Origin: Lachnospiraceae bacterium
GTDB lineage: Bacteria > Bacillota > Clostridia > Lachnospirales > Lachnospiraceae
Direction of reading: 5' to 3'
Assembly (NCBI GenBank): GCA_045130455.1
Contig: JBGUPV010000155.1
Span: forward strand, 22,890-86,889
DNA: 64,000 nucleotides
A program made the position numbers and the translations under genes. The notes beneath the pieces were generated by a model, which saw only the letters and a program-made list of their open reading frames with translations, was not told where the DNA came from and did not search any database. Positions 1 through 64,000 of the stretch are shown piece after piece (the first letter of the stretch is position 1; every line of letters starts with the position of its first letter).

Positions 1-413
1 TTGCCCTCGGTAAGATTCTTGTACGCACCGGGCGTATTGTTGCAGGGCAGGAACAGCTTTGCGTCCTCAACGGAGAGACCGAGAAGTTCCGCGAACACCG
101 CATCGTAGAAAGGCTCCAGTGCCAGCGCACCGTCCACCACCGGAAGATTTGCCGTCGTCAGCGTCTTGCCGCTCGGAAGCACAGCCGTCTTCGGAGCTTC
201 CGTAGGGGTAGCGGTCGGTTCCGGCGCAGGCGTCTCTGTCGCGGTCGGTTCCGGCGCGGGCGTATCGGTCACACCCGGCTCGGACGTAGGCGTCGCCGCT
301 TCCGTCGGCGCCGTCGTCGGATCATTTTTCGTCTCGTTCTTCTTGCCGCAGCCGACTGCAGCAAGGATCACAGCAACCATCAATACCCCGCACAACCATT
401 TTTTCACGTTCAT
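1..413 (-). CDS. lipoprotein with PstS-like periplasmic-binding-protein N-lobe (3' end outside window)
   Basis: Absent from the ORF track because it runs off the window edge. A reverse-strand ATG at 411-413 has AGAGGT 8 nt upstream. Translation: MNVKKWLCGVLMVAVILAAVGCGKK (signal peptide plus lipobox), a Thr/Pro-rich linker, then VVDGALALEPFYDAV...CNNTPGAYKNLTEG, which resembles PstS-family substrate-binding proteins. Confidence 0.55.
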   Translation of the reverse strand, partial: MNVKKWLCGVLMVAVILAAVGCGKKNETKNDPTTAPTEAATPTSEPGVTDTPAPEPTATETPAPEPTATPTEAPKTAVLPSGKTLTTANLPVVDGALALEPFYDAVFAELLGLSVEDAKLFLPCNNTPGAYKNLTEG

Positions 414-463
414 CTTTTCATACCTCTTTTTTGATTTTATAAATTCCCGGGAAACCGGGTTTT

Positions 464-2551
464 TCACTGATCAAAGGAATACCCTTCGTAAATCCGCAGA
501 TGTTTCACGTAAACATACGGATCCGACATTTGAAGATCCTTGTGGCGTTCCAGATCTCGGTAGATCGAGTTGAGAAGCGCCCTCGGAAGCTTCTGATCCA
601 GTTCCTCGGGAAACTCCCCCCAGGCACGGTAAGTCGGCATTTCAACGGTAAATGCGAACGCCGTCCAGTCCCATGTGGTTTCCGGATACAGATACGGCGG
701 ACGCGGATACGCAATATATCCCGACAGCAGCTTGGCCGCGTCTTTCGCCTCCTCCGCCGTGAGCGCGGTCTTCCCATCCTCGGTCATCAAGCCCGCGAAC
801 AGCTCCTCAAGAAGCTCCTCATAGGAAACATCCAACAATTCTTCCTGCGGCACGAACTTTCCGTCCTTCATCCACACACAGACTGTCTTCCAAAAATAAT
901 CCAGCTCACTTTCTCCGACATCATCGGACAGCGACATGGTCACGAAGGAATACCCGTTCGGATAGCAGACCATATTGTTGATCGACACCGCGCGAAGCAC
1001 AAAGTCCGCATCATTTTCCGCATCGAGGATACGCTCCTTGGCCTTTGGCCACTCCTGCTCCGCCCAATCTTTAACAAATGCGAGAAAATCGATGTCCGGA
1101 AGAGCGATCTTCTCCGCCCCGGCGGACTTAACCCGCAAACCGTACTCATAGGAGATCCGGTAGTAGCTCCCTTCGCCGCCCGTGAAGACCGCCACACTTT
1201 GCGCGGCTCCGTCCGCCGAAACCTTTACGTCCCCGAAATGCTTTCCTCTGTAATAACTTCCGTAGACTTCAACTCCGAGCTGGATCTCCTGAAGCGGCAG
1301 GAATTGATAGTTCACCTGCCTCGTGAAAGCCTTGATATCCCGGCACGGATCCGCCACACGCGCGGGAAGGCCGGTATAGCAGACGTTGCCGACGAATATC
1401 TGCTGCGAATCCCCGTAGTAGATAAACGGATCGTCCGCATCGATCCCGGAAAATACTCCTGCGCCGTCATACTCACGGTCAGGATCGTAGTCATCGTATA
1501 CTCCGTGCTGATCCGATCTTCCGCGCATCCAGTATTCATAACGCTCCTGTGCGATCGCATCGTTGATATATGTCTTGTAGTCGAACCCTTCCGGGAACAG
1601 ATCCGACAGGGCGACCTCCTCTCCGTTCGCAAGGTTAAAAAGCAGTTCGACATCCTCGTCGACATAGTACTTAAACTCCTCCTTGATCGGAGGACCGCCG
1701 TCCACCGTCCGATTCCAATAACTGATCGAGTCGTCGATGGACAATGCATCCAGATAACCGTAATACTCATCATCCGAACCGAAGGTGCGCGTTTCCTGCC
1801 AAAAATAATACCCGTACACGCTTACCGAGAGAAACCCATTTGACACGGAAGTTCGCGTCTCCACACAGATTTCCGGCTTCCCGCGTTTTTGGAACAGAGC
1901 GATGATCCCCGCGTCCTCCGGAATAAAATTCGGATCCGACATCGCGGTGACAACCTCATCGATCCGTTGGTTGATCCGATCGCTGACCGTTTGGTCCGTA
2001 AGGCCTGCCACGCGCACGCTCTGGATCATCCCCGGTTTCAGATACCAATTGCTCTGCCAGTCAAGTTTCATCCCGGTCGCAAGATTGATCGCGTTAACGG
2101 AAACCGGAGCGATCCGCATGATCCCGTAGGCGATATCCGTTTTGTCCGAATCACTGAGCGGCGCCCCCGTTCCGAGTTCTCCGGATCTCGCTTTCGGCCG
2201 GATCAGTTCGTGCAGTTCCCGGTTTCGCCGGATCTGCTCCAAAGAGCCGTACTCAACAGCAGGTATCGGCGTAATCGAATCCTTCGGATTCGGCGTGATC
2301 GTCGGGCTCGGACTGTTCGTCGGCGTAATCGTCGGGCTCGGACTGCTCGTCGGCGTCGCTTCCCCGGTCGGCACCGGACTCGGCGTCGTTTCCGAAGCCG
2401 GTGTCACGGTCGCGGCAGTTGTCGGATCATTTTCCGACGGCGTCACCGCGTTGTTCCCCGGCTCCCCGTTCTTCGAGCACGCCGACGCAAGCAGCACCAG
2501 GCAAAGCAGCGGAATACCGAACAGCCGTCGTTTCGTTGTCTTTTCTCTCAC
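464..2551 (-). CDS. lipoprotein, RsiV/PdaC-like (DUF4163/DUF3298-type) module plus conserved C-terminal module; paralog A
   Basis: 695-aa ORF. GTG start at 2549-2551 with GGAGGAAG upstream. Lipobox LLASAC and a T/P/S linker. VRVAGLTDQTVSDRINQRIDEVV and FNLANGEEVALSDLFPEGFDY match DUF4163/DUF3298 signature patterns from memory. The C-terminus KHLRIYEGYSFDQ is shared with the next two genes. Confidence 0.8.
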   Translation of the reverse strand: MREKTTKRRLFGIPLLCLVLLASACSKNGEPGNNAVTPSENDPTTAATVTPASETTPSPVPTGEATPTSSPSPTITPTNSPSPTITPNPKDSITPIPAVEYGSLEQIRRNRELHELIRPKARSGELGTGAPLSDSDKTDIAYGIMRIAPVSVNAINLATGMKLDWQSNWYLKPGMIQSVRVAGLTDQTVSDRINQRIDEVVTAMSDPNFIPEDAGIIALFQKRGKPEICVETRTSVSNGFLSVSVYGYYFWQETRTFGSDDEYYGYLDALSIDDSISYWNRTVDGGPPIKEEFKYYVDEDVELLFNLANGEEVALSDLFPEGFDYKTYINDAIAQERYEYWMRGRSDQHGVYDDYDPDREYDGAGVFSGIDADDPFIYYGDSQQIFVGNVCYTGLPARVADPCRDIKAFTRQVNYQFLPLQEIQLGVEVYGSYYRGKHFGDVKVSADGAAQSVAVFTGGEGSYYRISYEYGLRVKSAGAEKIALPDIDFLAFVKDWAEQEWPKAKERILDAENDADFVLRAVSINNMVCYPNGYSFVTMSLSDDVGESELDYFWKTVCVWMKDGKFVPQEELLDVSYEELLEELFAGLMTEDGKTALTAEEAKDAAKLLSGYIAYPRPPYLYPETTWDWTAFAFTVEMPTYRAWGEFPEELDQKLPRALLNSIYRDLERHKDLQMSDPYVYVKHLRIYEGYSFDQ

Positions 2552-2566
2552 GAAAAACTTCCTCCG

Positions 2567-4771
2567 TTATTCAAAGGTATATCCCTCATACATCAACAGA
2601 TGTTTCATGTACAGATAGGGATCCGACGGGTACAGATACACATGAACATCATAATCACTGATCAGGTTCTTCAAAAGGATCTCGGGGATATGATCCAAAA
2701 CATCCTTCGGAAGCATTCTGTCCACTTTGCTCGCCGAGATATTGTAGACACTCCCCCACGGGAAATCGATCAGACCCCAATCCCAACACGTCTGCACTCC
2801 TTCATCCCAATCGTATTCCATAACATACTGAGACAATGCCTTCGCGGCCTCCCCGGCCTCTTCCGGCGTCATCGCCTTTTTCCCGTCCTCCGTGCACAGA
2901 TCCGCCAGTAGTTCCGTCAACAGTTCCTCCGGCGAGACATCGTAAATGTCATCACGGGAAATGTATTTGCCGTCCTTCACCCACATGTTGAGGAAGAGTC
3001 TGTTCCAGTTATCATCATTTTCCCCTTTCACGTTTTCGCCTAATTCCAGTGAAACACAGGCATATCCGTTCGGAAAATACCGAATTGACGTCGCGACCAC
3101 GGAGCGCGGAGTAAAATTCTCTACATCTTCATACCAGGGGCTGTATGTGAGGAGCTTCTTCTCTCTCGGCCATTCCTTCGTAAGCCATTCACCGATAAAC
3201 GCAAGCATCTCTTCATCGGTATAATACCTTTCAATGACACGCTCCGGCTCACCGGGATACTCCCCGTAAATATGATACCAGCGCGGATACGGATCGTCGC
3301 CCTTATAGACCGTTACTTCCTGTTCTTTTCCACCGTCCGCAGGAATCCGAAGTTGTCCGGCAACCGTTTCCCTCACGGCACAATCAAATAACATTTCGCA
3401 CATGTCAAGCATCCCGAGAGAGCTGAAACGGTATCCCGGTTTCTCGAGGAAAACATCTTTTCCCTGACACAGATCCGGCAACGCCTGGGGAATATCGATC
3501 GAAATCTCATCTCCTAACACCCCGGGAAAATAAAGCCCCGAGCAGTAGCTGTAAAAGGTCTCCGTCCCCTTAAGCCCCGTAAACACTGCTCCGGAATCAT
3601 ATTCCATTGTTTCCCGATACCCATCATGATCCGGGTCGCTTCCTCTGGGCGGGTTTATCTCCCCGCTCTCCTGATAATCATCATCACGGAACCAGAAACT
3701 GTTTTCGCGAAGCTGCCGCTCGATCTCCTCATTCAGATACGCCGGATAATCCTCGCCGGCAGGAAAGAAATCCGAAAGTGTAAGTTCCTCGCCGGTCGCA
3801 AGGTTAAAGTTCAGTCCGACAACTTCCATGATCTCGTGCCAGAATTCCATCTTCATGCTGCCGGGTTCCGATTCTTCTTCCAACTCACTGTAAGCTGCCC
3901 GGAAACCGAACGTGTTGCAGGGCCAGTTCTCATACAGAAGCTTTTCCGCTTCCTCATAGGATGCGACCGTCCGGATCTCAGTCCATTCACGGTAAGCTCT
4001 TATCCGCACGGAAAAAAAGCCGTTGACCCCTCCTTGATCCATCGGTTCGACGGAAACTTCCACCTCAGGCGGTCCCCATTCCTTCACATACGAAAGAATA
4101 CCGGACATATCCGGAAGATAATCGGGGTCCGACAACGCTGCAACGGTTTCATCGATCCTGTCATTGATCTTTGCTGCGACTGCCGGATCCTTAATCCCGG
4201 AAACATGCAGCGTCAGGATCTGTCCGTCAATCTTGAGCCCGTATTCATTGACAAGAGGTTCTTCTCCGGTCCCCAAAACAACTCGCGCTGTCCGGATCGG
4301 ATTGATCCGGGAAATCCCGTGTGAAATGTTTTGCCGATCCTGCTCCGTCAGCGCCGGAGCCGTCCCTGTCTGTGCCGGCTCCCGCTTCGGATTGATGATC
4401 TCATGAAGCTCACGGTTGTGCCGGATCTGCTCCAAAGAACCGTACTCGACAGCAGGTATCGGCGTAATCGAATCCTTCGGATTCGGAGTAATCGTCGGCG
4501 TAACCGTAGCCTGCGGGGTAATCGGCGCCGTAGGAGTCGGGCTCGGGCTGTTCGCAGGTGTTACTTCGACCGTCGGCGTAACCGAATCCTGCGGTACCGG
4601 GCTCGGCGTTGCTTCCGGAGCCGCGGTTACGATCGCAGTGGCTGCGGGTGTATTGTCCGACGGCGTCGCCGACCCGTTCCCCGCACCTTCCTTTGTACAT
4701 GCGGAAAATATCATCGCCGAACAAAGCATTACGCTCATGACCGTCCAAAGAAATGTTTTCTTCTGTCTCAT
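2567..4771 (-). CDS. lipoprotein, RsiV/PdaC-like module; paralog B
   Basis: 734-aa ORF. ATG at 4769-4771 with GGAGGGAG upstream. Lipobox IFSAC and a T/P linker. LHVSGIKDPAVAAKINDRIDETV and FNLATGEELTLSDFFPAGEDY are present. C-terminus KHLLMYEGYTFE. Lies 15 nt downstream of paralog C's stop... (12 nt gap to paralog C, 15 nt gap to paralog A). Confidence 0.8.
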   Translation of the reverse strand: MRQKKTFLWTVMSVMLCSAMIFSACTKEGAGNGSATPSDNTPAATAIVTAAPEATPSPVPQDSVTPTVEVTPANSPSPTPTAPITPQATVTPTITPNPKDSITPIPAVEYGSLEQIRHNRELHEIINPKREPAQTGTAPALTEQDRQNISHGISRINPIRTARVVLGTGEEPLVNEYGLKIDGQILTLHVSGIKDPAVAAKINDRIDETVAALSDPDYLPDMSGILSYVKEWGPPEVEVSVEPMDQGGVNGFFSVRIRAYREWTEIRTVASYEEAEKLLYENWPCNTFGFRAAYSELEEESEPGSMKMEFWHEIMEVVGLNFNLATGEELTLSDFFPAGEDYPAYLNEEIERQLRENSFWFRDDDYQESGEINPPRGSDPDHDGYRETMEYDSGAVFTGLKGTETFYSYCSGLYFPGVLGDEISIDIPQALPDLCQGKDVFLEKPGYRFSSLGMLDMCEMLFDCAVRETVAGQLRIPADGGKEQEVTVYKGDDPYPRWYHIYGEYPGEPERVIERYYTDEEMLAFIGEWLTKEWPREKKLLTYSPWYEDVENFTPRSVVATSIRYFPNGYACVSLELGENVKGENDDNWNRLFLNMWVKDGKYISRDDIYDVSPEELLTELLADLCTEDGKKAMTPEEAGEAAKALSQYVMEYDWDEGVQTCWDWGLIDFPWGSVYNISASKVDRMLPKDVLDHIPEILLKNLISDYDVHVYLYPSDPYLYMKHLLMYEGYTFE

Positions 4772-4783
4772 CCTGACTCCCTC

Positions 4784-6724
4784 CTACTCGAAAGGGTACC
4801 CCTCATACATCCGCAGATGTTTGAATAACGTTTTCCTGTCGAACCCATATGTTGCCGAGCGACCGCTGATCGCATTTTTGAGATCATTGATCAGATACTG
4901 CGGCAGATACGCGGACAATTCTTTCACCATCGGAGCTGCCTCGTCCGGAACGACCCCCCAGCCGCGTCCGAATGTGAACGAAACACTGTCAAATCCGAGG
5001 TCTCCGTATTCGAGAGTCAGGGAAACCACATAGGGCGCGATCACCTTGCCTGCGGCAACGCTGTTCTCCTCCGTCATCCCGTCGAACTTCGAGAACAGCT
5101 CCGAAAACAGTTCCTCATAGGAAACATCCCAAAAATGATCCCGATCATTAATGAAGGCCCCGTCCTTCACCCAGAAATCACTCGAACCCACCGTGGAATA
5201 GAAATCGGACCTGCCGTCCAGAATAACGATCGAAACCTTTCCGTACCCGTTGGGATATACTTCATACCCGGAGGGGATCACCGCGTATTTATCAAACGTA
5301 AAGCCCTCCAATCTTTGCTTCAGAAAGCCCTGTCCGACCCACTGCCGGATCGCAGCTTCCGTTTCCTCGGCGGTTATCTGAGGCTCTTCTTTCGTCAGTT
5401 CTTCATACCAATAATAACTCCACTCATCCGTAAGCGCGGCAGGGATGATCCTCACTTCGGCCGTACCGTCGGCGAGCGGAACATGAATGCTCTCCGCCTT
5501 CTCGTACCGACGGCGATATTCGTCGAACACCTCGCCTGTATACTTCATATCCGAGAATTCGAAATAGCGGTATCCTATCGATTCAGCGGCGATCATCTCG
5601 TCCGTCACATAGATTTCCTCATCCGTCTTCAGGGCATGCACCGGATCCCAGTCCGCCAAAAGGTCAAACTTACCCTGCTGACCGTAGACACTGGTGCAAT
5701 GATACCGTCCGTCAACTGTATTGCCGGCATAGAACGGTTCCGCTCCGGTATATTGATACTCCCTTTCTACTTCTCCGCCGTCATATTCGTCTGCGTCGTC
5801 ATATAAAGACCACGCTCCGGATTTTTCTCCTTCCCAGTCCGTATAAAACCAGTAATCGTTGGCAAAGGGATTGCCCTCCTCATCCGCCTCTTTTATCAAT
5901 CCGTTGACGATCTCGATATAATCCTCACCTTCCCGGAAGAAGTCGGACATTTTGAGTTCTTCCCCCGTGGCAAGGTTGAAATTAAACGGCTCGTACGCAT
6001 GGTAATAGTTGCCTCCGATTATCCACATGATGTAGACATCAAAACTGAGGATTCCTCCGGAACTGCTCACATTATCACATCGCACAATACTTTCCGCAGG
6101 ACCGTACTTCTCCAACAGTTGCACGATTCCCGGAATCTCCGGCAGATAACAGGGATCCCCCATCGCACGGACGATCTCATCCACGCGGTTATGGATCTTA
6201 TCCGCAACCGATTGATCCCGCAATCCGGAAACCCGAAGCGACGAGAGACGGTATTCATCCGCCGGTCTATTGTATACGGTATTGACCTCCTTCAACGTGT
6301 AATCCTCAACTTCAAGGGCGTGCCGGCGACTGATCCCGTATTTTTGGTTCAGTTCGTTGATCGGATCTTTCTCCGGTGCCTTCCCCTTTCCGGTACCGAC
6401 GGCAGAAATGCTCTTCGTCGGTCTCACGATCTCTTTGAGTTCCCGTTTCCGTGCGAGCCATTCCGCAGATCCTACAGCCGGATTGCCCGTCGGCGTCGGA
6501 GTCAAAACGACCGCTCCCGTCGGCGTCAAAACAACCGCTCCCGTCGGTGTCGGTTCCGCCGTCGGTACTGTCGTCGGCGTGGCTGCTTCCGGCGTCGTCT
6601 CGCCGGTCGGAGCGGCCGTCACTGTGGCAGTGGCAGCATTTTCCGAAGACGTCTTCTTCGAACACGCGACTGCCGAAACCGCCGTCAAGGCAAATAACAA
6701 AACAACTGTTGCTTTTCGTACCAT
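4784..6724 (-). CDS. lipoprotein, RsiV/PdaC-like module; paralog C
   Basis: 646-aa ORF. ATG at 6722-6724 with GGGGTGA upstream. Lipobox AVSAVAC and a T/P linker. LRVSGLRDQSVADKIHNRVDEIV and FNFNLATGEELKMSDFFREGEDY are present. C-terminus KHLRMYEGYPFE. Confidence 0.8.
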   Translation of the reverse strand: MVRKATVVLLFALTAVSAVACSKKTSSENAATATVTAAPTGETTPEAATPTTVPTAEPTPTGAVVLTPTGAVVLTPTPTGNPAVGSAEWLARKRELKEIVRPTKSISAVGTGKGKAPEKDPINELNQKYGISRRHALEVEDYTLKEVNTVYNRPADEYRLSSLRVSGLRDQSVADKIHNRVDEIVRAMGDPCYLPEIPGIVQLLEKYGPAESIVRCDNVSSSGGILSFDVYIMWIIGGNYYHAYEPFNFNLATGEELKMSDFFREGEDYIEIVNGLIKEADEEGNPFANDYWFYTDWEGEKSGAWSLYDDADEYDGGEVEREYQYTGAEPFYAGNTVDGRYHCTSVYGQQGKFDLLADWDPVHALKTDEEIYVTDEMIAAESIGYRYFEFSDMKYTGEVFDEYRRRYEKAESIHVPLADGTAEVRIIPAALTDEWSYYWYEELTKEEPQITAEETEAAIRQWVGQGFLKQRLEGFTFDKYAVIPSGYEVYPNGYGKVSIVILDGRSDFYSTVGSSDFWVKDGAFINDRDHFWDVSYEELFSELFSKFDGMTEENSVAAGKVIAPYVVSLTLEYGDLGFDSVSFTFGRGWGVVPDEAAPMVKELSAYLPQYLINDLKNAISGRSATYGFDRKTLFKHLRMYEGYPFE

Positions 6725-6889
6725 AAATTCACCCCGTTATTTCCACCACTTCAGAAAAGCGGAAACACCTTGACGACGCATGATCTCCCCCAAGATCTCC
6801 ATGCCCCGCCAAGGCTCCGTACTGTTCTCCCGGAACTTCATCCCGGGATCGGCCTGATCCATACTCCCCAAGGCCCCACACTAAGCTGC

Positions 6890-8584
6890 TTACTGAATCT
6901 TCTCACCGACAAGTTTCCAAGTTTCCTTGCCGTCCTCGAAACGGATCTCTTCTTTCTGAACCGTGTTACCGTCAGCATCGAATACTTTCTTTGCGGTATA
7001 GACAGTCTTGCCGCGGTATGTTTCCGTCTTATCTTCACCGATCCTGTTTCCGTCCTCGTCGTACGTATACTGCGTCGTTACCACGGTCAAAAGCTTGCCG
7101 TGCTTCTCCTCGTCCGTAAGACTTTCGTCAAAGAACTGGTCGTACGCTTCTTCGCTCACGGAAGTGATCAGGTTTCCCTTTTCGTCGTATGTATGGCGAA
7201 CATCAAACGGTCCGTCGCTTCCGTCTTCGCCGTACTCGCGGATGCAGTTCTTCGCCGCGTCATATTCGTAGGTACACTCAAACCATCCCTGGATATGCGT
7301 AAGCCCATGGATCAGCAATCCGTTTTCGAAGGTGTTCTCCTCCCAGATATCGGTGAATTCATAGTTGCCGTCGGCATTTTTCTCAACCGTGCCGATCTTC
7401 AGGATTTCATCCTCCTCCGAATGAGGATACGCGTCAACGCCCTTGTTGATCAGCGCAAGCGTTTCATCACACGGAACAAACAGCTGCCCATCCCCTTCAC
7501 GCTCAGGATCGGCATCGGAATCGTCCGAATAATAGACTTCCAATACGGAACCGTCCTCGTTGTAAATGTACAGAGTTTTCGACTTCTCAAAAAGACTCCT
7601 TTCCAGGTATTCCCCGCTTCTCTCGATAACTCTTGCGACGATCCGCCCCTGTGCATCGGTTTCGTAGGAATACTTCTCCGAATAGGAATACTCTTTCCCG
7701 TTCGTTCGTGTCTTTGCCTCTTTCGCCGTAAGGTTTCCGACCTCGTCGTAGGTATAGCGAAGTCCTTCGGAAAGAACGTATACGTCTCTGTCCGGATCAT
7801 AGAAGAATCTTGTTTCTTCCGTCGTCCGTCCCTCCGGATCATACTGTGTGGAAGTGACTCCGGTAAGCTTTCCGTCATCGCCGTAGTATTCCGCACGGAG
7901 GATCTCTCTTCCCGCGCTGTCCTTCTTTGTCACGGTATCGTCGTTCAGGTTGACCCGAACATATTTCTCTCCGTCAAATTCTACCACATGTCCGACTTCG
8001 GAAGTATAGGAAAAATAAACCTTTTCCCCGTTCAGGTACTGAATGACGGCTTTCACACCGTTTTCACCCGTGTACGTTTCCGTCTTATCATAACGGTACT
8101 TTTTGTACTCTTCCGGAGACGTGGACTCAAATGCTCCGGTAAAGTTCTCGTCCTGCGGAACGGCAAATGTCTCCGTCTCCTTGTATGTGCACCCGCTCAG
8201 GTTCGCCGCCTGCTCGCTGAGGATATCCTTCCCCTGCTGCTCCGTGTATCTCGGCTCGAGAACCAGTTCAACGTCCGTCGGAAAATTCTCCGGTAACGCG
8301 CTCTTCGTCGGCTCGGCGATCGGCGTCGGCTCCTCGGTCGGCGCAACCGCCTCGGTAGGTGTCGGCTCTGCGGTCGGTTCCGCGGTAGGCGTTACCGCCT
8401 CCGTGGGTGTCGGCTCCGCGGTCGGCGTAACTGCCTCCGTAGGTGCGGCCGTCTCAGTCGGCGTGACCGCTTCCGTCACGGTTACCGCAGGCGTCGTATC
8501 GTTCTTTGTCTTTCCGCTCTCGCATGCCGTAAGGCTGAAAAGACCGATCATCAAAATTGTTAAAGCAACTCTCTTTCCGTTCAT
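6890..8584 (-). CDS. YD/RHS-repeat-like lipoprotein (family member 0)
   Basis: 564-aa ORF. ATG at 8582-8584 with a GGGGGGG RBS. Lipobox FSLTAC. (PTEAVTPTAEPT)n linker. YD-type repeats: YTYDEVGNLTAKE, HTYDEKGNLITSV, YTYDEDGNRIGED, FDADGNTVQKEE. Confidence 0.8.
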   Translation of the reverse strand: MNGKRVALTILMIGLFSLTACESGKTKNDTTPAVTVTEAVTPTETAAPTEAVTPTAEPTPTEAVTPTAEPTAEPTPTEAVAPTEEPTPIAEPTKSALPENFPTDVELVLEPRYTEQQGKDILSEQAANLSGCTYKETETFAVPQDENFTGAFESTSPEEYKKYRYDKTETYTGENGVKAVIQYLNGEKVYFSYTSEVGHVVEFDGEKYVRVNLNDDTVTKKDSAGREILRAEYYGDDGKLTGVTSTQYDPEGRTTEETRFFYDPDRDVYVLSEGLRYTYDEVGNLTAKEAKTRTNGKEYSYSEKYSYETDAQGRIVARVIERSGEYLERSLFEKSKTLYIYNEDGSVLEVYYSDDSDADPEREGDGQLFVPCDETLALINKGVDAYPHSEEDEILKIGTVEKNADGNYEFTDIWEENTFENGLLIHGLTHIQGWFECTYEYDAAKNCIREYGEDGSDGPFDVRHTYDEKGNLITSVSEEAYDQFFDESLTDEEKHGKLLTVVTTQYTYDEDGNRIGEDKTETYRGKTVYTAKKVFDADGNTVQKEEIRFEDGKETWKLVGEKIQ

Positions 8585-8751
8585 GTGTACCCCCCCTGTA
8601 GTGAATTCCGTATTACCACTGTCGGAAGTATAGCACAGAAAAATATTACGTTGGTTACTTTTCTGTTACGTTTTCGGCGTAAAATCTTACATCTTTGTTA
8701 AGACTTGTTACAGAACGATTACAACCCCGGAAAACGAGATATTTCACACCT

Positions 8752-8797
8752 CAAAAAACCGAAAAAGGCCGCCCGGAAACCTGCTCCGGACGGCCTT
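8752..8797 (-). terminator. intrinsic terminator of valS
   Basis: Minus strand reads AAGGCCGTCCGG-AGCAGGTTT-CCGGGCGGCCTT followed by TTTCGGTTTTTTG. This is a 12-bp GC-rich stem with one mismatch, 50 nt after the valS stop. Confidence 0.8.
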
Positions 8798-8846
8798 CGG
8801 AAAATCCTGTTTTGTGACTTTCGATGCTCCGCTCTTACCCGTGCGA

Positions 8847-11507
8847 TCACTGCTTGCCGAGGTGAGCCAGCTGCTCCTCAACCTGCTTCATCATCGCGGT
8901 GTATTTTTCGAGCTTCGCGCGCTCCTCGGCGATCTTCGCCTCGGGTGCCTTGGATACGAAGCGCTCGTTGCTGAGCATGCCGTTGACGCGGGCAAGCTCG
9001 CCGGTGAGACGCTCCTTCTCCTTCTGAAGTCGCTCGATCTCCTTTGCGATATCCACAAGATCCGACAGCGGCATGTAGACGGTCGCGCCTGCAACCACTA
9101 CGGACACAGCGTCGTCATCGATACCGGTCTTGTCGCTCTGAACCGTAACTTCGCTTGCGCTGCCGAGTGCTGCGAAGAAGTCCTTGCTGCCCTCGAAGAT
9201 TTCACGAACATGCTCCGAATCAGAAACAACGAACACCTTCGCCTTGCGCGACGGCGGAACGTTCATGTCGTTTCTGAGTACACGCATCGCGGTAACGGCG
9301 TTCTTGATCAGCTCAACCGCCTCTTCCTCACGGCTCCATACGAAGGCCTTGATGAACTCAGGCCACTCGGAGATCATGATGGAAGTGTTGTCATCGAGAT
9401 GTCCCTGTGCGTCGGCAAGGGTGCGGTAAATCTCCTCGGTGATGAACGGCATGAACGGATGCAACAGCTTCATGGACGTCGTGAGAACCATGCACAAGGT
9501 AAACATCGCAGCCTGCTTCGTCTTAAGCTCCGTGCCGTAGAGACGAGGCTTCACCATCTCGATGTACCAGTCGCAGAACTCGGACCAGATAAAGTCGTAA
9601 ATCTTGCCTGCGGCGATACCGAGCTCGAAGTTCTCAAGGTTCTCCGTAACGTCGGCTACCAGCTGGTTACACTTGGAAATGATCCAGCGGTCCGCGTCCG
9701 TAAGGGCACTCATATCAAGATCGCCGCTCATGTCAACCTGCTCGAGGTTCATCATGATGAAACGGCTCGCGTTCCAAACCTTGTTGGCGAAGTTGCGGCT
9801 TGCCTCAACACGCTCCCAGTAGAAGCGCATGTCGTTGCCGGGCGCGTTGCCGGTGACGAGCGTGAAGCGAAGCGCGTCCGCGCCGTATTTGTCGATCACC
9901 TCGAGAGGATCGATACCGTTTCCTAGGGACTTACTCATTTTCCGACCCTGAGAGTCGCGAACGAGACCGTGGATGAGAACCGTCTTGAACGGAACCTCGC
10001 CCATCTGCTCGATGCCGGAGAACATCATTCGCATTACCCAGAACGGGATGATGTCGTAACCGGTAACCAGCGTGCTCGTCGGGTAGAAATACTCAAGTTC
10101 CTTGGTCTTCTCCGGCCAGCCGAGGGTCGAGAACGGCCACAGAGCCGAGCTGAACCAGGTGTCCAGAGTATCGGGATCCTGGCGCATGGGCTTGCCGCAC
10201 TTCGGGCAAACAGCGCTGTCTTCCTTGGTTACTACCGTCTCGCCGCACGCGTCACAGTAGAACGCCGGGATCCGGTGGCCCCACCACAGCTGGCGGCTGA
10301 TGCACCAGTCGCGGATATTTTCAAGCCAATGGAAATATGTCTTCTCAAAATGCTCCGGAACGAACTGCGTCTCATCCTTCTTTACAGCGTCGATCGCGGG
10401 GCCTGCCAGCGGCTTCATCTTGACGAACCACTGCATCGAAACGCGGGGCTCGATGGTGGTGCCGCAACGGTAGCAGGTGCCTACGTTGTGGGCGTGATCC
10501 TCGATCTCCGTGAGGGCGCCGCACTCCTGCAGATCCTTTACGATTGCCTTGCGGGCCTCGTAGCGGTCCATGCCGGCGTACTTCGGATAGTCGTCCGTGA
10601 TCTTCGCATCGGGCGTCAGAACATTGATCACCGCGAGGTTGTGGCGGAGACCTACCTCAAAGTCATTAGGGTCATGAGCCGGTGTGATCTTGACAACACC
10701 GGTACCGAATTCCATGTCAACGTACTCGTCGCCGATCACCGGGATCTCGCGGCCCACGAGCGGCAGCGTAACGGTCTTGCCGATCAGGTGCTTGTAGCGG
10801 TCATCGTTCGGGTTAACCGCAACGGCGGTATCGCCGAGCATCGTCTCGGGACGCGTGGTTGCCATCTCAATGTAGCCGCTGCCGTCCGTGTACGGATAGC
10901 GCAGATGCCAGAAATGACCTGCCTGATCCTCGTAGTTTACCTCCGCGTCGGAGATCGTCGTCAGGCAGTGAGGGCACCAGTTGATGATGCGGTTTCCGCG
11001 GTAAATGAGCCCCTTGTTGTAGAGGTTTACGAAAACTTCCTTAACGGCTTTGTTGCAGCCCTCATCCATGGTGAAACGCTCGCGGTCCCAGTCGCAGGAC
11101 GAGCCCATTTTCTTCAGCTGGGAAATGATGCGGCCGCCGTACTGGCGCTTCCACTCCCATGCTCTCTCGAGGAAGCCCTCACGTCCGAGGTCCTCCTTCG
11201 TGATGCCTTCCTTTGCCATGGCCTCAACGATCTTCGCCTCGGTGGCGATGGACGCATGGTCTGTGCCGGGAAGCCACAGAGCCTCATAGCCCTGCATACG
11301 CTTGAAGCGGATCAAAATGTCCTGCAGCGTGTTGTCCAAAGCGTGGCCCATGTGCAGCTGTCCGGTGATGTTCGGCGGCGGGATCACGATCGTGTACGGC
11401 TTCTTCTCGGGCCGTACTTCCGCATGAAAATACTTCTTGTCCTGCCACATCTGATACAGGCGGTCTTCAATCTCTTTCGGATTGTAGGTTTTAGCCAGTT
11501 CCTTCAT
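8847..11507 (-). CDS. valS: valine--tRNA ligase
   Basis: Class I aaRS motifs are present ([13 protein letters not shown] and KMSKSLGN), with full-length similarity to ValS including the C-terminal coiled coil. I place the start at the ATG at 11505-11507 ([14 protein letters not shown]), which has AAGGAG upstream. The ORF-track start at 11597 adds 30 Arg/Ser-rich residues that overlap the T-box terminator. Confidence 0.97.
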
Positions 11508-11587
11508 GTGTTGCTCCTTTCTGTGTGGGTGCGCTGTCCCGCAACCTCGCGAACTGCGTTCGCTCGGTGTACGTGCGCTCGGAACCC

Positions 11588-11889
11588 AAATAAACAAAGA
11601 CGCCCCTCGCCGTATAAGGACGAGGGGCTGTTCGTGGTACCACCTTATTTCGCAGCTTGCGCTGCCTCTTTACGCCGCTCCAACAAGCGACTCATCGGTA
11701 ACGGGATTACCCGGAGATTCCTATTCCCGCATCGCCGCGCCAGAAAGCACCGCTGCCGGTTTCAAAATCTCAGCTCCGAAGCTACTTCCGCATCTCCGTC
11801 TCCGAACCGGTCTTGCAGCCTTGAACCGGTCTCTCTGTCGGTCGGTGGAAACGTACTCCTCTTCTTCCATGCCTTTGTGTTATGAATAT
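11588..11889 (-). promoter_or_regulatory. T-box leader (tRNA-sensing riboswitch) of valS, probable Val (GUA) specifier
   Basis: The minus strand carries the AGAGAG GA-motif at the Stem I base (rc of 11831-11840). The conserved T-box AAUAAGGUGGUACCACG is the rc of about 11631-11650. A terminator follows: CCCCUCG-UCCUUAUACGG-CGAGGGG then CGUCUUUGUUUAUUU (11588-11628). The candidate specifier is GAA-GUA-G (GUA is the rc of 11783-11785). Confidence 0.85.
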
Positions 11890-11895
11890 GTGCAT

Positions 11896-11924
11896 ACTTT
11901 ACCGCAGCCCGAGGGCTTTGTCAA
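11896..11924 (-). promoter_or_regulatory. sigma-70-type promoter of the valS leader
   Basis: Minus strand: TTGACA (rc of 11919-11924), a 17-nt spacer, then TAAAGT (rc of 11896-11901). Confidence 0.6.
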
Positions 11925-11948
11925 GGAAAAATTCCGAGGCGTATCCGA

Positions 11949-13433
11949 TCAATAGTATGTGTACTCATACTCCGTCTGTTCCGGCTCCTCACCGTCGCTG
12001 AGCTTTACCTCTTTCACGATGTTCCCGTGATCATCGTAGTCCGTGCTTATCTCGGAGTAGAGCGCACTGAAGAAGTTTCTGGTATTCACTCTTCTGCCGT
12101 TCTCGTCGAAGGTCGTCTTCATCTTTTCCTCAATATCGTCATCGCTTAAGTATTCCTTCCAACTGTACATTTCCAGTCTCCATGTTCCGTCCAGCGCACG
12201 ATATTCCATATCCGACACTTCAAGCCCGTTCCCCCATTCCTCGTTCAAGCAGGTAAGCTGTCGAAAAAGTTCATTGTCCCCGTAACTTTCCGTCGACACC
12301 GAAGGCGTCAGAAAATATAATTCCTCTTTACTTACGGGCGCTTCACTCTCTTCTCCCGTATCGGGATTCCTTTCACAGGAGTACATCCGCTTGCTGAAGA
12401 TTCCTTTTGCCGAGTCCCAGTCGCAGACCGTTTTTTCGCAGTACTTCTCCCCCTCGGCATAGGAACGCATCACCAGGATCTTTCCCAGCGCATCAAACTC
12501 ATTTTCCTTGATCGTCCCGTCCGCGAACGTCAGGATGCTCTTCGAACACACTCGCCCGCCTTTATACTGATATTCAACGGTACACATCTCATAGGGTTCG
12601 CCGTCAATCTCTCCGCAGAACACTTTCATACGGTTCAGCCGGCCGGATTCATCATAATACTTCTCATAGGTCTTTTCCCTGGTCACCGTCACATCATCGT
12701 CATAAATTTGCCAGTATACCCCGTATCCGGTCACCTTCCGCTGCTCGGCATCATACTCAGCCGCAACCACCTCCCGCCGGGATCCCGGCGGCAAAGAATA
12801 ACCGATTGCCCCGACTTCTTTCCGGTAGATGAGATTCCCGTACGCATCATATTCCATCTCGTGGCACCAATAAACATCCCCGTCCGAGTCGGTACCTTTG
12901 TTCAGGATCTCATCCCCGTTTTCGTTGTATCGTATCTCCTGTATCCTTTTGTAATCTTCGTTTGCGTTGCCTTCCCGTACAAAGCGGATACGGTCGGAAT
13001 CCCCGTCGTATTCATAGGACATAACGTACGGAACAACCTTCGAAGGATCCTCTCCGGCCTTCGTGGTAACCGTCGTCAGCGAAGCGACCCTCCCTTTGCT
13101 GTCGTACTCGGTGCGGATCTCCGTTTTCGTTTCCTCCCCGAACAGATGCAAATACCAGGAACTGCTGAAGATTTCCCGGCCGTCCGCATCCAGATCGACC
13201 TCATCCGTCCGGATCTTCGTCCGCACCCCTTTCTCGTAAGCATACGTGTCACAAACATAGCTTCCGGGGTATTTCACCGCCGGATCATTGCCCGGATTTC
13301 CCGGCGTCGACCCGGTGTCCGCCACCGTCCCGTTGTTCGCGTCATTTTCCGACTTCTTTTTGTCTCCCTTGGTGCAGGCCGTCATACACAGACAGACGAT
13401 CAGCACCGGGATCAACCATGCTTTTCCTTTCAT
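11949..13433 (-). CDS. YD/RHS-repeat-like lipoprotein (family member 1)
   Basis: The start is moved to the ATG at 13431-13433 (MKGKAWLIPVLIVCLCMTAC, lipobox), which has GGGGGAG upstream. The track start at 13625 adds an Arg/Ser-rich extension that overlaps the upstream gene. Repeats: EYDAYGNLIYRKE, YDESGRLNRMKVF, DYDDHGNIVKEVK. C-terminus EYEYTYY. Confidence 0.8.
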   Translation of the reverse strand: MKGKAWLIPVLIVCLCMTACTKGDKKKSENDANNGTVADTGSTPGNPGNDPAVKYPGSYVCDTYAYEKGVRTKIRTDEVDLDADGREIFSSSWYLHLFGEETKTEIRTEYDSKGRVASLTTVTTKAGEDPSKVVPYVMSYEYDGDSDRIRFVREGNANEDYKRIQEIRYNENGDEILNKGTDSDGDVYWCHEMEYDAYGNLIYRKEVGAIGYSLPPGSRREVVAAEYDAEQRKVTGYGVYWQIYDDDVTVTREKTYEKYYDESGRLNRMKVFCGEIDGEPYEMCTVEYQYKGGRVCSKSILTFADGTIKENEFDALGKILVMRSYAEGEKYCEKTVCDWDSAKGIFSKRMYSCERNPDTGEESEAPVSKEELYFLTPSVSTESYGDNELFRQLTCLNEEWGNGLEVSDMEYRALDGTWRLEMYSWKEYLSDDDIEEKMKTTFDENGRRVNTRNFFSALYSEISTDYDDHGNIVKEVKLSDGEEPEQTEYEYTYY

Positions 13434-13455
13434 AATTCTCCCCCTGTTTCTTATT

Positions 13456-14760
13456 TCACTCCGTGAAATACTTCGGAAAATACGTATACTCGTATTCCTT
13501 CCACGGCTTTTCCGTTCCGTCTTCCTTGACGCGATATTCTCGCGTCCGATGATCATACTCATCGTACTCACGGATCTCATTTTCCGAATATCCCCGATAT
13601 GTCTGACGGATGATATGCCCCGCATTGTCGAACTCGGCCTCCACGACGGTTTCCATCATATCCTTCTCATTCGGATGCTCGGCACGCTCGTTCGCCCACA
13701 CGTATTTCAGTGTATTCTTCAGAATCGTAAAATGATAATCCTCGTCTGGCTCATTGACGGGATGATTCAACACGATGAAGTACTCTTCTTCATCCTCCAG
13801 CATTTCATCATCATACTGCTTGTAATGCCTCCGTAGGTTTACCTCACGATTCGCCACCGGGTAATCACTGACATCCCAAAAGTATACATTGTACGATACG
13901 ACAACGCCGTTGACGATCTTCTCTTCGGAGATCACTCTTCCCATGCCGTCATATACCGTCCGGTTTCTGACGTTGAACACTCCATTTATATCTCCCGCCG
14001 TGTCGTAGGAAAATTCAAGGATCGTTCCGTCCATACCGTAGGCTGTAGTTGACTGCGACCTCAAAACGCCGTTCGGATCAAACATCCGGGAGATGCCGCG
14101 GTTCGTCCCGCGGTCGAAGGATCGCTCTTCGATCATTGACACGCCACCGTCGTCATCGTAGAATCTCACGACAGTTATATCCTGATCGACATAGGAGTCA
14201 ACCAGGATCTCCGGAATGTCATTATCCTCACTCCATTTCCTGCGGAAAATGACATTGTACATGGAGTCATACTTATTTTCCTCAGCGCTGAACGTTCCGT
14301 CATCGCTCTCTCTCCGCGAATAAAGAACCCTTTGGGAATCGCCGTCGTACACGTAAGTGTACGCTTCGGTAGATTCAACATCGCGGTACCAACCGGAAAC
14401 AATCTCGTAATACATGCGATCCAACTCGTCGAAGAAGCATCTCTCTTCCGTCCCCATATACGGCTCATCGGAGTCATCAGGCGGATACGTCATGCCGGAG
14501 TCGTAAGACAATTGTTTTCTGCGGATCACACGCCCTTTCTGATCCAGATCACATTCTTCTTCTTTGATCAGTACGCGATAGTCCCCCCTGTACAAATACT
14601 CTTTCTTCGTATAACTCGCGACCTCGGTCTGCCGGCGTTCATCTGCAGCGTTCTCCTGCGGACCATCCTTTTTCGACGATCCGGAGCACGCCGAAAGAAG
14701 TGCCGCTGCAAGCAGCGCCACTGTAAGCAAAAGGATCATTTTCCGAATCCGTTGCGTCAT
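13456..14760 (-). CDS. YD/RHS-repeat-like lipoprotein (family member 2)
   Basis: 434 aa. ATG at 14758-14760 with GGAGAGGA upstream. Signal peptide RKMILLLTVALLAAALLSAC. YVYDGDSQRVLYS and MFDPNGVLRSQ are present. C-terminus EYEYTYFPKYFTE. Confidence 0.8.
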   Translation of the reverse strand: MTQRIRKMILLLTVALLAAALLSACSGSSKKDGPQENAADERRQTEVASYTKKEYLYRGDYRVLIKEEECDLDQKGRVIRRKQLSYDSGMTYPPDDSDEPYMGTEERCFFDELDRMYYEIVSGWYRDVESTEAYTYVYDGDSQRVLYSRRESDDGTFSAEENKYDSMYNVIFRRKWSEDNDIPEILVDSYVDQDITVVRFYDDDGGVSMIEERSFDRGTNRGISRMFDPNGVLRSQSTTAYGMDGTILEFSYDTAGDINGVFNVRNRTVYDGMGRVISEEKIVNGVVVSYNVYFWDVSDYPVANREVNLRRHYKQYDDEMLEDEEEYFIVLNHPVNEPDEDYHFTILKNTLKYVWANERAEHPNEKDMMETVVEAEFDNAGHIIRQTYRGYSENEIREYDEYDHRTREYRVKEDGTEKPWKEYEYTYFPKYFTE

Positions 14761-14781
14761 AGTAATCCTCTCCGAAACACA

Positions 14782-16149
14782 TCAATAGTAGGTGTATTCG
14801 TACTCGTAGGAATCCTCTGGAATCCATTTTCCGTCTTCGTCAAACTTAGAAACTTTGACTACATTTTGGTGTTCATCAAACTCTTCGATTTCTGTCTGCC
14901 AACCGTAGTGATACGTCATTCTCTTCATAATATCCCCGTTGGAATCAAAGACCGAGTCAACAGTTGTCTCCCTCTCCCGGATAAGCGCTCCGTCGGAAGC
15001 CCCATCTACCGTTTTTTCAACATACTCATATACCCGAAAACAACCAACATTACCAGAACGCGAATCCGATTCTTGTCCATCCAGATAAAAGCTTTCATAC
15101 TTCGGCACAAGGTTTCCGTCACTATCTTTACTCATCACGGTTCGGATATTCACCTTTCTGTTCGGTACCGAACTGTCCTCGACGCCCCATCGGTATTCAA
15201 ATGCAGTATTGACAACTCCATTGTCATGGAATTCCGTCTCTCTGATCATTCTTCCCTGATCATCGTACAAATACTCTCTGTAGCAATACATTTTCCCATC
15301 ATTGTCTGCACGTAAATACACCTCTTCAATCATCACCCCGGCTGTGTTGTACTTATACCGGGTTTCGGACGTGACTTTGCCTTCATCATCCCTACTCAGC
15401 TCAGCAACACAGTGTCCCTGTTCATCATACTCAAGCACTTCTTCATAGTAAGCGCCGTCAGAAGGATCGGTTACAACAACTCGTATCGGACGTCCGTTCT
15501 CATCATAGTACCACTCCTCTTCGCTTTGAATCTGTTCCGAGTAATCTTCACCTTTTCCATAATCGTAGCTGATCCTCTTTCCATCCTGAAAGTTCGATTC
15601 GTACAAAACCCTGTAATGATCACCATACCTCGAATCAAATTCTTTATGAAAAATCGTATGGCCGAATTGATCGTATTGACACTCACGAATAATCTGAAGC
15701 TCACCCTCCAGGCTTGTATACAGATTAATTTGACACAATTCTCTGTCAGAATCCCCGTCATAGACAGGCAACAAACTGGAATATTCCTCACCTTCCGGAC
15801 CAAAACTCTCTGCCCAATAGAATACTTGTCTGTCAAGATCATCGTACATCCACCGTTTTTCATAACCCGATCCATCGTCATCATACCGAACGTTCTCACG
15901 GATTTTTCTCCCTTTTGAATCCAGATCCACTTCGGTCACACTAATCAGGACTCGCTTTCCGTTCTCGTCAAACTCATAGCTTTTATAATCATAACTGCCG
16001 GGGAGCCGCTTATTCAGCTCCGCAGCGTTCTCCTGCAAATTCTCCTGTGAGCTCCCCTTTTTCGACGATCCGGAGCACGACGAAAGAAGTGCCGCTGCAA
16101 GCAGCGTCACCGCAAGTGAAAGGGTCATTTTCCGAAGGGGGTGCGTCAT
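14782..16149 (-). CDS. YD/RHS-repeat-like lipoprotein (family member 3)
   Basis: ATG at 16147-16149; the track starts one codon earlier on TTG. Signal peptide RKMTLSLAVTLLAAALLSSC. Repeats: YDENGRPIRVV, EYDEQGHCVAELS, LYDDQGRMIRETE, FDSNGDIMKRMT. C-terminus YEYEYTYY. Confidence 0.8.
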   Translation of the reverse strand: MTHPLRKMTLSLAVTLLAAALLSSCSGSSKKGSSQENLQENAAELNKRLPGSYDYKSYEFDENGKRVLISVTEVDLDSKGRKIRENVRYDDDGSGYEKRWMYDDLDRQVFYWAESFGPEGEEYSSLLPVYDGDSDRELCQINLYTSLEGELQIIRECQYDQFGHTIFHKEFDSRYGDHYRVLYESNFQDGKRISYDYGKGEDYSEQIQSEEEWYYDENGRPIRVVVTDPSDGAYYEEVLEYDEQGHCVAELSRDDEGKVTSETRYKYNTAGVMIEEVYLRADNDGKMYCYREYLYDDQGRMIRETEFHDNGVVNTAFEYRWGVEDSSVPNRKVNIRTVMSKDSDGNLVPKYESFYLDGQESDSRSGNVGCFRVYEYVEKTVDGASDGALIRERETTVDSVFDSNGDIMKRMTYHYGWQTEIEEFDEHQNVVKVSKFDEDGKWIPEDSYEYEYTYY

Positions 16150-16164
16150 CAAAACTGCCTCACT

Positions 16165-17562
16165 TTACTCGTACGTATATTCGTAGATCCACTCGCTCCC
16201 CGGGACAATCTCGTTGTTCTCCAACGAATATTCACGTACTACATTGCCCATCGTGTCGTATTCCCTGACATCACATCGGTCGTATCTGTTATAAGCTGTT
16301 TGCTTCACCGGCTTTCCGTCCTTGTCAAACTCCGTGTCAAGCCCCAGTCTCATTTCTTCCGACAGACTCGGTCCCCCGCTCCCGGTTCCCATATTCCAGT
16401 CGATCACCCGCTCCCGCATCCGATACATACTGTTGTAATCATCAATATCCCCGAGATAGTATGTTTCACTGGTAAGCACCTGAACACCATTGTAAAGATC
16501 GTATACCGATTCGCGGTTCACTTTTCGGTTCGGTACCGTCGGGTCATCGATATCCCACTCCACTTGTGTAAGAGAGTTCAGAGTCCCATCCAGGAAGTTC
16601 TCCGTTGACCGGCACAACCGTTCCTGCTCGTCATATTCATCCGAATGGGTCAGACACCAGACTGAATTGACCGCTGTATACCTGCGGTACTCTGCGATCT
16701 TTCCGTTGTTATGATACTCGAACTCCTCCTTCTCGTACGGGTTGTCAGGATCATATGACTGATCGTATGACGCCGTTCCGACACATCTCCCGTCCTCGTC
16801 GTATTCATACAGCTTGCGAACATGGTTGCCGGGCTTCAGATACTCAACTCCGTCATCGGTATAACTGTACACCGGGCAATGCTCGTCTTCCCAGAGCAGT
16901 CTTCCTTCTTCATCATAACAGAATGTCTCCACGACAACCTTCTCTCCGTACTCGTCCGGAGTATCGGCATACTTATATACGCGCCGTTTGGTTCCCTGAA
17001 TGTCAGAATCGACTTGAATTCTATAACCGTCGGTCAGCAGGTCGGTAGCCCGCTCAAAGATTAAGTTCCCGTATGCGTCGTACTGCCGCTCCGTGATCTC
17101 AACATCATCTGACGAGCCGTCCCCATGCTGTTCCTGATACACAATCCTGTCGGAATCCCCGTCATATGCCAGAAGTCCGTACGTTAAGAAGCGTATCTCC
17201 GTATTTTCCACCCATTGAGTTGCTTCCCAGTACACCACGCGCCCCAGCTCATCATACAGCCAGCGCCGCTGCCCTTTTCTTTGTAAATCCGCACCTCGTG
17301 CATATTCCCACCGGATCTTATGACCCTTCTCATCCATTTCGTACGCATCATAATCGGTATGCTCTCTGGTTCCGTCCTCCCGAATATAATACGTGTTAAA
17401 ACTGTACTTTCTCGGTCCCGTGTACTCTTCTTCCGCGGCTTTTCCGGATTTCGCATCCTCGTCCCTGTCCCGCGGTTTCTTCCCGCACGCCGACAACAGT
17501 GCCGCCGTAAGCAGCGCCACTGCAAGCAAAATGATCATTTTCCGTGATCCGTGCCTTCTCAT
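16165..17562 (-). CDS. YD/RHS-repeat-like lipoprotein (family member 4)
   Basis: 465 aa. ATG at 17560-17562 with GGGGAG upstream. Signal peptide RKMIILLAVALLTAALLSAC. Repeats: QYDAYGNLIFERA, CYDEEGRLLWEDE, EYDEDGRCVGTAS, EYDTMGNVVREYS. C-terminus IYEYTYE. Confidence 0.8.
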   Translation of the reverse strand: MRRHGSRKMIILLAVALLTAALLSACGKKPRDRDEDAKSGKAAEEEYTGPRKYSFNTYYIREDGTREHTDYDAYEMDEKGHKIRWEYARGADLQRKGQRRWLYDELGRVVYWEATQWVENTEIRFLTYGLLAYDGDSDRIVYQEQHGDGSSDDVEITERQYDAYGNLIFERATDLLTDGYRIQVDSDIQGTKRRVYKYADTPDEYGEKVVVETFCYDEEGRLLWEDEHCPVYSYTDDGVEYLKPGNHVRKLYEYDEDGRCVGTASYDQSYDPDNPYEKEEFEYHNNGKIAEYRRYTAVNSVWCLTHSDEYDEQERLCRSTENFLDGTLNSLTQVEWDIDDPTVPNRKVNRESVYDLYNGVQVLTSETYYLGDIDDYNSMYRMRERVIDWNMGTGSGGPSLSEEMRLGLDTEFDKDGKPVKQTAYNRYDRCDVREYDTMGNVVREYSLENNEIVPGSEWIYEYTYE

Positions 17563-17575
17563 CCCGATCTCCCCG

Positions 17576-18946
17576 TCAATAGTAGGTGTACCTATATTCC
17601 TCCCGCATGATCTCTCTGTACTCCGACGTCGACATCCGGATTTCCGTAAGATTACCGTGCTCGTCGTACTCCCGCTCTTCGATCCAGTTCGGAGTCTTAT
17701 ACTTCAGACTCGCCCTTGTTCCGTCGAGATGATATTTTACTCTGTAAAAATACGGCCAGGGATCATCCTCCAGTTCGGGGTGAACGATATCCGCGCTGAA
17801 CAACCCTCTCTCCGTGAATTGTTCGAGATTGTCGTCGATCAGCGCTGTTTTCTCTTCCGGATCATACTCGAACGGCGATCTGTCACCGTTCTGATAATCA
17901 CAAAGATATATGCAGCTCGCTTCGCAGTTATAGGTATCTCCGTCCTCGACTCTGCAATAATTCTTTATAACACCTGTCGGAACCCTTGTGTTCATGAGTT
18001 CGTACTCCGACATGGATTCCGCGTCCTCAACAAAAGGATAGTCACCGGCCCACCCAAGCCGCGGATCGAAGATACAGTATTCAAAGAGAACTGCCGCATG
18101 CGGCAGGGAATACAATCCCCCGTCGTAGACATCGATCCGCTCACAATAGTCAAAGTTATCAAAATATTTATACTTGTAACGCTCCGTCAACACCGGCGTC
18201 CACCCGGTTTCCGCGTCACACTGATAATTCCGCTGCTGCTCCATCAGCCCGTCGGCATTATATATTCTTTCACTCTCGAGCGCCCTGGTTGGATACTGCC
18301 CCGAGGACTCCGTGTTATTGTCAACGATCCGATACAGTTCAAGCGATCTCTCGTTCAACTCCGCCGTCGTCTCCAGCCGTCCGTTCCGGTTCAGCTCTTT
18401 TCGGAAAATGAGGTTTCCGTAAGTGTCGTATTTCCGCTCTGTATGCTCCAGAACATAACCGTCCGCATCCACGGTCCTTCGAAGCGTCTCCCGCTTTGTG
18501 TCACCGTCGTAGGCATATACCGTTGCGCGGGGATAGCCCTCGGCGATCCCTTCATCCGTCGTGCGCAGCGTCTCCTTATATACGACCCGGCCCAGATCAT
18601 CGCGCACGTACCACACCTCCTCCGTGCTTCCTATCGGGAGGTCATCGGATACGGTTGCCTCATATCGGCAGGATTTATAGATCGTCTGACCGTTTTTATC
18701 GACCTTGACAACTTCCGTCCGCCGGTCATTAACATTCTCGTCCCTCACCGTACTGACCTTGCACTCGTAGCTCCCGGGATTCCATTCGGTCGGCTCCGAA
18801 AGCACCCTGCGCACCTGCGCGGGGTCACCGCCATTCCCGGAATTCTTCGACGAAGCCGATTTTCGGCCGCAAGAAGAAAGCTGTGCCGCTGCAAGCAGCG
18901 ACACAACAAGTAAAATGACCCATTTTCCCCTGATCTGCCTTCTCAT
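17576..18946 (-). CDS. YD/RHS-repeat-like lipoprotein (family member 5)
   Basis: 456 aa. The ATG at 18944-18946 overlaps the upstream stop (ATGA). Signal peptide GKWVILLVVSLLAAAQLSSC. Repeats: AYDGDTKRETLRR, KYDTYGNLIFRKE, EYDEHGNLTEIRM. C-terminus EEYRYTYY. Confidence 0.8.
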   Translation of the reverse strand: MRRQIRGKWVILLVVSLLAAAQLSSCGRKSASSKNSGNGGDPAQVRRVLSEPTEWNPGSYECKVSTVRDENVNDRRTEVVKVDKNGQTIYKSCRYEATVSDDLPIGSTEEVWYVRDDLGRVVYKETLRTTDEGIAEGYPRATVYAYDGDTKRETLRRTVDADGYVLEHTERKYDTYGNLIFRKELNRNGRLETTAELNERSLELYRIVDNNTESSGQYPTRALESERIYNADGLMEQQRNYQCDAETGWTPVLTERYKYKYFDNFDYCERIDVYDGGLYSLPHAAVLFEYCIFDPRLGWAGDYPFVEDAESMSEYELMNTRVPTGVIKNYCRVEDGDTYNCEASCIYLCDYQNGDRSPFEYDPEEKTALIDDNLEQFTERGLFSADIVHPELEDDPWPYFYRVKYHLDGTRASLKYKTPNWIEEREYDEHGNLTEIRMSTSEYREIMREEYRYTYY

Positions 18947-19869
18947 ACGATTCCATCTTCTTTTGCGTCTTCCGTAGTGCCTTCCCCAGGCTTCGCCGCG
19001 GCTTTCGCGCCCACACTCTTCAGATCCGGTTCCACGATCTCGCCCTTGCCGACGGATTGCCCGTCCTCACGCAGGAACCGGCGCCGCTCCTCCGCATCCT
19101 CGGGCATCGCGCTCTGCAACCCGCGGATGATGCCGGGATAGCTGACGGAGCGCATGGACGGGAACGCGTCGAGCATTCGCTTCTGTTGCCTTGTAAAAAA
19201 CTGGAGCATCCCTCGGAAGAACGTCTCGACCACGACTGTGTCGTACAACGCCGCCATGCGGTCCTTGACCGCCGAAAGTTTCTCGGCGATCTTGCCGATC
19301 TTCTCCTCGAAGTCCGCCGCATGCTTCACGCTCACCACGAGATCGATGAAAAATACAGCGATCAAAGTCCACGCTGTCAGATGCAGCGCCAGCGGCGGCA
19401 TCAGACCGATCAGCCACAGCGTGCGCGGGTTGATGTATCGCAGCAGCACCACCGACATCAGACCGAACGCGAAAAATCCTTCGATACAGATGCGTCCGTT
19501 GAGGTGAAGCAGCATGTCCGTGTAATCCCACCAGCGGGCATTGAACATCTTCTCCATCAGATAGCCGGTCAGGTACTCGACGCCACAACAGATGACCGCG
19601 CTCACAAAGAACAGCAGGATCGGTTTGTCCTTGAGTCCGCTGAGTAAAAACAGATCGATCAGCGCGCCGGCGCCGTAGATCGGAATGTATGGCCCGATCA
19701 TGAAGCCGCGGTTGACGATCCTGTGCTTATCCCACAGCGAGTAGAAGAAGCTCTCCCACACCCATCCGATGAAGCTGTAGATGATAAACATCAAAAAACT
19801 GGTTTCAACAAGTTCCACGGGATCGCACACTCCTTCCGAGCGCCAGGGCAATCCCGCGCAAAGTCTCAT
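18943..19869 (-). CDS. polytopic membrane protein, 'putative ABC-transporter type IV' (CmpB-like) family, with a charged C-terminal tail
   Basis: IYSFIGWVWESFFY...NRGFMIGPYIPIYGAGAL...GVEYLTGYLMEKMFNARWWDYT is typical of that family, from memory. The start is uncertain. The ATG at 19869 overlaps the HD gene by 65 nt. Alternatives are the GTG at 19818 (GGAAGGAG upstream) and the ATG at 19791. Confidence 0.7.
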   Translation of the reverse strand: MRLCAGLPWRSEGVCDPVELVETSFLMFIIYSFIGWVWESFFYSLWDKHRIVNRGFMIGPYIPIYGAGALIDLFLLSGLKDKPILLFFVSAVICCGVEYLTGYLMEKMFNARWWDYTDMLLHLNGRICIEGFFAFGLMSVVLLRYINPRTLWLIGLMPPLALHLTAWTLIAVFFIDLVVSVKHAADFEEKIGKIAEKLSAVKDRMAALYDTVVVETFFRGMLQFFTRQQKRMLDAFPSMRSVSYPGIIRGLQSAMPEDAEERRRFLREDGQSVGKGEIVEPDLKSVGAKAAAKPGEGTTEDAKEDGIV

Positions 19870-20290
19870 ACGTTGCGCACGCTTTATCGACGACGCAAAG
19901 GATCTTTCCCTCCTTCGTCTTCGGTATGCGCAGGTTCAGCGGGAACATATGACAATGGATCATATCCTCCTCGATCCCGGTCAGTTTAAAATCGCGGCGG
20001 GCATTTTTCAACGCCTTCTCCGCATGGAAAAATCCGTGAAGACGATGGCTCGGATCATCCTCATGCCAGTCGTACAGAAAATAATCGTGCAGAAGCGCTC
20101 CGCGCACCAGACTCCTGCGGTTGACCCGCACCGGAAGCCTGTCGGCCAGCGCCAGACATCCCCGCGCCACAAGCATCGAATGGTCATAGACCGTGATGTC
20201 GCCGTGCTGCAGGAACGTCTTCTCCATCTGCATGCCCGGCGAGCGCAAAATGTCCCCGCCGTGCTTCCACAATTCCCTCTTATACTTCAC
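19805..20290 (-). CDS. HD-domain phosphohydrolase (small, about 160 aa)
   Basis: GTG start at 20288-20290 with AGGAGGA 8 nt upstream. H...HD metal-binding pattern: HSMLVA...GALLHDYFLYDWH...HGFFHAEKAL...HMFP. Confidence 0.75.
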   Translation of the reverse strand: MKYKRELWKHGGDILRSPGMQMEKTFLQHGDITVYDHSMLVARGCLALADRLPVRVNRRSLVRGALLHDYFLYDWHEDDPSHRLHGFFHAEKALKNARRDFKLTGIEEDMIHCHMFPLNLRIPKTKEGKILCVVDKACATYETLRGIALALGRSVRSRGTC

Positions 20291-20334
20291 GCAAACGTCC
20301 TCCTGTGTCCGAATTCCCCCACTGTATCCCGGGC

Positions 20335-21171
20335 TTATCTGTCCCGGTATGCCTTCTTCAGCTTATTGACCGTCTCATCGAAGAACCACCAGAATTCCTC
20401 GGTGGCTTCCTCTTCCTTGCCCCGCAGCTCCATCAGATGCAGGTAGTTGATGTAATCCGGCGAATACTCCCGGTTTTCCTCCACAAAATAGAACTGATTC
20501 TCGATGCGGCGGATGACCTCCGTCTCCCGCGAGTACACCGTGAGCTCGTTGTTGAATTCCTCCTCCATACCGCCGAGCTTGAGCGCGTACAGATACTGGC
20601 ACAGACTCTCCTTGTAGCCGCTCTTCTGGTACGCGGTCTGAAAATACTTCGCCGCGTTGCGGAACTGTCCGTTCTGCGCCATCAGGACCGCGATGTTGTG
20701 GTACGCCGCGCCCTGTTCCTCCTCCGAGAGCTGCGCGAAATCCCGGTCGTCCAGGATCGTCTGGTACTCCAGAAGCGCCTCTCTCGTCTTACCGTACCGA
20801 AGGATCGCCGACGCGTGGTGGCGTTTGCGCTCGATCGGAAGCAGCTCGAAATACTCGTCGATCTTGCCGATCAGATGATTGATCTCGTCCTGGCTGTAAT
20901 AGTCGGTGCTGCAGAAGATCGAAACCACGATATCCTTGATCCCCGATTTGCGCTCCATCAGCGTCGAGAGGAAATCGGCCCGTTCCGGCATATTCAGTTC
21001 CACACGGATCCACGGCACCAGCTGGCTCTCCGCGAGGTCCTCCTCCATCGTCTCCACGTTGTGGAAGAGGTAGTAACACAGCTCCTCCATCGTGTAGACA
21101 CACACCCCTGTGGACTGAAAATAAAACGGTATCTTTGCTTTGTCACCGATACAGTATATAAGTCGTCCCAT
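20335..21171 (-). CDS. hypothetical protein with C-terminal TPR-like helical repeats
   Basis: 278 aa. ATG with a GGGAGAA RBS. No recognisable catalytic motif. AAYHNIAVLMAQNGQFRNAAKYFQTAYQKSGYKESLCQYLYALKLGG looks TPR-like. Confidence 0.65.
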   Translation of the reverse strand: MGRLIYCIGDKAKIPFYFQSTGVCVYTMEELCYYLFHNVETMEEDLAESQLVPWIRVELNMPERADFLSTLMERKSGIKDIVVSIFCSTDYYSQDEINHLIGKIDEYFELLPIERKRHHASAILRYGKTREALLEYQTILDDRDFAQLSEEEQGAAYHNIAVLMAQNGQFRNAAKYFQTAYQKSGYKESLCQYLYALKLGGMEEEFNNELTVYSRETEVIRRIENQFYFVEENREYSPDYINYLHLMELRGKEEEATEEFWWFFDETVNKLKKAYRDR

Positions 21172-21189
21172 AGTTCTCCCGTTCCGCCG

Positions 21190-22446
21190 TTACAGCTGAA
21201 TGACCTTCTCCCAGACGCGATAATTGCTCGGGAAGAATTGACCGAACCCGAGGTCCGTCACCGTGCACACCGCCGTGTCACGGTCGAGGAATGTCACCTT
21301 CACGGCCACACGCGTCGTCTTGTTCTCGCGCCGGTGCAGGTTCTTCAGGTTCATGATCGAATATTTGGTCTCCTTGCGAACCGCATTGAAGATCGTAAAA
21401 TAAATCTCGTCCGTATCGTCGAGGATACCGACGGTCTTCGCCTTGGCCTCACGCCATTTTTCGCCGGCACGGATCAGCGGATAGTCCGCCACGCGGTTGT
21501 CCTTGAACATGCGGATGGAGATCGTCGAGCGGACCATGTCCTCCGTGAGGAAGAGATAATCCTCGAAGCGCTCGCTGCCCTCGTACTGTCCGCAGTACGC
21601 CGCGCCCTTCGCGTAGAGGTTCATGCCCTTGAAGACGTGGCGTCCCGAAGTCATCGACTTTAAGATGTCGTCCGGCCATGTGCCCTCGAAGCCCTTGCCC
21701 GTCACGTAGATGGTCGAGATGATCTGCTTCTGGATCACCTTGTCGCGCACGAGACGGAAGCTGTACTGCATGCGGCTCTCCTGCATATTTTCCAGCATTG
21801 TCGCGTCCATCAGGTCGCTCAGGTCCGCGGTAAATGTGGTCACTGCCGCGGGCGAACCCTTGCGGTTCGTCGACATCTGGTAGTAGAAGAGGCCGTTCTC
21901 GTTGTAATCAAAGAGGCTGACGTCGTTGACCCAGTATTCTTTGCGCTGGCACACCGCGTAGTACATGAAGCTCATGACGTACGGGCGGAACACAACCTTG
22001 TCCCTGCGGATGCCGGTTTCCTCGATCGCCTGCTGCACCGCCTCCACCACCCCGGGGTGAAGCGTGCGCATCGTCACGACGACCTTCTCGACCGTATCGC
22101 TGACGTACCTCTGCCGGACGGCCGATAGCGTCTTGCGGACAAACCGCGCCAGAAGCTCCGCCGCCGTATATTCAATCTCAAAGATGACCTCGCTGTCGCC
22201 GCGCAGCACCTTGTTGACGAGATCGTCCACAAAATGACCCGCGCCGCGGTTGTGGAATCGCACGGCCTCCTCGCCGAAGAGCCAGTCCTTCGAATCATTA
22301 CGCACGCAAAGAACGGTGGGGATCACGGTATTCCCACTGCTCGGCGTGATACTGATACTGTCCGGTTCCTCGGTTGCCCGGCCCACTGCGATCTGCGTCA
22401 TCTCGACGCCGAGATCGTATCCGATGAAGATAGCCTTCGGATCCAT
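21190..22446 (-). CDS. degenerate Hsp70/actin-fold (ASKHA-like) protein, function unknown
   Basis: 418 aa with an AGGAGGAG RBS. N-terminal AIFIGYDLGVEMTQIAV aligns with the DnaK IGIDLGTTNS phosphate-1 loop. VSLFDYNENGLFYYQ aligns with DLGGGTFD, and IYVTGKGFEGTWP with LVGGSTRIP. The C-terminal VAVKVTFLDRDTAVCTVTDLG resembles the Hsp70 SBD strand IEVTFDIDANGIL. The glycine-rich phosphate loops are not conserved. Confidence 0.6.
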   Translation of the reverse strand: MDPKAIFIGYDLGVEMTQIAVGRATEEPDSISITPSSGNTVIPTVLCVRNDSKDWLFGEEAVRFHNRGAGHFVDDLVNKVLRGDSEVIFEIEYTAAELLARFVRKTLSAVRQRYVSDTVEKVVVTMRTLHPGVVEAVQQAIEETGIRRDKVVFRPYVMSFMYYAVCQRKEYWVNDVSLFDYNENGLFYYQMSTNRKGSPAAVTTFTADLSDLMDATMLENMQESRMQYSFRLVRDKVIQKQIISTIYVTGKGFEGTWPDDILKSMTSGRHVFKGMNLYAKGAAYCGQYEGSERFEDYLFLTEDMVRSTISIRMFKDNRVADYPLIRAGEKWREAKAKTVGILDDTDEIYFTIFNAVRKETKYSIMNLKNLHRRENKTTRVAVKVTFLDRDTAVCTVTDLGFGQFFPSNYRVWEKVIQL

Positions 22447-22463
22447 CCCGTGCTCCTCCTGGG

Positions 22464-23267
22464 TTAGTTATTGGATCTGCTCCTTGCAAGGATGCGAAGA
22501 ATGCGGATCAAGAGGTTGATCAGGTCCACATAGATCATGCTCGCACTGTCGATGGCGTCGTCCACCGTCTTCGGTCTCTGCTGAGCAACAGCCCAGTCGT
22601 AACCGATGTAGCCGCAGAAGATGCCGATGAAGATAAAGTCAAAGATTCCCGAAGAGAATCCCAGTGCCCACATGACGACCTCGGCAACAAGACCGATCAG
22701 CAGGCAGCCGAACAGCATTTTCCCGATGGAGAGCATGAAGTTCGGAAACGCGTACGAAATACCGATCATCACAAGCGCGACAAATCCCATGATGCAGAAC
22801 GCGTACTGAAGCGTCTCAATGGAGTACATATACAGGAAAGGCGTCAGTATGATTCCCATGGGAATGACGATCAGCGCGTAACCGATCAGGTCGATCACCG
22901 GATTGTCCGACTTCTTGATCATGACCGTTCCCGCGATCACCGATACAAAGTATCCGATGAGCATCGCGATATAGGTCCCCGAATCCCGGTAAACCAGGTT
23001 CGAGATCTTTTCGCCGAAACCGAAGAGCATGATCGCGTTAACCGCGAAACCGGCAAGGATGACCAGTCCGATGATCATGTTGTACTTGCTGACCGAGATC
23101 GTGTCGGCCGTGTTGGACGAGCCGTACCCCGCCAGCTGGTTGAAGTCCACATGCTGCATCGTCGATGCCGCCGACATCGAGGAGACAAACATCTGCTCCT
23201 GCTGCTCGTTCAGCCCGCGCTGTCCGTTGTTGTTCGACGGATCATTGTAGTTTGAATAGTTGTCCAT
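22464..23267 (-). CDS. Bax inhibitor-1/YccA family membrane protein with an N/Q-rich N-terminal extension
   Basis: 267 aa with about 7 hydrophobic helices. The C-terminal motif DSASMIYVDLINLLIRILRIL is typical of BI-1/YccA proteins. Coordinates are taken from the ORF track; my manual count of the start codon differed by 1 nt. Confidence 0.8.
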   Translation of the reverse strand: MDNYSNYNDPSNNNGQRGLNEQQEQMFVSSMSAASTMQHVDFNQLAGYGSSNTADTISVSKYNMIIGLVILAGFAVNAIMLFGFGEKISNLVYRDSGTYIAMLIGYFVSVIAGTVMIKKSDNPVIDLIGYALIVIPMGIILTPFLYMYSIETLQYAFCIMGFVALVMIGISYAFPNFMLSIGKMLFGCLLIGLVAEVVMWALGFSSGIFDFIFIGIFCGYIGYDWAVAQQRPKTVDDAIDSASMIYVDLINLLIRILRILARSRSNN

Positions 23268-23287
23268 GATTATTTCCCCCTGTCACT

Positions 23288-26200
23288 TTACGTATTTTCC
23301 GCAATCGTGTCCTCCTCCGTGTGGAACAGCTGGGAGATGGCAAATTCGTTGCGGATGTATCTGTTCAACAGATCAAGAGCCTTGTCGGCGTCGCGCTCCT
23401 GCTGCGCCTTGATGATCTCATTGATCTGGGCGAACCGGCTTCCGGGATTGCCGATGGTCTTGTCGCCGCCCTGCAGCGAAGCCTTCTCGGTGATCACCGT
23501 ATCGTCCCCTTCGCGGTCAGGCTCGTCGCTGATGACATAGTCCACGGTCTCTCCGGCAAAGAGCACAAGCTCCTTCACGAAGATGCCGTAGCAGATGTCG
23601 CGCATCGGGAACTCCCGGTGGATGCGCTTGCCCGTTCCGCGGTAGGTGTAGTCGAGCGTCACATGATGTTTCGGGTTCGTGCGGTACTCGACGAAGAATT
23701 TGTCCTCGAGACTCTCGGGAAGCGTAAAATACTTCGCGAAATTCAGGAATGCCGGCAATATCTTGCCTCTGGCTTCCATGCGGACCAGCCAGTATTCCGC
23801 GAAATCCTGCTCCTCCTTCGTGAGCGTCTCCTGCTCCGCGTACTGCCGGAGCAGCGCGAGCACACAGACATCGTTGTCCTCGCGGTACACCGTGCGGCGG
23901 ATGATGGCCACCGTGGTCTCGCCCATCGCGATGTCGGCCGTGAGGTATTTGTAAGCCATATATGTGATGTACGCGCGGATCAGCGTCCGATCGCTGCGCG
24001 GTTTGTCATACGCGTGGATCAGCGCGTCGCCGTACGGCAGGTACGACTCCGTGAAGAGGATCTGCGCGAGGAGCCGCTCCTCAAGGCTGTCCGCCGAAAG
24101 TCCTGCGGCATCCGCCTCCTCCCACACGTGGTAGAGCACTTGCGTGCGCGCCTGAAGATGGCGCACAAGATACTCGAGAATGCGCTCGCTGCGGCGCCCG
24201 CGGCAGAAGAGAAAGTACATCAGGTCGTCCAGGATCGGTGTCGACGTCTCGATCTGCTCTCTCGGAAGATCGACGCAGAACCGCTCCAAAAGACGAAGGT
24301 CGACCTCCTCATAGCCGTAGCGCGTCAGAAGCGGCATCACACGGTCGCTTCCCCGAAGGATCATCAGGCCGATGAGACGGCCTCTCTGCTTCGCGGGGAT
24401 CGCCGCAAAATTCAGCCGGCCGACCAGCTCCTCGAGCTGTTCGTCGCGGAAATTGTCGTAGAAATGAAGCACCAGCGTCCGCAACAGTTCCTCACGGAAC
24501 TCATCGCGGAGCTCAAGGGATCGGCAGGCCCTCTTCCGGTACTCGATCGCGTCGGGATCAAACCTGCGCTCCTGCTGTGCTCTGGAAGCCAGTTGAAGCA
24601 GGATCATGGTGTTGTCCGGATACGAGGAATACGCCTCCGCGTAAATGTTCTCGCAGTACATCAGACGGCGCTTCTTGTACGGAATACCGCTCAGGAAACG
24701 GTTGCGGTTCGCATCCATGAAAGCGATCACCGCGTTGTCCGTGTAGATGTCCGCCTGGGCATGCCCGCTCGCTAGCGCGATCACCGTCTCCTCCGCGAGT
24801 TCGGGATGCGCGATGCAGACATAGTGGATGCCCGGCGCGTCGCACTCGATCTCATAGCGGAACGCGATGGTCTGAAGCTTCTCGAGCACCCGGTCGCGGT
24901 AATCCTCGGACGCCAGGCAGTCCTGGTAGAGGATCGCGAGGAAGTCGTCGTTGCGCTTCTCGCGCAGACGGTCCATCGTGTACTCCCGAATCTTCGGAAG
25001 GAAGCCCTCGTAGACTTCCGGATTGCTCTCCTTGTGCCGCACGATGTTGGCGTACAGGAACGAGAGTTTCCGGTCGTTGAGCTTGCTGTTATACGTAAAA
25101 TAAGCGAATACGTTGTCGTCGAGCGTCTCGTCCACATCGGATTTGCCGGTGTAGAGATAGTACTCGTAGAGTTCCGCCACGCGGATCTCCGCCTCGACGC
25201 CGCGCTCAAACCAGACGGCGTATTTCGGGTCGCGGCAGTGCCCGCGGATCAGCATCGCGCAGATGGACGTGAGCGCCTCGCGAAGCTGGAACCGGTCGTA
25301 GATGCCCTGCAGCACCGTATAATACAGCGGCTTGAATTCCTTCACGGTCTCCGCGAGCACGGAGAATTGCACCGCCACTTCCTTCTGCAGGAAACGGTTG
25401 CGGACGGCGTAGGCCACCGTCTGCAGTTCAAAATCGCCGATCTCGTGCAACAGCGTCGGCTCCTCGTTGAGGGTGCGCGCTGCCTCAAGGAACAGAAGCG
25501 GCGAAGGATTGTCGTTGTCGTACAGTCCGCGGAGCTCGTCGAGACGAAGCTTGCGGTTCCGGGAATACCGGTCGTCAAGCTGCATCAGCAGAAGCGCCGG
25601 GATGATCCGCTTGGGAGCGTCGTTGCAGATCCCGTAGAGCTGCTCCAGCGCGGTCACGCGGTTGGCGCTCGAGCGCTCCGCGCGCAGGTAGATGTAAGCC
25701 GCCTTGGCGTCCGCCGAAGACGACATCACTTCATTCTCATCGATCTCGCGGAGCTTCGCGTTCGCGGGACTCTCGCGGCCGCTCAGACGGTCGAGATGAA
25801 TCCGGTACAGTCTCGCCTCCAGCGAGAGGTTGCCTGCCGCCTCCTGAAGTCTCGCCAGAAGGCCTTCCGCCTCGGACACATAGCGTCCGACGGGGATGCG
25901 GTTCATCCGGTAAGCCAGCGCATTTTCCGCCAGCTCCACGATGATCGCGGACTGCGTCTTGCGGCGCACCTGCTCCGCCGTCTGCTCCTGCGTGCGGTGG
26001 CAGTACACCGGCACCTCGATGGTCTGGTTCTGCGCCTCCACCGTCAGCGTCGCGTAATTGATGCCGCGCGACATCTTCTCGGGGATTACGACATAGCGAA
26101 TATCATACACACCGCCGACGAACTGCTCCGTCGTAACGACGCCGTGCTCGACAAGCAAAAAGTCAGCCGTGGAGGACACCTGCAGGTTCACGTATCCGGG

Positions 26201-26860
26201 GTTGTCCATGCGGATCGTCAACCGGTCGGAAAATGCGTTGTCCCTCACGTCGGGATACTCGATCTTCGTCTTGGCCACCGAGATGGCCACAGGCATCTTG
26301 CGCCCCGTCGCCACCAGGAATTCCTCCATGGCGCGCTCCTCGGAGACGCTCTGCGTCAGAAAGTCATACAGGAAAAGGCTCTGCGGCTCATGGAACTGCA
26401 AAAACGGCCGGAACCCCGGATCCGTGTAAAGTTTGAGGGCTTCCTTGCGCTCCTCGCGCGCGAACAGGGCAAACTGCTCCGGTGTCTCGATCTTCACGCT
26501 CCCGAGCGGCAGCGTCGGCGCCGTCACTTCGATGTGGTACGGAAGCTCGACCTCTCCGCAGTCCGTGATGAACGTGAGCATACCGTCAATCTCGGTCAGC
26601 TCCTCGATCGTCTCGGCGTGAACCGTGTATTCTACCGTGTTGGAGACGCCCACAAACTGATTCGTCACCGCCTCCACGACGCGGTTGTCCGAGCACACGA
26701 GCCCCTTCATGGACTTCTCCGCGTCGTTGCTGATGATCACGCGGCCGCTCAGCTTCCGCCCGACCTCCACCGACGCGACGATCCTGTCCTTGCTGAGGCG
26801 GATTCTGGGAAGTTCGTATTCAATTACGCCCCGGGCGATCCCGGCTATCTTGTCTCTCAC
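23288..26860 (-). CDS. 1190-aa hypothetical protein (two N-terminal beta-rich modules, long helical-repeat body)
   Basis: GTG start at 26858-26860 with AGGAGGGG upstream. No Walker A, no signal peptide and no TM segment were seen. I recall large proteins annotated as DUF5717 beside DUF5716 in Clostridia, but I cannot verify membership here. Confidence 0.75.
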   Translation of the reverse strand: MRDKIAGIARGVIEYELPRIRLSKDRIVASVEVGRKLSGRVIISNDAEKSMKGLVCSDNRVVEAVTNQFVGVSNTVEYTVHAETIEELTEIDGMLTFITDCGEVELPYHIEVTAPTLPLGSVKIETPEQFALFAREERKEALKLYTDPGFRPFLQFHEPQSLFLYDFLTQSVSEERAMEEFLVATGRKMPVAISVAKTKIEYPDVRDNAFSDRLTIRMDNPGYVNLQVSSTADFLLVEHGVVTTEQFVGGVYDIRYVVIPEKMSRGINYATLTVEAQNQTIEVPVYCHRTQEQTAEQVRRKTQSAIIVELAENALAYRMNRIPVGRYVSEAEGLLARLQEAAGNLSLEARLYRIHLDRLSGRESPANAKLREIDENEVMSSSADAKAAYIYLRAERSSANRVTALEQLYGICNDAPKRIIPALLLMQLDDRYSRNRKLRLDELRGLYDNDNPSPLLFLEAARTLNEEPTLLHEIGDFELQTVAYAVRNRFLQKEVAVQFSVLAETVKEFKPLYYTVLQGIYDRFQLREALTSICAMLIRGHCRDPKYAVWFERGVEAEIRVAELYEYYLYTGKSDVDETLDDNVFAYFTYNSKLNDRKLSFLYANIVRHKESNPEVYEGFLPKIREYTMDRLREKRNDDFLAILYQDCLASEDYRDRVLEKLQTIAFRYEIECDAPGIHYVCIAHPELAEETVIALASGHAQADIYTDNAVIAFMDANRNRFLSGIPYKKRRLMYCENIYAEAYSSYPDNTMILLQLASRAQQERRFDPDAIEYRKRACRSLELRDEFREELLRTLVLHFYDNFRDEQLEELVGRLNFAAIPAKQRGRLIGLMILRGSDRVMPLLTRYGYEEVDLRLLERFCVDLPREQIETSTPILDDLMYFLFCRGRRSERILEYLVRHLQARTQVLYHVWEEADAAGLSADSLEERLLAQILFTESYLPYGDALIHAYDKPRSDRTLIRAYITYMAYKYLTADIAMGETTVAIIRRTVYREDNDVCVLALLRQYAEQETLTKEEQDFAEYWLVRMEARGKILPAFLNFAKYFTLPESLEDKFFVEYRTNPKHHVTLDYTYRGTGKRIHREFPMRDICYGIFVKELVLFAGETVDYVISDEPDREGDDTVITEKASLQGGDKTIGNPGSRFAQINEIIKAQQERDADKALDLLNRYIRNEFAISQLFHTEEDTIAENT

Positions 26861-26892
26861 GATCCCCTCCTGCCTCTGCGGTACGCAGAGTC

Positions 26893-27486
26893 CTACGGTT
26901 GTATGCTCTCCATCGTATCATCCTCGCGCCTGCGGAAGATCACGCTTCCGTCCAGCGCGACAAAATACTCTCCTGCCAGTCCGCCGCCCTTGTTCAGGAC
27001 GATCACGCCGAAGCATTCCACGCCGTTGATGTTGGTCGTGTACTCGTCGGTCTCGAAGTCATAATCGGACATGCTCTTCGAGAGCTTCAGCTTGCTCGCG
27101 GACTTACTCTTTAAAAACTCCTCCGCCTTCGCAGCGGTAAATTTCTTCGGCGCTTCGGTCGGCGTCGGTGTCGGCGTGTCTGTAGGCCCCTTGGTCGGTG
27201 CCTTGGTCGGCTCCTTCACGGCCGGCGTTTCGGTTATCTTCTGCTTGCCGCCGTCGGTCGGCGTCGCCTTGCCTGTCTGCTTTCCGCCGCTTCCGGTCGG
27301 CTTGGTGACCGACTGCGTCGGCGTCTTGTCGGAGTCTTTCTTGCGCTCATCCAGGCGCTCCAGCCCCCAGCTGACAAGCCCGAAAACAACGGCAACCGCA
27401 AGCACGTACAATATTGCTTTCAACAGGATCACGGAGCCTCTGTTTTTCTTCGCCCGCTTCCTGCTCTTCTTCTTTTTCTGTGCCAC
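26893..27486 (-). CDS. single-pass membrane protein with Lys-rich N-terminus, Thr/Pro linker and small extracytoplasmic domain
   Basis: GTG start at 27484-27486 with GGAGGAGGGG upstream. MAQKKKKSRKRAKKNRG, then TM helix VILLKAILYVLAVAVVFGLVSW, a T/P/K linker and a C-terminal globular part of about 80 aa (…GVECFGVIVLNKGGGLAGEYFVALDGSVIF). Confidence 0.7.
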   Translation of the reverse strand: MAQKKKKSRKRAKKNRGSVILLKAILYVLAVAVVFGLVSWGLERLDERKKDSDKTPTQSVTKPTGSGGKQTGKATPTDGGKQKITETPAVKEPTKAPTKGPTDTPTPTPTEAPKKFTAAKAEEFLKSKSASKLKLSKSMSDYDFETDEYTTNINGVECFGVIVLNKGGGLAGEYFVALDGSVIFRRREDDTMESIQP

Positions 27487-27535
27487 TGATCAACCCCTCC
27501 TCCGGGTTCCCCCCGTGATCACCCTATACGGAATC

Positions 27536-27564
27536 ATTGTATCACAGTGTCCGCCGTTTGTCAC
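27536..27564 (-). promoter_or_regulatory. sigma-70-type promoter (extended -10) at the head of the 27486-to-11949 gene cluster
   Basis: Minus strand: GTGACA (rc of 27559-27564), a 17-nt spacer ending in TGA, then TACAAT (rc of 27536-27541). It sits immediately downstream of the rplT terminator. Confidence 0.6.
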
Positions 27565-27598
27565 GGATTTCTTACCGCGGCGCCGGCCGCCGGAACGA

Positions 27599-27633
27599 CA
27601 AAAAACCGCAGGGCATCCGGGGATGCTCTGCGG
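27599..27633 (-). terminator. intrinsic terminator of infC-rpmI-rplT
   Basis: Minus strand: CCGCAGAGCATCC-CCGG-ATGCCCTGCGG followed by TTTTTTG. Confidence 0.85.
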
Positions 27634-27682
27634 CTTGTCAGCTGCTCATTGCAGCACTCAATTCTTATGTCACTCTGCGCGA

Positions 27683-28039
27683 TTACGCAAGCTTGCCCTT
27701 CGCGGTGTTAACGAGCGAGGTGAAGCCCTCAGCATCGTTGATCGCCATGTCGGAAAGCATCTTACGGTTGATGTTTACATCCGCAAGCTTGAGACCGTAC
27801 ATGAACTTGCTGTACGAGATATCGTTGCTCTTGCATGCTGCGCTGATACGAGCGATCCAAAGCTGACGCATCTGTCTCTTCTTCTCCTTGCGGCCTGCGA
27901 AAGCGGATGCAAGTGCGCGCATAACGGACTGCTTAGCAATACGGTACTGCTTGGATCTTGCTCCTCTGTAGCCCTTTGCCAGCTTCAAAATTCTGTTGTG
28001 TTTCTTCTTGGCGTTCAAGCCGCCCTTAATTCTAGCCAT
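27683..28039 (-). CDS. rplT: 50S ribosomal protein L20
   Basis: MARIKGGLNAKKKHNRILKLAKGYRGARSKQYRIAKQ... is a canonical L20 sequence. AAGGAGG RBS. Confidence 0.98.
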   Translation of the reverse strand: MARIKGGLNAKKKHNRILKLAKGYRGARSKQYRIAKQSVMRALASAFAGRKEKKRQMRQLWIARISAACKSNDISYSKFMYGLKLADVNINRKMLSDMAINDAEGFTSLVNTAKGKLA

Positions 28040-28072
28040 GGTTTATATGTCCTCCTTCGACAAGTATGCGTC

Positions 28073-28270
28073 TTACAGATACGGTAAGATCTTCTTCATG
28101 TTTGCTTCGCTCGTATGATCCGTGATCGTAGCTTTTCTGAGATTTCTCTTCATCTTGGTCGTCTTCTTCGTCAAGATGTGCTGCTTTCCGGCCTTCATTC
28201 TCTTGAGCTTTCCGGTACCTGTCTTGGAAAAACGTTTCGCAGCGGAGCTGCTGGTCTTCATTTTCGGCAT
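28073..28270 (-). CDS. rpmI: 50S ribosomal protein L35
   Basis: [36 protein letters not shown]... is a canonical L35 sequence. AGGAGG RBS. Confidence 0.97.
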
Positions 28271-28288
28271 AGTGAATATCCTCCTGAT

Positions 28289-28846
28289 CTATTCATTTTC
28301 TTTGTTTGCGGCGGCCTTCTTGTCCTGCGTCTTCTTCTCGGACAGGATCATCGTCAGGTTACGACCTTCCAGTTTGGCTGCCTTATCGATCACAGCGCAG
28401 TCCGAGAGCTTTTCGCAAAATGCCATCATGATCTCGAGACCTGCCTGCTGATGCGCCATCTCACGACCGCGGAAGCGCAGTGCGACTTTGACTTTGTTGC
28501 CCTTCTCCAGGAACTTACGAGCCATGCCCGCCTTCGTGTTCATGTCGTTGTCGGCAATCGTCACGGAGAGCTGAACTTCCTTGATCTCCGTTGTCTTCTG
28601 CTTCTTGCGATTCTCCTTGGCTTTGCGCATCGCCTCATAGCGGAACTTGCTGTAGTCAACCGTTCTGCATACGGGCGGCTTGGCGGTAGGAGCTATCAGA
28701 ACCAGATCGAGATTGGCATCATTTGCGATCTTCTGCGCTTCGACAAGCGACATGATTCCGAGAGTCTCACCGTTTTCACCGAGAACGCGAACTTCCTTCG
28801 CGCGGATCTGCTCATTGATCAAATATTCGTTGCTAATAGCTCACAC
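28289..28846 (-). CDS. infC: translation initiation factor IF-3 (ATT start codon)
   Basis: The IF-3 N- and C-domains are recognisable (INEQIRAKEVRVLGENGE...LDLVLIAPTAKPPVCRTVDYSKFRYE...). An in-frame ATT (rc of 28844-28846) lies 8 nt after AGGAGG and gives ISNEYLINEQIR. infC classically uses a non-canonical autoregulated start. Confidence 0.92.
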
Positions 28847-29033
28847 CTCCTCGTGTGTTACTCTTTTGCAATAAAAAAGAGTGGATAACTGACGTATCCA
28901 CTCAAAACAGACCTAACCCATACGGATTTCGGTAAATGTCTTATGTTGACCTCTTCGCGCGATTGCTTGAGGCGAGAGCGGATACTCTGCTTCGTGTGTC
29001 AGGCCCGTGCCGCACGCGGCATCTCCCGACAGC
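28847..29033 (-). promoter_or_regulatory. infC leader with internal attenuator hairpin (L20-leader-like)
   Basis: A 5' UTR of about 185 nt lies between the promoter and infC. It contains GAGTGGATA-CGTCAGT-TATCCACTC followed by TTTTTTATT (rc of 28872-28903). This matches the L20-mediated attenuation architecture known from Bacillus. The family assignment has not been checked against a covariance model. Confidence 0.6.
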
Positions 29034-29039
29034 AAACCG

Positions 29040-29068
29040 ATGATATCACACCCGTTCCCGCTTGTCAA
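29040..29068 (-). promoter_or_regulatory. sigma-70-type promoter of infC operon
   Basis: Minus strand: TTGACA (rc of 29063-29068), a 17-nt spacer, then TATCAT (rc of 29040-29045). Confidence 0.65.
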
Positions 29069-29095
29069 GCATTATTTGCGAAAGAAAACCGCGGC

Positions 29096-29887
29096 TTATC
29101 GCTCCCTGTCGGCAAATGCGTTGCGGGTTCTCTTGATGCAGATCATCTCGAACACCATGAGGATGATCCCCGTGATCCTGTGAAGCATCAGGTTGAATCG
29201 GTAAATGTTCTCGATGCGCAGGTTCATTTTCCGCTCGTCCGCATAGTTGAGGAACTTATCCGTCTCAAGCTTGCGCTCATTGTACTCGCCGACGACCGAC
29301 AATATAAGCGCCAGCGCCACTGCCGCCAGGCACACGATGATCGTCTTTTTCCAGAGACCTTCCCAGCTCTCATAAACCCGGTTCATCCCGCCGGCAGCCT
29401 CCCTCATGGCCTCGCTGTAAAGCAGCCGGAACAGGATCGCCACCGCTGCCGAGATCAGCACGTACTCCATCCCGACCGCCAGGTAGGCTCCCTTGCCGCT
29501 CATATAGCCGAGCGAGAACGTCGACAAGACTATCTCGCCGAACAATCCCAACAGGCCGGCCGCCAGAATTCCCGTGTTCAGCGAATAGAGCCGGATCAGC
29601 ACCGTATAGTACACGAGCAGCATGATGATCGGGATCACCGAGACAAACATCGCTACCGTAACATGATTCTCCAGGAATTCGATCACGTTCGCAAAAAACT
29701 TGATCTTCGGCTCGGAAAAACTGTCCGTATTGTACATGCGGGTCAGATTGTTGAAAATGTGGAACGAGTTGAGCACGAGTACCCACGCCTCAACGATGAT
29801 AAAAGCAAGCAGCGCGTGCTGCAGATGGCGGAGTTTCGTTCCCGCATCGCGGTAATCCGCAGGTGTCATTTCTCCTCTGTTGTTCAT
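29096..29887 (-). CDS. polytopic membrane protein, unknown function (paralog of 29920..30729)
   Basis: 263 aa. ATG with a GGGGGGA RBS. About 6 hydrophobic helices. Shares LYSLNTGILAAG / LHKFNSGTLVAG and SEAMREAAGGMNRVYESWEGLW / TAMSEATRDFSMPASGLWEGL blocks with its neighbour. Confidence 0.7.
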   Translation of the reverse strand: MNNRGEMTPADYRDAGTKLRHLQHALLAFIIVEAWVLVLNSFHIFNNLTRMYNTDSFSEPKIKFFANVIEFLENHVTVAMFVSVIPIIMLLVYYTVLIRLYSLNTGILAAGLLGLFGEIVLSTFSLGYMSGKGAYLAVGMEYVLISAAVAILFRLLYSEAMREAAGGMNRVYESWEGLWKKTIIVCLAAVALALILSVVGEYNERKLETDKFLNYADERKMNLRIENIYRFNLMLHRITGIILMVFEMICIKRTRNAFADRER

Positions 29888-29919
29888 AGTGATTTGTCCC
29901 CCCTTGTTATATCAGCCGG

Positions 29920-30729
29920 TCAATATCGTAACCGGGAATTATCCTCCTTCGGATACAGGATTTCCGCGGTTTCCAGCAGGCAGGTCCGCTCACGCACCTG
30001 CAGGATCAGATCCACGATCGAAGAAACCATGACGATCACCATAAGAAGCACCACCATCGCCCTTGTTTTGTTCAAAACTTCCTCGTAGGAAATATCCGCG
30101 CTCTGAATGTCTTTGACAAACTTATCCAGAAGCAGCTTCAGCAAAAAGACCAACACCGCGGATATCACGCTCACGATGCGCGACAGATCCCTCAATCCTT
30201 CCCAAAGTCCGGAAGCCGGCATCGAAAAATCCCTTGTTGCCTCGGACATTGCCGTGCAGTAAGTCCAACGATACGCCAGACCCAGAGCTAACATGAACAA
30301 ACAGCTGATCAAGGCAGAATCGAGTGTTGCCGAAACATTCGTTCTTACGTCAGTGCTGCCGGCCGAAGCGATCGATGACGCGGTACTGTTTACCTCGGAG
30401 AACACCATGGTTGCCAGGAGGAAAACACCGGCGACCAGAGTGCCGCTGTTGAATTTGTGGAGGTTCATAAGTTCCACGCAATACAGAATCGCCACGCACA
30501 CGCAGAATACCGCCAACAAGATCGTAATGCTGCTGTGATCCGACAGGAATCGAATGCTCTTCTCCGCAGACTCGTTCTCGTACAGGGCAAGTATGCTGAC
30601 CAGCGGTATCAGAATTGCCGATACAAACACGGCGATCATCCAAACGCCGAGTATTGTCCGCATTTTCATAAGTCTCGCACGGACATCCTCGCACTCAAAA
30701 GCCGTCATTTTCCCTTTGTTTTCATTCAT
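29920..30729 (-). CDS. polytopic membrane protein, unknown function (paralog of 29096..29887)
   Basis: 269 aa. ATG with a GGAGGGGG RBS. Same topology and shared motifs as the downstream paralog. Confidence 0.7.
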   Translation of the reverse strand: MNENKGKMTAFECEDVRARLMKMRTILGVWMIAVFVSAILIPLVSILALYENESAEKSIRFLSDHSSITILLAVFCVCVAILYCVELMNLHKFNSGTLVAGVFLLATMVFSEVNSTASSIASAGSTDVRTNVSATLDSALISCLFMLALGLAYRWTYCTAMSEATRDFSMPASGLWEGLRDLSRIVSVISAVLVFLLKLLLDKFVKDIQSADISYEEVLNKTRAMVVLLMVIVMVSSIVDLILQVRERTCLLETAEILYPKEDNSRLRY

Positions 30730-30767
30730 GTATGCCTACCCCCTCCGATTGTACCCCGACCTGATGT

Positions 30768-31115
30768 CTAGCCGAGTCGGGGCGTGATCAACGGCTCATC
30801 CCAGTTGATCGTTCCTCCCAGTTCTGCCGCGAGCGCATCCGCATGCTCACGCAGGGTTTCCGTCTCCAGGTACTGCGCATCGCGCTTCTTTGTGCGGCGT
30901 CCCTTGCCCTCGTAAGCGATCTCGCTGACATACGCATCGTAGCTGATCGCGAAATCCTCCTCGTCGTCATGCGGGAAGAAATTGACGCTGTACTCGTACG
31001 TGATCTGTCCCGCGTCCGAAGTCGCCGTCAGCTTGACGACCGCCGCGTGCCGGTCGCGCTCGTTGAAGGTGCAGGTTGCTTCGTAGTAGCATTCAAAAAC
31101 ATCGATCACTTTCAT
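30768..31115 (-). CDS. small cytoplasmic hypothetical protein (115 aa)
   Basis: The start is moved to the ATG at 31113-31115 (MKVIDVFECYYEATCTF...), 5 nt after the proC stop. The track start at 31160 overlaps proC. Confidence 0.6.
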   Translation of the reverse strand: MKVIDVFECYYEATCTFNERDRHAAVVKLTATSDAGQITYEYSVNFFPHDDEEDFAISYDAYVSEIAYEGKGRRTKKRDAQYLETETLREHADALAAELGGTINWDEPLITPRLG

Positions 31116-31120
31116 CTTAC

Positions 31121-31942
31121 TCACCCGTTCTTCTTTTTGTTCATGATGGCATCGATGCACTCGATGCAGGCCGAGCGGAACCCTGCCTTCTCAAGGGCCG
31201 CAACACCACAGATCGTGGTTCCCGAAGGCGAGCAGACCGCATCCTTCAAAACGCCGGGATGTTCGCCGGTCACCTGCTGCAGTTTCGCGCTGCCGAGGAC
31301 GGTCTGTGCCACGAGCTGGTACGCCGTCGGGCGCGAAATGCCGTATTTGACGGCCGCGTCCGCGAACGCTTCCATGTACACGTCGACAAATGCGGGACCG
31401 CAGCCGCTGATCACTCCGCCGATGCCCATCAGGTGCGTCGGCAGTTCCACGACAACGCCGAGTCCCTCGAAGAGGAGCTTCATCTCCGCAAGCTCCGACG
31501 CCTCCAGGCTGCCGGCTTCCTCGAACAGGAACACGCCCTCGCCGACCATCGCAGGCGTGTTTGGCATCATGCACTGCACACGGACCGGGATCGTCTCCGT
31601 CGCCGGAATCCCGAGGACTTCCGCGATCGCCGTGTCAAATGTCTCCTTCGTCCAGCCGGCCGCGATCGACCACAGAGCCTTGCCCTTCAACTCCTCGCCG
31701 AGCTCGGAGAGAACGCTCTTAATCTGGTACGGCTTGCACGCGATCACCACCGTATCCGACGCGCGGACCGCCTCCGCCGCGCTGGCCATCGGCCGAAAGC
31801 CGATTCTGGCCGCGTTGTTCGCGAGCTTCTGCTGGTGCGGTGCGAACGCGCACATCTCGTCGGCCGCGACAAGGCCTTTCTTCACCCAGCCTTCCGCGAT
31901 GGCAAGAGCCATATTGCCCATTCCCAGGAATCCGATCTTCAT
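31121..31942 (-). CDS. proC: pyrroline-5-carboxylate reductase
   Basis: N-terminal Rossmann motif MKIGFLGMGNMALAI, with the conserved C-terminal block VCSPSGTTICGVAALEKAGFR typical of ProC. Confidence 0.9.
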   Translation of the reverse strand: MKIGFLGMGNMALAIAEGWVKKGLVAADEMCAFAPHQQKLANNAARIGFRPMASAAEAVRASDTVVIACKPYQIKSVLSELGEELKGKALWSIAAGWTKETFDTAIAEVLGIPATETIPVRVQCMMPNTPAMVGEGVFLFEEAGSLEASELAEMKLLFEGLGVVVELPTHLMGIGGVISGCGPAFVDVYMEAFADAAVKYGISRPTAYQLVAQTVLGSAKLQQVTGEHPGVLKDAVCSPSGTTICGVAALEKAGFRSACIECIDAIMNKKKNG

Positions 31943-31999
31943 AGTTTCACCTTTTGCTGCGGAAAATGTTCCGCCACACCTTTCTGTCTGTATTTTCCA

Positions 32000-32024
32000 A
32001 GGCGCCGGAGCAGGTCCGGCGCCT
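32000..32024 (-). other. perfect 10-bp GC-rich hairpin between the NADAR-Macro gene and proC (no U-tract)
   Basis: AGGCGCCGGA-GCAGG-TCCGGCGCCT. On the minus strand it is followed by TGGAAAATAC, so it is not a canonical terminator. It may be a partial terminator or an RNA-stability element. Confidence 0.5.
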
Positions 32025-32033
32025 CGATCAAAC

Positions 32034-35000
32034 TCAGTTCTTTCCGCTCAGGATCTCGCGGTACATGGTAAATGTCCGCTCGTCCGCGCTCACAAAGATT
32101 ACCTTGATATTGTAATCCGGATGTCTGCGCATCCAGTTCTGAACCGTCTTGCTCGCCACCATGGTCGCCGCACGGAGCGGGTATCCGAAATATCCGGTGG
32201 AGATCGGCGGGAACGCGATCGAATGCAGGTCGTAGCGGACCGCGAGATTGAGGCAGTTCTCGTAGCACATCGTGAGGTAGACCGGATCGGTGTCGTCGCC
32301 GGAATACTTCGGTCCCACGGTATGGATGACGAACTGCGCCTTCAGGCGGTAGCCGCGGCTGATCTTTGCCCGGCCGACATCGCATCCCTTGAGTGCAGCG
32401 CACTCGCGCATCAGCTCCGGACCGCCGGCCTTGAGGATCGTATTGTCCACGCCCGGTCCGCCGAGCAATGTATTGTTGGTCGCGTTGACAATGGCATCGC
32501 AATCCATTGCCGCGATATTTCCTCTCTTGATGACGATCTCGCTTCGGATCTCGTCTCGGTATGTCGGTGCCTTGGCCTGTGCAGGCTCCGGCGCGGGTTT
32601 CTGCTCCGGCGTGGGCTCTGCCGCCTTCTTCGGCTGCTCCGTCACGGCTTCCGCAGGCTTGACTGAAGTCTTCTTCACAGTCTCCGCTGCGTCCGGCTGC
32701 TCCGCGGGCTTTGCCGCTGCCTTGGCCGCCTTCTTGGAAGCCGCCGAGCGCGAGAGCATCGATGCTTCCGCCGCCGTCTTCTCTGCGGCTGCCTTTGCTT
32801 CCGCTTCGGCTTTCTCCTTCGCCGCTTTCTCTTTCGCAGCCTTCTCCGCCGCTGCCTTCTCGGCCTTGGCTTTCTCCTTCGCGGCCTTCTCCGCCGCTGC
32901 CCTTGCCTCTGCCTCGACCTTCTCCCTCGCGGCTTTCTCCTTCGCAGCCTTCTCCGCTGCGGTCTTCTCAGCCGCGGCCTTTGCCTCCGCTGCCGCCTTG
33001 GCCTCCGCCGCTTCCGCTGCCGCCTTCGCCGCCTTTGCTTCCGCTGCTGCCTTCGCCTCCGCGAGCTTTGCTTCCGCTGCCGCTGCCTTAGCCTCCGCTG
33101 CCTTTGCTTCCGCCGCAGCCTTTGCTTCCGCTGCCTTCGCTTCCGCCGCAGCCTTTGCTTCCGCTACCTTCGCCGCCGCTGCCGCCTTGGCTTCCTCGGC
33201 CTTGGCTTTCGCTGCTGCAGCCTTTGCCTCCGCAGCCTTTGCCTCCGCAGCCTTTGCTTCCGCTGCTGCCGCTGCTGCCTCCGCTGCTGCCGCCTTGGCT
33301 TCCGCAGCCTCTTTCTCCGCTGTCTTCGTCGCGGCTGCGACTTCCGGACTTTCCGCGGTCTCGGCTGTATTCTCTTCCGTCACGCCCGATCCGGCAGCTT
33401 CCGCTGCCCCGGGCGCCTCACCTGCTTCTTCGTTTTCCGCCGGTTTCGCAACATTTTCCCCGGCAAGTGCTTCGTCCCCGGCAGCCGCTTCATTCTCCGC
33501 TGTGGGACCATCCGTCTTCCCGGCAGGTGCCTCCGCGGCATCCCCGGCCGCCGCCTCTTCCTCACCGCTTTCAGCCGCCGCAGGTTCTTCCGCTGCTACC
33601 TCAGCCGCCATCACCGGCTCATCCACGATCTCGATGGTCGCGGCTGCGACGCCGGATCCTTCAACCGGAATATCCTCATTTTCCGAAGGAAGGGTCTCAT
33701 CATAGCGAACGACGACTTCCTCGTCCTCCTCGGGACCGTCCACGATCTCGAACTCTACCGGCCGGATCGTCTCCGGAACGGACTCCGTCGCATCCGGCGT
33801 GATCTCTGCCTCGCTCACGCCCTCCGACGCGAACTCGCGCATCGACTGCCAGCCGAAGCCGCTCTCGCTGCCCACCGACGACGAGCCGATGTTGGTCGCA
33901 AGCTCCTCGTCGTCGCGCCTCACGCGGAAATCCAGGTCGAGCTCCGGCTCCTCCGGGACAAACGAAACATATGTCTCGGGCGCGGACGTCGTGCCGGGAT
34001 CGGTCGAAGCCGCATATGCCTCGCCGTACCCGAAGTCCTCGCGCGGACGGAACGTAAACGAAATATGCTCCTCCTGCGTATCCTCCGCCTCTTCCTCGTA
34101 CGTCTCCGTGTCGGGAAGGGTATCCTCGAACAGACCGTCCTCGCGGTTGATCTGATCCAGCAAAGCGCTTGGATTGCGCAGCCCGCCCTGGTAGCGGATC
34201 ATGTCAAATAAATCCTGCTTCATCTCAAAGAAGCCGGCCTTCGGAAGCCCCGCGCTCTTACCGCTGCGAAGCATCCACTCCAGTTCCTCAAACGTATAGT
34301 TGGCTACATTGAGGTCCTCGTACGAACGACCGCGGCGAAGGGCGTACAGCACCGCCTCCATCCACGTCGAAACGATCTCCGAAACATACGGCAGCATGCA
34401 CGCTTCCGTGATGCGCATGTTCCAGACGGACTCGCTCTCATCCGCACCGCCGTCGGCGTTCTCGGTTGCGTCCAGCGAGAGGTCGTACGCCGACTCCCCG
34501 CCGATCGAAGCCATCACGCTCCTGCGGATGCGGTCCGTCTCCTCGCTGTCGTTCCGCCGGCCGACCTTGACCGGCTGCGGCGCACGAAGATCCACCGCGT
34601 CAACATATGTCGTAACCGAGGATCCGGCCACGGCGCACCATGCCCGAAGGTCCTCGCGGACACGCATCAGCGTACGGCCGAGAATGTTGCGGCCTTTCCA
34701 CTCCTTCGGATCCGAGCTTCGCGAATCCTCCACGTCCAATCCGACACCCCACACGAGATCGCGCGGCGTGCATTCCGCGAGCAGAGCGTTGCCCGTGTCG
34801 AGCAGCGCCAGCAAAAGCTCCGGATTCTGCTGGAATTTGGCACGGATGCCCCTGCGCAGTATCTGCAGGCGCACGGATTTCCAAAGCGCGTCGTTGTAAC
34901 GCGCCACCTTGTTGCCGAGTTCCTTGATCCGCGGAAGTTCCTTCGTCTCCATGATCTCGTCCGCGATCTCGATGTCGCCGAAGATCATCGCTTTCTGGAA

Positions 35001-35123
35001 CATCATATACTGTTCCACGGAATGGTACACGCGCCCCGCATACATGAAATCTGCGGGATACCAGTTGCTCAGGTACCCGTTCGCATCTTCCGGATCATAG
35101 AACCGGATAACCCCATTGGTCAT
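32034..35123 (-). CDS. NADAR (YbiA/DUF1768) - helical repeat - Macro domain fusion protein
   Basis: The start is placed at the ATG at 35121-35123 (MTNGVIRFYDPEDANGYLSNWY), which has GAGGAGAG directly upstream. NADAR motifs: YHSVEQYMMFQKA, DLVWGVGL, GRNILGRTLMRVR. A central Ala/Glu/Lys repeat of about 230 aa follows. C-terminal Macro motifs: DAIVNATNNTLLGGPGVDNTILKAGG and IAFPPISTGYFGYP. Confidence 0.88.
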   Translation of the reverse strand: MTNGVIRFYDPEDANGYLSNWYPADFMYAGRVYHSVEQYMMFQKAMIFGDIEIADEIMETKELPRIKELGNKVARYNDALWKSVRLQILRRGIRAKFQQNPELLLALLDTGNALLAECTPRDLVWGVGLDVEDSRSSDPKEWKGRNILGRTLMRVREDLRAWCAVAGSSVTTYVDAVDLRAPQPVKVGRRNDSEETDRIRRSVMASIGGESAYDLSLDATENADGGADESESVWNMRITEACMLPYVSEIVSTWMEAVLYALRRGRSYEDLNVANYTFEELEWMLRSGKSAGLPKAGFFEMKQDLFDMIRYQGGLRNPSALLDQINREDGLFEDTLPDTETYEEEAEDTQEEHISFTFRPREDFGYGEAYAASTDPGTTSAPETYVSFVPEEPELDLDFRVRRDDEELATNIGSSSVGSESGFGWQSMREFASEGVSEAEITPDATESVPETIRPVEFEIVDGPEEDEEVVVRYDETLPSENEDIPVEGSGVAAATIEIVDEPVMAAEVAAEEPAAAESGEEEAAAGDAAEAPAGKTDGPTAENEAAAGDEALAGENVAKPAENEEAGEAPGAAEAAGSGVTEENTAETAESPEVAAATKTAEKEAAEAKAAAAEAAAAAAEAKAAEAKAAEAKAAAAKAKAEEAKAAAAAKVAEAKAAAEAKAAEAKAAAEAKAAEAKAAAAEAKLAEAKAAAEAKAAKAAAEAAEAKAAAEAKAAAEKTAAEKAAKEKAAREKVEAEARAAAEKAAKEKAKAEKAAAEKAAKEKAAKEKAEAEAKAAAEKTAAEASMLSRSAASKKAAKAAAKPAEQPDAAETVKKTSVKPAEAVTEQPKKAAEPTPEQKPAPEPAQAKAPTYRDEIRSEIVIKRGNIAAMDCDAIVNATNNTLLGGPGVDNTILKAGGPELMRECAALKGCDVGRAKISRGYRLKAQFVIHTVGPKYSGDDTDPVYLTMCYENCLNLAVRYDLHSIAFPPISTGYFGYPLRAATMVASKTVQNWMRRHPDYNIKVIFVSADERTFTMYREILSGKN
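32770..33330 (-). repeat. in-frame GC-rich coding repeats (about 21-nt units) encoding (AEAKAAA)n / (EKAAK)n
   Basis: Runs such as gcctttgcttccgccgcagcc and gcctttgcttccgctgccttc recur throughout. The minus-frame translation is ...AEAKAAEAKAAEAKAAAAKAKAEEAKAAAAAKVAEAKAAAEAKAAEAKAAAEAKAAEAKAAAAEAKLAEAKAAAEAKAAK.... Boundaries are approximate. Confidence 0.8.
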
Positions 35124-35187
35124 ATTCTCTCCTCTTCCGGTCATGCGGCCGTTTCCCCATGAAATTGCCGACAAGTCCCTTTCTGCT

Positions 35188-35216
35188 ATTGTACCGCAGG
35201 AAGCGCGAGTTATCAA
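35188..35216 (-). promoter_or_regulatory. sigma-70-type promoter of the NADAR-Macro gene
   Basis: Minus strand: TTGATA (rc of 35211-35216), a 17-nt spacer, then TACAAT (rc of 35188-35193). It lies directly after the upstream terminator. Confidence 0.6.
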
Positions 35217-35218
35217 GC

Positions 35219-35249
35219 AAAAAAGAGCCCTCGGCAGTGCCGGGGCCCT
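35219..35249 (-). terminator. intrinsic terminator after the acyl-ACP thioesterase gene
   Basis: Minus strand: GGGCCCCGG-CACTG-CCG(A)GGGCTC, a 9-bp stem with one bulge, followed by TTTTTTG. Confidence 0.65.
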
Positions 35250-35273
35250 TCGGAAAATGAATCAAAAACCGTT

Positions 35274-35981
35274 TTACTGTTCCACCTCGACGATGCAGGC
35301 CGGGCCGTCCGTCATAAGCGCGATGACCGTGCGCTCATTTTCCGCGCTCACGACCGGTGTGATCGACTCGCCGGGACGCACCTGTTTCCTGTATTCGACG
35401 CGCAGCCCGACGATGGAAATGTCCTTCGGCAGATAGCTCATGGCCAGGTGGACAAACTGACCGTTGTTCACATGGCCGTTGTTGTCGAGCATGTATTCCT
35501 GAACCGGAACCGCGGGATATTCCTTCCCGCCCTCCGGGATCGCGATCTTGCGGCCCCTGCTCTCAAAGAGCGGCCCGTCGCCGAGCGGATACTTTGCCGC
35601 GATGTCCTCCGTGACCCGCGTCATCCGCATCTCCGCCGTGTTCATCAGCGCCCACTGCGCATTTGCCTCCGCCAGGATCTCCCCGTCCGCCGTCCTCATG
35701 TACACGGCACGGTTGCCGAGCATGCCGCGGAACGAATACGGGTACGTGCCCACAACGATGCGCTCGCACAGCCGCGGGAGCCGGCGGATCCGCACGTCCC
35801 ATGAGACAAGAAACCATGCCATGTTTCTCGGTCCGAGCTCCTTCGTCCCGACACCGAGCATCTCGCTCTGCTCGATCGCCGCGTCCTGAAAATAATCGAT
35901 CAACGCGGGTATCGTCAGCTTCAGCTCGCGATCAACCCTGCTGTAGCGGATCGTATCCTCATATTCATAGGCAACCACCAT
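35274..35981 (-). CDS. acyl-ACP thioesterase
   Basis: 235 aa with a GGGGGAG RBS. Double hot-dog pattern: YSRVDRELKLTIPALIDYFQDAAIEQSE...WFLVSWDVRIRRLP...NGHVNNGQFVHLA...LRVEYRKQVRPGE. This is typical of the FatA/FatB-like bacterial family. Confidence 0.8.
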   Translation of the reverse strand: MVVAYEYEDTIRYSRVDRELKLTIPALIDYFQDAAIEQSEMLGVGTKELGPRNMAWFLVSWDVRIRRLPRLCERIVVGTYPYSFRGMLGNRAVYMRTADGEILAEANAQWALMNTAEMRMTRVTEDIAAKYPLGDGPLFESRGRKIAIPEGGKEYPAVPVQEYMLDNNGHVNNGQFVHLAMSYLPKDISIVGLRVEYRKQVRPGESITPVVSAENERTVIALMTDGPACIVEVEQ

Positions 35982-36000
35982 AGCTGCTCCCCCTTTTGCA

Positions 36001-36040
36001 CAATCAAAGAACGCTCCCGCGTTGCACCCCGGAAGCGTCC
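36001..36040 (-). terminator. probable terminator after the acyl-CoA ligase gene
   Basis: Minus strand: GGACGCTTCC-(12-nt loop)-GGGAGCGTTC, a 10-bp stem with 2 G-U pairs, followed by TTTGATTG. Confidence 0.45.
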
Positions 36041-36054
36041 TGTCTTTCTCATTC

Positions 36055-37734
36055 TTACGCCTGCGCGTTCGCGCTCTTCATCTCGTCCTCGTGACGGATC
36101 TGCGCACGCTTGATCTTGCCGCCCAACGTCTTCGGAAGCTCATCGACGAACTCCACGATACGCGGGTACTTGTACGGCGCGGTCATCTTTTTTACGTGGT
36201 TCTGAAGCTCCTTGATGAGCTCGTCCGAAGGCGTGTAGCCCTTTGCGAGCACGACGGTCGCCTTGACCACCTGGCCGCGGATCGGGTCGGGCGCCGCGGT
36301 GATGGCGCACTCCACGACCGCCGGATGCGCAACAAGCGCACTCTCGACCTCGAAAGGTCCGATGCGGTAGCCGGAGCATTTGATAACGTCGTCGTGACGG
36401 CCGACGAAGCGGCAGTAACCGTCGTTGTCACGCCATGCAACGTCCTTCAGGTTATAATTTCCGCCGGCAAATGCCTCGTCCGTCTGCTCTTTATTCTTGT
36501 AATATCCGATGAACAATCCGATCGGATGATGATCGATGACATCGCAGATCGTGATCTCGCCCTCCGCACCGGGCTCCACTTCCTTGCCGTCCATCATCAG
36601 CTTGATGTCGTAGATCGGCGAAGGCTTGCCCATGGCGCCGGGGATCGGCTCGAACCACGGATAATCCGCGAAGAGTACCGTACCCTCGGTCTGGCCGAAG
36701 CCGGTGTGGATCTTGCCGCCCGTGAGCGCAAGCCAGCGGTCAAATACGTCCGCGTTCAGCGGCTCGCCGGCCGTCGCGAAATTCTGAATGCTTGAAAGGT
36801 CGTAGCTCGCCACATCCTCCTGGAGCATGAAGCGGTACATCGTCGGCGGCGCGCAGAACGTCGTCAGCTTGTATTTGGCCATCATCTCAAGAAGCTTCGC
36901 GGGCTTGAACTTGATCATGTCGTACGCAAAGATCGTGGCGCCGCAGATCCACTGTCCGTAGATCTTGCCCCATCCGAACTTCGCCCAGCCGGAGTCGGAC
37001 ACGCTCATGTGAAGCTTGCCCTCCTGCACCTGCTGCCAGTATTTTGCGGTCACGATGTGCCCCAGAGGATGGTGGTAGTTGTGCGTTACCATCTTCGGCA
37101 TGCCCGTCGTTCCCGACGTAAAATAAATCTGCATGATGTCGGTGCCCTTCGTGCGGTCGTCGCCCGTGGGCTTCGCCAGCACGTCGGAGCATCTGTCCAT
37201 CTCCGCATTGAAATCGATCCAGCCCTCACGCTGAACGTTGTCAACCACGGCGAGATACTTCACGCCCGGCATCTCGGGTTTTGCCATCTCCATCTGCGAC
37301 ATGACATACTCGTCGTCGACGCAGACAAACATCTTCACATCCGCCGCGTTGGCGCGGTAGACGATATCCTTCTTCGTAAGCTGAAGCGTGCCCGGAATGA
37401 TGATGATACCGAGCTTGATGAGCGCCGTCGCGCATACCCAGTACTCCCAGCGTCTCCGGAGGATCAGCATCACGACGTCGCCGCGCTGCAGTCCCAGGGA
37501 TTTAAAGAAGTTGGCCGCCTTGTTCGAAAGCCGGCTCATCTCCGCGAATGTGAACGACTTCTCGAGGCCTGTGTCGTCGCACCACAGAAGCGCGCGCAGG
37601 TCGGGCTTTTCCTCCGCCCAGCCGTCCACGATGTCCCAGCCGAAGTTGAAATACTCGGGTGCATTTACCGTATAATTCTTCTTGAAATCCTCGTACGAGT
37701 CAAACTCGATGCGAGGGAGATACCGCTCCAACAT
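36055..37734 (-). CDS. AMP-forming acyl-CoA synthetase (medium-chain acyl-CoA ligase-like)
   Basis: 559 aa. AMP-binding signature YFTSGTTGMPKMV. Later blocks TGFGQTE, GDVAWRDNDGYCRFVGRHDDVIKCSGYRIGPFEVE and the C-terminal LPKTLGGKIKR. Confidence 0.9.
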   Translation of the reverse strand: MLERYLPRIEFDSYEDFKKNYTVNAPEYFNFGWDIVDGWAEEKPDLRALLWCDDTGLEKSFTFAEMSRLSNKAANFFKSLGLQRGDVVMLILRRRWEYWVCATALIKLGIIIIPGTLQLTKKDIVYRANAADVKMFVCVDDEYVMSQMEMAKPEMPGVKYLAVVDNVQREGWIDFNAEMDRCSDVLAKPTGDDRTKGTDIMQIYFTSGTTGMPKMVTHNYHHPLGHIVTAKYWQQVQEGKLHMSVSDSGWAKFGWGKIYGQWICGATIFAYDMIKFKPAKLLEMMAKYKLTTFCAPPTMYRFMLQEDVASYDLSSIQNFATAGEPLNADVFDRWLALTGGKIHTGFGQTEGTVLFADYPWFEPIPGAMGKPSPIYDIKLMMDGKEVEPGAEGEITICDVIDHHPIGLFIGYYKNKEQTDEAFAGGNYNLKDVAWRDNDGYCRFVGRHDDVIKCSGYRIGPFEVESALVAHPAVVECAITAAPDPIRGQVVKATVVLAKGYTPSDELIKELQNHVKKMTAPYKYPRIVEFVDELPKTLGGKIKRAQIRHEDEMKSANAQA

Positions 37735-37824
37735 ATGCTTTATCCTTACCTTCGTGTTGTTATTCCGTCATCTGTCCGCCGCCTGCCGAAGCAGTGCGCG
37801 GTCTTCTCTCTTCCGTCCCCGGGC

Positions 37825-38373
37825 TCACTCCGCGATCATCGTCAGGAACGTCGCCGGCACGTCGCCGTTGCAGCGCTGTCCGTGCGGGTACGTGGGATTG
37901 AAATAAATGCTGTCGCCCTCGTTCAGGACGATCTCCTGATCGCCGAAGACCACGATCAGACTTCCCTTGAGAACAAGGTTGAACTCCTCGCCGTCATGCT
38001 GCACCAGCGCCGCCGGCTTGTCCGACGGATCGATGGTCACCAGAAACGGCTGCATGATCTTCTTTGTAAAATGATACGCCAGGTTCTGGAACGTGTACCC
38101 CGGATAGCGGTCCGCGAGCTGTCCCTGTCCCGCGCGGACGACCTGGTAGGTGCGCAGCTTTCCGCTGACGCCCGTCATGATCTCGGAGAAATCCACGTTG
38201 AATTTCTTGGAGATGGAGTAGATCACGCTGATCGGAATGTCCGCCGCACTCTCCTCGTATCCGCGATATGTCTCTACATCGATATGCAGCTCCTTCGCAA
38301 GCTCCTCCTGCGTGTAACCGCAGACTTCCCGAAGCTCCCGGATCCTCGCCGCCAATTCCTTCAATTCGTCCAT
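37825..38373 (-). CDS. XRE-family HTH plus cupin-domain transcriptional regulator
   Basis: The start is moved to the ATG at 38371-38373 (MDELKELAARIRELREVCGYTQEELAKEL), which has GGGAGG upstream. The C-terminal cupin is HDGEEFNLVLKGSLIVVFGDQEIVLNEGDSIYFNPTYPH. Confidence 0.85.
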   Translation of the reverse strand: MDELKELAARIRELREVCGYTQEELAKELHIDVETYRGYEESAADIPISVIYSISKKFNVDFSEIMTGVSGKLRTYQVVRAGQGQLADRYPGYTFQNLAYHFTKKIMQPFLVTIDPSDKPAALVQHDGEEFNLVLKGSLIVVFGDQEIVLNEGDSIYFNPTYPHGQRCNGDVPATFLTMIAE

Positions 38374-38422
38374 ATGATACCTCCCGTTCTGCCGGCCGGT
38401 TGCGCCGACATCGCGTATCCTG

Positions 38423-38468
38423 CAATGCGCAGTATGCACATTGTAGCCCTTCCCCCGCAAAATGTCAA
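38423..38468 (-). promoter_or_regulatory. sigma-70-type promoter of the XRE-cupin regulator with an overlapping inverted repeat (candidate operator)
   Basis: Minus strand: TTGACA (rc of 38463-38468), a 17-nt spacer, then TACAAT (rc of 38440-38445). An imperfect inverted repeat, CAATGCGCA-gta-TGCACATTG (38423-38443, 8 of 9 positions matching), overlaps the -10 and the start-site region. Confidence 0.6.
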
Positions 38469-38509
38469 TCGTTACGGGGAAAACTCGGATTTCCCACCGT
38501 CTCGCGGGA

Positions 38510-40162
38510 TTAATTCTGCAGCATCGCCGAGATTCCCGGGATCAACTGCTTCTTTCTCGACACCAGCTTCGGCACTTCGCAGACATTTTCCGCGGCCTTC
38601 ACACCGAACGCCTCCTCGAGCACGTCCTTCGCGCCGTCGCCCGCGTACAGCACGCGCGAGGTCTCGGTCGTGATGTTCGTCAGCATGAAAAACAGCATGT
38701 TGATGTCGCTCTTGGACGCCATGCCGAGCAAAAACGGCTTCAGGCGCTCCTCGATGCCCGCGAGCTCGTCCGCGCTCATCGAGTTGATCTGCCCGACACC
38801 GAGTGTGATCGCGCCGATCTTGAATTTCTTGTAGTCCTGGTAGAAGATCTCCTCGGGCGAGCGCTCCGTGAGATGACTTCCGGCCGCAAACATCCGGCTC
38901 GCCAGCGCGTCCGTCTCGACGCCGGCGATCCCCGCAAGCGCAAGAGCCGCCCTCCGGTCGATCTCGGTGCACGTCGGCGAGTGGAACGCGAGCGTGTCCG
39001 AGAGGATCGCCGCGCACAGAAGCCCCGCGATATCCTTCGGGATCTCAACGCCCTGCTCCGTGTACATCAGATACACCAGCGTCGCCGTGCAGCCGAGCGG
39101 TTCGTTGCGGAAATACACCGGTTGGAACGTGCACATGCCGCCGATCCGGTGGTGATCGATGATCTCGAGGATGTCGGCCTCCTCAACGCCGTCCACCGCC
39201 TGCGCGGGTTCGTTGTGATCCACTAAGATCACCTGCTTGCGGCTCATATCCATGAGGTTCCGCCGGGAGATCGTCCCGCGGTAGATTCCCTTGTGATCAA
39301 GGATCGGGAAATCCCGGTTCCGGCGTTTTGCCATGACGTCGCGGATGCTGTCGATGTAATCGTCCGTGCGGAACGTGATCAGATTGTCCGTCGTCATGAA
39401 ATATCCGATCGGCATCGCAAGGTCGATCAGACGTGCAACGGTAAATGCGTCGTGCGGCGAGCTGATGATGATACAGCCGTGCTCCTCCGCGAGTCTGCGG
39501 ATCGTCACCGATACCTTCGCGCCCTCGCAGACGACGAGACAGGCCGCACCCATCTCGATCGCGCAGAGCTGCGACTCGTAGCGGTTGCCGAGGATGACCA
39601 GGTCGCCGGGCTTGATGTAATCCTCCATCAGATCCGGATTAGCCGCTGCGATCAGCACCTTGCCCTCGGTGTATCGCAATCCTTCGATCTTACCCGTGAC
39701 GAGCGTTCCGTCGAGCGTATCCAGAATATTTCCGTAAGGCGTTGCCGCCGCCGAGAGAATTCCCGAATCCGAGAGCTCCATCGCCGTCTTCGCGATGTCG
39801 CTGATCGTGATCAGACCGTCCAGATGCCCTTCCGCGTCGGTGATGCACAGTGTCACGACGTGGCTGTCCTGCATCATCAGCCAGGCGCGCTTTAAGGACA
39901 TGTCGCGATCCACGCCCTGCGTTTCACGGATATCGATATCCTTCACCTGCGTTCCGACATACTCGATGTAGTCGGGCGCCGCCACACCGAAGTGTTTCAG
40001 CACGTAAGCCGTCTCCGCGTTGATCTCACCGCAGCAACGCGGCACATGCTTCTTGCCGGTCTGCTTCTCCTTGAGCCACGCGTAGGCGATGGCCGAACAG
40101 ATCGAGTCCGTGTCCGGATTCTTGTGACCGATCACCAGTACTTTTTTCTCATGTGTCGTCAT
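38510..40162 (-). CDS. CBS-domain-containing family II (DHH/DHHA2) inorganic pyrophosphatase
   Basis: 550 aa with an AAGGAG RBS. DHH motifs: GHKNPDTDSICSAIAYA, VDHNE, IIDHHRIG. A CBS pair is inserted between them, and a DHHA2-type C-terminus is present. Confidence 0.85.
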   Translation of the reverse strand: MTTHEKKVLVIGHKNPDTDSICSAIAYAWLKEKQTGKKHVPRCCGEINAETAYVLKHFGVAAPDYIEYVGTQVKDIDIRETQGVDRDMSLKRAWLMMQDSHVVTLCITDAEGHLDGLITISDIAKTAMELSDSGILSAAATPYGNILDTLDGTLVTGKIEGLRYTEGKVLIAAANPDLMEDYIKPGDLVILGNRYESQLCAIEMGAACLVVCEGAKVSVTIRRLAEEHGCIIISSPHDAFTVARLIDLAMPIGYFMTTDNLITFRTDDYIDSIRDVMAKRRNRDFPILDHKGIYRGTISRRNLMDMSRKQVILVDHNEPAQAVDGVEEADILEIIDHHRIGGMCTFQPVYFRNEPLGCTATLVYLMYTEQGVEIPKDIAGLLCAAILSDTLAFHSPTCTEIDRRAALALAGIAGVETDALASRMFAAGSHLTERSPEEIFYQDYKKFKIGAITLGVGQINSMSADELAGIEERLKPFLLGMASKSDINMLFFMLTNITTETSRVLYAGDGAKDVLEEAFGVKAAENVCEVPKLVSRKKQLIPGISAMLQN

Positions 40163-40227
40163 GGGTGCTCAACTCCTTTATCATCCAACCGATATGGGCG
40201 GCAGGCTTGATCGCCATCCCTTACGTA

Positions 40228-40256
40228 AGTATAACAAATCCATAGGGAACGGTCAA
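40228..40256 (-). promoter_or_regulatory. sigma-70-type promoter of the pyrophosphatase gene
   Basis: Minus strand: TTGACC (rc of 40251-40256), a 17-nt spacer, then TATACT (rc of 40228-40233). Confidence 0.55.
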
Positions 40257-40457
40257 CGACGGAGCAGGGGTGTTTCGAGCGGAGCCGGTGTATCCCGTTC
40301 AACATCACCCTCCACTTTTCGAAGTCCTCCGTTTATAAAACCCTATTTCTTTTCTTTTGAAATGTTGTATACTAAACATAGCGGATTATCGCTTTATAAT
40401 ATATCAACCCAATGTCTTTTATTATCGTCTGTGCGGAAGGAGGTTCATGTTTCATAT

Positions 40458-42218
40458 ATGAAATCGCGCTTTTTTTCTTTATTTATGTCGTTTATCTTGT
40501 TTGTCACTTTTACCACACCTTATCTGACGTCCACCAACGCAAATCCATCTGATATAGTTTTTCGGTATAATGATGAAGATTTTATCGATGTAATTGTTAT
40601 TTTGCATGACATCCCAGAAGAAGCTATGTATGAATTGTTCTGCTCGCGTTATCCCGAAGAATATAAGCAATTCGTTTTTGTAAAGGAGAATACGGATCCA
40701 ATTCCAAATGAATTACTCGACGAATCTCTACTTGCATCTGCCTCCGACCATAAAAGACAGATTTACAGCGAGCTCTACCTTGAACAAAATATAACCTTTC
40801 TGCAAAAATACTCATCACAAGAAAACTGCATCTTTTTAAGCAAGTATTCACCCATGATTATCATGCGTATTCCCTTCGCCACTATTCATGAAATGGCTGA
40901 AGATGAAATGGTTTGCCAAATCACCGAATTTGTAGATGAACCCGGAAGCAGCAACAGCTTAAGCCTTGCGAACAACCTAACTCGAGCTAACTATGTGCGC
41001 GACACCTACGGGAACAGTGGTTCCGGTGTTAAAATTGGTATGTACGAAGTTAGTGGAGTTCCTGATGTCACTGATTCATCTCTGACTCAAGCCACTATCC
41101 ATAAACGATTAGGTACGGAACCCACGAACTCTCATGCCACAAAAATAGCGAGGATTATGGTTGGCTCCCCTTCTGGTTTCGCTCCAAATGCGATTCTCTA
41201 TTGTTGTAGCGGTAGTTCAAATGTGGATTTCTACACTGGAATTGAATGGCTAATTGATTCTGGGGTAAACGTGATAAATACCAGTGTCAATCTCGGCGAA
41301 GAAGGTACGTATGGACTGAAATCCCAATGGGTTGACCACATTGCTGTCAAGCACGATGTTCATTTTGTAACAACAGCTGGTAACATACCGACAGGTTCAC
41401 CCCTTTCTATCGAAATAACCGCCCCCGGGATGGCATATAACGCAATTACAGTCGGCGCTTTTGACCCTGGCTCTGCCACATCATGGTCGCAAGCGAATTG
41501 CTTTGATATGGCTTCATGGAGTCGTTATCAAGAATCCGGCTCCGAATACTCTGAAAAGCCAAACATCGCTGCCGATGGCGTAGATTTCTGGGACTCTAAC
41601 GGTACAAGTTTTGCTTCCCCGCAGGTTGCTGCAACAATTGCTCAATTGTGCAGTTATAATCTTGCTCTCCGATACAAGCAGACCTCAGTGGGTGCCATTC
41701 TGATGGCAAGTGCTGCAAGAAAAGCCACTTCGGTCTCTAATGGTTTTGTCGGAGATACTTTCGGGCCATCTCAGTGTGTTCCAGGTGGAAATCAGATAAG
41801 CGAATATGAAGGAGCTGGAGTCCTCGATTCTCGATGGGCTCGTGAGCTTGTCTCATCTTCTAACTACTGGTCTGCTACCGTTTACGACAATGGATTTCCA
41901 TACAATAAAACAGTCTCACTTACATCATCCTCCAATACTACCGTTCGAATTTGTGTTTTTTGGCTCCGCCAAAACAGTCTCTCGAACCACACCTCCGGGA
42001 ACATAACTGTTGACACAATTTCAAACCTTGACCTAAGTGTTTTCAACCCTTACGGAACCTGCGTAGCGACCTCTTCTACAATTCATTCGAATTTTGAGAT
42101 TGTTCAGTTTACACCGACGGTGAGTGGAAATTATACTATACGGATCACAGACATGGGTGGACATACAGGAAAGGATTACATAGGAATTGCACTATGGTCC
42201 GGAACAACTGGATCATAA
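40458..42218 (+). CDS. secreted subtilisin-like (S8) serine protease with N-terminal prodomain and C-terminal beta-sandwich domain; Glu at the catalytic Asp position
   Basis: The start is placed at the ATG at 40458 (MKSRFFSLFMSFILFVTFTTPYLTSTNA, a signal peptide), after GGAAGGAGG. The ORF-track start at 40161 reads through the divergent promoter region. S8 blocks: GSGVKIGMYEVSGVPD (Glu codon 41046-41048 where subtilisin has Asp32), SHATKIARIM (His codon 41133-41135), TTAGN (oxyanion Asn) and NGTSFASPQVAATIAQL (Ser codon 41607-41609). Confidence 0.85.
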   Translation: MKSRFFSLFMSFILFVTFTTPYLTSTNANPSDIVFRYNDEDFIDVIVILHDIPEEAMYELFCSRYPEEYKQFVFVKENTDPIPNELLDESLLASASDHKRQIYSELYLEQNITFLQKYSSQENCIFLSKYSPMIIMRIPFATIHEMAEDEMVCQITEFVDEPGSSNSLSLANNLTRANYVRDTYGNSGSGVKIGMYEVSGVPDVTDSSLTQATIHKRLGTEPTNSHATKIARIMVGSPSGFAPNAILYCCSGSSNVDFYTGIEWLIDSGVNVINTSVNLGEEGTYGLKSQWVDHIAVKHDVHFVTTAGNIPTGSPLSIEITAPGMAYNAITVGAFDPGSATSWSQANCFDMASWSRYQESGSEYSEKPNIAADGVDFWDSNGTSFASPQVAATIAQLCSYNLALRYKQTSVGAILMASAARKATSVSNGFVGDTFGPSQCVPGGNQISEYEGAGVLDSRWARELVSSSNYWSATVYDNGFPYNKTVSLTSSSNTTVRICVFWLRQNSLSNHTSGNITVDTISNLDLSVFNPYGTCVATSSTIHSNFEIVQFTPTVSGNYTIRITDMGGHTGKDYIGIALWSGTTGS

Positions 42219-42256
42219 ATGTGAAACGCTGTTGTATTGATAGGGAGGGTAATCGC

Positions 42257-43441
42257 ATGAATAACCGCTTTTCAACCTTAAGAACAATTCTTGCATTGAC
42301 GTCACTGGTGCTTCTTCTGAGTTCCTGTGGCAACAACCAACAAAAAGTGGAAGATAGTCCGACGCCGTCCGTTACCGCCATTTTGGCAACATCGACACCG
42401 TCGATCGCGGAAAAAAACGCAACGCCGTCAATCACGGAAAATGATCCGACACCATCACCTAATATGCCTGCCAAGGATCCGAACCGCAAATTGGAATCAA
42501 TCCTCATGTCCAGTGGGAATCCTTCCGACATCGTGGCCGTAGAAATCCTGTTCAACGTAGATCCGTGGGAGGAAGCCGATGAAGTCTTCAAAACAGAATA
42601 CCCTTCCCTATACCGTCTTTGGGCAGAAGTAAGGGAAAGCAGCGACCGTGATCCCAAACCGGACCGAACCGCAGAAATTACAGAAGCATTTGAACTGAGA
42701 GCCAAATTGCCTTCCATTTGCTTCGAGCGAAGGATCACCTCGTTTTTATCCAGACATTCGGAGCTCTCTGACAAGGTCATTCCCGATCTGTTCATGCAAT
42801 TTGCAGTTTACGTGTCCCGGGATCGATTAACCGAACTGGTCGCGGATGAAGATGTTTCCGGGATCATCCAATTCGAAGATCCTCACTCGCAGTCTGAACC
42901 GATCATCGTTGCTGTCACGGAAGGCCATCGGGTATATGACGGACCGAAGGTCGAAGAGTTTTCCAACGATGACTTATGTGAAGCGGGCGAGGTCAACTAC
43001 AGAATGTTTTCTATCGAGCAGACTCTCGCTTCCGCAGACGAAGAGGATCTTTTTCGTGTGATCATCAAGCCTCTCCTTCCTTGGTCGATATACGACAAAT
43101 GGCTGGAGGACCATTTTGAATTCGAAGAAAAGACATACTCGGAATGGATGAACGAACTTGCTCCGGAAGATGAAAAACTCGCTGAGATCTTTGACGCCTT
43201 TATCAAATGGAAAAACAATCCTCAGACCTCCGAGGCGGTTCGGATCTATATGGATGAACTCAGCGGCGAAGCCATGTCACATCTTCTCGGAGAATCACTG
43301 ACGGTCACCGCGAAGCACAAATCCTATATTTCGGCAACTGTAAGCAAAGCACAACTATCCGTACTTGCTCCCGGAGCTTTCGCATATGAGATCTACTGGG
43401 CAGATCAGGAAGAATACTATGCCAAGCGGCTCGGAGAGTAA
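42257..43441 (+). CDS. lipoprotein composed of two protease-prodomain-like (I9-like) repeats
   Basis: The start is placed at the ATG at 42257 after GGGAGGG. MNNRFSTLRTILALTSLVLLLSSC is a lipobox signal peptide. The first domain (GNPSDIVAVEILFNVDPWEEADEVFKTEYPSLY...LTELVADEDVSGIIQFEDP) aligns block by block with the protease N-terminus (NPSDIVFRYN..VIVILHDIPEEAMYELFCSRYPEEY...IHEMAEDEMVCQITEFVDEP). A second, more divergent copy follows. Confidence 0.75.
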   Translation: MNNRFSTLRTILALTSLVLLLSSCGNNQQKVEDSPTPSVTAILATSTPSIAEKNATPSITENDPTPSPNMPAKDPNRKLESILMSSGNPSDIVAVEILFNVDPWEEADEVFKTEYPSLYRLWAEVRESSDRDPKPDRTAEITEAFELRAKLPSICFERRITSFLSRHSELSDKVIPDLFMQFAVYVSRDRLTELVADEDVSGIIQFEDPHSQSEPIIVAVTEGHRVYDGPKVEEFSNDDLCEAGEVNYRMFSIEQTLASADEEDLFRVIIKPLLPWSIYDKWLEDHFEFEEKTYSEWMNELAPEDEKLAEIFDAFIKWKNNPQTSEAVRIYMDELSGEAMSHLLGESLTVTAKHKSYISATVSKAQLSVLAPGAFAYEIYWADQEEYYAKRLGE

Positions 43442-43541
43442 TTGTTTCGCGGTTGCTTTTTTCCCCGGCATGGTATATACTCTGGAATGATCCGCGCGAA
43501 TGCGCACCACCCGTCGAGTGGGATCAACAAGGAGTGCCGAT

Positions 43542-43883
43542 ATGCCTTTCTTCCGTGAACTGCCCGCAAAACTGATCCTTCTTCTGCACCTCATCCTCGG
43601 TGTTGTCACCGGCTGGTTCTTCGTGCAGGGTTTCAAGCTGATGCTCGGCCGCGTGTACGTCGGCGGCATCGCACAGAAAGGTTTGTTCTACCGGATCTGG
43701 GGACTTCAGCTCTCCACGTTCATCTTCATTCTCGTGTGGCTCATCGACCTGCGCGTCTGGAAGAAAAAGCGCACGCCGATGCCCCGCTCCCGCGCTACCG
43801 CGAAGGAGATCGGCCTGCTGTTCGCATCGATCCTGCTCTACGGAGTCGGCGCGGCTGCGATCAACATGATCCGTTTTCTTTGA
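43542..43883 (+). CDS. small membrane protein (113 aa, 3 predicted TM helices)
   Basis: ATG at 43542, 8 nt after AAGGAG. MPFFRELPAKLILLLHLILGVVTGWFFV... The track start at 43500 lacks an RBS. Confidence 0.6.
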   Translation: MPFFRELPAKLILLLHLILGVVTGWFFVQGFKLMLGRVYVGGIAQKGLFYRIWGLQLSTFIFILVWLIDLRVWKKKRTPMPRSRATAKEIGLLFASILLYGVGAAAINMIRFL

Positions 43884-43906
43884 TCTTTTTTCCGAAGCAT
43901 AACCGA

Positions 43907-43942
43907 AGCGGCGGACCCGTCAACACGGTCCGCCGCTTTTTC
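43907..43942. terminator. bidirectional intrinsic terminator between convergent genes
   Basis: GCGGCGGACC-cgtcaacac-GGTCCGCCGC followed by TTTTTC on the plus strand, with an A/T-rich flank on the other side. Confidence 0.75.
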
Positions 43943-43972
43943 TCTCTTCATTTTCCTCTTTTTATGAGACGA

Positions 43973-44527
43973 TCACTTGATCGCATCTCTCCAAGTCGCC
44001 GGCTTGAACTCGTGCAGGATCGGAAGAAGTCTCTGATCGACATCGATCTTGAGCACGGAGTTGAAGTTATTGGTCGCGATCATCTGTCCCGCAAAGCCTA
44101 CGATCACGACGATCTCGGGATCCGTAAAATACTTGTGAAGCTTGTCGAAGATCTCGTCCGAGACATCCGTCGGGTTCTTGACGATCGACTGCGCAAGGGA
44201 TACCAGCACCTGCTCCTTGTCATCGTACACAAGGTTGTGCGGATCGAGGCCGAGGCCCTTCACGTCGCTGATGAAAAACAGCGAGCACAGCTGGCACGAA
44301 TTCGTCGTAGAGATCGCGTGTGCATAGAGGACCGCGTCCTTCTCGCCGATCACCTCAACCAGACGGTTCCAGGATGTGTACCAGCCCATGTACGCGTCGT
44401 ACGTCGCCGCGTCGTTCAAAAGACCCTTTTTCATGTTCGTCACGGCGTTTCTTCCCGCCAGCTCGTCGTAGCGCACCTTTTCTGCGCCGGTTACTTCGTT
44501 CTGCTCTGTCAGATGAATTCTTGCCAT
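43973..44527 (-). CDS. carboxymuconolactone decarboxylase (AhpD-like) family protein
   Basis: 184 aa with an AAAGGAG RBS. CxxC motif in HAISTTNSCQLCSLFF, with the helical AhpD-like pattern. Confidence 0.65.
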   Translation of the reverse strand: MARIHLTEQNEVTGAEKVRYDELAGRNAVTNMKKGLLNDAATYDAYMGWYTSWNRLVEVIGEKDAVLYAHAISTTNSCQLCSLFFISDVKGLGLDPHNLVYDDKEQVLVSLAQSIVKNPTDVSDEIFDKLHKYFTDPEIVVIVGFAGQMIATNNFNSVLKIDVDQRLLPILHEFKPATWRDAIK

Positions 44528-44597
44528 TTCTTTGTTCTCCTTTGTATTCGTAATTGATTCAGAAAGTGTTTTCGGAAAATGAGCCTTATTTTCCGAC

Positions 44598-45758
44598 TCA
44601 CAGCGCCAACTTCAGGATGTCCGTGATCGCCTCCGCCGTGAGCGGAAGGTAGTGTCCGACCGTTCCGTTCCGCGTCGCGCGCTTTGCCATGATCTCAAAG
44701 TCACGGTCGTCGATGCCGAGCTCTGTCAGCGTCGTGCGAAGCGACAGTTTGCGGAAGATCCGCTCCAGTTCGCCGGCGAGAATGTACGCCCTCTCCTTCT
44801 CGCTGTAGAGGAAGGTGTCGGCGCCGAACACTCGCGCGGCGAGCAGTGCCGGCCTCCACGGCTTTCGCTCAGCCATGTATTTCGTCCAGGCCACCAGAAC
44901 GACCGCCATGCCCTCGCCGTGCGTGATGTTGTACTGCGCGGAAAGCTCATGCTCGATCCGGTGCGAGCCCCAGTCGGCTCTGCGGCCGGCGTCAAGGAAA
45001 TTGTTGTGCGCGACACTCGCAAGCCACTGTAGCTCGCCGCGCGCATTGATGTCCGTGGGGTCCGCGATCAGGCGATCCCCGTTGACCAGCAGCGCTCGGA
45101 TCGCGCCCTCGATCAGAAAATCGGTCGTGTCCGAGTGAAGCTCGTCCGAAAAATAACGTTCCAGCAGATGCGCCAGCACATCCGCGACACCGACCGCCGT
45201 CTGGTACGCCGGCAGATTGGCCGTGTACCGCGGGTTCATGATCGCGAATTTCGGTATGATGCGGTCATCCTCGAAACCGAGCTTCCACTCGCCGTTCGAG
45301 AGGATCGCCGCGTTCGAAGTTTCCGATCCGCTGGATGCCGTTGTCGCGATGACACCGATCGGCAGTACGCTCGCGGGCGACACGCCCTTCTCGAAGAAGT
45401 CCCAGACGTCGCCGTCGTAGGGAATGCCGATCGCGATCGCCTTCGCGGTGTCGATGGAACTGCCGCCGCCGACCGCGAGCACGAAATCCACATGATCCCG
45501 TCTTCCCTGCGCAACCAGCTTTCGAACCAGCTCAATGCTCGGATTCGGAACGACCTCTCCGCTCTCGGAAAATGCGATCCCCAGCTCCTTCACCGCGTCG
45601 AGCACGGCGTCATGGATACCGAGCGTCTTGACGAACTCTCCGCTGTACACGAGCAGCAGCGATGTCACTTTGTGCTCCCGGAGAAGGTCTGCGAGCTTCC
45701 GCTCGCTTCCCTCCCCGAACACGATCTTGGCAGGATTGTAATATGTAAAACCTATCAT
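44598..45758 (-). CDS. iron-containing (group III) alcohol dehydrogenase
   Basis: The start is moved to the ATG at 45756-45758 (MIGFTYYNPAKIVFGEG). GGGSSIDTAKAIA nucleotide-binding motif, with the His cluster ADVLAHLLERY...HRIEHELS. Confidence 0.88.
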   Translation of the reverse strand: MIGFTYYNPAKIVFGEGSERKLADLLREHKVTSLLLVYSGEFVKTLGIHDAVLDAVKELGIAFSESGEVVPNPSIELVRKLVAQGRRDHVDFVLAVGGGSSIDTAKAIAIGIPYDGDVWDFFEKGVSPASVLPIGVIATTASSGSETSNAAILSNGEWKLGFEDDRIIPKFAIMNPRYTANLPAYQTAVGVADVLAHLLERYFSDELHSDTTDFLIEGAIRALLVNGDRLIADPTDINARGELQWLASVAHNNFLDAGRRADWGSHRIEHELSAQYNITHGEGMAVVLVAWTKYMAERKPWRPALLAARVFGADTFLYSEKERAYILAGELERIFRKLSLRTTLTELGIDDRDFEIMAKRATRNGTVGHYLPLTAEAITDILKLAL

Positions 45759-45841
45759 ATGATGTCTTCCTTTCCTTGAATGGAGTCCGACGGACAATCC
45801 CACCGGGTTTATTTTCCAAAGGTCTCTTGTTTTCTTGCTTA

Positions 45842-46660
45842 TTACTTCAACGGAACTACCGCACCGTCATATTTTCCTTCGATAAACTTCTTAACGTCCT
45901 CGCTCTGAAGTACCTCGACAAGCACCTTGAGTGCCTCGTTGTCCTTCTTCGAAGGAACCGTTGCGATGATGTTGCCGTAGGTCTGGGCCGCAAGGCCGTC
46001 ATTGGCCTCTACCGCCAGCGCCTGGCTTACATGAAGGCCGCCCTCGATCGCGTAGTTGCCGTTGATGACTGCAACGTCAACGTCCGGAAGCGCTGCCACG
46101 AGCTGCTCGGGAGCAAGCTCCTTGAACTGAAGATTCTTCGGGTTCGACTCGATGTCGCCGATCGTTGCGGTGATGCCTGCGCCTTCCTTCAGCGTGAGAA
46201 GACCTTCCTGTGCCAGCAGAAGAAGTGCTCTGGCCTCGTTCGTTACGTTGTTGGGAACCGCTATCGTTGCACCGTCCGGAAGATCCGCAAGGTTCTTCGT
46301 GCGTCCTGCGTAGATGCCGAAGGGCTCATAGTGGATCGCGCCGATGGAGACGAGGTCGCTCTTATTTTCCTTGTTGAACTGCTCAAGATACGGAACATGC
46401 TGGAAATAGTTTGCGTCAAGGCTGCCCTCGATCACGCCCGTGTTCGGTGTGATGGAGTCCTCGAGCTGTACGATCTCAAGCGTGTAGCCTTTCTCCTTCA
46501 GGATAGGCTTTACATACTCGAGGATCTCTGCGTGGGGAACGATGTTTGCACCGACTTTGATGGTCTTGCTGTCGGATTTCTTCTTGTCGTCCTTGCCGCA
46601 TCCGACGAGCGACAGGGCGAAGATGAGGATAAGTGCTGCGATGATTGATTTCTTTTTCAT
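45842..46660 (-). CDS. metQ: methionine ABC transporter substrate-binding lipoprotein (MetQ/NlpA family)
   Basis: MKKKSIIAALILIFALSLVGCGKD is a lipobox signal peptide. IKVGANIVPHAEILEYVKPILKEKGYTLEIV...DANYFQHVPYLEQFN is typical of NlpA/MetQ. Confidence 0.88.
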   Translation of the reverse strand: MKKKSIIAALILIFALSLVGCGKDDKKKSDSKTIKVGANIVPHAEILEYVKPILKEKGYTLEIVQLEDSITPNTGVIEGSLDANYFQHVPYLEQFNKENKSDLVSIGAIHYEPFGIYAGRTKNLADLPDGATIAVPNNVTNEARALLLLAQEGLLTLKEGAGITATIGDIESNPKNLQFKELAPEQLVAALPDVDVAVINGNYAIEGGLHVSQALAVEANDGLAAQTYGNIIATVPSKKDNEALKVLVEVLQSEDVKKFIEGKYDGAVVPLK

Positions 46661-46798
46661 GATGGTAATCTCCTTATGATTTCTACAGTTTTATTTTCCA
46701 CCGAATACTTTTTGTCTTTGCTCTTACCTTTTTGGATAAACCGTAACCCCGGCATTCCGGATATGACCGGGTCTCGGGTTTATTCGTTTACGCTCCGG

Positions 46799-47452
46799 TC
46801 AGGACTTGCGCCGGATCTTGGAGAGAAGTCCTCCCGCTCCCTGGATCACCATGACCATGATCACGAGAAGGATCACGGTCGTCCAGAGAACGTCTTTCTG
46901 ATAGCGGTAGTAACCGTACTGGAGTGCGATGGCGCCCAGGCCGCCGCCTCCGATCACGCCCGCCATCGCCGAGTAGCCGAGGACCGTGGCTACGTTGATG
47001 GCTGCTCCCTGCAGAAGCGAAGGTGCCGCTTCGGGCAGGATGAAATGTATGATGATGTGCAGAGGCGAAGCTCCCATGGAGGTCGCCGCCTCGATGATCC
47101 CCGGCTGAACCTCACACAGCGAGGCTTCCACCATTCGCGCGACGATCGGGATCGCACCGACCGTGAGCGGCACGATCGCCGCCGTCGTCCCGATGGACGA
47201 GCCGGTCACCCAGCGCGTGAAGGGGATCAACAGTACAAGTAAAATGAGGAACGGCAGCGAACGCATGAGGTTCACCAGAACTCCGATGACCAGGTTGACC
47301 GGCCGGTTCTGCAGCAGTCTTCCTTTCGCGGTGGCGTACAGGATCACGCCGAGCGGAAGTCCCACGATGTATGCGTACAGCGATGCGTATGCCGTCATCC
47401 GAAGCGTCTCCCAGACGCCGTTTTTGATGGCTTCGATGATGTAGTCGCTCAT
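46799..47452 (-). CDS. metI: methionine ABC transporter permease
   Basis: 217 aa with 5 TM helices. The ATG overlaps the metN stop (ATGA at 47449-47452). The EAA-like loop EASLCEVQPGIIEAATSMGASPLHII is present. Confidence 0.88.
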   Translation of the reverse strand: MSDYIIEAIKNGVWETLRMTAYASLYAYIVGLPLGVILYATAKGRLLQNRPVNLVIGVLVNLMRSLPFLILLVLLIPFTRWVTGSSIGTTAAIVPLTVGAIPIVARMVEASLCEVQPGIIEAATSMGASPLHIIIHFILPEAAPSLLQGAAINVATVLGYSAMAGVIGGGGLGAIALQYGYYRYQKDVLWTTVILLVIMVMVIQGAGGLLSKIRRKS

Positions 47453-48498
47453 GCTTCATCCACCTCCGATATCGCAAGTCCTTTCTCGCGGAAGTAGTCG
47501 ATCACGATCTTCCGATCGCTTTCCTCCTTCGGAAGCTCCAGGACCATCTGGCCGTATCCGACGCCGCCCACGCTCTTGGTGTTGGCGCTTAGGATGTTGA
47601 CCTTCTGTCCGGTGGTCGCCACGAGATCCGCGATGAACGGTTCCTTGGCCGACAGCCCGTCAAATGCGATGCGGATCAGCCGGCTGTTCTCGTCCGACGG
47701 ATCGTACGGATTGCTCGGGAATACCAGTTTCTTGGCTGCCTTCGACTTCGGCGCCCGGAAGACTTCCTTCACATCCCCGACCTCGGCAAGATTGCCGTCG
47801 TCGATGATCGCGACTCTGTCGCAGATGCGCTCCACCACGGACATCTCGTGCGTGATGATCACGACCGTAAGCTTCTGTTCCCGGTTGATCTTCTGAAGAA
47901 GTTCCAGGATCTCGCCGGTGATCTTCGGATCCAGCGCGCTCGTCGCCTCGTCGCAGAGCAGAACCTTCGGATTCGCCGCAAGTGCTCTGGCGATCGCCAC
48001 CCGCTGCCGCTGTCCTCCGGACAGTCTCGCGGGGTATTCCTTTTCCTTCTCGGAAAGGCCGACGACCTCAAGCATTTTCCGCGCGATCTCCTTTCGCTCC
48101 TTCCGGCCGACCCCCGCGATGCGGAGCGGCTGCTCCACGTTCTTGATCACGGTTCTCTGCTGCAGGAGGTTGAACCCCTGAAAGATCATCGCGATCGAGC
48201 GGCGCACCTTTCGAAGTTCCCTCGCCTTCAGTTCCGCAAGGTCCCTTCCGAAATACCTGACGCTTCCCTCGCTCACTTCCGTGAGACGGTTCAGCGTGCG
48301 CACCAGGGTCGATTTTCCTGCACCGCTCATTCCGATGATTCCAAAGATCTCTCCCTCCCGGATGGAAAAACTCACGTTCCGGAGTGCCGTAAAATCCTTT
48401 CCTTCATTTCGATACGTCTTCGAAACCCGATCCAGTTCAAACACGGTGACCGGTCCGTCATCCTTTATGAAATTGTCCGTCTCATTCACCGTGCTCAT
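47449..48498 (-). CDS. metN: methionine ABC transporter ATP-binding protein with C-terminal NIL domain
   Basis: Walker A GMSGAGKST, signature LSGGQRQRVAIARAL, Walker B VLLCDEATSALD. I prefer the ATG at 48496-48498 (MSTVNE, GAGAGG upstream) over the TTG at 48516. Confidence 0.9.
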   Translation of the reverse strand: MSTVNETDNFIKDDGPVTVFELDRVSKTYRNEGKDFTALRNVSFSIREGEIFGIIGMSGAGKSTLVRTLNRLTEVSEGSVRYFGRDLAELKARELRKVRRSIAMIFQGFNLLQQRTVIKNVEQPLRIAGVGRKERKEIARKMLEVVGLSEKEKEYPARLSGGQRQRVAIARALAANPKVLLCDEATSALDPKITGEILELLQKINREQKLTVVIITHEMSVVERICDRVAIIDDGNLAEVGDVKEVFRAPKSKAAKKLVFPSNPYDPSDENSRLIRIAFDGLSAKEPFIADLVATTGQKVNILSANTKSVGGVGYGQMVLELPKEESDRKIVIDYFREKGLAISEVDEA

Positions 48499-48512
48499 GC
48501 TGTTCGTGCCTC

Positions 48513-49424
48513 TCAATCATATAATCCTTTGCTGATGTATCGGTCGCCGCGGTCCGGAAAGACGGTGACGATGCTGCCGTGATCGATGCGCTCAGCAAGC
48601 CTCAGGGCTGCCGCGAGCGCCGCTCCCGACGAGGAACCGGCCAGAACGCCTTCCCTGCGCGCCAGCTCCTTCACGGTGGCAAATGCCTCCGCGTCCGTCA
48701 CTTTGATGACCTCGTCGACCAACGACATGTCCATTGTCTTGGCAATGAAATCATTGCCGATGCCCTCGATATCGTAGTCCGCGTGCTCGCCTCCGCCGAT
48801 GGTCGAACCGACCGGATCCGCAAGCACTCCGCGAACGGAAGGCTTCTGCTCTTTCAGATAGCGGACGATCCCACTGAACGTTCCGCCGCTGCCGGCGCCT
48901 GCCACAAAGTAGTCGACATCCCCGTCAAGCTGACGCCAGATCTCCGGGCCCGTGGTCTCGTAGTGTGCCTGCGGGTTTGCCGGATTGTCGAACTGCTTTA
49001 AAGAGATCGCTCCCGGGATCGTTGCGATGATCCGCTCCGCTTCCCTCGACGCCCCGAGCATTCCGTCCTCGCGCGGCGTGTTCACGATCTCCGCTCCGAG
49101 AGCCCGAAGGACTTTCTGCTTCTCCTGGGAAAATTTCTCGGGAACCGTGAAGATGACCCGGTAGCCCTGGTTGAGCGCCGCGATCGCGATGCCGATACCG
49201 GTGTTACCGGCCGTGGCGTCCACGATTGTGCTGCCTTCTTTGAGAAGTCCCCGCCGCTTGGCGTCGTCGATCATATACATGCCGACGCGGTCCTTGACGC
49301 TTCCGGCCGGGTTGGCCAGCTCAAGTTTCGCGTACAGTCTGACATTTTCCTTGGTTTCAAAATTCTGAAGACGCAGGATCGGTGTGTTCCCGATCATACT
49401 GCGGATGTCCATGTAAACATCCAT
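48513..49424 (-). CDS. PLP-dependent cysteine synthase family enzyme (CysK / MccA-type)
   Basis: IGNTPILRL...LELANPAGSVKDR (PLP lysine)...ATAGNTGIGIAIAA...GAGSGGTFSG. I prefer the ATG at 49422-49424, 6 nt after GAGGTGA. Cysteine synthase and O-acetylserine-dependent cystathionine beta-synthase cannot be told apart by eye. Confidence 0.85.
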   Translation of the reverse strand: MDVYMDIRSMIGNTPILRLQNFETKENVRLYAKLELANPAGSVKDRVGMYMIDDAKRRGLLKEGSTIVDATAGNTGIGIAIAALNQGYRVIFTVPEKFSQEKQKVLRALGAEIVNTPREDGMLGASREAERIIATIPGAISLKQFDNPANPQAHYETTGPEIWRQLDGDVDYFVAGAGSGGTFSGIVRYLKEQKPSVRGVLADPVGSTIGGGEHADYDIEGIGNDFIAKTMDMSLVDEVIKVTDAEAFATVKELARREGVLAGSSSGAALAAALRLAERIDHGSIVTVFPDRGDRYISKGLYD

Positions 49425-49455
49425 TGTTATCACCTCGCTGTTCTGAATGTAAATG

Positions 49456-50607
49456 TCATCTGCGGGCGGCTTCGATCGCCTGCCGCAGATCCGCGATCAG
49501 ATCGTCCGCATCCTCGATGCCGACCGAAAAACGAATGAGCTCGTCCACGATGCCGGTCTGACGGCGAATGTCCGCAGGGATGGATGCGTGCGTCATGCTT
49601 GCCGGATGGCACACCAGCGACTCCACGCCGCCCAGGCTCTCCGCAAGTGTTATCAATTTAAGGTTTCGGAAAAAAGCGCGATAGTCGAACTCGTCTCTGA
49701 GGACGAAAGAGATCATTGCGCCCGGCCCGTCCGCCTGCTTCTTCTGCACGGCGTACCCGGGATCCGAGGCAAGCCCCGGAAAATACACTCTCTTCACATA
49801 GCCGCTTTCCTGCAGCCACTCTGCGATGCGCTGCGCGTTGGCAACGTGGCGATCCATTCGGACGCCGAGAGTCTTAATTCCGCGGATGACTAAGAAACTG
49901 TCGAACGGGGAGAGAACTCCGCCGATCGCGTTTTGTAAGAAATACAACCGTTCCGCGATCTCTTTGTCTCGAAGTGCTACGAGACCGGAGATCGTGTCGC
50001 TGTGTCCGCCGAGGTACTTCGTGCCGCTGTGGATGACGATGTCTGCTCCGAGTTCGAGCGGCCGCTGCAGGTACGGCGTGAGGAACGTGTTGTCAACGAT
50101 CAGGAGGACGCCGGCCTTCTTCGCGATCTTCGCGGTCGCTGCTATGTCCGTCACGCTAAGAAGCGGATTGGCCGGTGTTTCGATATAGATGGCTTTCGTG
50201 TTCGGATCGATCGCCGCTTCGATCTTCGCCGTGTCGGTCGTATCGGTGATCTCATACCGAAGCCCGAGCGGCTTGAAGACCTTGTCGAGGATCCGGAACG
50301 TCCCGCCGTAAATGTTGTCGGAAATGATGATCTTGTCTCCCGCCGCGAACAGCGAGAGCACCGTGTGGATCGCGGCGAGGCCTGAGGCAAATGCGAGTCC
50401 GTACTCGCCGCCCTCGAGATCCGCGATCAGCTTCTCGAGAGCCGCCCGCGTCGGATTGCCGGTTCTGGAGTACTCCCAGCCGGTGTTGACTCCGAGCTCG
50501 CTCTGTTTATAGGTTGATGTCTGGTAGATCGGAACGTTTACCGCTCCGGTTGTTTTGTCTCCGTCGATGCCTCCGTGGATCAATAAAGAATTCAATGCAA
50601 GACTCAT
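49456..50607 (-). CDS. Cys/Met-metabolism PLP-dependent enzyme (cystathionine gamma-lyase/synthase or beta-lyase family)
   Basis: The start is moved to the ATG at 50605-50607 (MSLALNSLLIHGG...PIYQTSTY). The PLP-lysine block HSGTKYLGGHSD is present. The track start at 50709 would read through the upstream terminator. Confidence 0.88.
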   Translation of the reverse strand: MSLALNSLLIHGGIDGDKTTGAVNVPIYQTSTYKQSELGVNTGWEYSRTGNPTRAALEKLIADLEGGEYGLAFASGLAAIHTVLSLFAAGDKIIISDNIYGGTFRILDKVFKPLGLRYEITDTTDTAKIEAAIDPNTKAIYIETPANPLLSVTDIAATAKIAKKAGVLLIVDNTFLTPYLQRPLELGADIVIHSGTKYLGGHSDTISGLVALRDKEIAERLYFLQNAIGGVLSPFDSFLVIRGIKTLGVRMDRHVANAQRIAEWLQESGYVKRVYFPGLASDPGYAVQKKQADGPGAMISFVLRDEFDYRAFFRNLKLITLAESLGGVESLVCHPASMTHASIPADIRRQTGIVDELIRFSVGIEDADDLIADLRQAIEAARR

Positions 50608-50671
50608 GTCAGTTAACCTCGATTTCTGTGTATTTTCCGCTCTCCCGCGGCGTATCTGCCGAAAAAAGGCA

Positions 50672-50703
50672 TAAGAAAAGGGAGCCTCTTCAAGGAAGCT
50701 CCC
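50672..50703 (-). terminator. leader attenuator (intrinsic terminator) upstream of the Cys/Met operon
   Basis: Minus strand: GGGAGCUUC-CUUGAA-GAGGCUCCC, a 9-bp stem whose G-U pair forms only on the minus-strand RNA. It is followed by UUUUCUUAU and lies about 65 nt before the first structural gene. Confidence 0.75.
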
Positions 50704-50742
50704 GAGCAAATGGCGTATTCGTATCGTCCGTCGGATGTCCTA

Positions 50743-50880
50743 TCACAGACATCGACAGTCTACACTGTTAAGGCGCATCGAAAAGCAGTCGAACGCCCCG
50801 GCCACGGAAAATGCTCGGGATACCATCTGCATTCGACAGCAACACATCGCGTTGTAGTTGTATGTTGCGGACCGCTTCAT
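50743..50880 (-). CDS. candidate 45-codon regulatory leader peptide rich in Cys/Met codons
   Basis: Too short for the ORF track. AAAGGAGG (rc of 50889-50896) lies 8 nt before the ATG (rc of 50878-50880). Translation: MKRSATYNYNAMCCCRMQMVSRAFSVAGAFDCFSMRLNSVDCRCL, then TGA (rc of 50743-50745). It has 6 Cys and 5 Met in 45 residues, with the cluster M-C-C-C-R-M-Q-M at codons 12-19. Confidence 0.5.
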   Translation of the reverse strand: MKRSATYNYNAMCCCRMQMVSRAFSVAGAFDCFSMRLNSVDCRCL

Positions 50881-50933
50881 CGTCAGCGCCTCCTTTCAAG
50901 GTTTGGATCACGTTCGTTTTGCGTGATGTCGAC

Positions 50934-50962
50934 ATATTATCACCATTAACCTACTATGTCAA
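50934..50962 (-). promoter_or_regulatory. sigma-70-type promoter of the Cys/Met operon leader
   Basis: Minus strand: TTGACA (rc of 50957-50962), a 17-nt spacer, then TAATAT (rc of 50934-50939). Confidence 0.65.
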
Positions 50963-51000
50963 TAGGTATTTTGAAAAATTTATCATTTCTTTTTTGAACG

Positions 51001-51027
51001 TAAAAGGGCGGCCTCAAAGCCGCCCTC
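51001..51027 (-). terminator. intrinsic terminator after the alpha/beta hydrolase gene
   Basis: Minus strand: GGGCGGC-TTTGAG-GCCGCCC followed by TTTTACGTTC, 13 nt after the stop at 51040. Confidence 0.75.
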
Positions 51028-51039
51028 ATTTTACGTGTA

Positions 51040-51876
51040 TTACTCGGTCTCGGAAACCGGCGTGTAGCACCGTCCGGTCCGCTCGATCTGCCGAAGGAAC
51101 CGGTCGGTCTCGCCGCAGAGTTCCTCGATCAGATCCGTGTCGATGTTGTGCCCGCAATTCGAGTACATGACGAGCTTGCAGTGCGGAAGGCATTTGGCGG
51201 TGCGCATCATGAGCTCCGGCGTGCTGATGGGATCGTCCGCCCCGCCGAGGATCAGCGTCGGCGTCTGAATGCTCCGCAGCTTCTCGCAGAGCGTCTCCTC
51301 ATTCTTATACTTCATCAGCGGCCGCCCGTAGTCCACCGCCTTCTCCCGCGGGTCCGCCTCCGGAAGGCTGCGAAGCCACTCCGCGCGGCGTTCTCTCCGA
51401 AGCTCTCTCGCCGCGTCGTTGTCGATGGGCGGATCCATCGGCGGCGGTGCGTCGATGATCCCCTGAAGCATCATTTGCCGATACGACATCGTGCCGGCCG
51501 CGAGGCTGTGCGGTCCGGGGACGACCGCAACAAATGCGTCCACTCTCTCCGGGTGACGCAGCATCAGGTGCCACCCGAGTCCCGCCCCGTGCGACGCTCC
51601 GATGTAGCTAAACCGCGCAATGCCGAGCGCGTCCGCGACGCGAACAACGTCGTCCGCGAAGATATCGTACCACGCCTCGCCGTAATCCTCCGTAACGTAC
51701 GACGACGGCGCGAAACCGCGGAGCGTGATGCAATACACATGGTACCCCATCTCCGCCAGTGCCTGCTGCATTCCCTTCGGCGCGAAACCGACCTGCGCCG
51801 ATAGAAGGTACCTCTCACCGCTTCCGTACTCGGCGTAGCTAAGCTCGATCCCTTCCTCCACCTTGATCCTTCCCAT
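51040..51876 (-). CDS. alpha/beta-fold hydrolase
   Basis: The start is moved to the ATG at 51874-51876 (MGRIKVEEGIELSYAEYGSG), which has GAGAGGAAA upstream. Nucleophile elbow GASHGAG. The C-terminal His region is MYSNCGHNI. Confidence 0.82.
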   Translation of the reverse strand: MGRIKVEEGIELSYAEYGSGERYLLSAQVGFAPKGMQQALAEMGYHVYCITLRGFAPSSYVTEDYGEAWYDIFADDVVRVADALGIARFSYIGASHGAGLGWHLMLRHPERVDAFVAVVPGPHSLAAGTMSYRQMMLQGIIDAPPPMDPPIDNDAARELRRERRAEWLRSLPEADPREKAVDYGRPLMKYKNEETLCEKLRSIQTPTLILGGADDPISTPELMMRTAKCLPHCKLVMYSNCGHNIDTDLIEELCGETDRFLRQIERTGRCYTPVSETE

Positions 51877-51902
51877 ATCATTTTCCTCTCTTTCCTTACG
51901 CT

Positions 51903-51940
51903 CATAAAACAACAATGCCCCGCCCCCGGAAGGGCGGAGC
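51903..51940 (-). terminator. possible terminator after the SHOCT-protein gene
   Basis: Minus strand: CCGCCC-TTCCGG-GGGCGG, then GGCATTGTTGTTTTATG. The stem is short and the U-tract is displaced. Confidence 0.35.
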
Positions 51941-51961
51941 ATCGTGAGTAACACTGTCCGT

Positions 51962-54900
51962 TTACAGAAGTTCCAACAGATGCTTCTTGGCTTCGTCGTA
52001 CTCTTCCTCGGTGATGAGGTCATTCTCGTACGCCGTCTTCAACGCCTTCAGCTTCTTCGTGAAATCATCCATCGAGTTGTCCGCCGCGGGCTTCGGCTTC
52101 GCAGTCTCCTGTGCCGCCGCCTTTCTCGCGCGCTCACGCGCTACCTCGGCCGCTCTCATCGCCTGCTGCTGCAGGTACTCAGGAACGATCGGTCCGTCCT
52201 GAACCGGCTCAGGCTCGGGCTCCGCCTCGAAGCTTTCCGGCTCGTACTCAGGCTCTGCCTCGTAACCCTGCTGCGCGTATTCAGGCTCCGACTCCTCGTA
52301 CGCCGCACCGGCGTAGATCGGAATCTTCTGCGCTGCCGTCTCTTCCTGCTCGTAAGCCGGCCCCGCCATGTACGGTGCGCTCGGCTCCTCATACGCAGGT
52401 GCGGTCTCCGCGGTCTCCTCGACCTCTTCGTCCGCGCCGTCGACGCTCGCCTTCAGGTTCGCCCATTTTCCGCGAGCCGCCTCAAGCATCTTCGCAAAAT
52501 CGCCGGCCTGCTCGTTGACTTCTTCCTGCTCCGTCAGCTCGGCATCCGCCGCTTCCTCGGAAGCGCTTGCCGTATAACCTCTCGCCATGTTCAGTGCGGC
52601 GAGAACCGCATCGTTGGCGTTGGAAACCACAACCGGCTCAGGCTCCGTGTCGGCCTCGGTAACCGTAGCCGCCTCGGACATTGCCAAAGCCTCCGCCATC
52701 GCATCCGCGAACGAGGAAACTTCCTTCTCCTCCGTCTCAGCGACATTCTCAGCGGTCTCCTCAACCTGATCGTAAACATCCGCCAGATGACCCGGCGTCT
52801 GAATGTACTTCGCAAAAGGATTTTCCTCAGGCTGCGCTTCCGCTGCCGGCTCCTCGACCGCCGCGGGCTCTTCCTTCGCCTCCTCGGCGCCGTTGAATCC
52901 GCCGCCGTGCGTCAGCGCCCAGAGCACTGCCTGATTTGCATCCGGAACCACCGGTTCCTCGTAGGTCTCGATCGGGGAAGCTGCTTCCTCCGCTGCCTCT
53001 TCCGCGGTGTTCGCAGCCTCTGCTGCCGCTGCCGCCGAAGCCGCCATGAAATCCGCAAAGCTTCCGGTCTCCTCGAAGACTTCCTCCTCGACCGGCTGCT
53101 CCACCGGAGCGAACGGGCGAACCGGCTTCTCCTCCTCCGCTACCGGAGTGAACAGATCCGTGCCGATCTCCGCTGCTTCGGGATCGTAAGGCTTCTCCAC
53201 TTTGTCGAACATCGACTCCATGGTCTCTCTCGTGGAAAATGCGTCCAAACCGACCGCGTCGTCCGCAAGTTCGGCCACTGTCTCGTTCAGCTCTGCCGCA
53301 GGCTCCTCCGCTACGCGGAAAATGTCGTCTGCACCGGAGAACTGATCGCCGATCTCCTGAGCCGCGCTCGCGAACGGATCCGCCGCGGATTCCGCATCGC
53401 CGAAGAAATCATCGATCTGACGTGCTCTCTTTCCGAAGAAGTCATCGGTCTCGGTGACTCTCTCGCTGAACGTCGTCTCTGCCGACTCAGCTGCTCTTCT
53501 TGCTTCTTCCTCCGCTGCCTCAGCCGCTCTTCTTGCCTCTTCCTCAGCTTCCTCGGCTGCTCTGCGGGCCTCCTCTTCGGCTGCCGCTGCTTCCTCAGCC
53601 GCCCTTCTGGCCTCTTCCTCCTCAGCCGCTCTGCGGACTTCCTCTTCGGCTGCCGCTGCTTTCTCGGCTGCTCTTCTGGCCTCTTCCTCCTCGGCTGCTA
53701 TGCGGGCTGCCTCCTCGGCTGCCGCTGCTTCCTCAGCCGCTCTTCTTGCTTCTTCTTCCGCTGCCTCAGCGGCTCTTCTTGCCTCTTCCTCAGCTTCCTC
53801 GGCTGCTCTGCGGGCTTCCTCTTCGGCTGCCGCAGCTTCCTCAGCCGCTCTTCTTGCTTCTTCTTCCGCTGCCTCAGCGGCTCTTCTCGCCTCTTCCTCA
53901 GCTTCCTCGGCCGCCCTGCGGGCTTCCTCTTCCGCAGCTTCCGCAGCTCTTCTTGCTTCCTCTTCGGCCGCCGCAGCTTCCTCAGCCGCTCTGCGTGCTT
54001 CTTCCTCAGCCGCCGCAGCTGCTCTGCGGGCCTCTTCCTCGGCCGCCTCAGCTGCTCTTCTGGCTTCCTCTTCAGCCGCTCTCTGTGCCTCGGCCTCTGC
54101 CGCCGCAGCTTCCTCAGCCGCTCTGCGGGCTTCTTCCTCGGCTGCCGCCGCTGCCTCTTCCGCCGCTCTCTGTGCCTCAGCCTCCGCTGCTGCCGCAGCT
54201 TCCTCAGCCGCTCTCAGAGCTTCCGCCTCGGCGTCCGCAGCCTGCTGCGCATCCGCCTCGACTTCCTCTGCGATATCCTGAACTTCCGCCTCGGCTGCCA
54301 TCTTGGCCTCGCGCATGCGGTCGATCTCTTCCTGAAGCTTTCTTCTCGCTTCCGCCTGTTCCTGCTTACGACGCTCTTCCGAAGCAAGGAAGGACTCTGC
54401 CTGATCCGTTACTTCCTCTGCGGCTTCCGCTGCCTCCGCCTTGACGGCCTCTTCCGTCTCCGCAACCGTCTCGGTCACAACCGCAGCTGCATCCGCAGCA
54501 ACCTCCGCCGTCGTCTCGACAGCTTCCGAAACAACATTTTCCGCAGCGTTCGCGACTTCCGTCACGGCCTCTGCCGCGGTTTCCTCCGCGTTCGTCACTA
54601 CCGGGATCACGATCTCCTCGCCCGGAGCTTCCTCCGGAGTCGAAAGGCCGACGCTCGTGGTCGGAATATAATACTTCTTGTCTTTCTTTTCTCTCGGATT
54701 GGAGAACAGCGCGGTGTTCACGCCGCTGAGACCCTTGTCCTTCTCCTTATCCTTCTTCTTATTCTTCTTTTTGTCTTTCTTCTTATCGTTCTTGTCGCTG
54801 AATATCGTGCGCTCGCTGACGGCAGCACCGGCTTCCTCAACCTTCTCGGCTGCCTTCTCCGTCTCCGCGGCCGCGGTCTTCGCAGCCTCGGCGGCCTTGC

Positions 54901-56068
54901 GTTCCTTCTCGCGGGCAGCCTCCCAGGCCGCGTCGCGCTCCTTGCGCTCCTCCTCTTCCTCGGCGTTGCGCAGGAATGCCTCAAGGTCATTCGGGTTCGT
55001 GCTCTTGGTCTCCGGATGTCTCGTCGTGAGGATCACGTCGGAACCGTTCTGATCCTTCTTCTCATCCTTCGGAGCGCCGCCCTTCTTATCCTTCTTATTT
55101 TTCTTATCTCTCTTGCCGAAAATGCCGGACTCTTTCTTTTCGTCCTTCTTCTCGTCCTTCTTGTCGTCTTTCTTATCGTCCTTCTTCGAAGCATCCGCCT
55201 TCACGGCTTCACGCTGTACAAGGAACGGATCCGCGACCTTCTCGCGCGGCGCCTTTACTTCCGGTGCATCCTTCTTGCCGGCGTCCTTGGCATCCATTGC
55301 GTCCTTGCCGCCCTTATTGTCCTTGTTATCCTTGGCGTTTTTGCCGTCCTTGGCGTCCTTGCCGTCCGTCTTGTTCAGCGCGCCGAGCGGAACCGGTCTG
55401 CCGTTCTTGATCGCGATCGCTTCGCATTCCTCATCCGTGAGCGGGTCGTTCAGACGGCTGCAGCCCCACAGAAGGAGGGTCGGAACTCCCAGTACCAGGA
55501 AAATCTGGAGCGACATGATGATCGCTTCCCACCAGGTCATGCGGACTTCGGTCGGATGAAGGAGCTCACTGGCGATGTTCAGGAGCGTGAGCGCACTCGA
55601 CGCCGTCAGGATCAGACCTGCCATGCGGCTGCGGCTCAGCTCGTAAAACTTGTCTTTCGCATCCATGGTGATCGTCGCGGAAAATACAACGGCGACCAGA
55701 AGTCCCACGATCAGCGAGCACACGATGCCGCCGTACGCCAGCAGGTGCTTCTTGTCCTGATCAAGGCCCAGGATAATACCGAAATTAAAGCACAACAGGA
55801 TCGCACCGATCGCCATCGCGATGGATGCGTAATAGAACAATTGACTGAACTTGTTCGTGATGCCCTGGTATGCCGCATACGCGAACAGACCTCCCGCGAT
55901 CGTAAAGCAGAAGTAGGCAAGAATACGCAGTGTCGCGTACATCTCACCGAACTTGCCCGTGATCAATGACAGGACCAGCGTCGCAACCGTAAGTACCGCG
56001 ATCGCGCCGCCGCCGATCATGGCGAGCAGACAGGTCTTTTCCGTCCTTTTGTCCGGATATGCTTTCAT
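51962..56068 (-). CDS. 1368-aa membrane protein: about 6 TM N-domain, Lys/Asp-rich and Glu/Ala/Arg-repeat low-complexity body, C-terminal SHOCT domain
   Basis: The start is placed at the ATG at 56066-56068 (MKAYPDKRTEKTCLLAMIGGG), which has GGAGGAGGG upstream, 1 nt after the upstream stop. About six hydrophobic helices lie in residues 10-230. KDxK tracts and about 25 EEEARRAAE-type units follow. The C-terminus DDFTKKLKALKTAYENDLITEEEYDEAKKHLLELL matches the SHOCT pattern. Confidence 0.85.
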   Translation of the reverse strand: MKAYPDKRTEKTCLLAMIGGGAIAVLTVATLVLSLITGKFGEMYATLRILAYFCFTIAGGLFAYAAYQGITNKFSQLFYYASIAMAIGAILLCFNFGIILGLDQDKKHLLAYGGIVCSLIVGLLVAVVFSATITMDAKDKFYELSRSRMAGLILTASSALTLLNIASELLHPTEVRMTWWEAIIMSLQIFLVLGVPTLLLWGCSRLNDPLTDEECEAIAIKNGRPVPLGALNKTDGKDAKDGKNAKDNKDNKGGKDAMDAKDAGKKDAPEVKAPREKVADPFLVQREAVKADASKKDDKKDDKKDEKKDEKKESGIFGKRDKKNKKDKKGGAPKDEKKDQNGSDVILTTRHPETKSTNPNDLEAFLRNAEEEEERKERDAAWEAAREKERKAAEAAKTAAAETEKAAEKVEEAGAAVSERTIFSDKNDKKKDKKKNKKKDKEKDKGLSGVNTALFSNPREKKDKKYYIPTTSVGLSTPEEAPGEEIVIPVVTNAEETAAEAVTEVANAAENVVSEAVETTAEVAADAAAVVTETVAETEEAVKAEAAEAAEEVTDQAESFLASEERRKQEQAEARRKLQEEIDRMREAKMAAEAEVQDIAEEVEADAQQAADAEAEALRAAEEAAAAAEAEAQRAAEEAAAAAEEEARRAAEEAAAAEAEAQRAAEEEARRAAEAAEEEARRAAAAAEEEARRAAEEAAAAEEEARRAAEAAEEEARRAAEEAEEEARRAAEAAEEEARRAAEEAAAAEEEARRAAEEAEEEARRAAEAAEEEARRAAEEAAAAEEAARIAAEEEEARRAAEKAAAAEEEVRRAAEEEEARRAAEEAAAAEEEARRAAEEAEEEARRAAEAAEEEARRAAESAETTFSERVTETDDFFGKRARQIDDFFGDAESAADPFASAAQEIGDQFSGADDIFRVAEEPAAELNETVAELADDAVGLDAFSTRETMESMFDKVEKPYDPEAAEIGTDLFTPVAEEEKPVRPFAPVEQPVEEEVFEETGSFADFMAASAAAAAEAANTAEEAAEEAASPIETYEEPVVPDANQAVLWALTHGGGFNGAEEAKEEPAAVEEPAAEAQPEENPFAKYIQTPGHLADVYDQVEETAENVAETEEKEVSSFADAMAEALAMSEAATVTEADTEPEPVVVSNANDAVLAALNMARGYTASASEEAADAELTEQEEVNEQAGDFAKMLEAARGKWANLKASVDGADEEVEETAETAPAYEEPSAPYMAGPAYEQEETAAQKIPIYAGAAYEESEPEYAQQGYEAEPEYEPESFEAEPEPEPVQDGPIVPEYLQQQAMRAAEVARERARKAAAQETAKPKPAADNSMDDFTKKLKALKTAYENDLITEEEYDEAKKHLLELL
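53470..54290 (-). repeat. in-frame coding tandem repeats (33/42-nt units, 108-nt higher-order copies) encoding EEEARRAAE(A/E)A units
   Basis: Near-identical 108-nt blocks start at 53488, 53734 and 53842 (cagc[c/t]gctcttcttgcttcttc[c/t]tccgctgcctcagc...). The last two are exactly 108 nt apart. Confidence 0.85.
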
Positions 56069-56069
56069 C

Positions 56070-56954
56070 CTAATTCCCTCCTCCGGTTTTGGTTTCGGCA
56101 TCCGCATCGGAGCCTTCCGTTTCGACAGCATCTTTGCTGCCGTCTTCCTTTCCGGCCTGATCGCCGGTTCTCTCTTCTATCGGCTTATCGCCGTCCGGAT
56201 CGTCGCTGTCTTTCTTCTCTGCAGCGACAACGTCCTTTTTGTCGTTGTCTTCCTTCTTTGCGGCGGCCTCATCCTTCACGTCGCCGTCTTCCTTCTTCGC
56301 AGCGGCCTCATCCTTCACGTCGCTGCCTTCCTTCTTAACAGCGTCCCCGCCGTCCTTCTGTCCGGCATTTTTCGCGCCGTTCTTCTTCCGCTCGCCCCCG
56401 GGGCCGTCAAGCTTGGCGGCAAGCATCTTCAATCCTTCGATCAGAAAATCCTTCGTCACGATCCCGCCGTTCCATCCGCCGCAGTCCAGCTCCGACAGAT
56501 AAAAGCGGTCTCCCATGTCGATCGCGCCCGCGAGCAGCGAGAGCGATGCCTGCTCGAACTTCGCCACGAACTCTTCCTGCGACAGCGGGATCTCGATCGT
56601 CGACATCGCGCGTGACAACCGGTTCCAGAACTGTCTGGAGGACCGGCTTCCCCCGCTCTTGGGCAGCTCCGTGAAGAGCTCCCAGAGATAGTGCTTGCCT
56701 CTCTCCAGCGGGAAAAGGAACGGCACCTCCCGGTCGAGGGCATCGAGTCCGGGCTCTGTTATATGGAAAATATAGGAAGCATCGTAGCGGTTCCCCTCCT
56801 CCGGAGTCGGCTCCGCAGCGTTGCATTGGATCGCTTCAAATCGATTAAAATCCCAATCCGGATAAAACTTCCGGGCGCTTTCCGTGATTACCTCACAGGA
56901 CCGTTCTTCCAATATAAGAAGACGCATGTCCAACTTTTTTCTCGGAAATGACAT
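56070..56954 (-). CDS. hypothetical cytoplasmic protein with Lys/Asp/Glu-rich C-terminal tail
   Basis: The stop TAG at 56070-56072 abuts the next gene's ATG. The start is uncertain. I prefer the ATG at 56952-56954 (MSFPRKKLD, weak AGGGA RBS). The track start at 57023 is a GTG without an RBS, and the ATG at 56927 is another option. The tail contains the duplicated VKDEAAAKKEDGD / VKDEAAAKKEDND. Confidence 0.6.
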   Translation of the reverse strand: MSFPRKKLDMRLLILEERSCEVITESARKFYPDWDFNRFEAIQCNAAEPTPEEGNRYDASYIFHITEPGLDALDREVPFLFPLERGKHYLWELFTELPKSGGSRSSRQFWNRLSRAMSTIEIPLSQEEFVAKFEQASLSLLAGAIDMGDRFYLSELDCGGWNGGIVTKDFLIEGLKMLAAKLDGPGGERKKNGAKNAGQKDGGDAVKKEGSDVKDEAAAKKEDGDVKDEAAAKKEDNDKKDVVAAEKKDSDDPDGDKPIEERTGDQAGKEDGSKDAVETEGSDADAETKTGGGN

Positions 56955-57054
56955 TCTTATCGTCCCTGTCTGTGAAAAATCTGTCAATGTTCTACGATTG
57001 TAGTACGAAAAATCGGAGAACACAAAGTAGGCATCTTAAGATAACCTATTGATG

Positions 57055-57083
57055 AATATATCACGCATTTTCCCCATAGTCAA
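57055..57083 (-). promoter_or_regulatory. sigma-70-type promoter (extended -10) of the 56954-to-51962 gene pair
   Basis: Minus strand: TTGACT (rc of 57078-57083), a 17-nt spacer ending in TGA, then TATATT (rc of 57055-57060). Confidence 0.6.
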
Positions 57084-57361
57084 TGCGTTTTCAGACGGAA
57101 AATGTGGTTTTTTGCACAAAAAAAATACGTTTTCCGCCGATATCGCAGATTTTGTTCTACTTTTGTAGTCTCTCCTCCATCGGAGTCCATTTTCGACCGG
57201 TTCCCGCACACAGTTTTTTCACGCGCGCACGCACACGGGAGAAGATATGACATTCGCATTTTCATACGAACTGTGGTATCATAAAACGCGTGGCGTCATC
57301 CTCCCGGAACGCCCTGACAGAACGAAAGGATTTCCCCCGCCTTCCGGGGGCAGACATACGT

Positions 57362-59182
57362 ATGACTCAGACCGTGAATCATCATTTTCCGACCGTGATC
57401 CTTCTCGCGATCCTCGCGGTGCTTCTTCTCGCATCCTGCGGAAAGACTCCCGCGCCCGCGCCGGAGGACACGCCCATCTCCATCATCCCGATCACGCCCG
57501 CCGCCGGCGAGCCGACCGTGGCGATCCCCGATGTTAAGATCGAGGACATCGATTTCACGAACGCGGAAGTGTTCGGAACCGCTCCGGTCTACTCCGAGAC
57601 CGGCTCCTTCTATAAAGAAGCGATCACGCTGCAGATTCAAAGTGCCGCGCCGAACGGCGTCATCTACTACACAACGAACGGCCACGAGCCCAAGCCGAAC
57701 GACCTGACCAGCGTCCGCTACGAAGGTCCTCTTTCGCTCGAGCCGACCGAGGGCGATTATCCGCGCGCATACCTGATCAAGGCCAAGACCTACTACACCG
57801 ACGGCACCGTCTCGCCCACAGCCGTCCACACCTTCTTCATAAGCAAAAACATTTTCGAGCGCTACACCGAGTCCACGTCGACCGAGCGCTTCTATATCGT
57901 GAGCATTGCCGGCGAGCCCTCTGATTACACAAAAGGCCCCTCGGGCATCCTCTACGGACAGAATTACGAGTTCCGCGGCGACTTCTCGGAGCGCGCGGCG
58001 CACGTTGAGATTGTGGACACCCACGGCAATCTTCTGATCGACCAGTTCGCCGGAGCGCGCGTCTACGGTGCGTACTCCCGCCGCAACGCGGTCAAATCCC
58101 TGAAACTCTTCGCCCGCAAGTCCTACGATGAAAATGCTGGCAAGTTCAAATTCGATTTCTTCGGAACCGAAAATGCCCTGGGCGAGGAGATCGGCTCCTA
58201 CGACAAGCTCGTGCTCCGCAGCTACGGCAACGACTGGCAGTTCGGTTTCCTTCGCGACGAGCTCAACCAGCGCCTCGCCGCCGAAGCCGGCTTCCCGTTC
58301 ACCGAGGCCGTCGTTCCCGCCGTGGTCTATCTCAACGGCACGTTTTACAACTTCGTGTGGATGCACGAGAGCTACTGCGACGCGTATTTCAAGCAGAAGG
58401 TTCCGTCCGACACTCTCAAGGGCGAGTTCGTCGTCATCGGCGGCACCGAGACGGATAAAAAGACCGACACGGACTCCAACGACGTCAATGAGTGCGCGGA
58501 ATTCAACGCCGCCTACAAAGAGTTCATCGAAATGAACTTCGAGGACGATGAGGACTACGCGAAGCTCACGAAGTTCATGGACGTTGAAAGCTACCTTGAT
58601 TTCTACGCGGTCAACATCTACATCTGCAACTACGACTGGCCGCACAACAACTACAAATGCTTCCGCTACTACCCGGACGAGTCCGGCGAACTCGGCGAGG
58701 GCATCTACGACGGCCGCTGGCGCTTCCTGCCGCACGACATGGACTACTGCTACAACATCTACAACAACCAAGAGTGCCCCGTGGAAACCAACTATCTGAA
58801 GACCGTCATGACCAAGGGCAACCAGCGCTATTCTCCGCTGTTCACCCTGCTGATGGACCGTGACGAGTGCCGCGAGTATTTCGTAAAGAAGATACTTGAG
58901 TTGGCGGACGGCGCATTTTCCGCGGAATCCGTCTACGCGATGATCGATCAGATGACGTCCGAGCAGGGCGACGAGATCGGCTACTACATCGAGGCGATGA
59001 AGCGCACGTACAACAAGAACAACAACGGCTGGGGCAACGATATCTGGACATCCGTCGGCTACTCCCAGGGTTCGCTCGACAACATCCGCACCTTCGCGAC
59101 CTCCCGCAAGAGTTACATTCTCTCGCACATCGAGAGCGAGCTCATGAGCGCCGAGGAGATTGAGGAACTCCTGAGCCGCTGA
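57362..59182 (+). CDS. CotH-family (atypical kinase fold) lipoprotein with an N-terminal chitobiase/hexosaminidase-C-like domain
   Basis: The start is placed at the ATG at 57362 (MTQTVNHHFPTVILLAILAVLLLASC, lipobox). GVIYYTTNGHEPKPNDLTSVRYEGPL is typical of the CHB_HEX_C-type domain. CotH-like blocks: ARVYGAYSRRNAVKSLKLFARKSY, LVLRSYGNDWQFGFLRDEL, VYLNGTFYNFVWMHES, WRFLPHDMDYCY. Confidence 0.8.
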   Translation: MTQTVNHHFPTVILLAILAVLLLASCGKTPAPAPEDTPISIIPITPAAGEPTVAIPDVKIEDIDFTNAEVFGTAPVYSETGSFYKEAITLQIQSAAPNGVIYYTTNGHEPKPNDLTSVRYEGPLSLEPTEGDYPRAYLIKAKTYYTDGTVSPTAVHTFFISKNIFERYTESTSTERFYIVSIAGEPSDYTKGPSGILYGQNYEFRGDFSERAAHVEIVDTHGNLLIDQFAGARVYGAYSRRNAVKSLKLFARKSYDENAGKFKFDFFGTENALGEEIGSYDKLVLRSYGNDWQFGFLRDELNQRLAAEAGFPFTEAVVPAVVYLNGTFYNFVWMHESYCDAYFKQKVPSDTLKGEFVVIGGTETDKKTDTDSNDVNECAEFNAAYKEFIEMNFEDDEDYAKLTKFMDVESYLDFYAVNIYICNYDWPHNNYKCFRYYPDESGELGEGIYDGRWRFLPHDMDYCYNIYNNQECPVETNYLKTVMTKGNQRYSPLFTLLMDRDECREYFVKKILELADGAFSAESVYAMIDQMTSEQGDEIGYYIEAMKRTYNKNNNGWGNDIWTSVGYSQGSLDNIRTFATSRKSYILSHIESELMSAEEIEELLSR

Positions 59183-59241
59183 TCCGGCCGCGCCGCCGGC
59201 CCCCACAAGCTACTCCAAACCTACGAATCGAGGATTACATC

Positions 59242-61029
59242 ATGAAATGGATCCTGCACTACATGGGACGCTATCGAGAGCGCGTCGCAATCGGGATGAC
59301 CGTCAAATTCCTGGGCACGATCGGCGAGCTTTTGCTGCCGTTCCTCCTGGCTTTCATCATCGACGACGTCGTCCCCGGCGGCCAGCTCCGCTGGGTAGTC
59401 GCGTTCGGTATCCTGATGATCTTCACCGCCGTTCTGGTGCGGACACTGAACATCTCGGCGAACCGCAAAGCCACCGCGGTGGCGCGTGACTGCATCCGTG
59501 ACCTGCGCCACGACCTCTTCGCGACGACGATCCATCTGACCGGCTCGCAGTTCGACTACGTGACGCTGCCGTCGCTCATTTCCCGAATGACCTCCGACAC
59601 GTACAACGTGCAGAACTTCATCGGAATGATCCAGCGAATGGGAGTCCGCGCGGTCATCATGCTGCTCGGAAGCATTTTCCTGTCCGCGTTCCTCGATCCG
59701 TTCCTCGCGCTCGTGCTGGTGTGCATGGTGCCGATCATGGCGGGCACCATCCTCTTCATCTCCTTCAAGGGCATCCCGATGTACCGCGCCGTACAGGACC
59801 GTGTGGACCGCATCACCCGCGTTCTTCGGGAAAATATCACGGGCATCCGCGTCGTCAAAGCGCTCTCCCGCGAGGACTATGAGACGAAGCGCTACGGCGA
59901 GGCCAACGACGACCTCACCTCCACGGATCTTCGCACCGGCATCACGATGGCGCTGCCGAACCCGATCCTCAACCTGTGTCTCAACATCGGTCTGACGCTC
60001 GTCATCATCCTCGGCGCGCGCCGCGTCAACAACGGCGTGATGGCCCCCGGCGTCATCCTCGCATTCCTCTCGTATTTCAACATGATCCTTCAGGCGATCA
60101 TGGGTATGAACCGCATCTTCATCCAGTCAACCAAGGCCGGCGCCTCCGCCAACCGTATCGGCGAGGTGCTCGCGCTCGCCTCCGACCAGCCGCCCGTTCT
60201 CACGGAAAATGAGTGCGCCGTCATTCCGGAATCCATGCGCGGCGGGGACGGTGAGCTGCCGTTCGTCGCATTTGACGACGTGTCCTTCTCCTACCCTGTG
60301 CTGGACGCCAGGGAATCCGTGGATGAGAACCGCGAGGACGCGATCCGCAACATTTCGTTCTCGATCGGACGCGGCGAGTCCCTCGGCATCATCGGCGCGA
60401 CCGGCTGCGGCAAATCCACGCTCATCAACCTTCTGATGCGCTTCTACGACACCGACCGCGGCGGCATCTTCTTCGACGGCCGCGACGTGCGCTCCTACGC
60501 GCCCGATGAGCTGCGGCGCCACATGAGCGTCGTATTCCAGAATGACACGATCTTCGCGGACACCCTCGCCGCCAACATCCGCTTCGGCCGAGATGTCTCC
60601 GACGACGCGATGTTCCGCGCCGCGGAGGACGCCAACATCTCGGCGATGATCGAGACACTTCCCGAGCGCTTCGAGTACCGCGCGACGAAGGCCGGCGCGA
60701 ACTTAAGCGGCGGCGAGAAACAGAGGATCCTCATTTCCCGCGCCCTCGCCTCGAATCCGGAACTTCTGATCCTCGACGACTCCTCGAGCGCTCTCGATTA
60801 CAAGACGGACGCTGCCCTCCGGCACGCGATCCGCACCCATTACCCGGACACGACCACGATCACCATCGCGCAGCGCATCAGCTCCGTCATGAGCCTCGAC
60901 CGCATCCTCGTGATGGACAACGGTCAAATGATCGGCTTCGGCACGCACGCGGAGCTTCTCCGCGACTGCGAGGTATACCGCGACATCTATGTGTCGCAGA
61001 CAGGAGGTGATGTCAATGCCTCTGCTTAG
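59242..61029 (+). CDS. ABC exporter, fused permease/ATPase (heterodimer subunit 1)
   Basis: 595 aa with a 6-TM exporter domain. Walker A GATGCGKST, signature LSGGEKQR, Walker B LLILDDSSSALD. Confidence 0.92.
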   Translation: MKWILHYMGRYRERVAIGMTVKFLGTIGELLLPFLLAFIIDDVVPGGQLRWVVAFGILMIFTAVLVRTLNISANRKATAVARDCIRDLRHDLFATTIHLTGSQFDYVTLPSLISRMTSDTYNVQNFIGMIQRMGVRAVIMLLGSIFLSAFLDPFLALVLVCMVPIMAGTILFISFKGIPMYRAVQDRVDRITRVLRENITGIRVVKALSREDYETKRYGEANDDLTSTDLRTGITMALPNPILNLCLNIGLTLVIILGARRVNNGVMAPGVILAFLSYFNMILQAIMGMNRIFIQSTKAGASANRIGEVLALASDQPPVLTENECAVIPESMRGGDGELPFVAFDDVSFSYPVLDARESVDENREDAIRNISFSIGRGESLGIIGATGCGKSTLINLLMRFYDTDRGGIFFDGRDVRSYAPDELRRHMSVVFQNDTIFADTLAANIRFGRDVSDDAMFRAAEDANISAMIETLPERFEYRATKAGANLSGGEKQRILISRALASNPELLILDDSSSALDYKTDAALRHAIRTHYPDTTTITIAQRISSVMSLDRILVMDNGQMIGFGTHAELLRDCEVYRDIYVSQTGGDVNASA

Positions 61030-62785
61030 CACCAAGATCGCCCGTCCGAAGGACACCAAAGGCACGATCCGCAGACTCCTGTCCTACCTCTCGCGCTACC
61101 GCATCCCCATGGGCATCGCGCTGATCCTGTCCTTAAGTTCCAACCTGCTCGCGCTTGCGGGCCCCAAGCTCGCCGGCAAAGCGATCGACGCGATCGGCGA
61201 GAAGCCTGGCATGGCGGATTTTTCGAAGGTCGCCCACTACGCCCGATTGATGATCATCCTCTACATTGCCTCGGCCGTATGCACCTTCGTGCTCTCGGTC
61301 CTGATGATGAAAGTCGGCCGCGCGGTCGGCAAGAGACTCCGCAAGGAAGTGTTTGACAAGCTTATGAAAATGCCTGTCGGATACTTTGACACGCACCAGA
61401 CCGGCGACATCATCAGCCGCGTCTCGTACGACATCGACGTCATCAGCAACTCGCTCTCGACCGATGTTGTGCAGATCCTCGCGAGTATCGTCACGGTCGT
61501 CGGCGCGTTTATCATGATGATCACCGTGTGCCCGCCCCTCGTTCTGGCGGTGCTGATCACGATCCCGCTCTCGATCTTCTACACCCGCTGGATCACAAGA
61601 AAGACCCGGCCGGTGCTGGCCAAACGGTCCGCGATGTACGGCGAGCTGAACGGTTTCTCCGAGGAGATGTTCTCCGGTCAGAAGACCATCCAGGCGTACG
61701 CGCATGAGGAGATCACCCTCGGCGATTTCGATGAGATCAACGAGGCGACGTGCAAGGCATTTTACGACGCCGACTACTTATCCTCGCAGATCGGTCCGTC
61801 GATCAGCTTTATCAACAATCTGTCCCTCGCCCTCACCGCGATGTTCGGATCCATCTTCTACATGAAGAAGATCATCGACCTCGGCCAGATTTCGTCGTTC
61901 GTTCTCTACACGCGCAAATTCTCCGGCCCGATCAACGAGGTCGCCAACATCGCCAACGAGATCCTCTCGGCGCTTGCGGCCGCGGAGCGCGTCTTCAACC
62001 TTCTGAACGAGTGCGACGAGGTCGCGGACCTCAAGGACGCCGTCGAACTCTCGGAGGTGCGCGGCGAGGTCGAGCTCGAGGATGTCAACTTCTCGTACAT
62101 TCCCGAGAAGCCGATCCTGCGCGACATCAACCTTCACGCGGAGGCCGGGAAAATGATCGCCATCGTCGGTCCTACCGGCTCCGGCAAGACGACCATCATC
62201 AACCTGCTGATGCGGTTCTACGAGCCGGTCTCCGGCCAGATCTACGTGGACGATACGCCGCATGAGCATTTTACGATGGAGTCCCTGCGGCGCGCTTACG
62301 CGCTCGTGCTGCAGGACACCTGGGTGTTCCACGGCACGATCTACGACAACATCGCCTACGGCCGCATCGGCGCGACGAAGGACGAAGTCATCGCCGCCGC
62401 GAAGGCCGCGCACATCCACCATTACATCATGTGTCTGCCGCAGGGCTATGACACCGTGATCACGGAGGACGGCGGCAACATATCGAAGGGCCAGAAGCAG
62501 CTCCTTACCATCGCCCGCGCGATGCTCTATGATGCCAAGATGCTCATCCTCGACGAGGCGACCAGCAACGTCGACACCCGCACCGAGCGCCGCATTCAGG
62601 AAGCGATGCGCACCCTGATGAAGGGCAAGACCTGCTTCGTCATCGCACACCGCCTCTCCACCATCCGCAACGCGGACAGCATCCTCGTGATCGGCAACGG
62701 TTCCATCATCGAGAGCGGAACCCACGACGGCCTCATGGAAAAGAAGGGCCGCTACTACGAACTGTATCAAGCACAATTTGAATAA
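61016..62785 (+). CDS. ABC exporter, fused permease/ATPase (heterodimer subunit 2)
   Basis: The ATG at 61016 follows AGGAGG and overlaps the upstream stop by 14 nt. Walker A GPTGSGKTT, a variant signature ISKGQKQL, Walker B MLILDEATSNVD. Confidence 0.92.
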   Translation: MPLLSTKIARPKDTKGTIRRLLSYLSRYRIPMGIALILSLSSNLLALAGPKLAGKAIDAIGEKPGMADFSKVAHYARLMIILYIASAVCTFVLSVLMMKVGRAVGKRLRKEVFDKLMKMPVGYFDTHQTGDIISRVSYDIDVISNSLSTDVVQILASIVTVVGAFIMMITVCPPLVLAVLITIPLSIFYTRWITRKTRPVLAKRSAMYGELNGFSEEMFSGQKTIQAYAHEEITLGDFDEINEATCKAFYDADYLSSQIGPSISFINNLSLALTAMFGSIFYMKKIIDLGQISSFVLYTRKFSGPINEVANIANEILSALAAAERVFNLLNECDEVADLKDAVELSEVRGEVELEDVNFSYIPEKPILRDINLHAEAGKMIAIVGPTGSGKTTIINLLMRFYEPVSGQIYVDDTPHEHFTMESLRRAYALVLQDTWVFHGTIYDNIAYGRIGATKDEVIAAAKAAHIHHYIMCLPQGYDTVITEDGGNISKGQKQLLTIARAMLYDAKMLILDEATSNVDTRTERRIQEAMRTLMKGKTCFVIAHRLSTIRNADSILVIGNGSIIESGTHDGLMEKKGRYYELYQAQFE

Positions 62786-62909
62786 AGGAAAGAGTAACGA
62801 AGTAAAGAACCGTCACTGGCGTGAGCGGATTTGCCGTGAAAGCTTGCTTTCTGACGGCAAAGACGGTCATGACAGGGCGGAGCGGGAACGAAGTTACCGC
62901 CCGCACACA

Positions 62910-62946
62910 CCGCAGAAATGCGGCGTCCTCTGCCGCATTTCTGCGG
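62910..62946 (+). terminator. perfect 15-bp hairpin downstream of the ABC operon (probable terminator, weak U-tract)
   Basis: CCGCAGAAATGCGGC-gtcctct-GCCGCATTTCTGCGG followed by TTGA. Confidence 0.5.
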
Positions 62947-62948
62947 TT

Positions 62949-63039
62949 GACGGTTCACGTGTCAGCTGACGGTTCACATGTCAGCTGACGGTTCACGTGT
63001 CAGCTGACGGTTCACGTGTCAGCTGACGCTTACGTCAGC
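62949..63039. repeat. four 19-bp direct repeats, each containing the perfect 10-bp palindrome GTCAGCTGAC, plus a terminal half-site hairpin
   Basis: The unit GACGGTTCACGTGTCAGCT starts at 62949, 62968 (one A/G change), 62987 and 63006. The palindromes lie at 62961-70, 62980-89, 62999-63008 and 63018-27. The array ends with GCTGACG-ctta-CGTCAGC (63022-63039). Confidence 0.9.
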
Positions 63040-63064
63040 ACTTATCCAAAGAAAGGAATTCCCC

Positions 63065-63403
63065 ATGGTTGAGAGAAAGGATCTATTATCCCTCGGATTT
63101 TACAAGAAAAACCCCTTTGCAGGAAGCCGCGGCAATCTGCGCTACCGCATTGAAAACTTCAAGGAGGAGGACGGCGTCGACGGCAAAGGAAAGCCCAAAT
63201 TCAAGATCGTCGGGTTGCGCGTCACAACCTTCCCCGGACCGTTCAGTTACGACAACACGGACGCCTCCCACAAGGAGACGAAGGATTTTCCGTTCACGAG
63301 CGAAGCTCTCGACGAGATCACGGACTACCTTAACAGTCTGCCCGAACCGGAGCTGATCTCCATCAAAGAGTTTCTCTCGAAGCAGGAAACTGCTTCGGAA
63401 TAG
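63065..63403 (+). CDS. small hypothetical protein (112 aa)
   Basis: The ATG at 63065 is preceded by GAAAGGA. MVERKDLLSLGFYKKNPFAGSRGNLRYRIENFKEEDG... No motif is recognised. A weak hairpin plus T-run lies at about 63428-63471. Confidence 0.6.
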   Translation: MVERKDLLSLGFYKKNPFAGSRGNLRYRIENFKEEDGVDGKGKPKFKIVGLRVTTFPGPFSYDNTDASHKETKDFPFTSEALDEITDYLNSLPEPELISIKEFLSKQETASE

Positions 63404-63544
63404 AAGGCATCGAACAAGAGATACAAAGGGCCGCCCCCCACGGGCCGGCCCTGAATAGTTTTTGACTCTATCTGTTTCTCAAAAGTCACTATGCACTTAC
63501 ACGAAACAATTTATAGTAAATACAGTATTACATCTTTATGATGG

Positions 63545-64000
63545 TTATTCGTCAGGCCCAAGCCGGCACCAACCGCCATCGCGCCGCGAACCACTAAAAT
63601 ACATATACCAAACACCATCCTTCACTGCATAACCAAGCCCATCATACTCAGAATAATTAGTCTGCCCATCTTCCTCCGGAAGTTTAAACAAATCTCCGGT
63701 ATATGTAACAGTTCCCATCTGATATTCTAAAAAATCTCCCTCAACCCCTTCTTTAACCTGCATAAGTGTTCCGTCAACCATAACATAATAAGGCGGAACG
63801 TTCGGACACACTGTCGGTGTGGCTGTCAATTGTGGTTTAGTATTTTTCGCCTCTTGCAAGTTTGCATCATTCTCCTTCTCTTGCGTTCCTACCGCCACCT
63901 GATTGCTTTCTGATGTTTCTTGGGTCGACGATGATCCTCCCATTTCCCTATCACCGCATCCAGATAACAACAGAATTATTAGTAATCCGGCAAATGCTAC
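63545..64000 (-). CDS. lipoprotein, unknown function (5' end outside window)
   Basis: The reading frame stays open to the window edge. Upstream of the track's Met the translation continues ...VAFAGLLIILLLLSGCGDRE, a signal peptide with lipobox LLSGC. The gene is AT-rich compared with the rest of the window. Confidence 0.7.
   Translation of the reverse strand, partial: VAFAGLLIILLLSGCGDREMGGSSSTQETSESNQVAVGTQEKENDANLQEAKNTKPQLTATPTVCPNVPPYYVMVDGTLMQVKEGVEGDFLEYQMGTVTYTGDLFKLPEEDGQTNYSEYDGLGYAVKDGVWYMYFSGSRRDGGWCRLGPDE

Follow-up and report, generated by a model that had tools for sequence, protein, structure and literature searches.

The operon led by mccB in the 64,000-nt window analyzed here (positions 22,890 to 86,889 of contig JBGUPV010000155.1, from a Lachnospiraceae bacterium) is very probably controlled by a ribosome-mediated transcription attenuator, in which translation of a Cys-rich leader ORF would report the charging of tRNA-Cys and possibly of tRNA-Met. 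Attenuation of the trp/his type had been proposed for this leader in a sequence-only reading, and the proposal is now supported by the conservation of the ORF, the conservation of its run of Cys codons, covariation between two complementary RNA segments designated B1 and D2, and the lack of a match to any Rfam family. The parts of the attenuator, their conservation, the covariation of the antiterminator helix P1 and the geometry of the leader can all be read from the aligned leaders, and are presented below with coordinates that refer throughout to the minus strand.

The operon (45842..50607) contains five genes, which were assigned with an NCBIfam scan as an MccB-like PLP lyase (50607-49456), a CysK/MccA-like enzyme (49433-48513), metN (48516-47449), metI (47452-46799), and metQ (46660-45842), and its function is methionine uptake and the conversion of methionine to cysteine. 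The near-consensus promoter described earlier is present at 50962-50934; it is of the sigma-70 type (TTGACA, a 17-nt spacer, TAATAT and a TGn extension; 10/12 matches), and it is kept in the orthologous leaders. An inverted repeat, ACCTATTGACATAGTAGGT, lies over the -35 box (50949..50967) and is a candidate operator that would add a second layer of control; of 160 loci, 15 contain the pattern CCTATTGACANNNTAGG, without exception in sense orientation and upstream of sulfur operons. The 5' UTR of the leader ORF is approximately 47 nt long and includes the Shine-Dalgarno sequence, upstream of which a 5'-proximal hairpin (AUCACG-N9-CGUGAU, 50907..50927) appears in the minimum free energy (MFE) fold; this hairpin is kept in L161 and possibly serves as a 5' stabiliser. 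The terminator of the leader lies approximately 65 nt ahead of the mccB start, and no promoter-like site was found between the two, indicating that mccB needs read-through of the terminator.

The leader ORF (45 codons plus stop, MKRSATYNYNAMCCCRMQMVSRAFSVAGAFDCFSMRLNSVDCRCL, 50743..50880) is located downstream of the promoter and ahead of mccB, and is preceded by the strong Shine-Dalgarno sequence AAAGGAGG (50889..50896), 8 nt ahead of the ATG at 50880. As the sequence-only reading had stated, Cys or Met accounts for 11 of the 45 residues. The putatively regulatory Cys codons 13-15 (UGU UGC UGU, 50836..50844) are flanked by Met codons 12, 17, and 19, giving the motif M-C-C-C-R-M. No Pfam or NCBIfam family matched the leader peptide, and a search of the 45-aa peptide against 5.8 billion proteins returned a single match (P0001, 89% identity); because small ORFs are seldom called as genes, the peptide search could not define a family. 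A leader family of approximately 20 orthologous or paralogous members from rumen Lachnospiraceae was recognized; in each, a start codon preceded by a Shine-Dalgarno sequence (minimum 4-6 nt) opens a frame that includes a run of two or three Cys codons. Conservation of the ORF and of a synonymously varying Cys run had been suggested earlier as checks, and both are seen in these approximately 20 leaders. The ORF and its Shine-Dalgarno sequence are kept with indels only in multiples of three, such that the conserved blocks are spaced by 12, 15 or 18 nt and by 33, 54, 57 or 63 nt, and the 15 orthologous ORFs contain 0 stops in frame, compared to 40 and 32 in the alternative frames. The run of 2-3 Cys codons is kept while UGU and UGC are exchanged, including a synonymous UGC-to-UGU change inside the run of the closest relative. 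The N-terminal parts of the ORFs differ in sequence and length across the family. Cys makes up 12% of the residues of the family, and of 17 leaders, 13 have Met at position -1 of the Cys run and 14 have it at +2. The C-terminal CGA-UGU is also conserved; the classical attenuation model requires neither this element nor a long ORF. One carrier of such a leader, Eubacterium oxidoreducens DSM 3217, is in culture, which makes the model testable.

The association of Cys codons with these operons extends beyond the family. In a scan for small ORFs near mccB homologues (Shine-Dalgarno-led, 8-60 aa, with a terminator downstream), 29 of 56 sense-strand ORFs had at least two consecutive Cys codons, and the next commonest doublets among the 56 were those of Ala and Arg, with 9 each. 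Among 30 comparable antisense ORFs, no Cys doublet was seen. The Cys share of residues was 9.2% in sense ORFs versus 1.3% in antisense ORFs. The leader element itself is always sense-oriented and immediately ahead of sulfur genes. In Ruminococcus, other Bacillota, and Treponema, related sulfur operons have leaders of unrelated families, with a Cys/Met-rich ORF and a terminator after it; these unrelated leader families have in common only that type of ORF and the terminator, whereas the RNA fold differs. Taken together, these data argue that the signal is specific to Cys. With respect to the earlier suggestion of joint Cys/Met-tRNA sensing, the Cys part is well supported, and the Met part is suggested by the enrichment of Met codons.

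Downstream of the Cys run, the RNA can adopt mutually exclusive structures. The predicted 9-bp terminator with its U tract is indeed present at 50703-50672: the stem GGGAGCUUC/GAGGCUCCC (50703-50680, 6 G-C among the 9 bp) has a 6-nt loop and is followed by a T tract at 50679-50672, and a terminator was found in every family member. The 9-nt complementarity claimed for this leader was likewise confirmed, as B1 (UCCCGAGCA, 50820-50812) is perfectly complementary to D2 (UGCUCGGGA, 50708-50700), and D2 covers the first 4 nt of the terminator. B1 thus forms the 5' strand of the putative antiterminator P1, whose 3' strand (50700..50714) consists of D1 (GCCAU, 50714-50710) and D2, the latter overlapping the 5' arm of the terminator. 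Duplex and MFE predictions add an inner part of P1, in which segment B2 (GUGGC, 50801..50805) pairs with D1; equivalent B2:D1 pairs occur in L001 (AUGCGG/CCGUAU), L014, and L087. The duplex energy between the 36 nt past the Cys run and the 5' flank of the terminator is -23.5 kcal/mol, compared to -13.5±2.9 for shuffles (p~0.002), and the whole leader folds more stably than its shuffles (z = -3.5). The 105 nt between B1 and D2 form two hairpins, so that B1:D2 pairing closes a three-way junction. One arm of this junction is hairpin P2 (GGGGCGUUCGA ... UCGAUGCGCC, 50772..50799), predicted independently with RNAalifold and paired in 82% of alignment cells, and the other is hairpin P3 (50730..50758), found in MFE folds and spanning the final CGA UGU CUG codons along with the UGA stop at 50745-50743; P3-like hairpins with different 3' strands are present in orthologues.

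Two further segments may supply the anti-antiterminator. Segment A (GUCGAAUGC, 50829..50837) lies just 3' of the Cys codons and would be under a ribosome stalled there, while segment X (CCGGG GCGUUCGAC, 50788..50801) can pair either with A and B1, forming hairpin H1, or with the 3' strand of P2. The partner of A is X2 or alternatively, in this window, the 3' half of B1; in the alignment, 79% of A:X2 cells are paired, compared to 33-44% when the partner is slid, and covariation of this pairing is weak. H1 as a whole has 82% of cells paired, hardly any covariation, and a mean contribution of approximately 3 kcal/mol. Pairing of A (UGUCGA) with the C-terminal UCGAUG was also considered as the anti-antiterminator and was dropped for A:X2, which MFE folds recover.

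A whole-leader MAFFT alignment was unreliable mid-leader, and truncated (A2) and anchored gap-free (A3) alignments were used instead. RNAalifold predicted P1 and P2 unprompted; P1 is paired in 94% of its cells, G-C pairs being exchanged for A-U, and double changes occur in 7 of 11 P1 pairs in the anchored alignment of 17 sequences, whose anchors were picked by eye. Compensatory changes in the 9-nt pairing had been named earlier as a further check, and B1:D2 covaries above all 500 shuffles, with 22 double-change cells compared to 9.9±2.5 expected (0 of 500 shuffles as high). The covariation score of P1 is 0.362 versus 0.191±0.03, again with no shuffle of 500 as high; because the sequences are related, these p-values are nominal. 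These data indicate that P1, as predicted from the alignments, is a covariation-supported antiterminator that is mutually exclusive with the terminator.

To relate these structures to translation, a 29-nt ribosome footprint was slid along the leaders codon by codon, with the energy gained from engaging D before the 3' arm of the terminator is made as the readout. With the Cys run in the A site, the mean D-engagement energy was -14.6 kcal/mol; it was -11.6 kcal/mol without a ribosome, -12.0 kcal/mol with the ribosome on N-terminal codons, and -4.8 kcal/mol with the ribosome 2-7 codons past the Cys run. In 20 of 20 leaders, the energy drops 1-3 codons past the last Cys codon, and in L001 and L014 a footprint on the first Cys codon flips the full-length MFE structure from H1 plus terminator to P1. 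It should be noted that an equilibrium model did not reproduce the termination switch, with the terminator dominating at any footprint position in most leaders; the equilibrium terminator probability is uninformative about ribosome position because the terminators are too stable. Moreover, ribosome-free RNA favours P1 before the 3' arm of the terminator exists, and termination under Cys-replete conditions is therefore assumed to be kinetic or ribosome-dependent.

The switching logic, for which the sequence-only reading had offered no explanation, can now be proposed to involve a three-way junction as antiterminator and the Cys-adjacent segment as anti-antiterminator; in the following account we infer the stalling of the ribosome and when it happens relative to polymerase movement, as well as the part played by H1 and the physiological response. 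Transcription would start approximately 7 nt past the -10 box, and a ribosome would load at the strong Shine-Dalgarno sequence. When Cys-tRNA is scarce, the ribosome would stall with one of codons 13-15 in the A site, and its footprint, reaching to approximately +13 nt, would cover segment A and end just before B1. With A covered, X would fold into P2, leaving B1 and B2 free to pair with D1 and D2 the moment they leave the polymerase; P1 formed in this way would close the P1-P2-P3 junction and take the first bases of the terminator 5' arm, permitting read-through into mccB-mccA-metNIQ. When Cys-tRNA is plentiful, the ribosome would pass B1, X, P2, and P3 and reach the stop codon, which lies 28 nt before D1, 34 nt before D2, and 39 nt before the terminator stem. 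Behind the running ribosome, A and B1 would re-pair with X or with each other, making B1 unavailable to D, and the local terminator hairpin would then form and end transcription at the U tract.

The possibility that a known RNA sensor explains the structure, which the sequence-only reading had raised as a point to check, was addressed with Rfam scans. Neither at the gathering score nor at E<=10 did the leader match a riboswitch, T-box or SAM model, no covariance model of SAM/S-box or other sulfur-related Rfam riboswitches matched it, and a scan of 20 related leaders yielded no matching family. Over the window and 40 loci, the only Rfam matches were T-boxes (that of valS here and Cys T-boxes in Clostridium) and one TPP element. 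The T-box model (RF00230) had no match in the leader even at E<=10 in the same scan that detects the valS T-box of this window, and neither a T-box sequence nor a specifier loop was found in the leader. At orthologous operons of Clostridium, a Cys T-box is present (L018, L020, L022, L031, and L040), and the specifier reads UGC (Cys) in L020 and L031, the two T-box alignments inspected. The earlier remark that Firmicutes usually employ RNA sensors at such operons therefore holds, as the Clostridium orthologues have a T-box with a UGC specifier (PMC2566862).

The conserved junction could in principle be an aptamer, with P1-P2-P3 binding a sulfur metabolite or uncharged tRNA and the ORF being incidental. 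A conserved three-way junction of approximately 105 nt with invariant stretches (GGCCGGGGCG, GCGCC, and CGAUGU) does resemble a riboswitch, and P1 is favoured in ribosome-free RNA; however, no Rfam family matches the leader, in which neither a specifier loop nor a T-box sequence is present. The conserved stretches are explained by A:X2, B1:X1, and P2 as alternative pairings, and conservation extends to the Shine-Dalgarno sequence, the start codon, the Cys run, and an open frame whose indels are multiples of three. Unrelated leaders of related operons, moreover, have a Cys-rich ORF but a different fold, and a purely ligand- or tRNA-binding switch is considered highly unlikely. It is also quite unlikely, if slightly less so, that the junction binds a sulfur metabolite (e.g., O-acetylserine, homocysteine, or SAH) in addition to the ribosome signal. 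A milder extension, ranked as likelier than a metabolite-binding junction, is that one peptide senses both Cys and Met through M-C-C-(C)-R-M and, together with the shared promoter-operator, defines a cross-phylum "sulfur ribulon" in gut anaerobes; we regard this as tentative and would sooner doubt it than rely on it. Least credible of all is an independent role for the ORF as a small gene with its own terminator, encoding a Cys-rich peptide (metal-binding, RiPP precursor or toxin), with the operon being expressed otherwise. The peptide is conserved only at positions constrained by RNA pairing and matches no protein family, part of the ORF covaries with the 5' arm of the terminator, no promoter was found between the terminator and mccB, and the element is always in sense and directly upstream of sulfur genes; these observations outweigh the resemblance of a 45-aa ORF with a strong Shine-Dalgarno sequence and a terminator to a mini-gene, and the annotation of one homologue as a gene in a metagenome.

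Control could instead reside mainly with a transcription factor at the -35 inverted repeat, the terminator acting as a constitutive, leaky damper. The conservation of CCTATTGACANNNTAGG in 15 loci favours such a factor, as does one copy that precedes an iscS-like gene without a leader ORF, but control by such a factor would not explain the Cys run, the covarying antiterminator, or the fact that the Cys codons lie at the border of the permissive window, and L005 and L082, with other promoter motifs, retain the ORF and attenuator. As the main mode of control it is improbable, and since such a factor is compatible with attenuation, it is likelier to be an extra layer than an alternative. Lastly, stalling might work through Rho-dependent polarity or mRNA stability rather than through a choice between terminator and antiterminator. 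The ORF is unusually long and ends near the terminator, and mycobacterial Cys sORFs function without terminators (10.1101/834739; PMC1262725), yet every member here has a canonical terminator with a U tract whose 5' arm is exclusive with a covarying helix, and there is very little likelihood that stalling acts in this way. Ribosome-mediated transcription attenuation thus remains the preferred reading of the leader.

Leader-peptide attenuation is a textbook mechanism in Proteobacteria and is rare in Firmicutes, where T-boxes and riboswitches serve. The leader described here resembles the enterobacterial attenuators (trp, his, leu, thr, pheA, and ilv) in its promoter-proximal short ORF with clustered codons for the controlling amino acid, in its mutually exclusive terminator, antiterminator, and putative anti-antiterminator, and in the placement of those codons 10-18 nt ahead of the antiterminator 5' strand. 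It differs in that it would sense cysteine, and possibly methionine too, in a Clostridia-class Firmicute; the ORF (27-45 codons) extends across the antiterminator domain in full, with its stop codon 10-39 nt ahead of the terminator; its antiterminator closes a three-way junction, whereas theirs is a simple hairpin; and the operon salvages or converts sulfur amino acids rather than encoding a de novo pathway. The leader is not related to these attenuators in sequence.

Cys leaders were known or predicted before only in Actinobacteria (mycobacteria, translational) and Rhodobacterales (cysS, predicted); no Clostridial or other Firmicute Cys leader peptide was found in the literature, and cysteine-specific attenuation was called undescribed as recently as 2020 (10.1101/834739). 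In the mycobacterial "Cys ribulon" of polycysteine leaderless sORFs (Canestrari et al., bioRxiv 10.1101/834739), predicted earlier (PMC1262725), consecutive upstream Cys codons likewise sense Cys-tRNA supply and control cysteine-related operons, with several copies per genome, comparable to the two copies each in L002, L003, and L007; however, those sORFs are leaderless and act on translation without an intrinsic terminator, the Cys tract pairing with a downstream Shine-Dalgarno sequence that becomes unmasked, while the leader here has a 5' UTR, a strong Shine-Dalgarno sequence, and a terminator/antiterminator pair. The uORFC-8-2 motif predicted upstream of cysS in Rhodobacterales (Brewer et al. 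2021, PMC8632094) also combines a uORF containing two tandem Cys codons with a subsequent intrinsic terminator, and ribosome-mediated attenuation was proposed for it, but its phylum, gene (cysS), and fold (two stems) are different, and the Rfam scan gave no match of this motif to the leader. In Bacillus, a histidine leader peptide ahead of hisS/hisZ paralogues (Naville & Gautheret 2010, PMC2965389) is similarly a rare "regular" leader-peptide attenuator that replaces a T-box in Firmicutes, although its amino acid and genes are different and its sequence is unrelated.

In these data, terminator-type leaders for Cys, and possibly Met, are widespread, occurring in rumen Lachnospiraceae, Ruminococcus, other Bacillota, and Treponema; many unannotated small ORFs of gut and rumen genomes may thereby be identified as regulatory, and the leaders could mark sulfur amino-acid regulons in uncultured anaerobes. 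A known counterpart is the Cys-specific T-box that controls the ubiG-mccBA operon in Clostridium (André et al. 2008, PMC2566862), which matches the present leader in position, operon type, terminator/antiterminator output, and presumably in the tRNA-Cys charging signal. The T-box binds uncharged tRNA directly and involves no translation, whereas the leader here lacks T-box features and would depend on its translated ORF; the leaders sit where Clostridium has the Cys T-box, consistent with a natural swap of sensors for the same signal.

The leader of the operon lies on the minus strand, where each element claimed by the sequence-only reading was found: a promoter (TTGACA-17-TAATAT with a TG extension, 50962-50934), a Shine-Dalgarno sequence (AAAGGAGG, 50896-50889), a 45-codon ORF (ATG at 50880, UGA at 50745-50743), a 9-nt complementarity and an intrinsic terminator (stem 50703-50680, U tract to 50672). 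A 5' hairpin is located at 50927-50907, the first operon gene starts at 50607, and no promoter-like site other than the leader promoter was found before that gene. The leader peptide is MKRSATYNYNAMCCCRMQMVSRAFSVAGAFDCFSMRLNSVDCRCL, with 11 of its 45 residues being Cys or Met. UCCCGAGCA (50820-50812) exactly complements UGCUCGGGA (50708-50700), which overlaps the 5' arm of the terminator, and the duplex energy is significant (-23.5 kcal/mol vs -13.5±2.9 in shuffles). An NCBIfam scan identified the operon products as an MccB-like cystathionine lyase, a CysK/MccA-like enzyme and MetNIQ, a set of functions for taking up methionine and converting it to cysteine.

Relatives of the leader were sought in 160 loci (L numbers) retrieved with the MccB protein from genome and metagenome collections, the closest of which were rumen Lachnospiraceae and Clostridiales MAGs. 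All close relatives with an upstream intergenic region carried an ORF, led by a Shine-Dalgarno sequence and 27-45 codons long, that includes CC or CCC in frame, such as MKSFTAFNYSVMCCCRMHEV... in L001 and ...EMCCCRMQIN... in L014; the other carriers were L002, L005-L010, L081-L085 and L087, and the arrangement was the same in L161, which is the contig carrying the only match of the peptide search (P0001). Second copies were present in L002, L003 and L007, and copies in L004 and L083 stood ahead of longer operons. No in-frame stop occurred in 15 ORFs (40 and 32 in the other two frames), the spacings between the Cys run, B1 (5' strand of the antiterminator) and CGAUGU were 12/15/18 and 33/54/57/63 nt, all multiples of three, and the Cys-run codons changed only between UGU and UGC, while the N-terminal parts varied in sequence and length. 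Taken together, these features indicate that the ORFs are maintained, and the conservation with synonymous variation on which the earlier proposal depended is thus seen in related leaders. CGA-UGU (Arg-Cys), sometimes doubled, ends the ORF 0-3 codons before the stop in 12 of 15 members, and in the window forms the 5' strand of hairpin P3 (50749-50754, minus strand); attenuation accounts for neither the conservation of this sequence nor the terminal Cys codon. In some family-A variants (L012:1449-1574, the L013 upstream region and L003:~3996-4130) the Cys run is interrupted by Met or other codons (CQDMCMRM, RMCSMSGM, MCSMWCRM), and no obvious terminator was found in the L013 region; such leaders may be in decay or wired differently. 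In L006 (~1345-1555), the leader terminator and mccB are separated by a ~260-nt insertion with long inverted repeats that resembles a miniature mobile element.

RNAalifold, given 11 leaders each ending just past the terminator 5' arm, predicted the antiterminator P1 (B1:D2, the pairing first proposed) and hairpin P2; P1 cells were 94% paired, with G-C to A-U swaps. When 17 leaders were aligned without gaps on the central CG, double changes occurred in 7 of 11 P1 pairs, amounting to 22 cells (9.9±2.5 expected) with a covariation score of 0.362 (0.191±0.030 expected), and none of 500 shuffles attained either value; the compensatory changes predicted for the 9-nt pairing are therefore present. 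In slid registers, the paired fraction of P1 fell to 22-56%. An inner helix, B2:D1 (GUGGC/GCCAU in the window), lengthens P1. Because P1 encloses P2 (50799-50772, minus strand) and P3 (50758-50730, minus strand, holding the last codons and the stop), the intervening 105 nt, which had left the switching logic unresolved, form two arms of a three-way junction joining the B and D strands. Two further segments are strongly conserved, A (GUCGAAUGC), directly 3' of the Cys codons, and X (GGCCGGGGCGUUCGAC), its complement downstream; A:X2 (9 bp) and B1:X1 (4-5 bp) together would make hairpin H1, a putative anti-antiterminator. H1 was 82% paired in the alignment (33-44% in slid registers), showed little covariation, and appeared in the ribosome-free MFE structures of L001, L014, L087 and others. 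In the window leader, A can instead pair with the 3' half of B1.

The usual ribosome footprint is 28-30 nt, with a toeprint at +16, and a stalled ribosome was modeled as 29 unpaired nt (-15 to +13 around the first A-site base). Equilibrium terminator probability against ribosome position was not informative, so the energy gained as D pairs with upstream RNA was computed instead, on transcripts ending before the terminator 3' arm. Over 20 leaders, the mean gain was -14.6 kcal/mol when the A site held a codon of the Cys run and -12.0 when the ribosome stood on N-terminal codons; it was -11.6 for ribosome-free RNA and -4.8 once the ribosome was 2-7 codons past the Cys run. The gain collapsed 1-3 codons past the last Cys codon in all 20 leaders (Wilcoxon p = 2e-6 to 6e-4, nominal, as the leaders share ancestry and are not independent), indicating that the Cys codons are the last positions at which a paused ribosome would leave B1 free; a ribosome paused there would also take away the A-dependent competitor of P1. 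In L001 and L014, setting the footprint on the first Cys codon takes the full-length MFE from H1 plus terminator to P1. We infer that under Cys scarcity a ribosome would stall on these codons, with RNA polymerase and ribosome moving in synchrony, and that H1 would contribute ~3 kcal/mol on average. When Cys is plentiful, termination would be secured by the translating ribosome or by H1 re-forming behind it. This would matter because ribosome-free RNA favors P1 until the terminator has been completed, and such a need for the ribosome or H1 may explain why the ORF reaches almost to the terminator; the stop codon lies 10-39 nt upstream of it.

A mechanical scan of 1.94 Mb (both strands, all loci and the window) for Shine-Dalgarno sequences with ORFs encoding 8-60 aa and a terminator no more than 100 nt away yielded 56 sense and 30 antisense ORFs. 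At least two consecutive Cys occurred in 29 of the 56 sense ORFs and in none of the 30 antisense ORFs, and the next commonest sense doublets were Ala and Arg, with 9 each. Cys content was 9.2% in sense vs 1.3% in antisense ORFs, and Met content 6.3% vs 3.1%. Of the proposed Cys/Met-tRNA sensing, the Cys part is thus supported by the doublets, and Met sensing alongside Cys is plausible from codon enrichment. Met makes up ~9% of leader residues, also in unrelated leader families, and stands at -1 of the Cys run, within the permissive window, in 13 of 17 leaders; the +2 AUG belongs to segment A, and its conservation could be structural.

A second, unrelated family of Met/Cys-rich leader ORFs with terminators (MT..MNMCMNSCMYM..ACCAFRM; more generally MT..MNMCMNSCMYMTQEA.FCV.ACC.FRM) was observed 3-4 kb downstream of mccB in Ruminococcus- and Clostridiales-type MAGs (L042:6978-7079, L045:6863-6964, L063:5935-6030, L064:6079-6174, L067:6172-6267), followed in L064 and L067, where the next gene is readable, by an NMT1/SsuA-like ABC substrate-binding protein. 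Poly-Cys ORFs with up to 8 Cys (e.g., MRNNMMCCMQCCCCMN...) and then terminators (L062:1810-1917, L044:95-232, L112:1089-1214, L028:~1887-1960, L093:~1360-1450) stand ahead of a gene for an LCM-type SAM methyltransferase (a MetK fusion in L044); ubiG holds the same position in the Clostridium ubiG-mccBA operon. Further leaders occur in other Bacillota (L015, L036, L037, L095, L096) and in Treponema and Spirochaetes loci (L021, L028, L093), where GGCGGA just 3' of the Cys codons duplicates the terminator 3' arm. These families have in common only a Cys/Met-rich ORF and a terminator, which favors codon sensing over an aptamer.

Consistent with this, cmscan against Rfam 15 gave no match for the leader strand at the gathering score or at E<=10, and none for related leaders, so that no Rfam family accounts for either. 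The sole Rfam match in the window was a T-box (104 bits, 11613-11878, minus strand) whose specifier is GUA (Val) and which immediately precedes valS (11597..8850), indicating that the organism does use T-boxes elsewhere; this T-box is ordinary, yet none serves the Met-to-Cys operon. At the equivalent position, Clostridium ljungdahlii, C. tepidum, C. argentinense and others carry a T-box, and in both alignments examined (L020, L031) the specifier, GAA-UGC-A, is Cys, in line with the ubiG-mccBA system reported for C. acetobutylicum (PMC2566862). By this sequence comparison, the translated ORF of the Lachnospiraceae leader stands in place of a Cys T-box.

An inverted repeat, CCTATTGACANNNTAGG (50949-50967, minus strand), contains the leader -35 box. 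It recurs, always on the sense strand, at L001:1588, L002:510 and 4676, L003:3908, L004:501, L007:3959, L008:1080 and 2742, L014:2663, L021:2739, L028:1809, L081:402, L084:1605, L085:763, L087:2188, L093:1316 and L102:2370, preceding Cys-leader operons in Lachnospiraceae and in Treponema/Spirochaetes loci. In L102 it precedes mccB without a leader, and at L008:1080 an iscS-like cysteine desulfurase without a leader ORF. The repeat resembles either an operator for a Cys/Fe-S regulator or a promoter cassette that spread horizontally. A different operator-like repeat, TTATCAC-N3-CGATAA, takes the place of the CCTATTGACA motif upstream of certain orthologous leaders or operons (L005, L011, L013 and L082).

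Altogether, ORF conservation, P1 covariation and Cys doublets support the trp/his-type attenuation first proposed, and the leader is, judged on these features, very probably a classical attenuator in function. For Clostridia and Spirochaetes, an incomplete coverage of the literature yielded no published account of Cys leader peptides. In Firmicutes, 'regular' leader peptides have a precedent in the Bacillus His leader (PMC2965389). Predictions exist of Cys-codon leaders in Actinobacteria (PMC1262725) and, from a later study, of a terminator-bearing cysS uORF in Rhodobacterales (PMC8632094). Mycobacterial Cys leaders were shown to act translationally, and uORF-mediated Cys attenuation was undescribed until then according to the authors of that study (10.1101/834739); the mycobacterial leaders have no terminators, whereas the Lachnospiraceae leader carries an intrinsic terminator.
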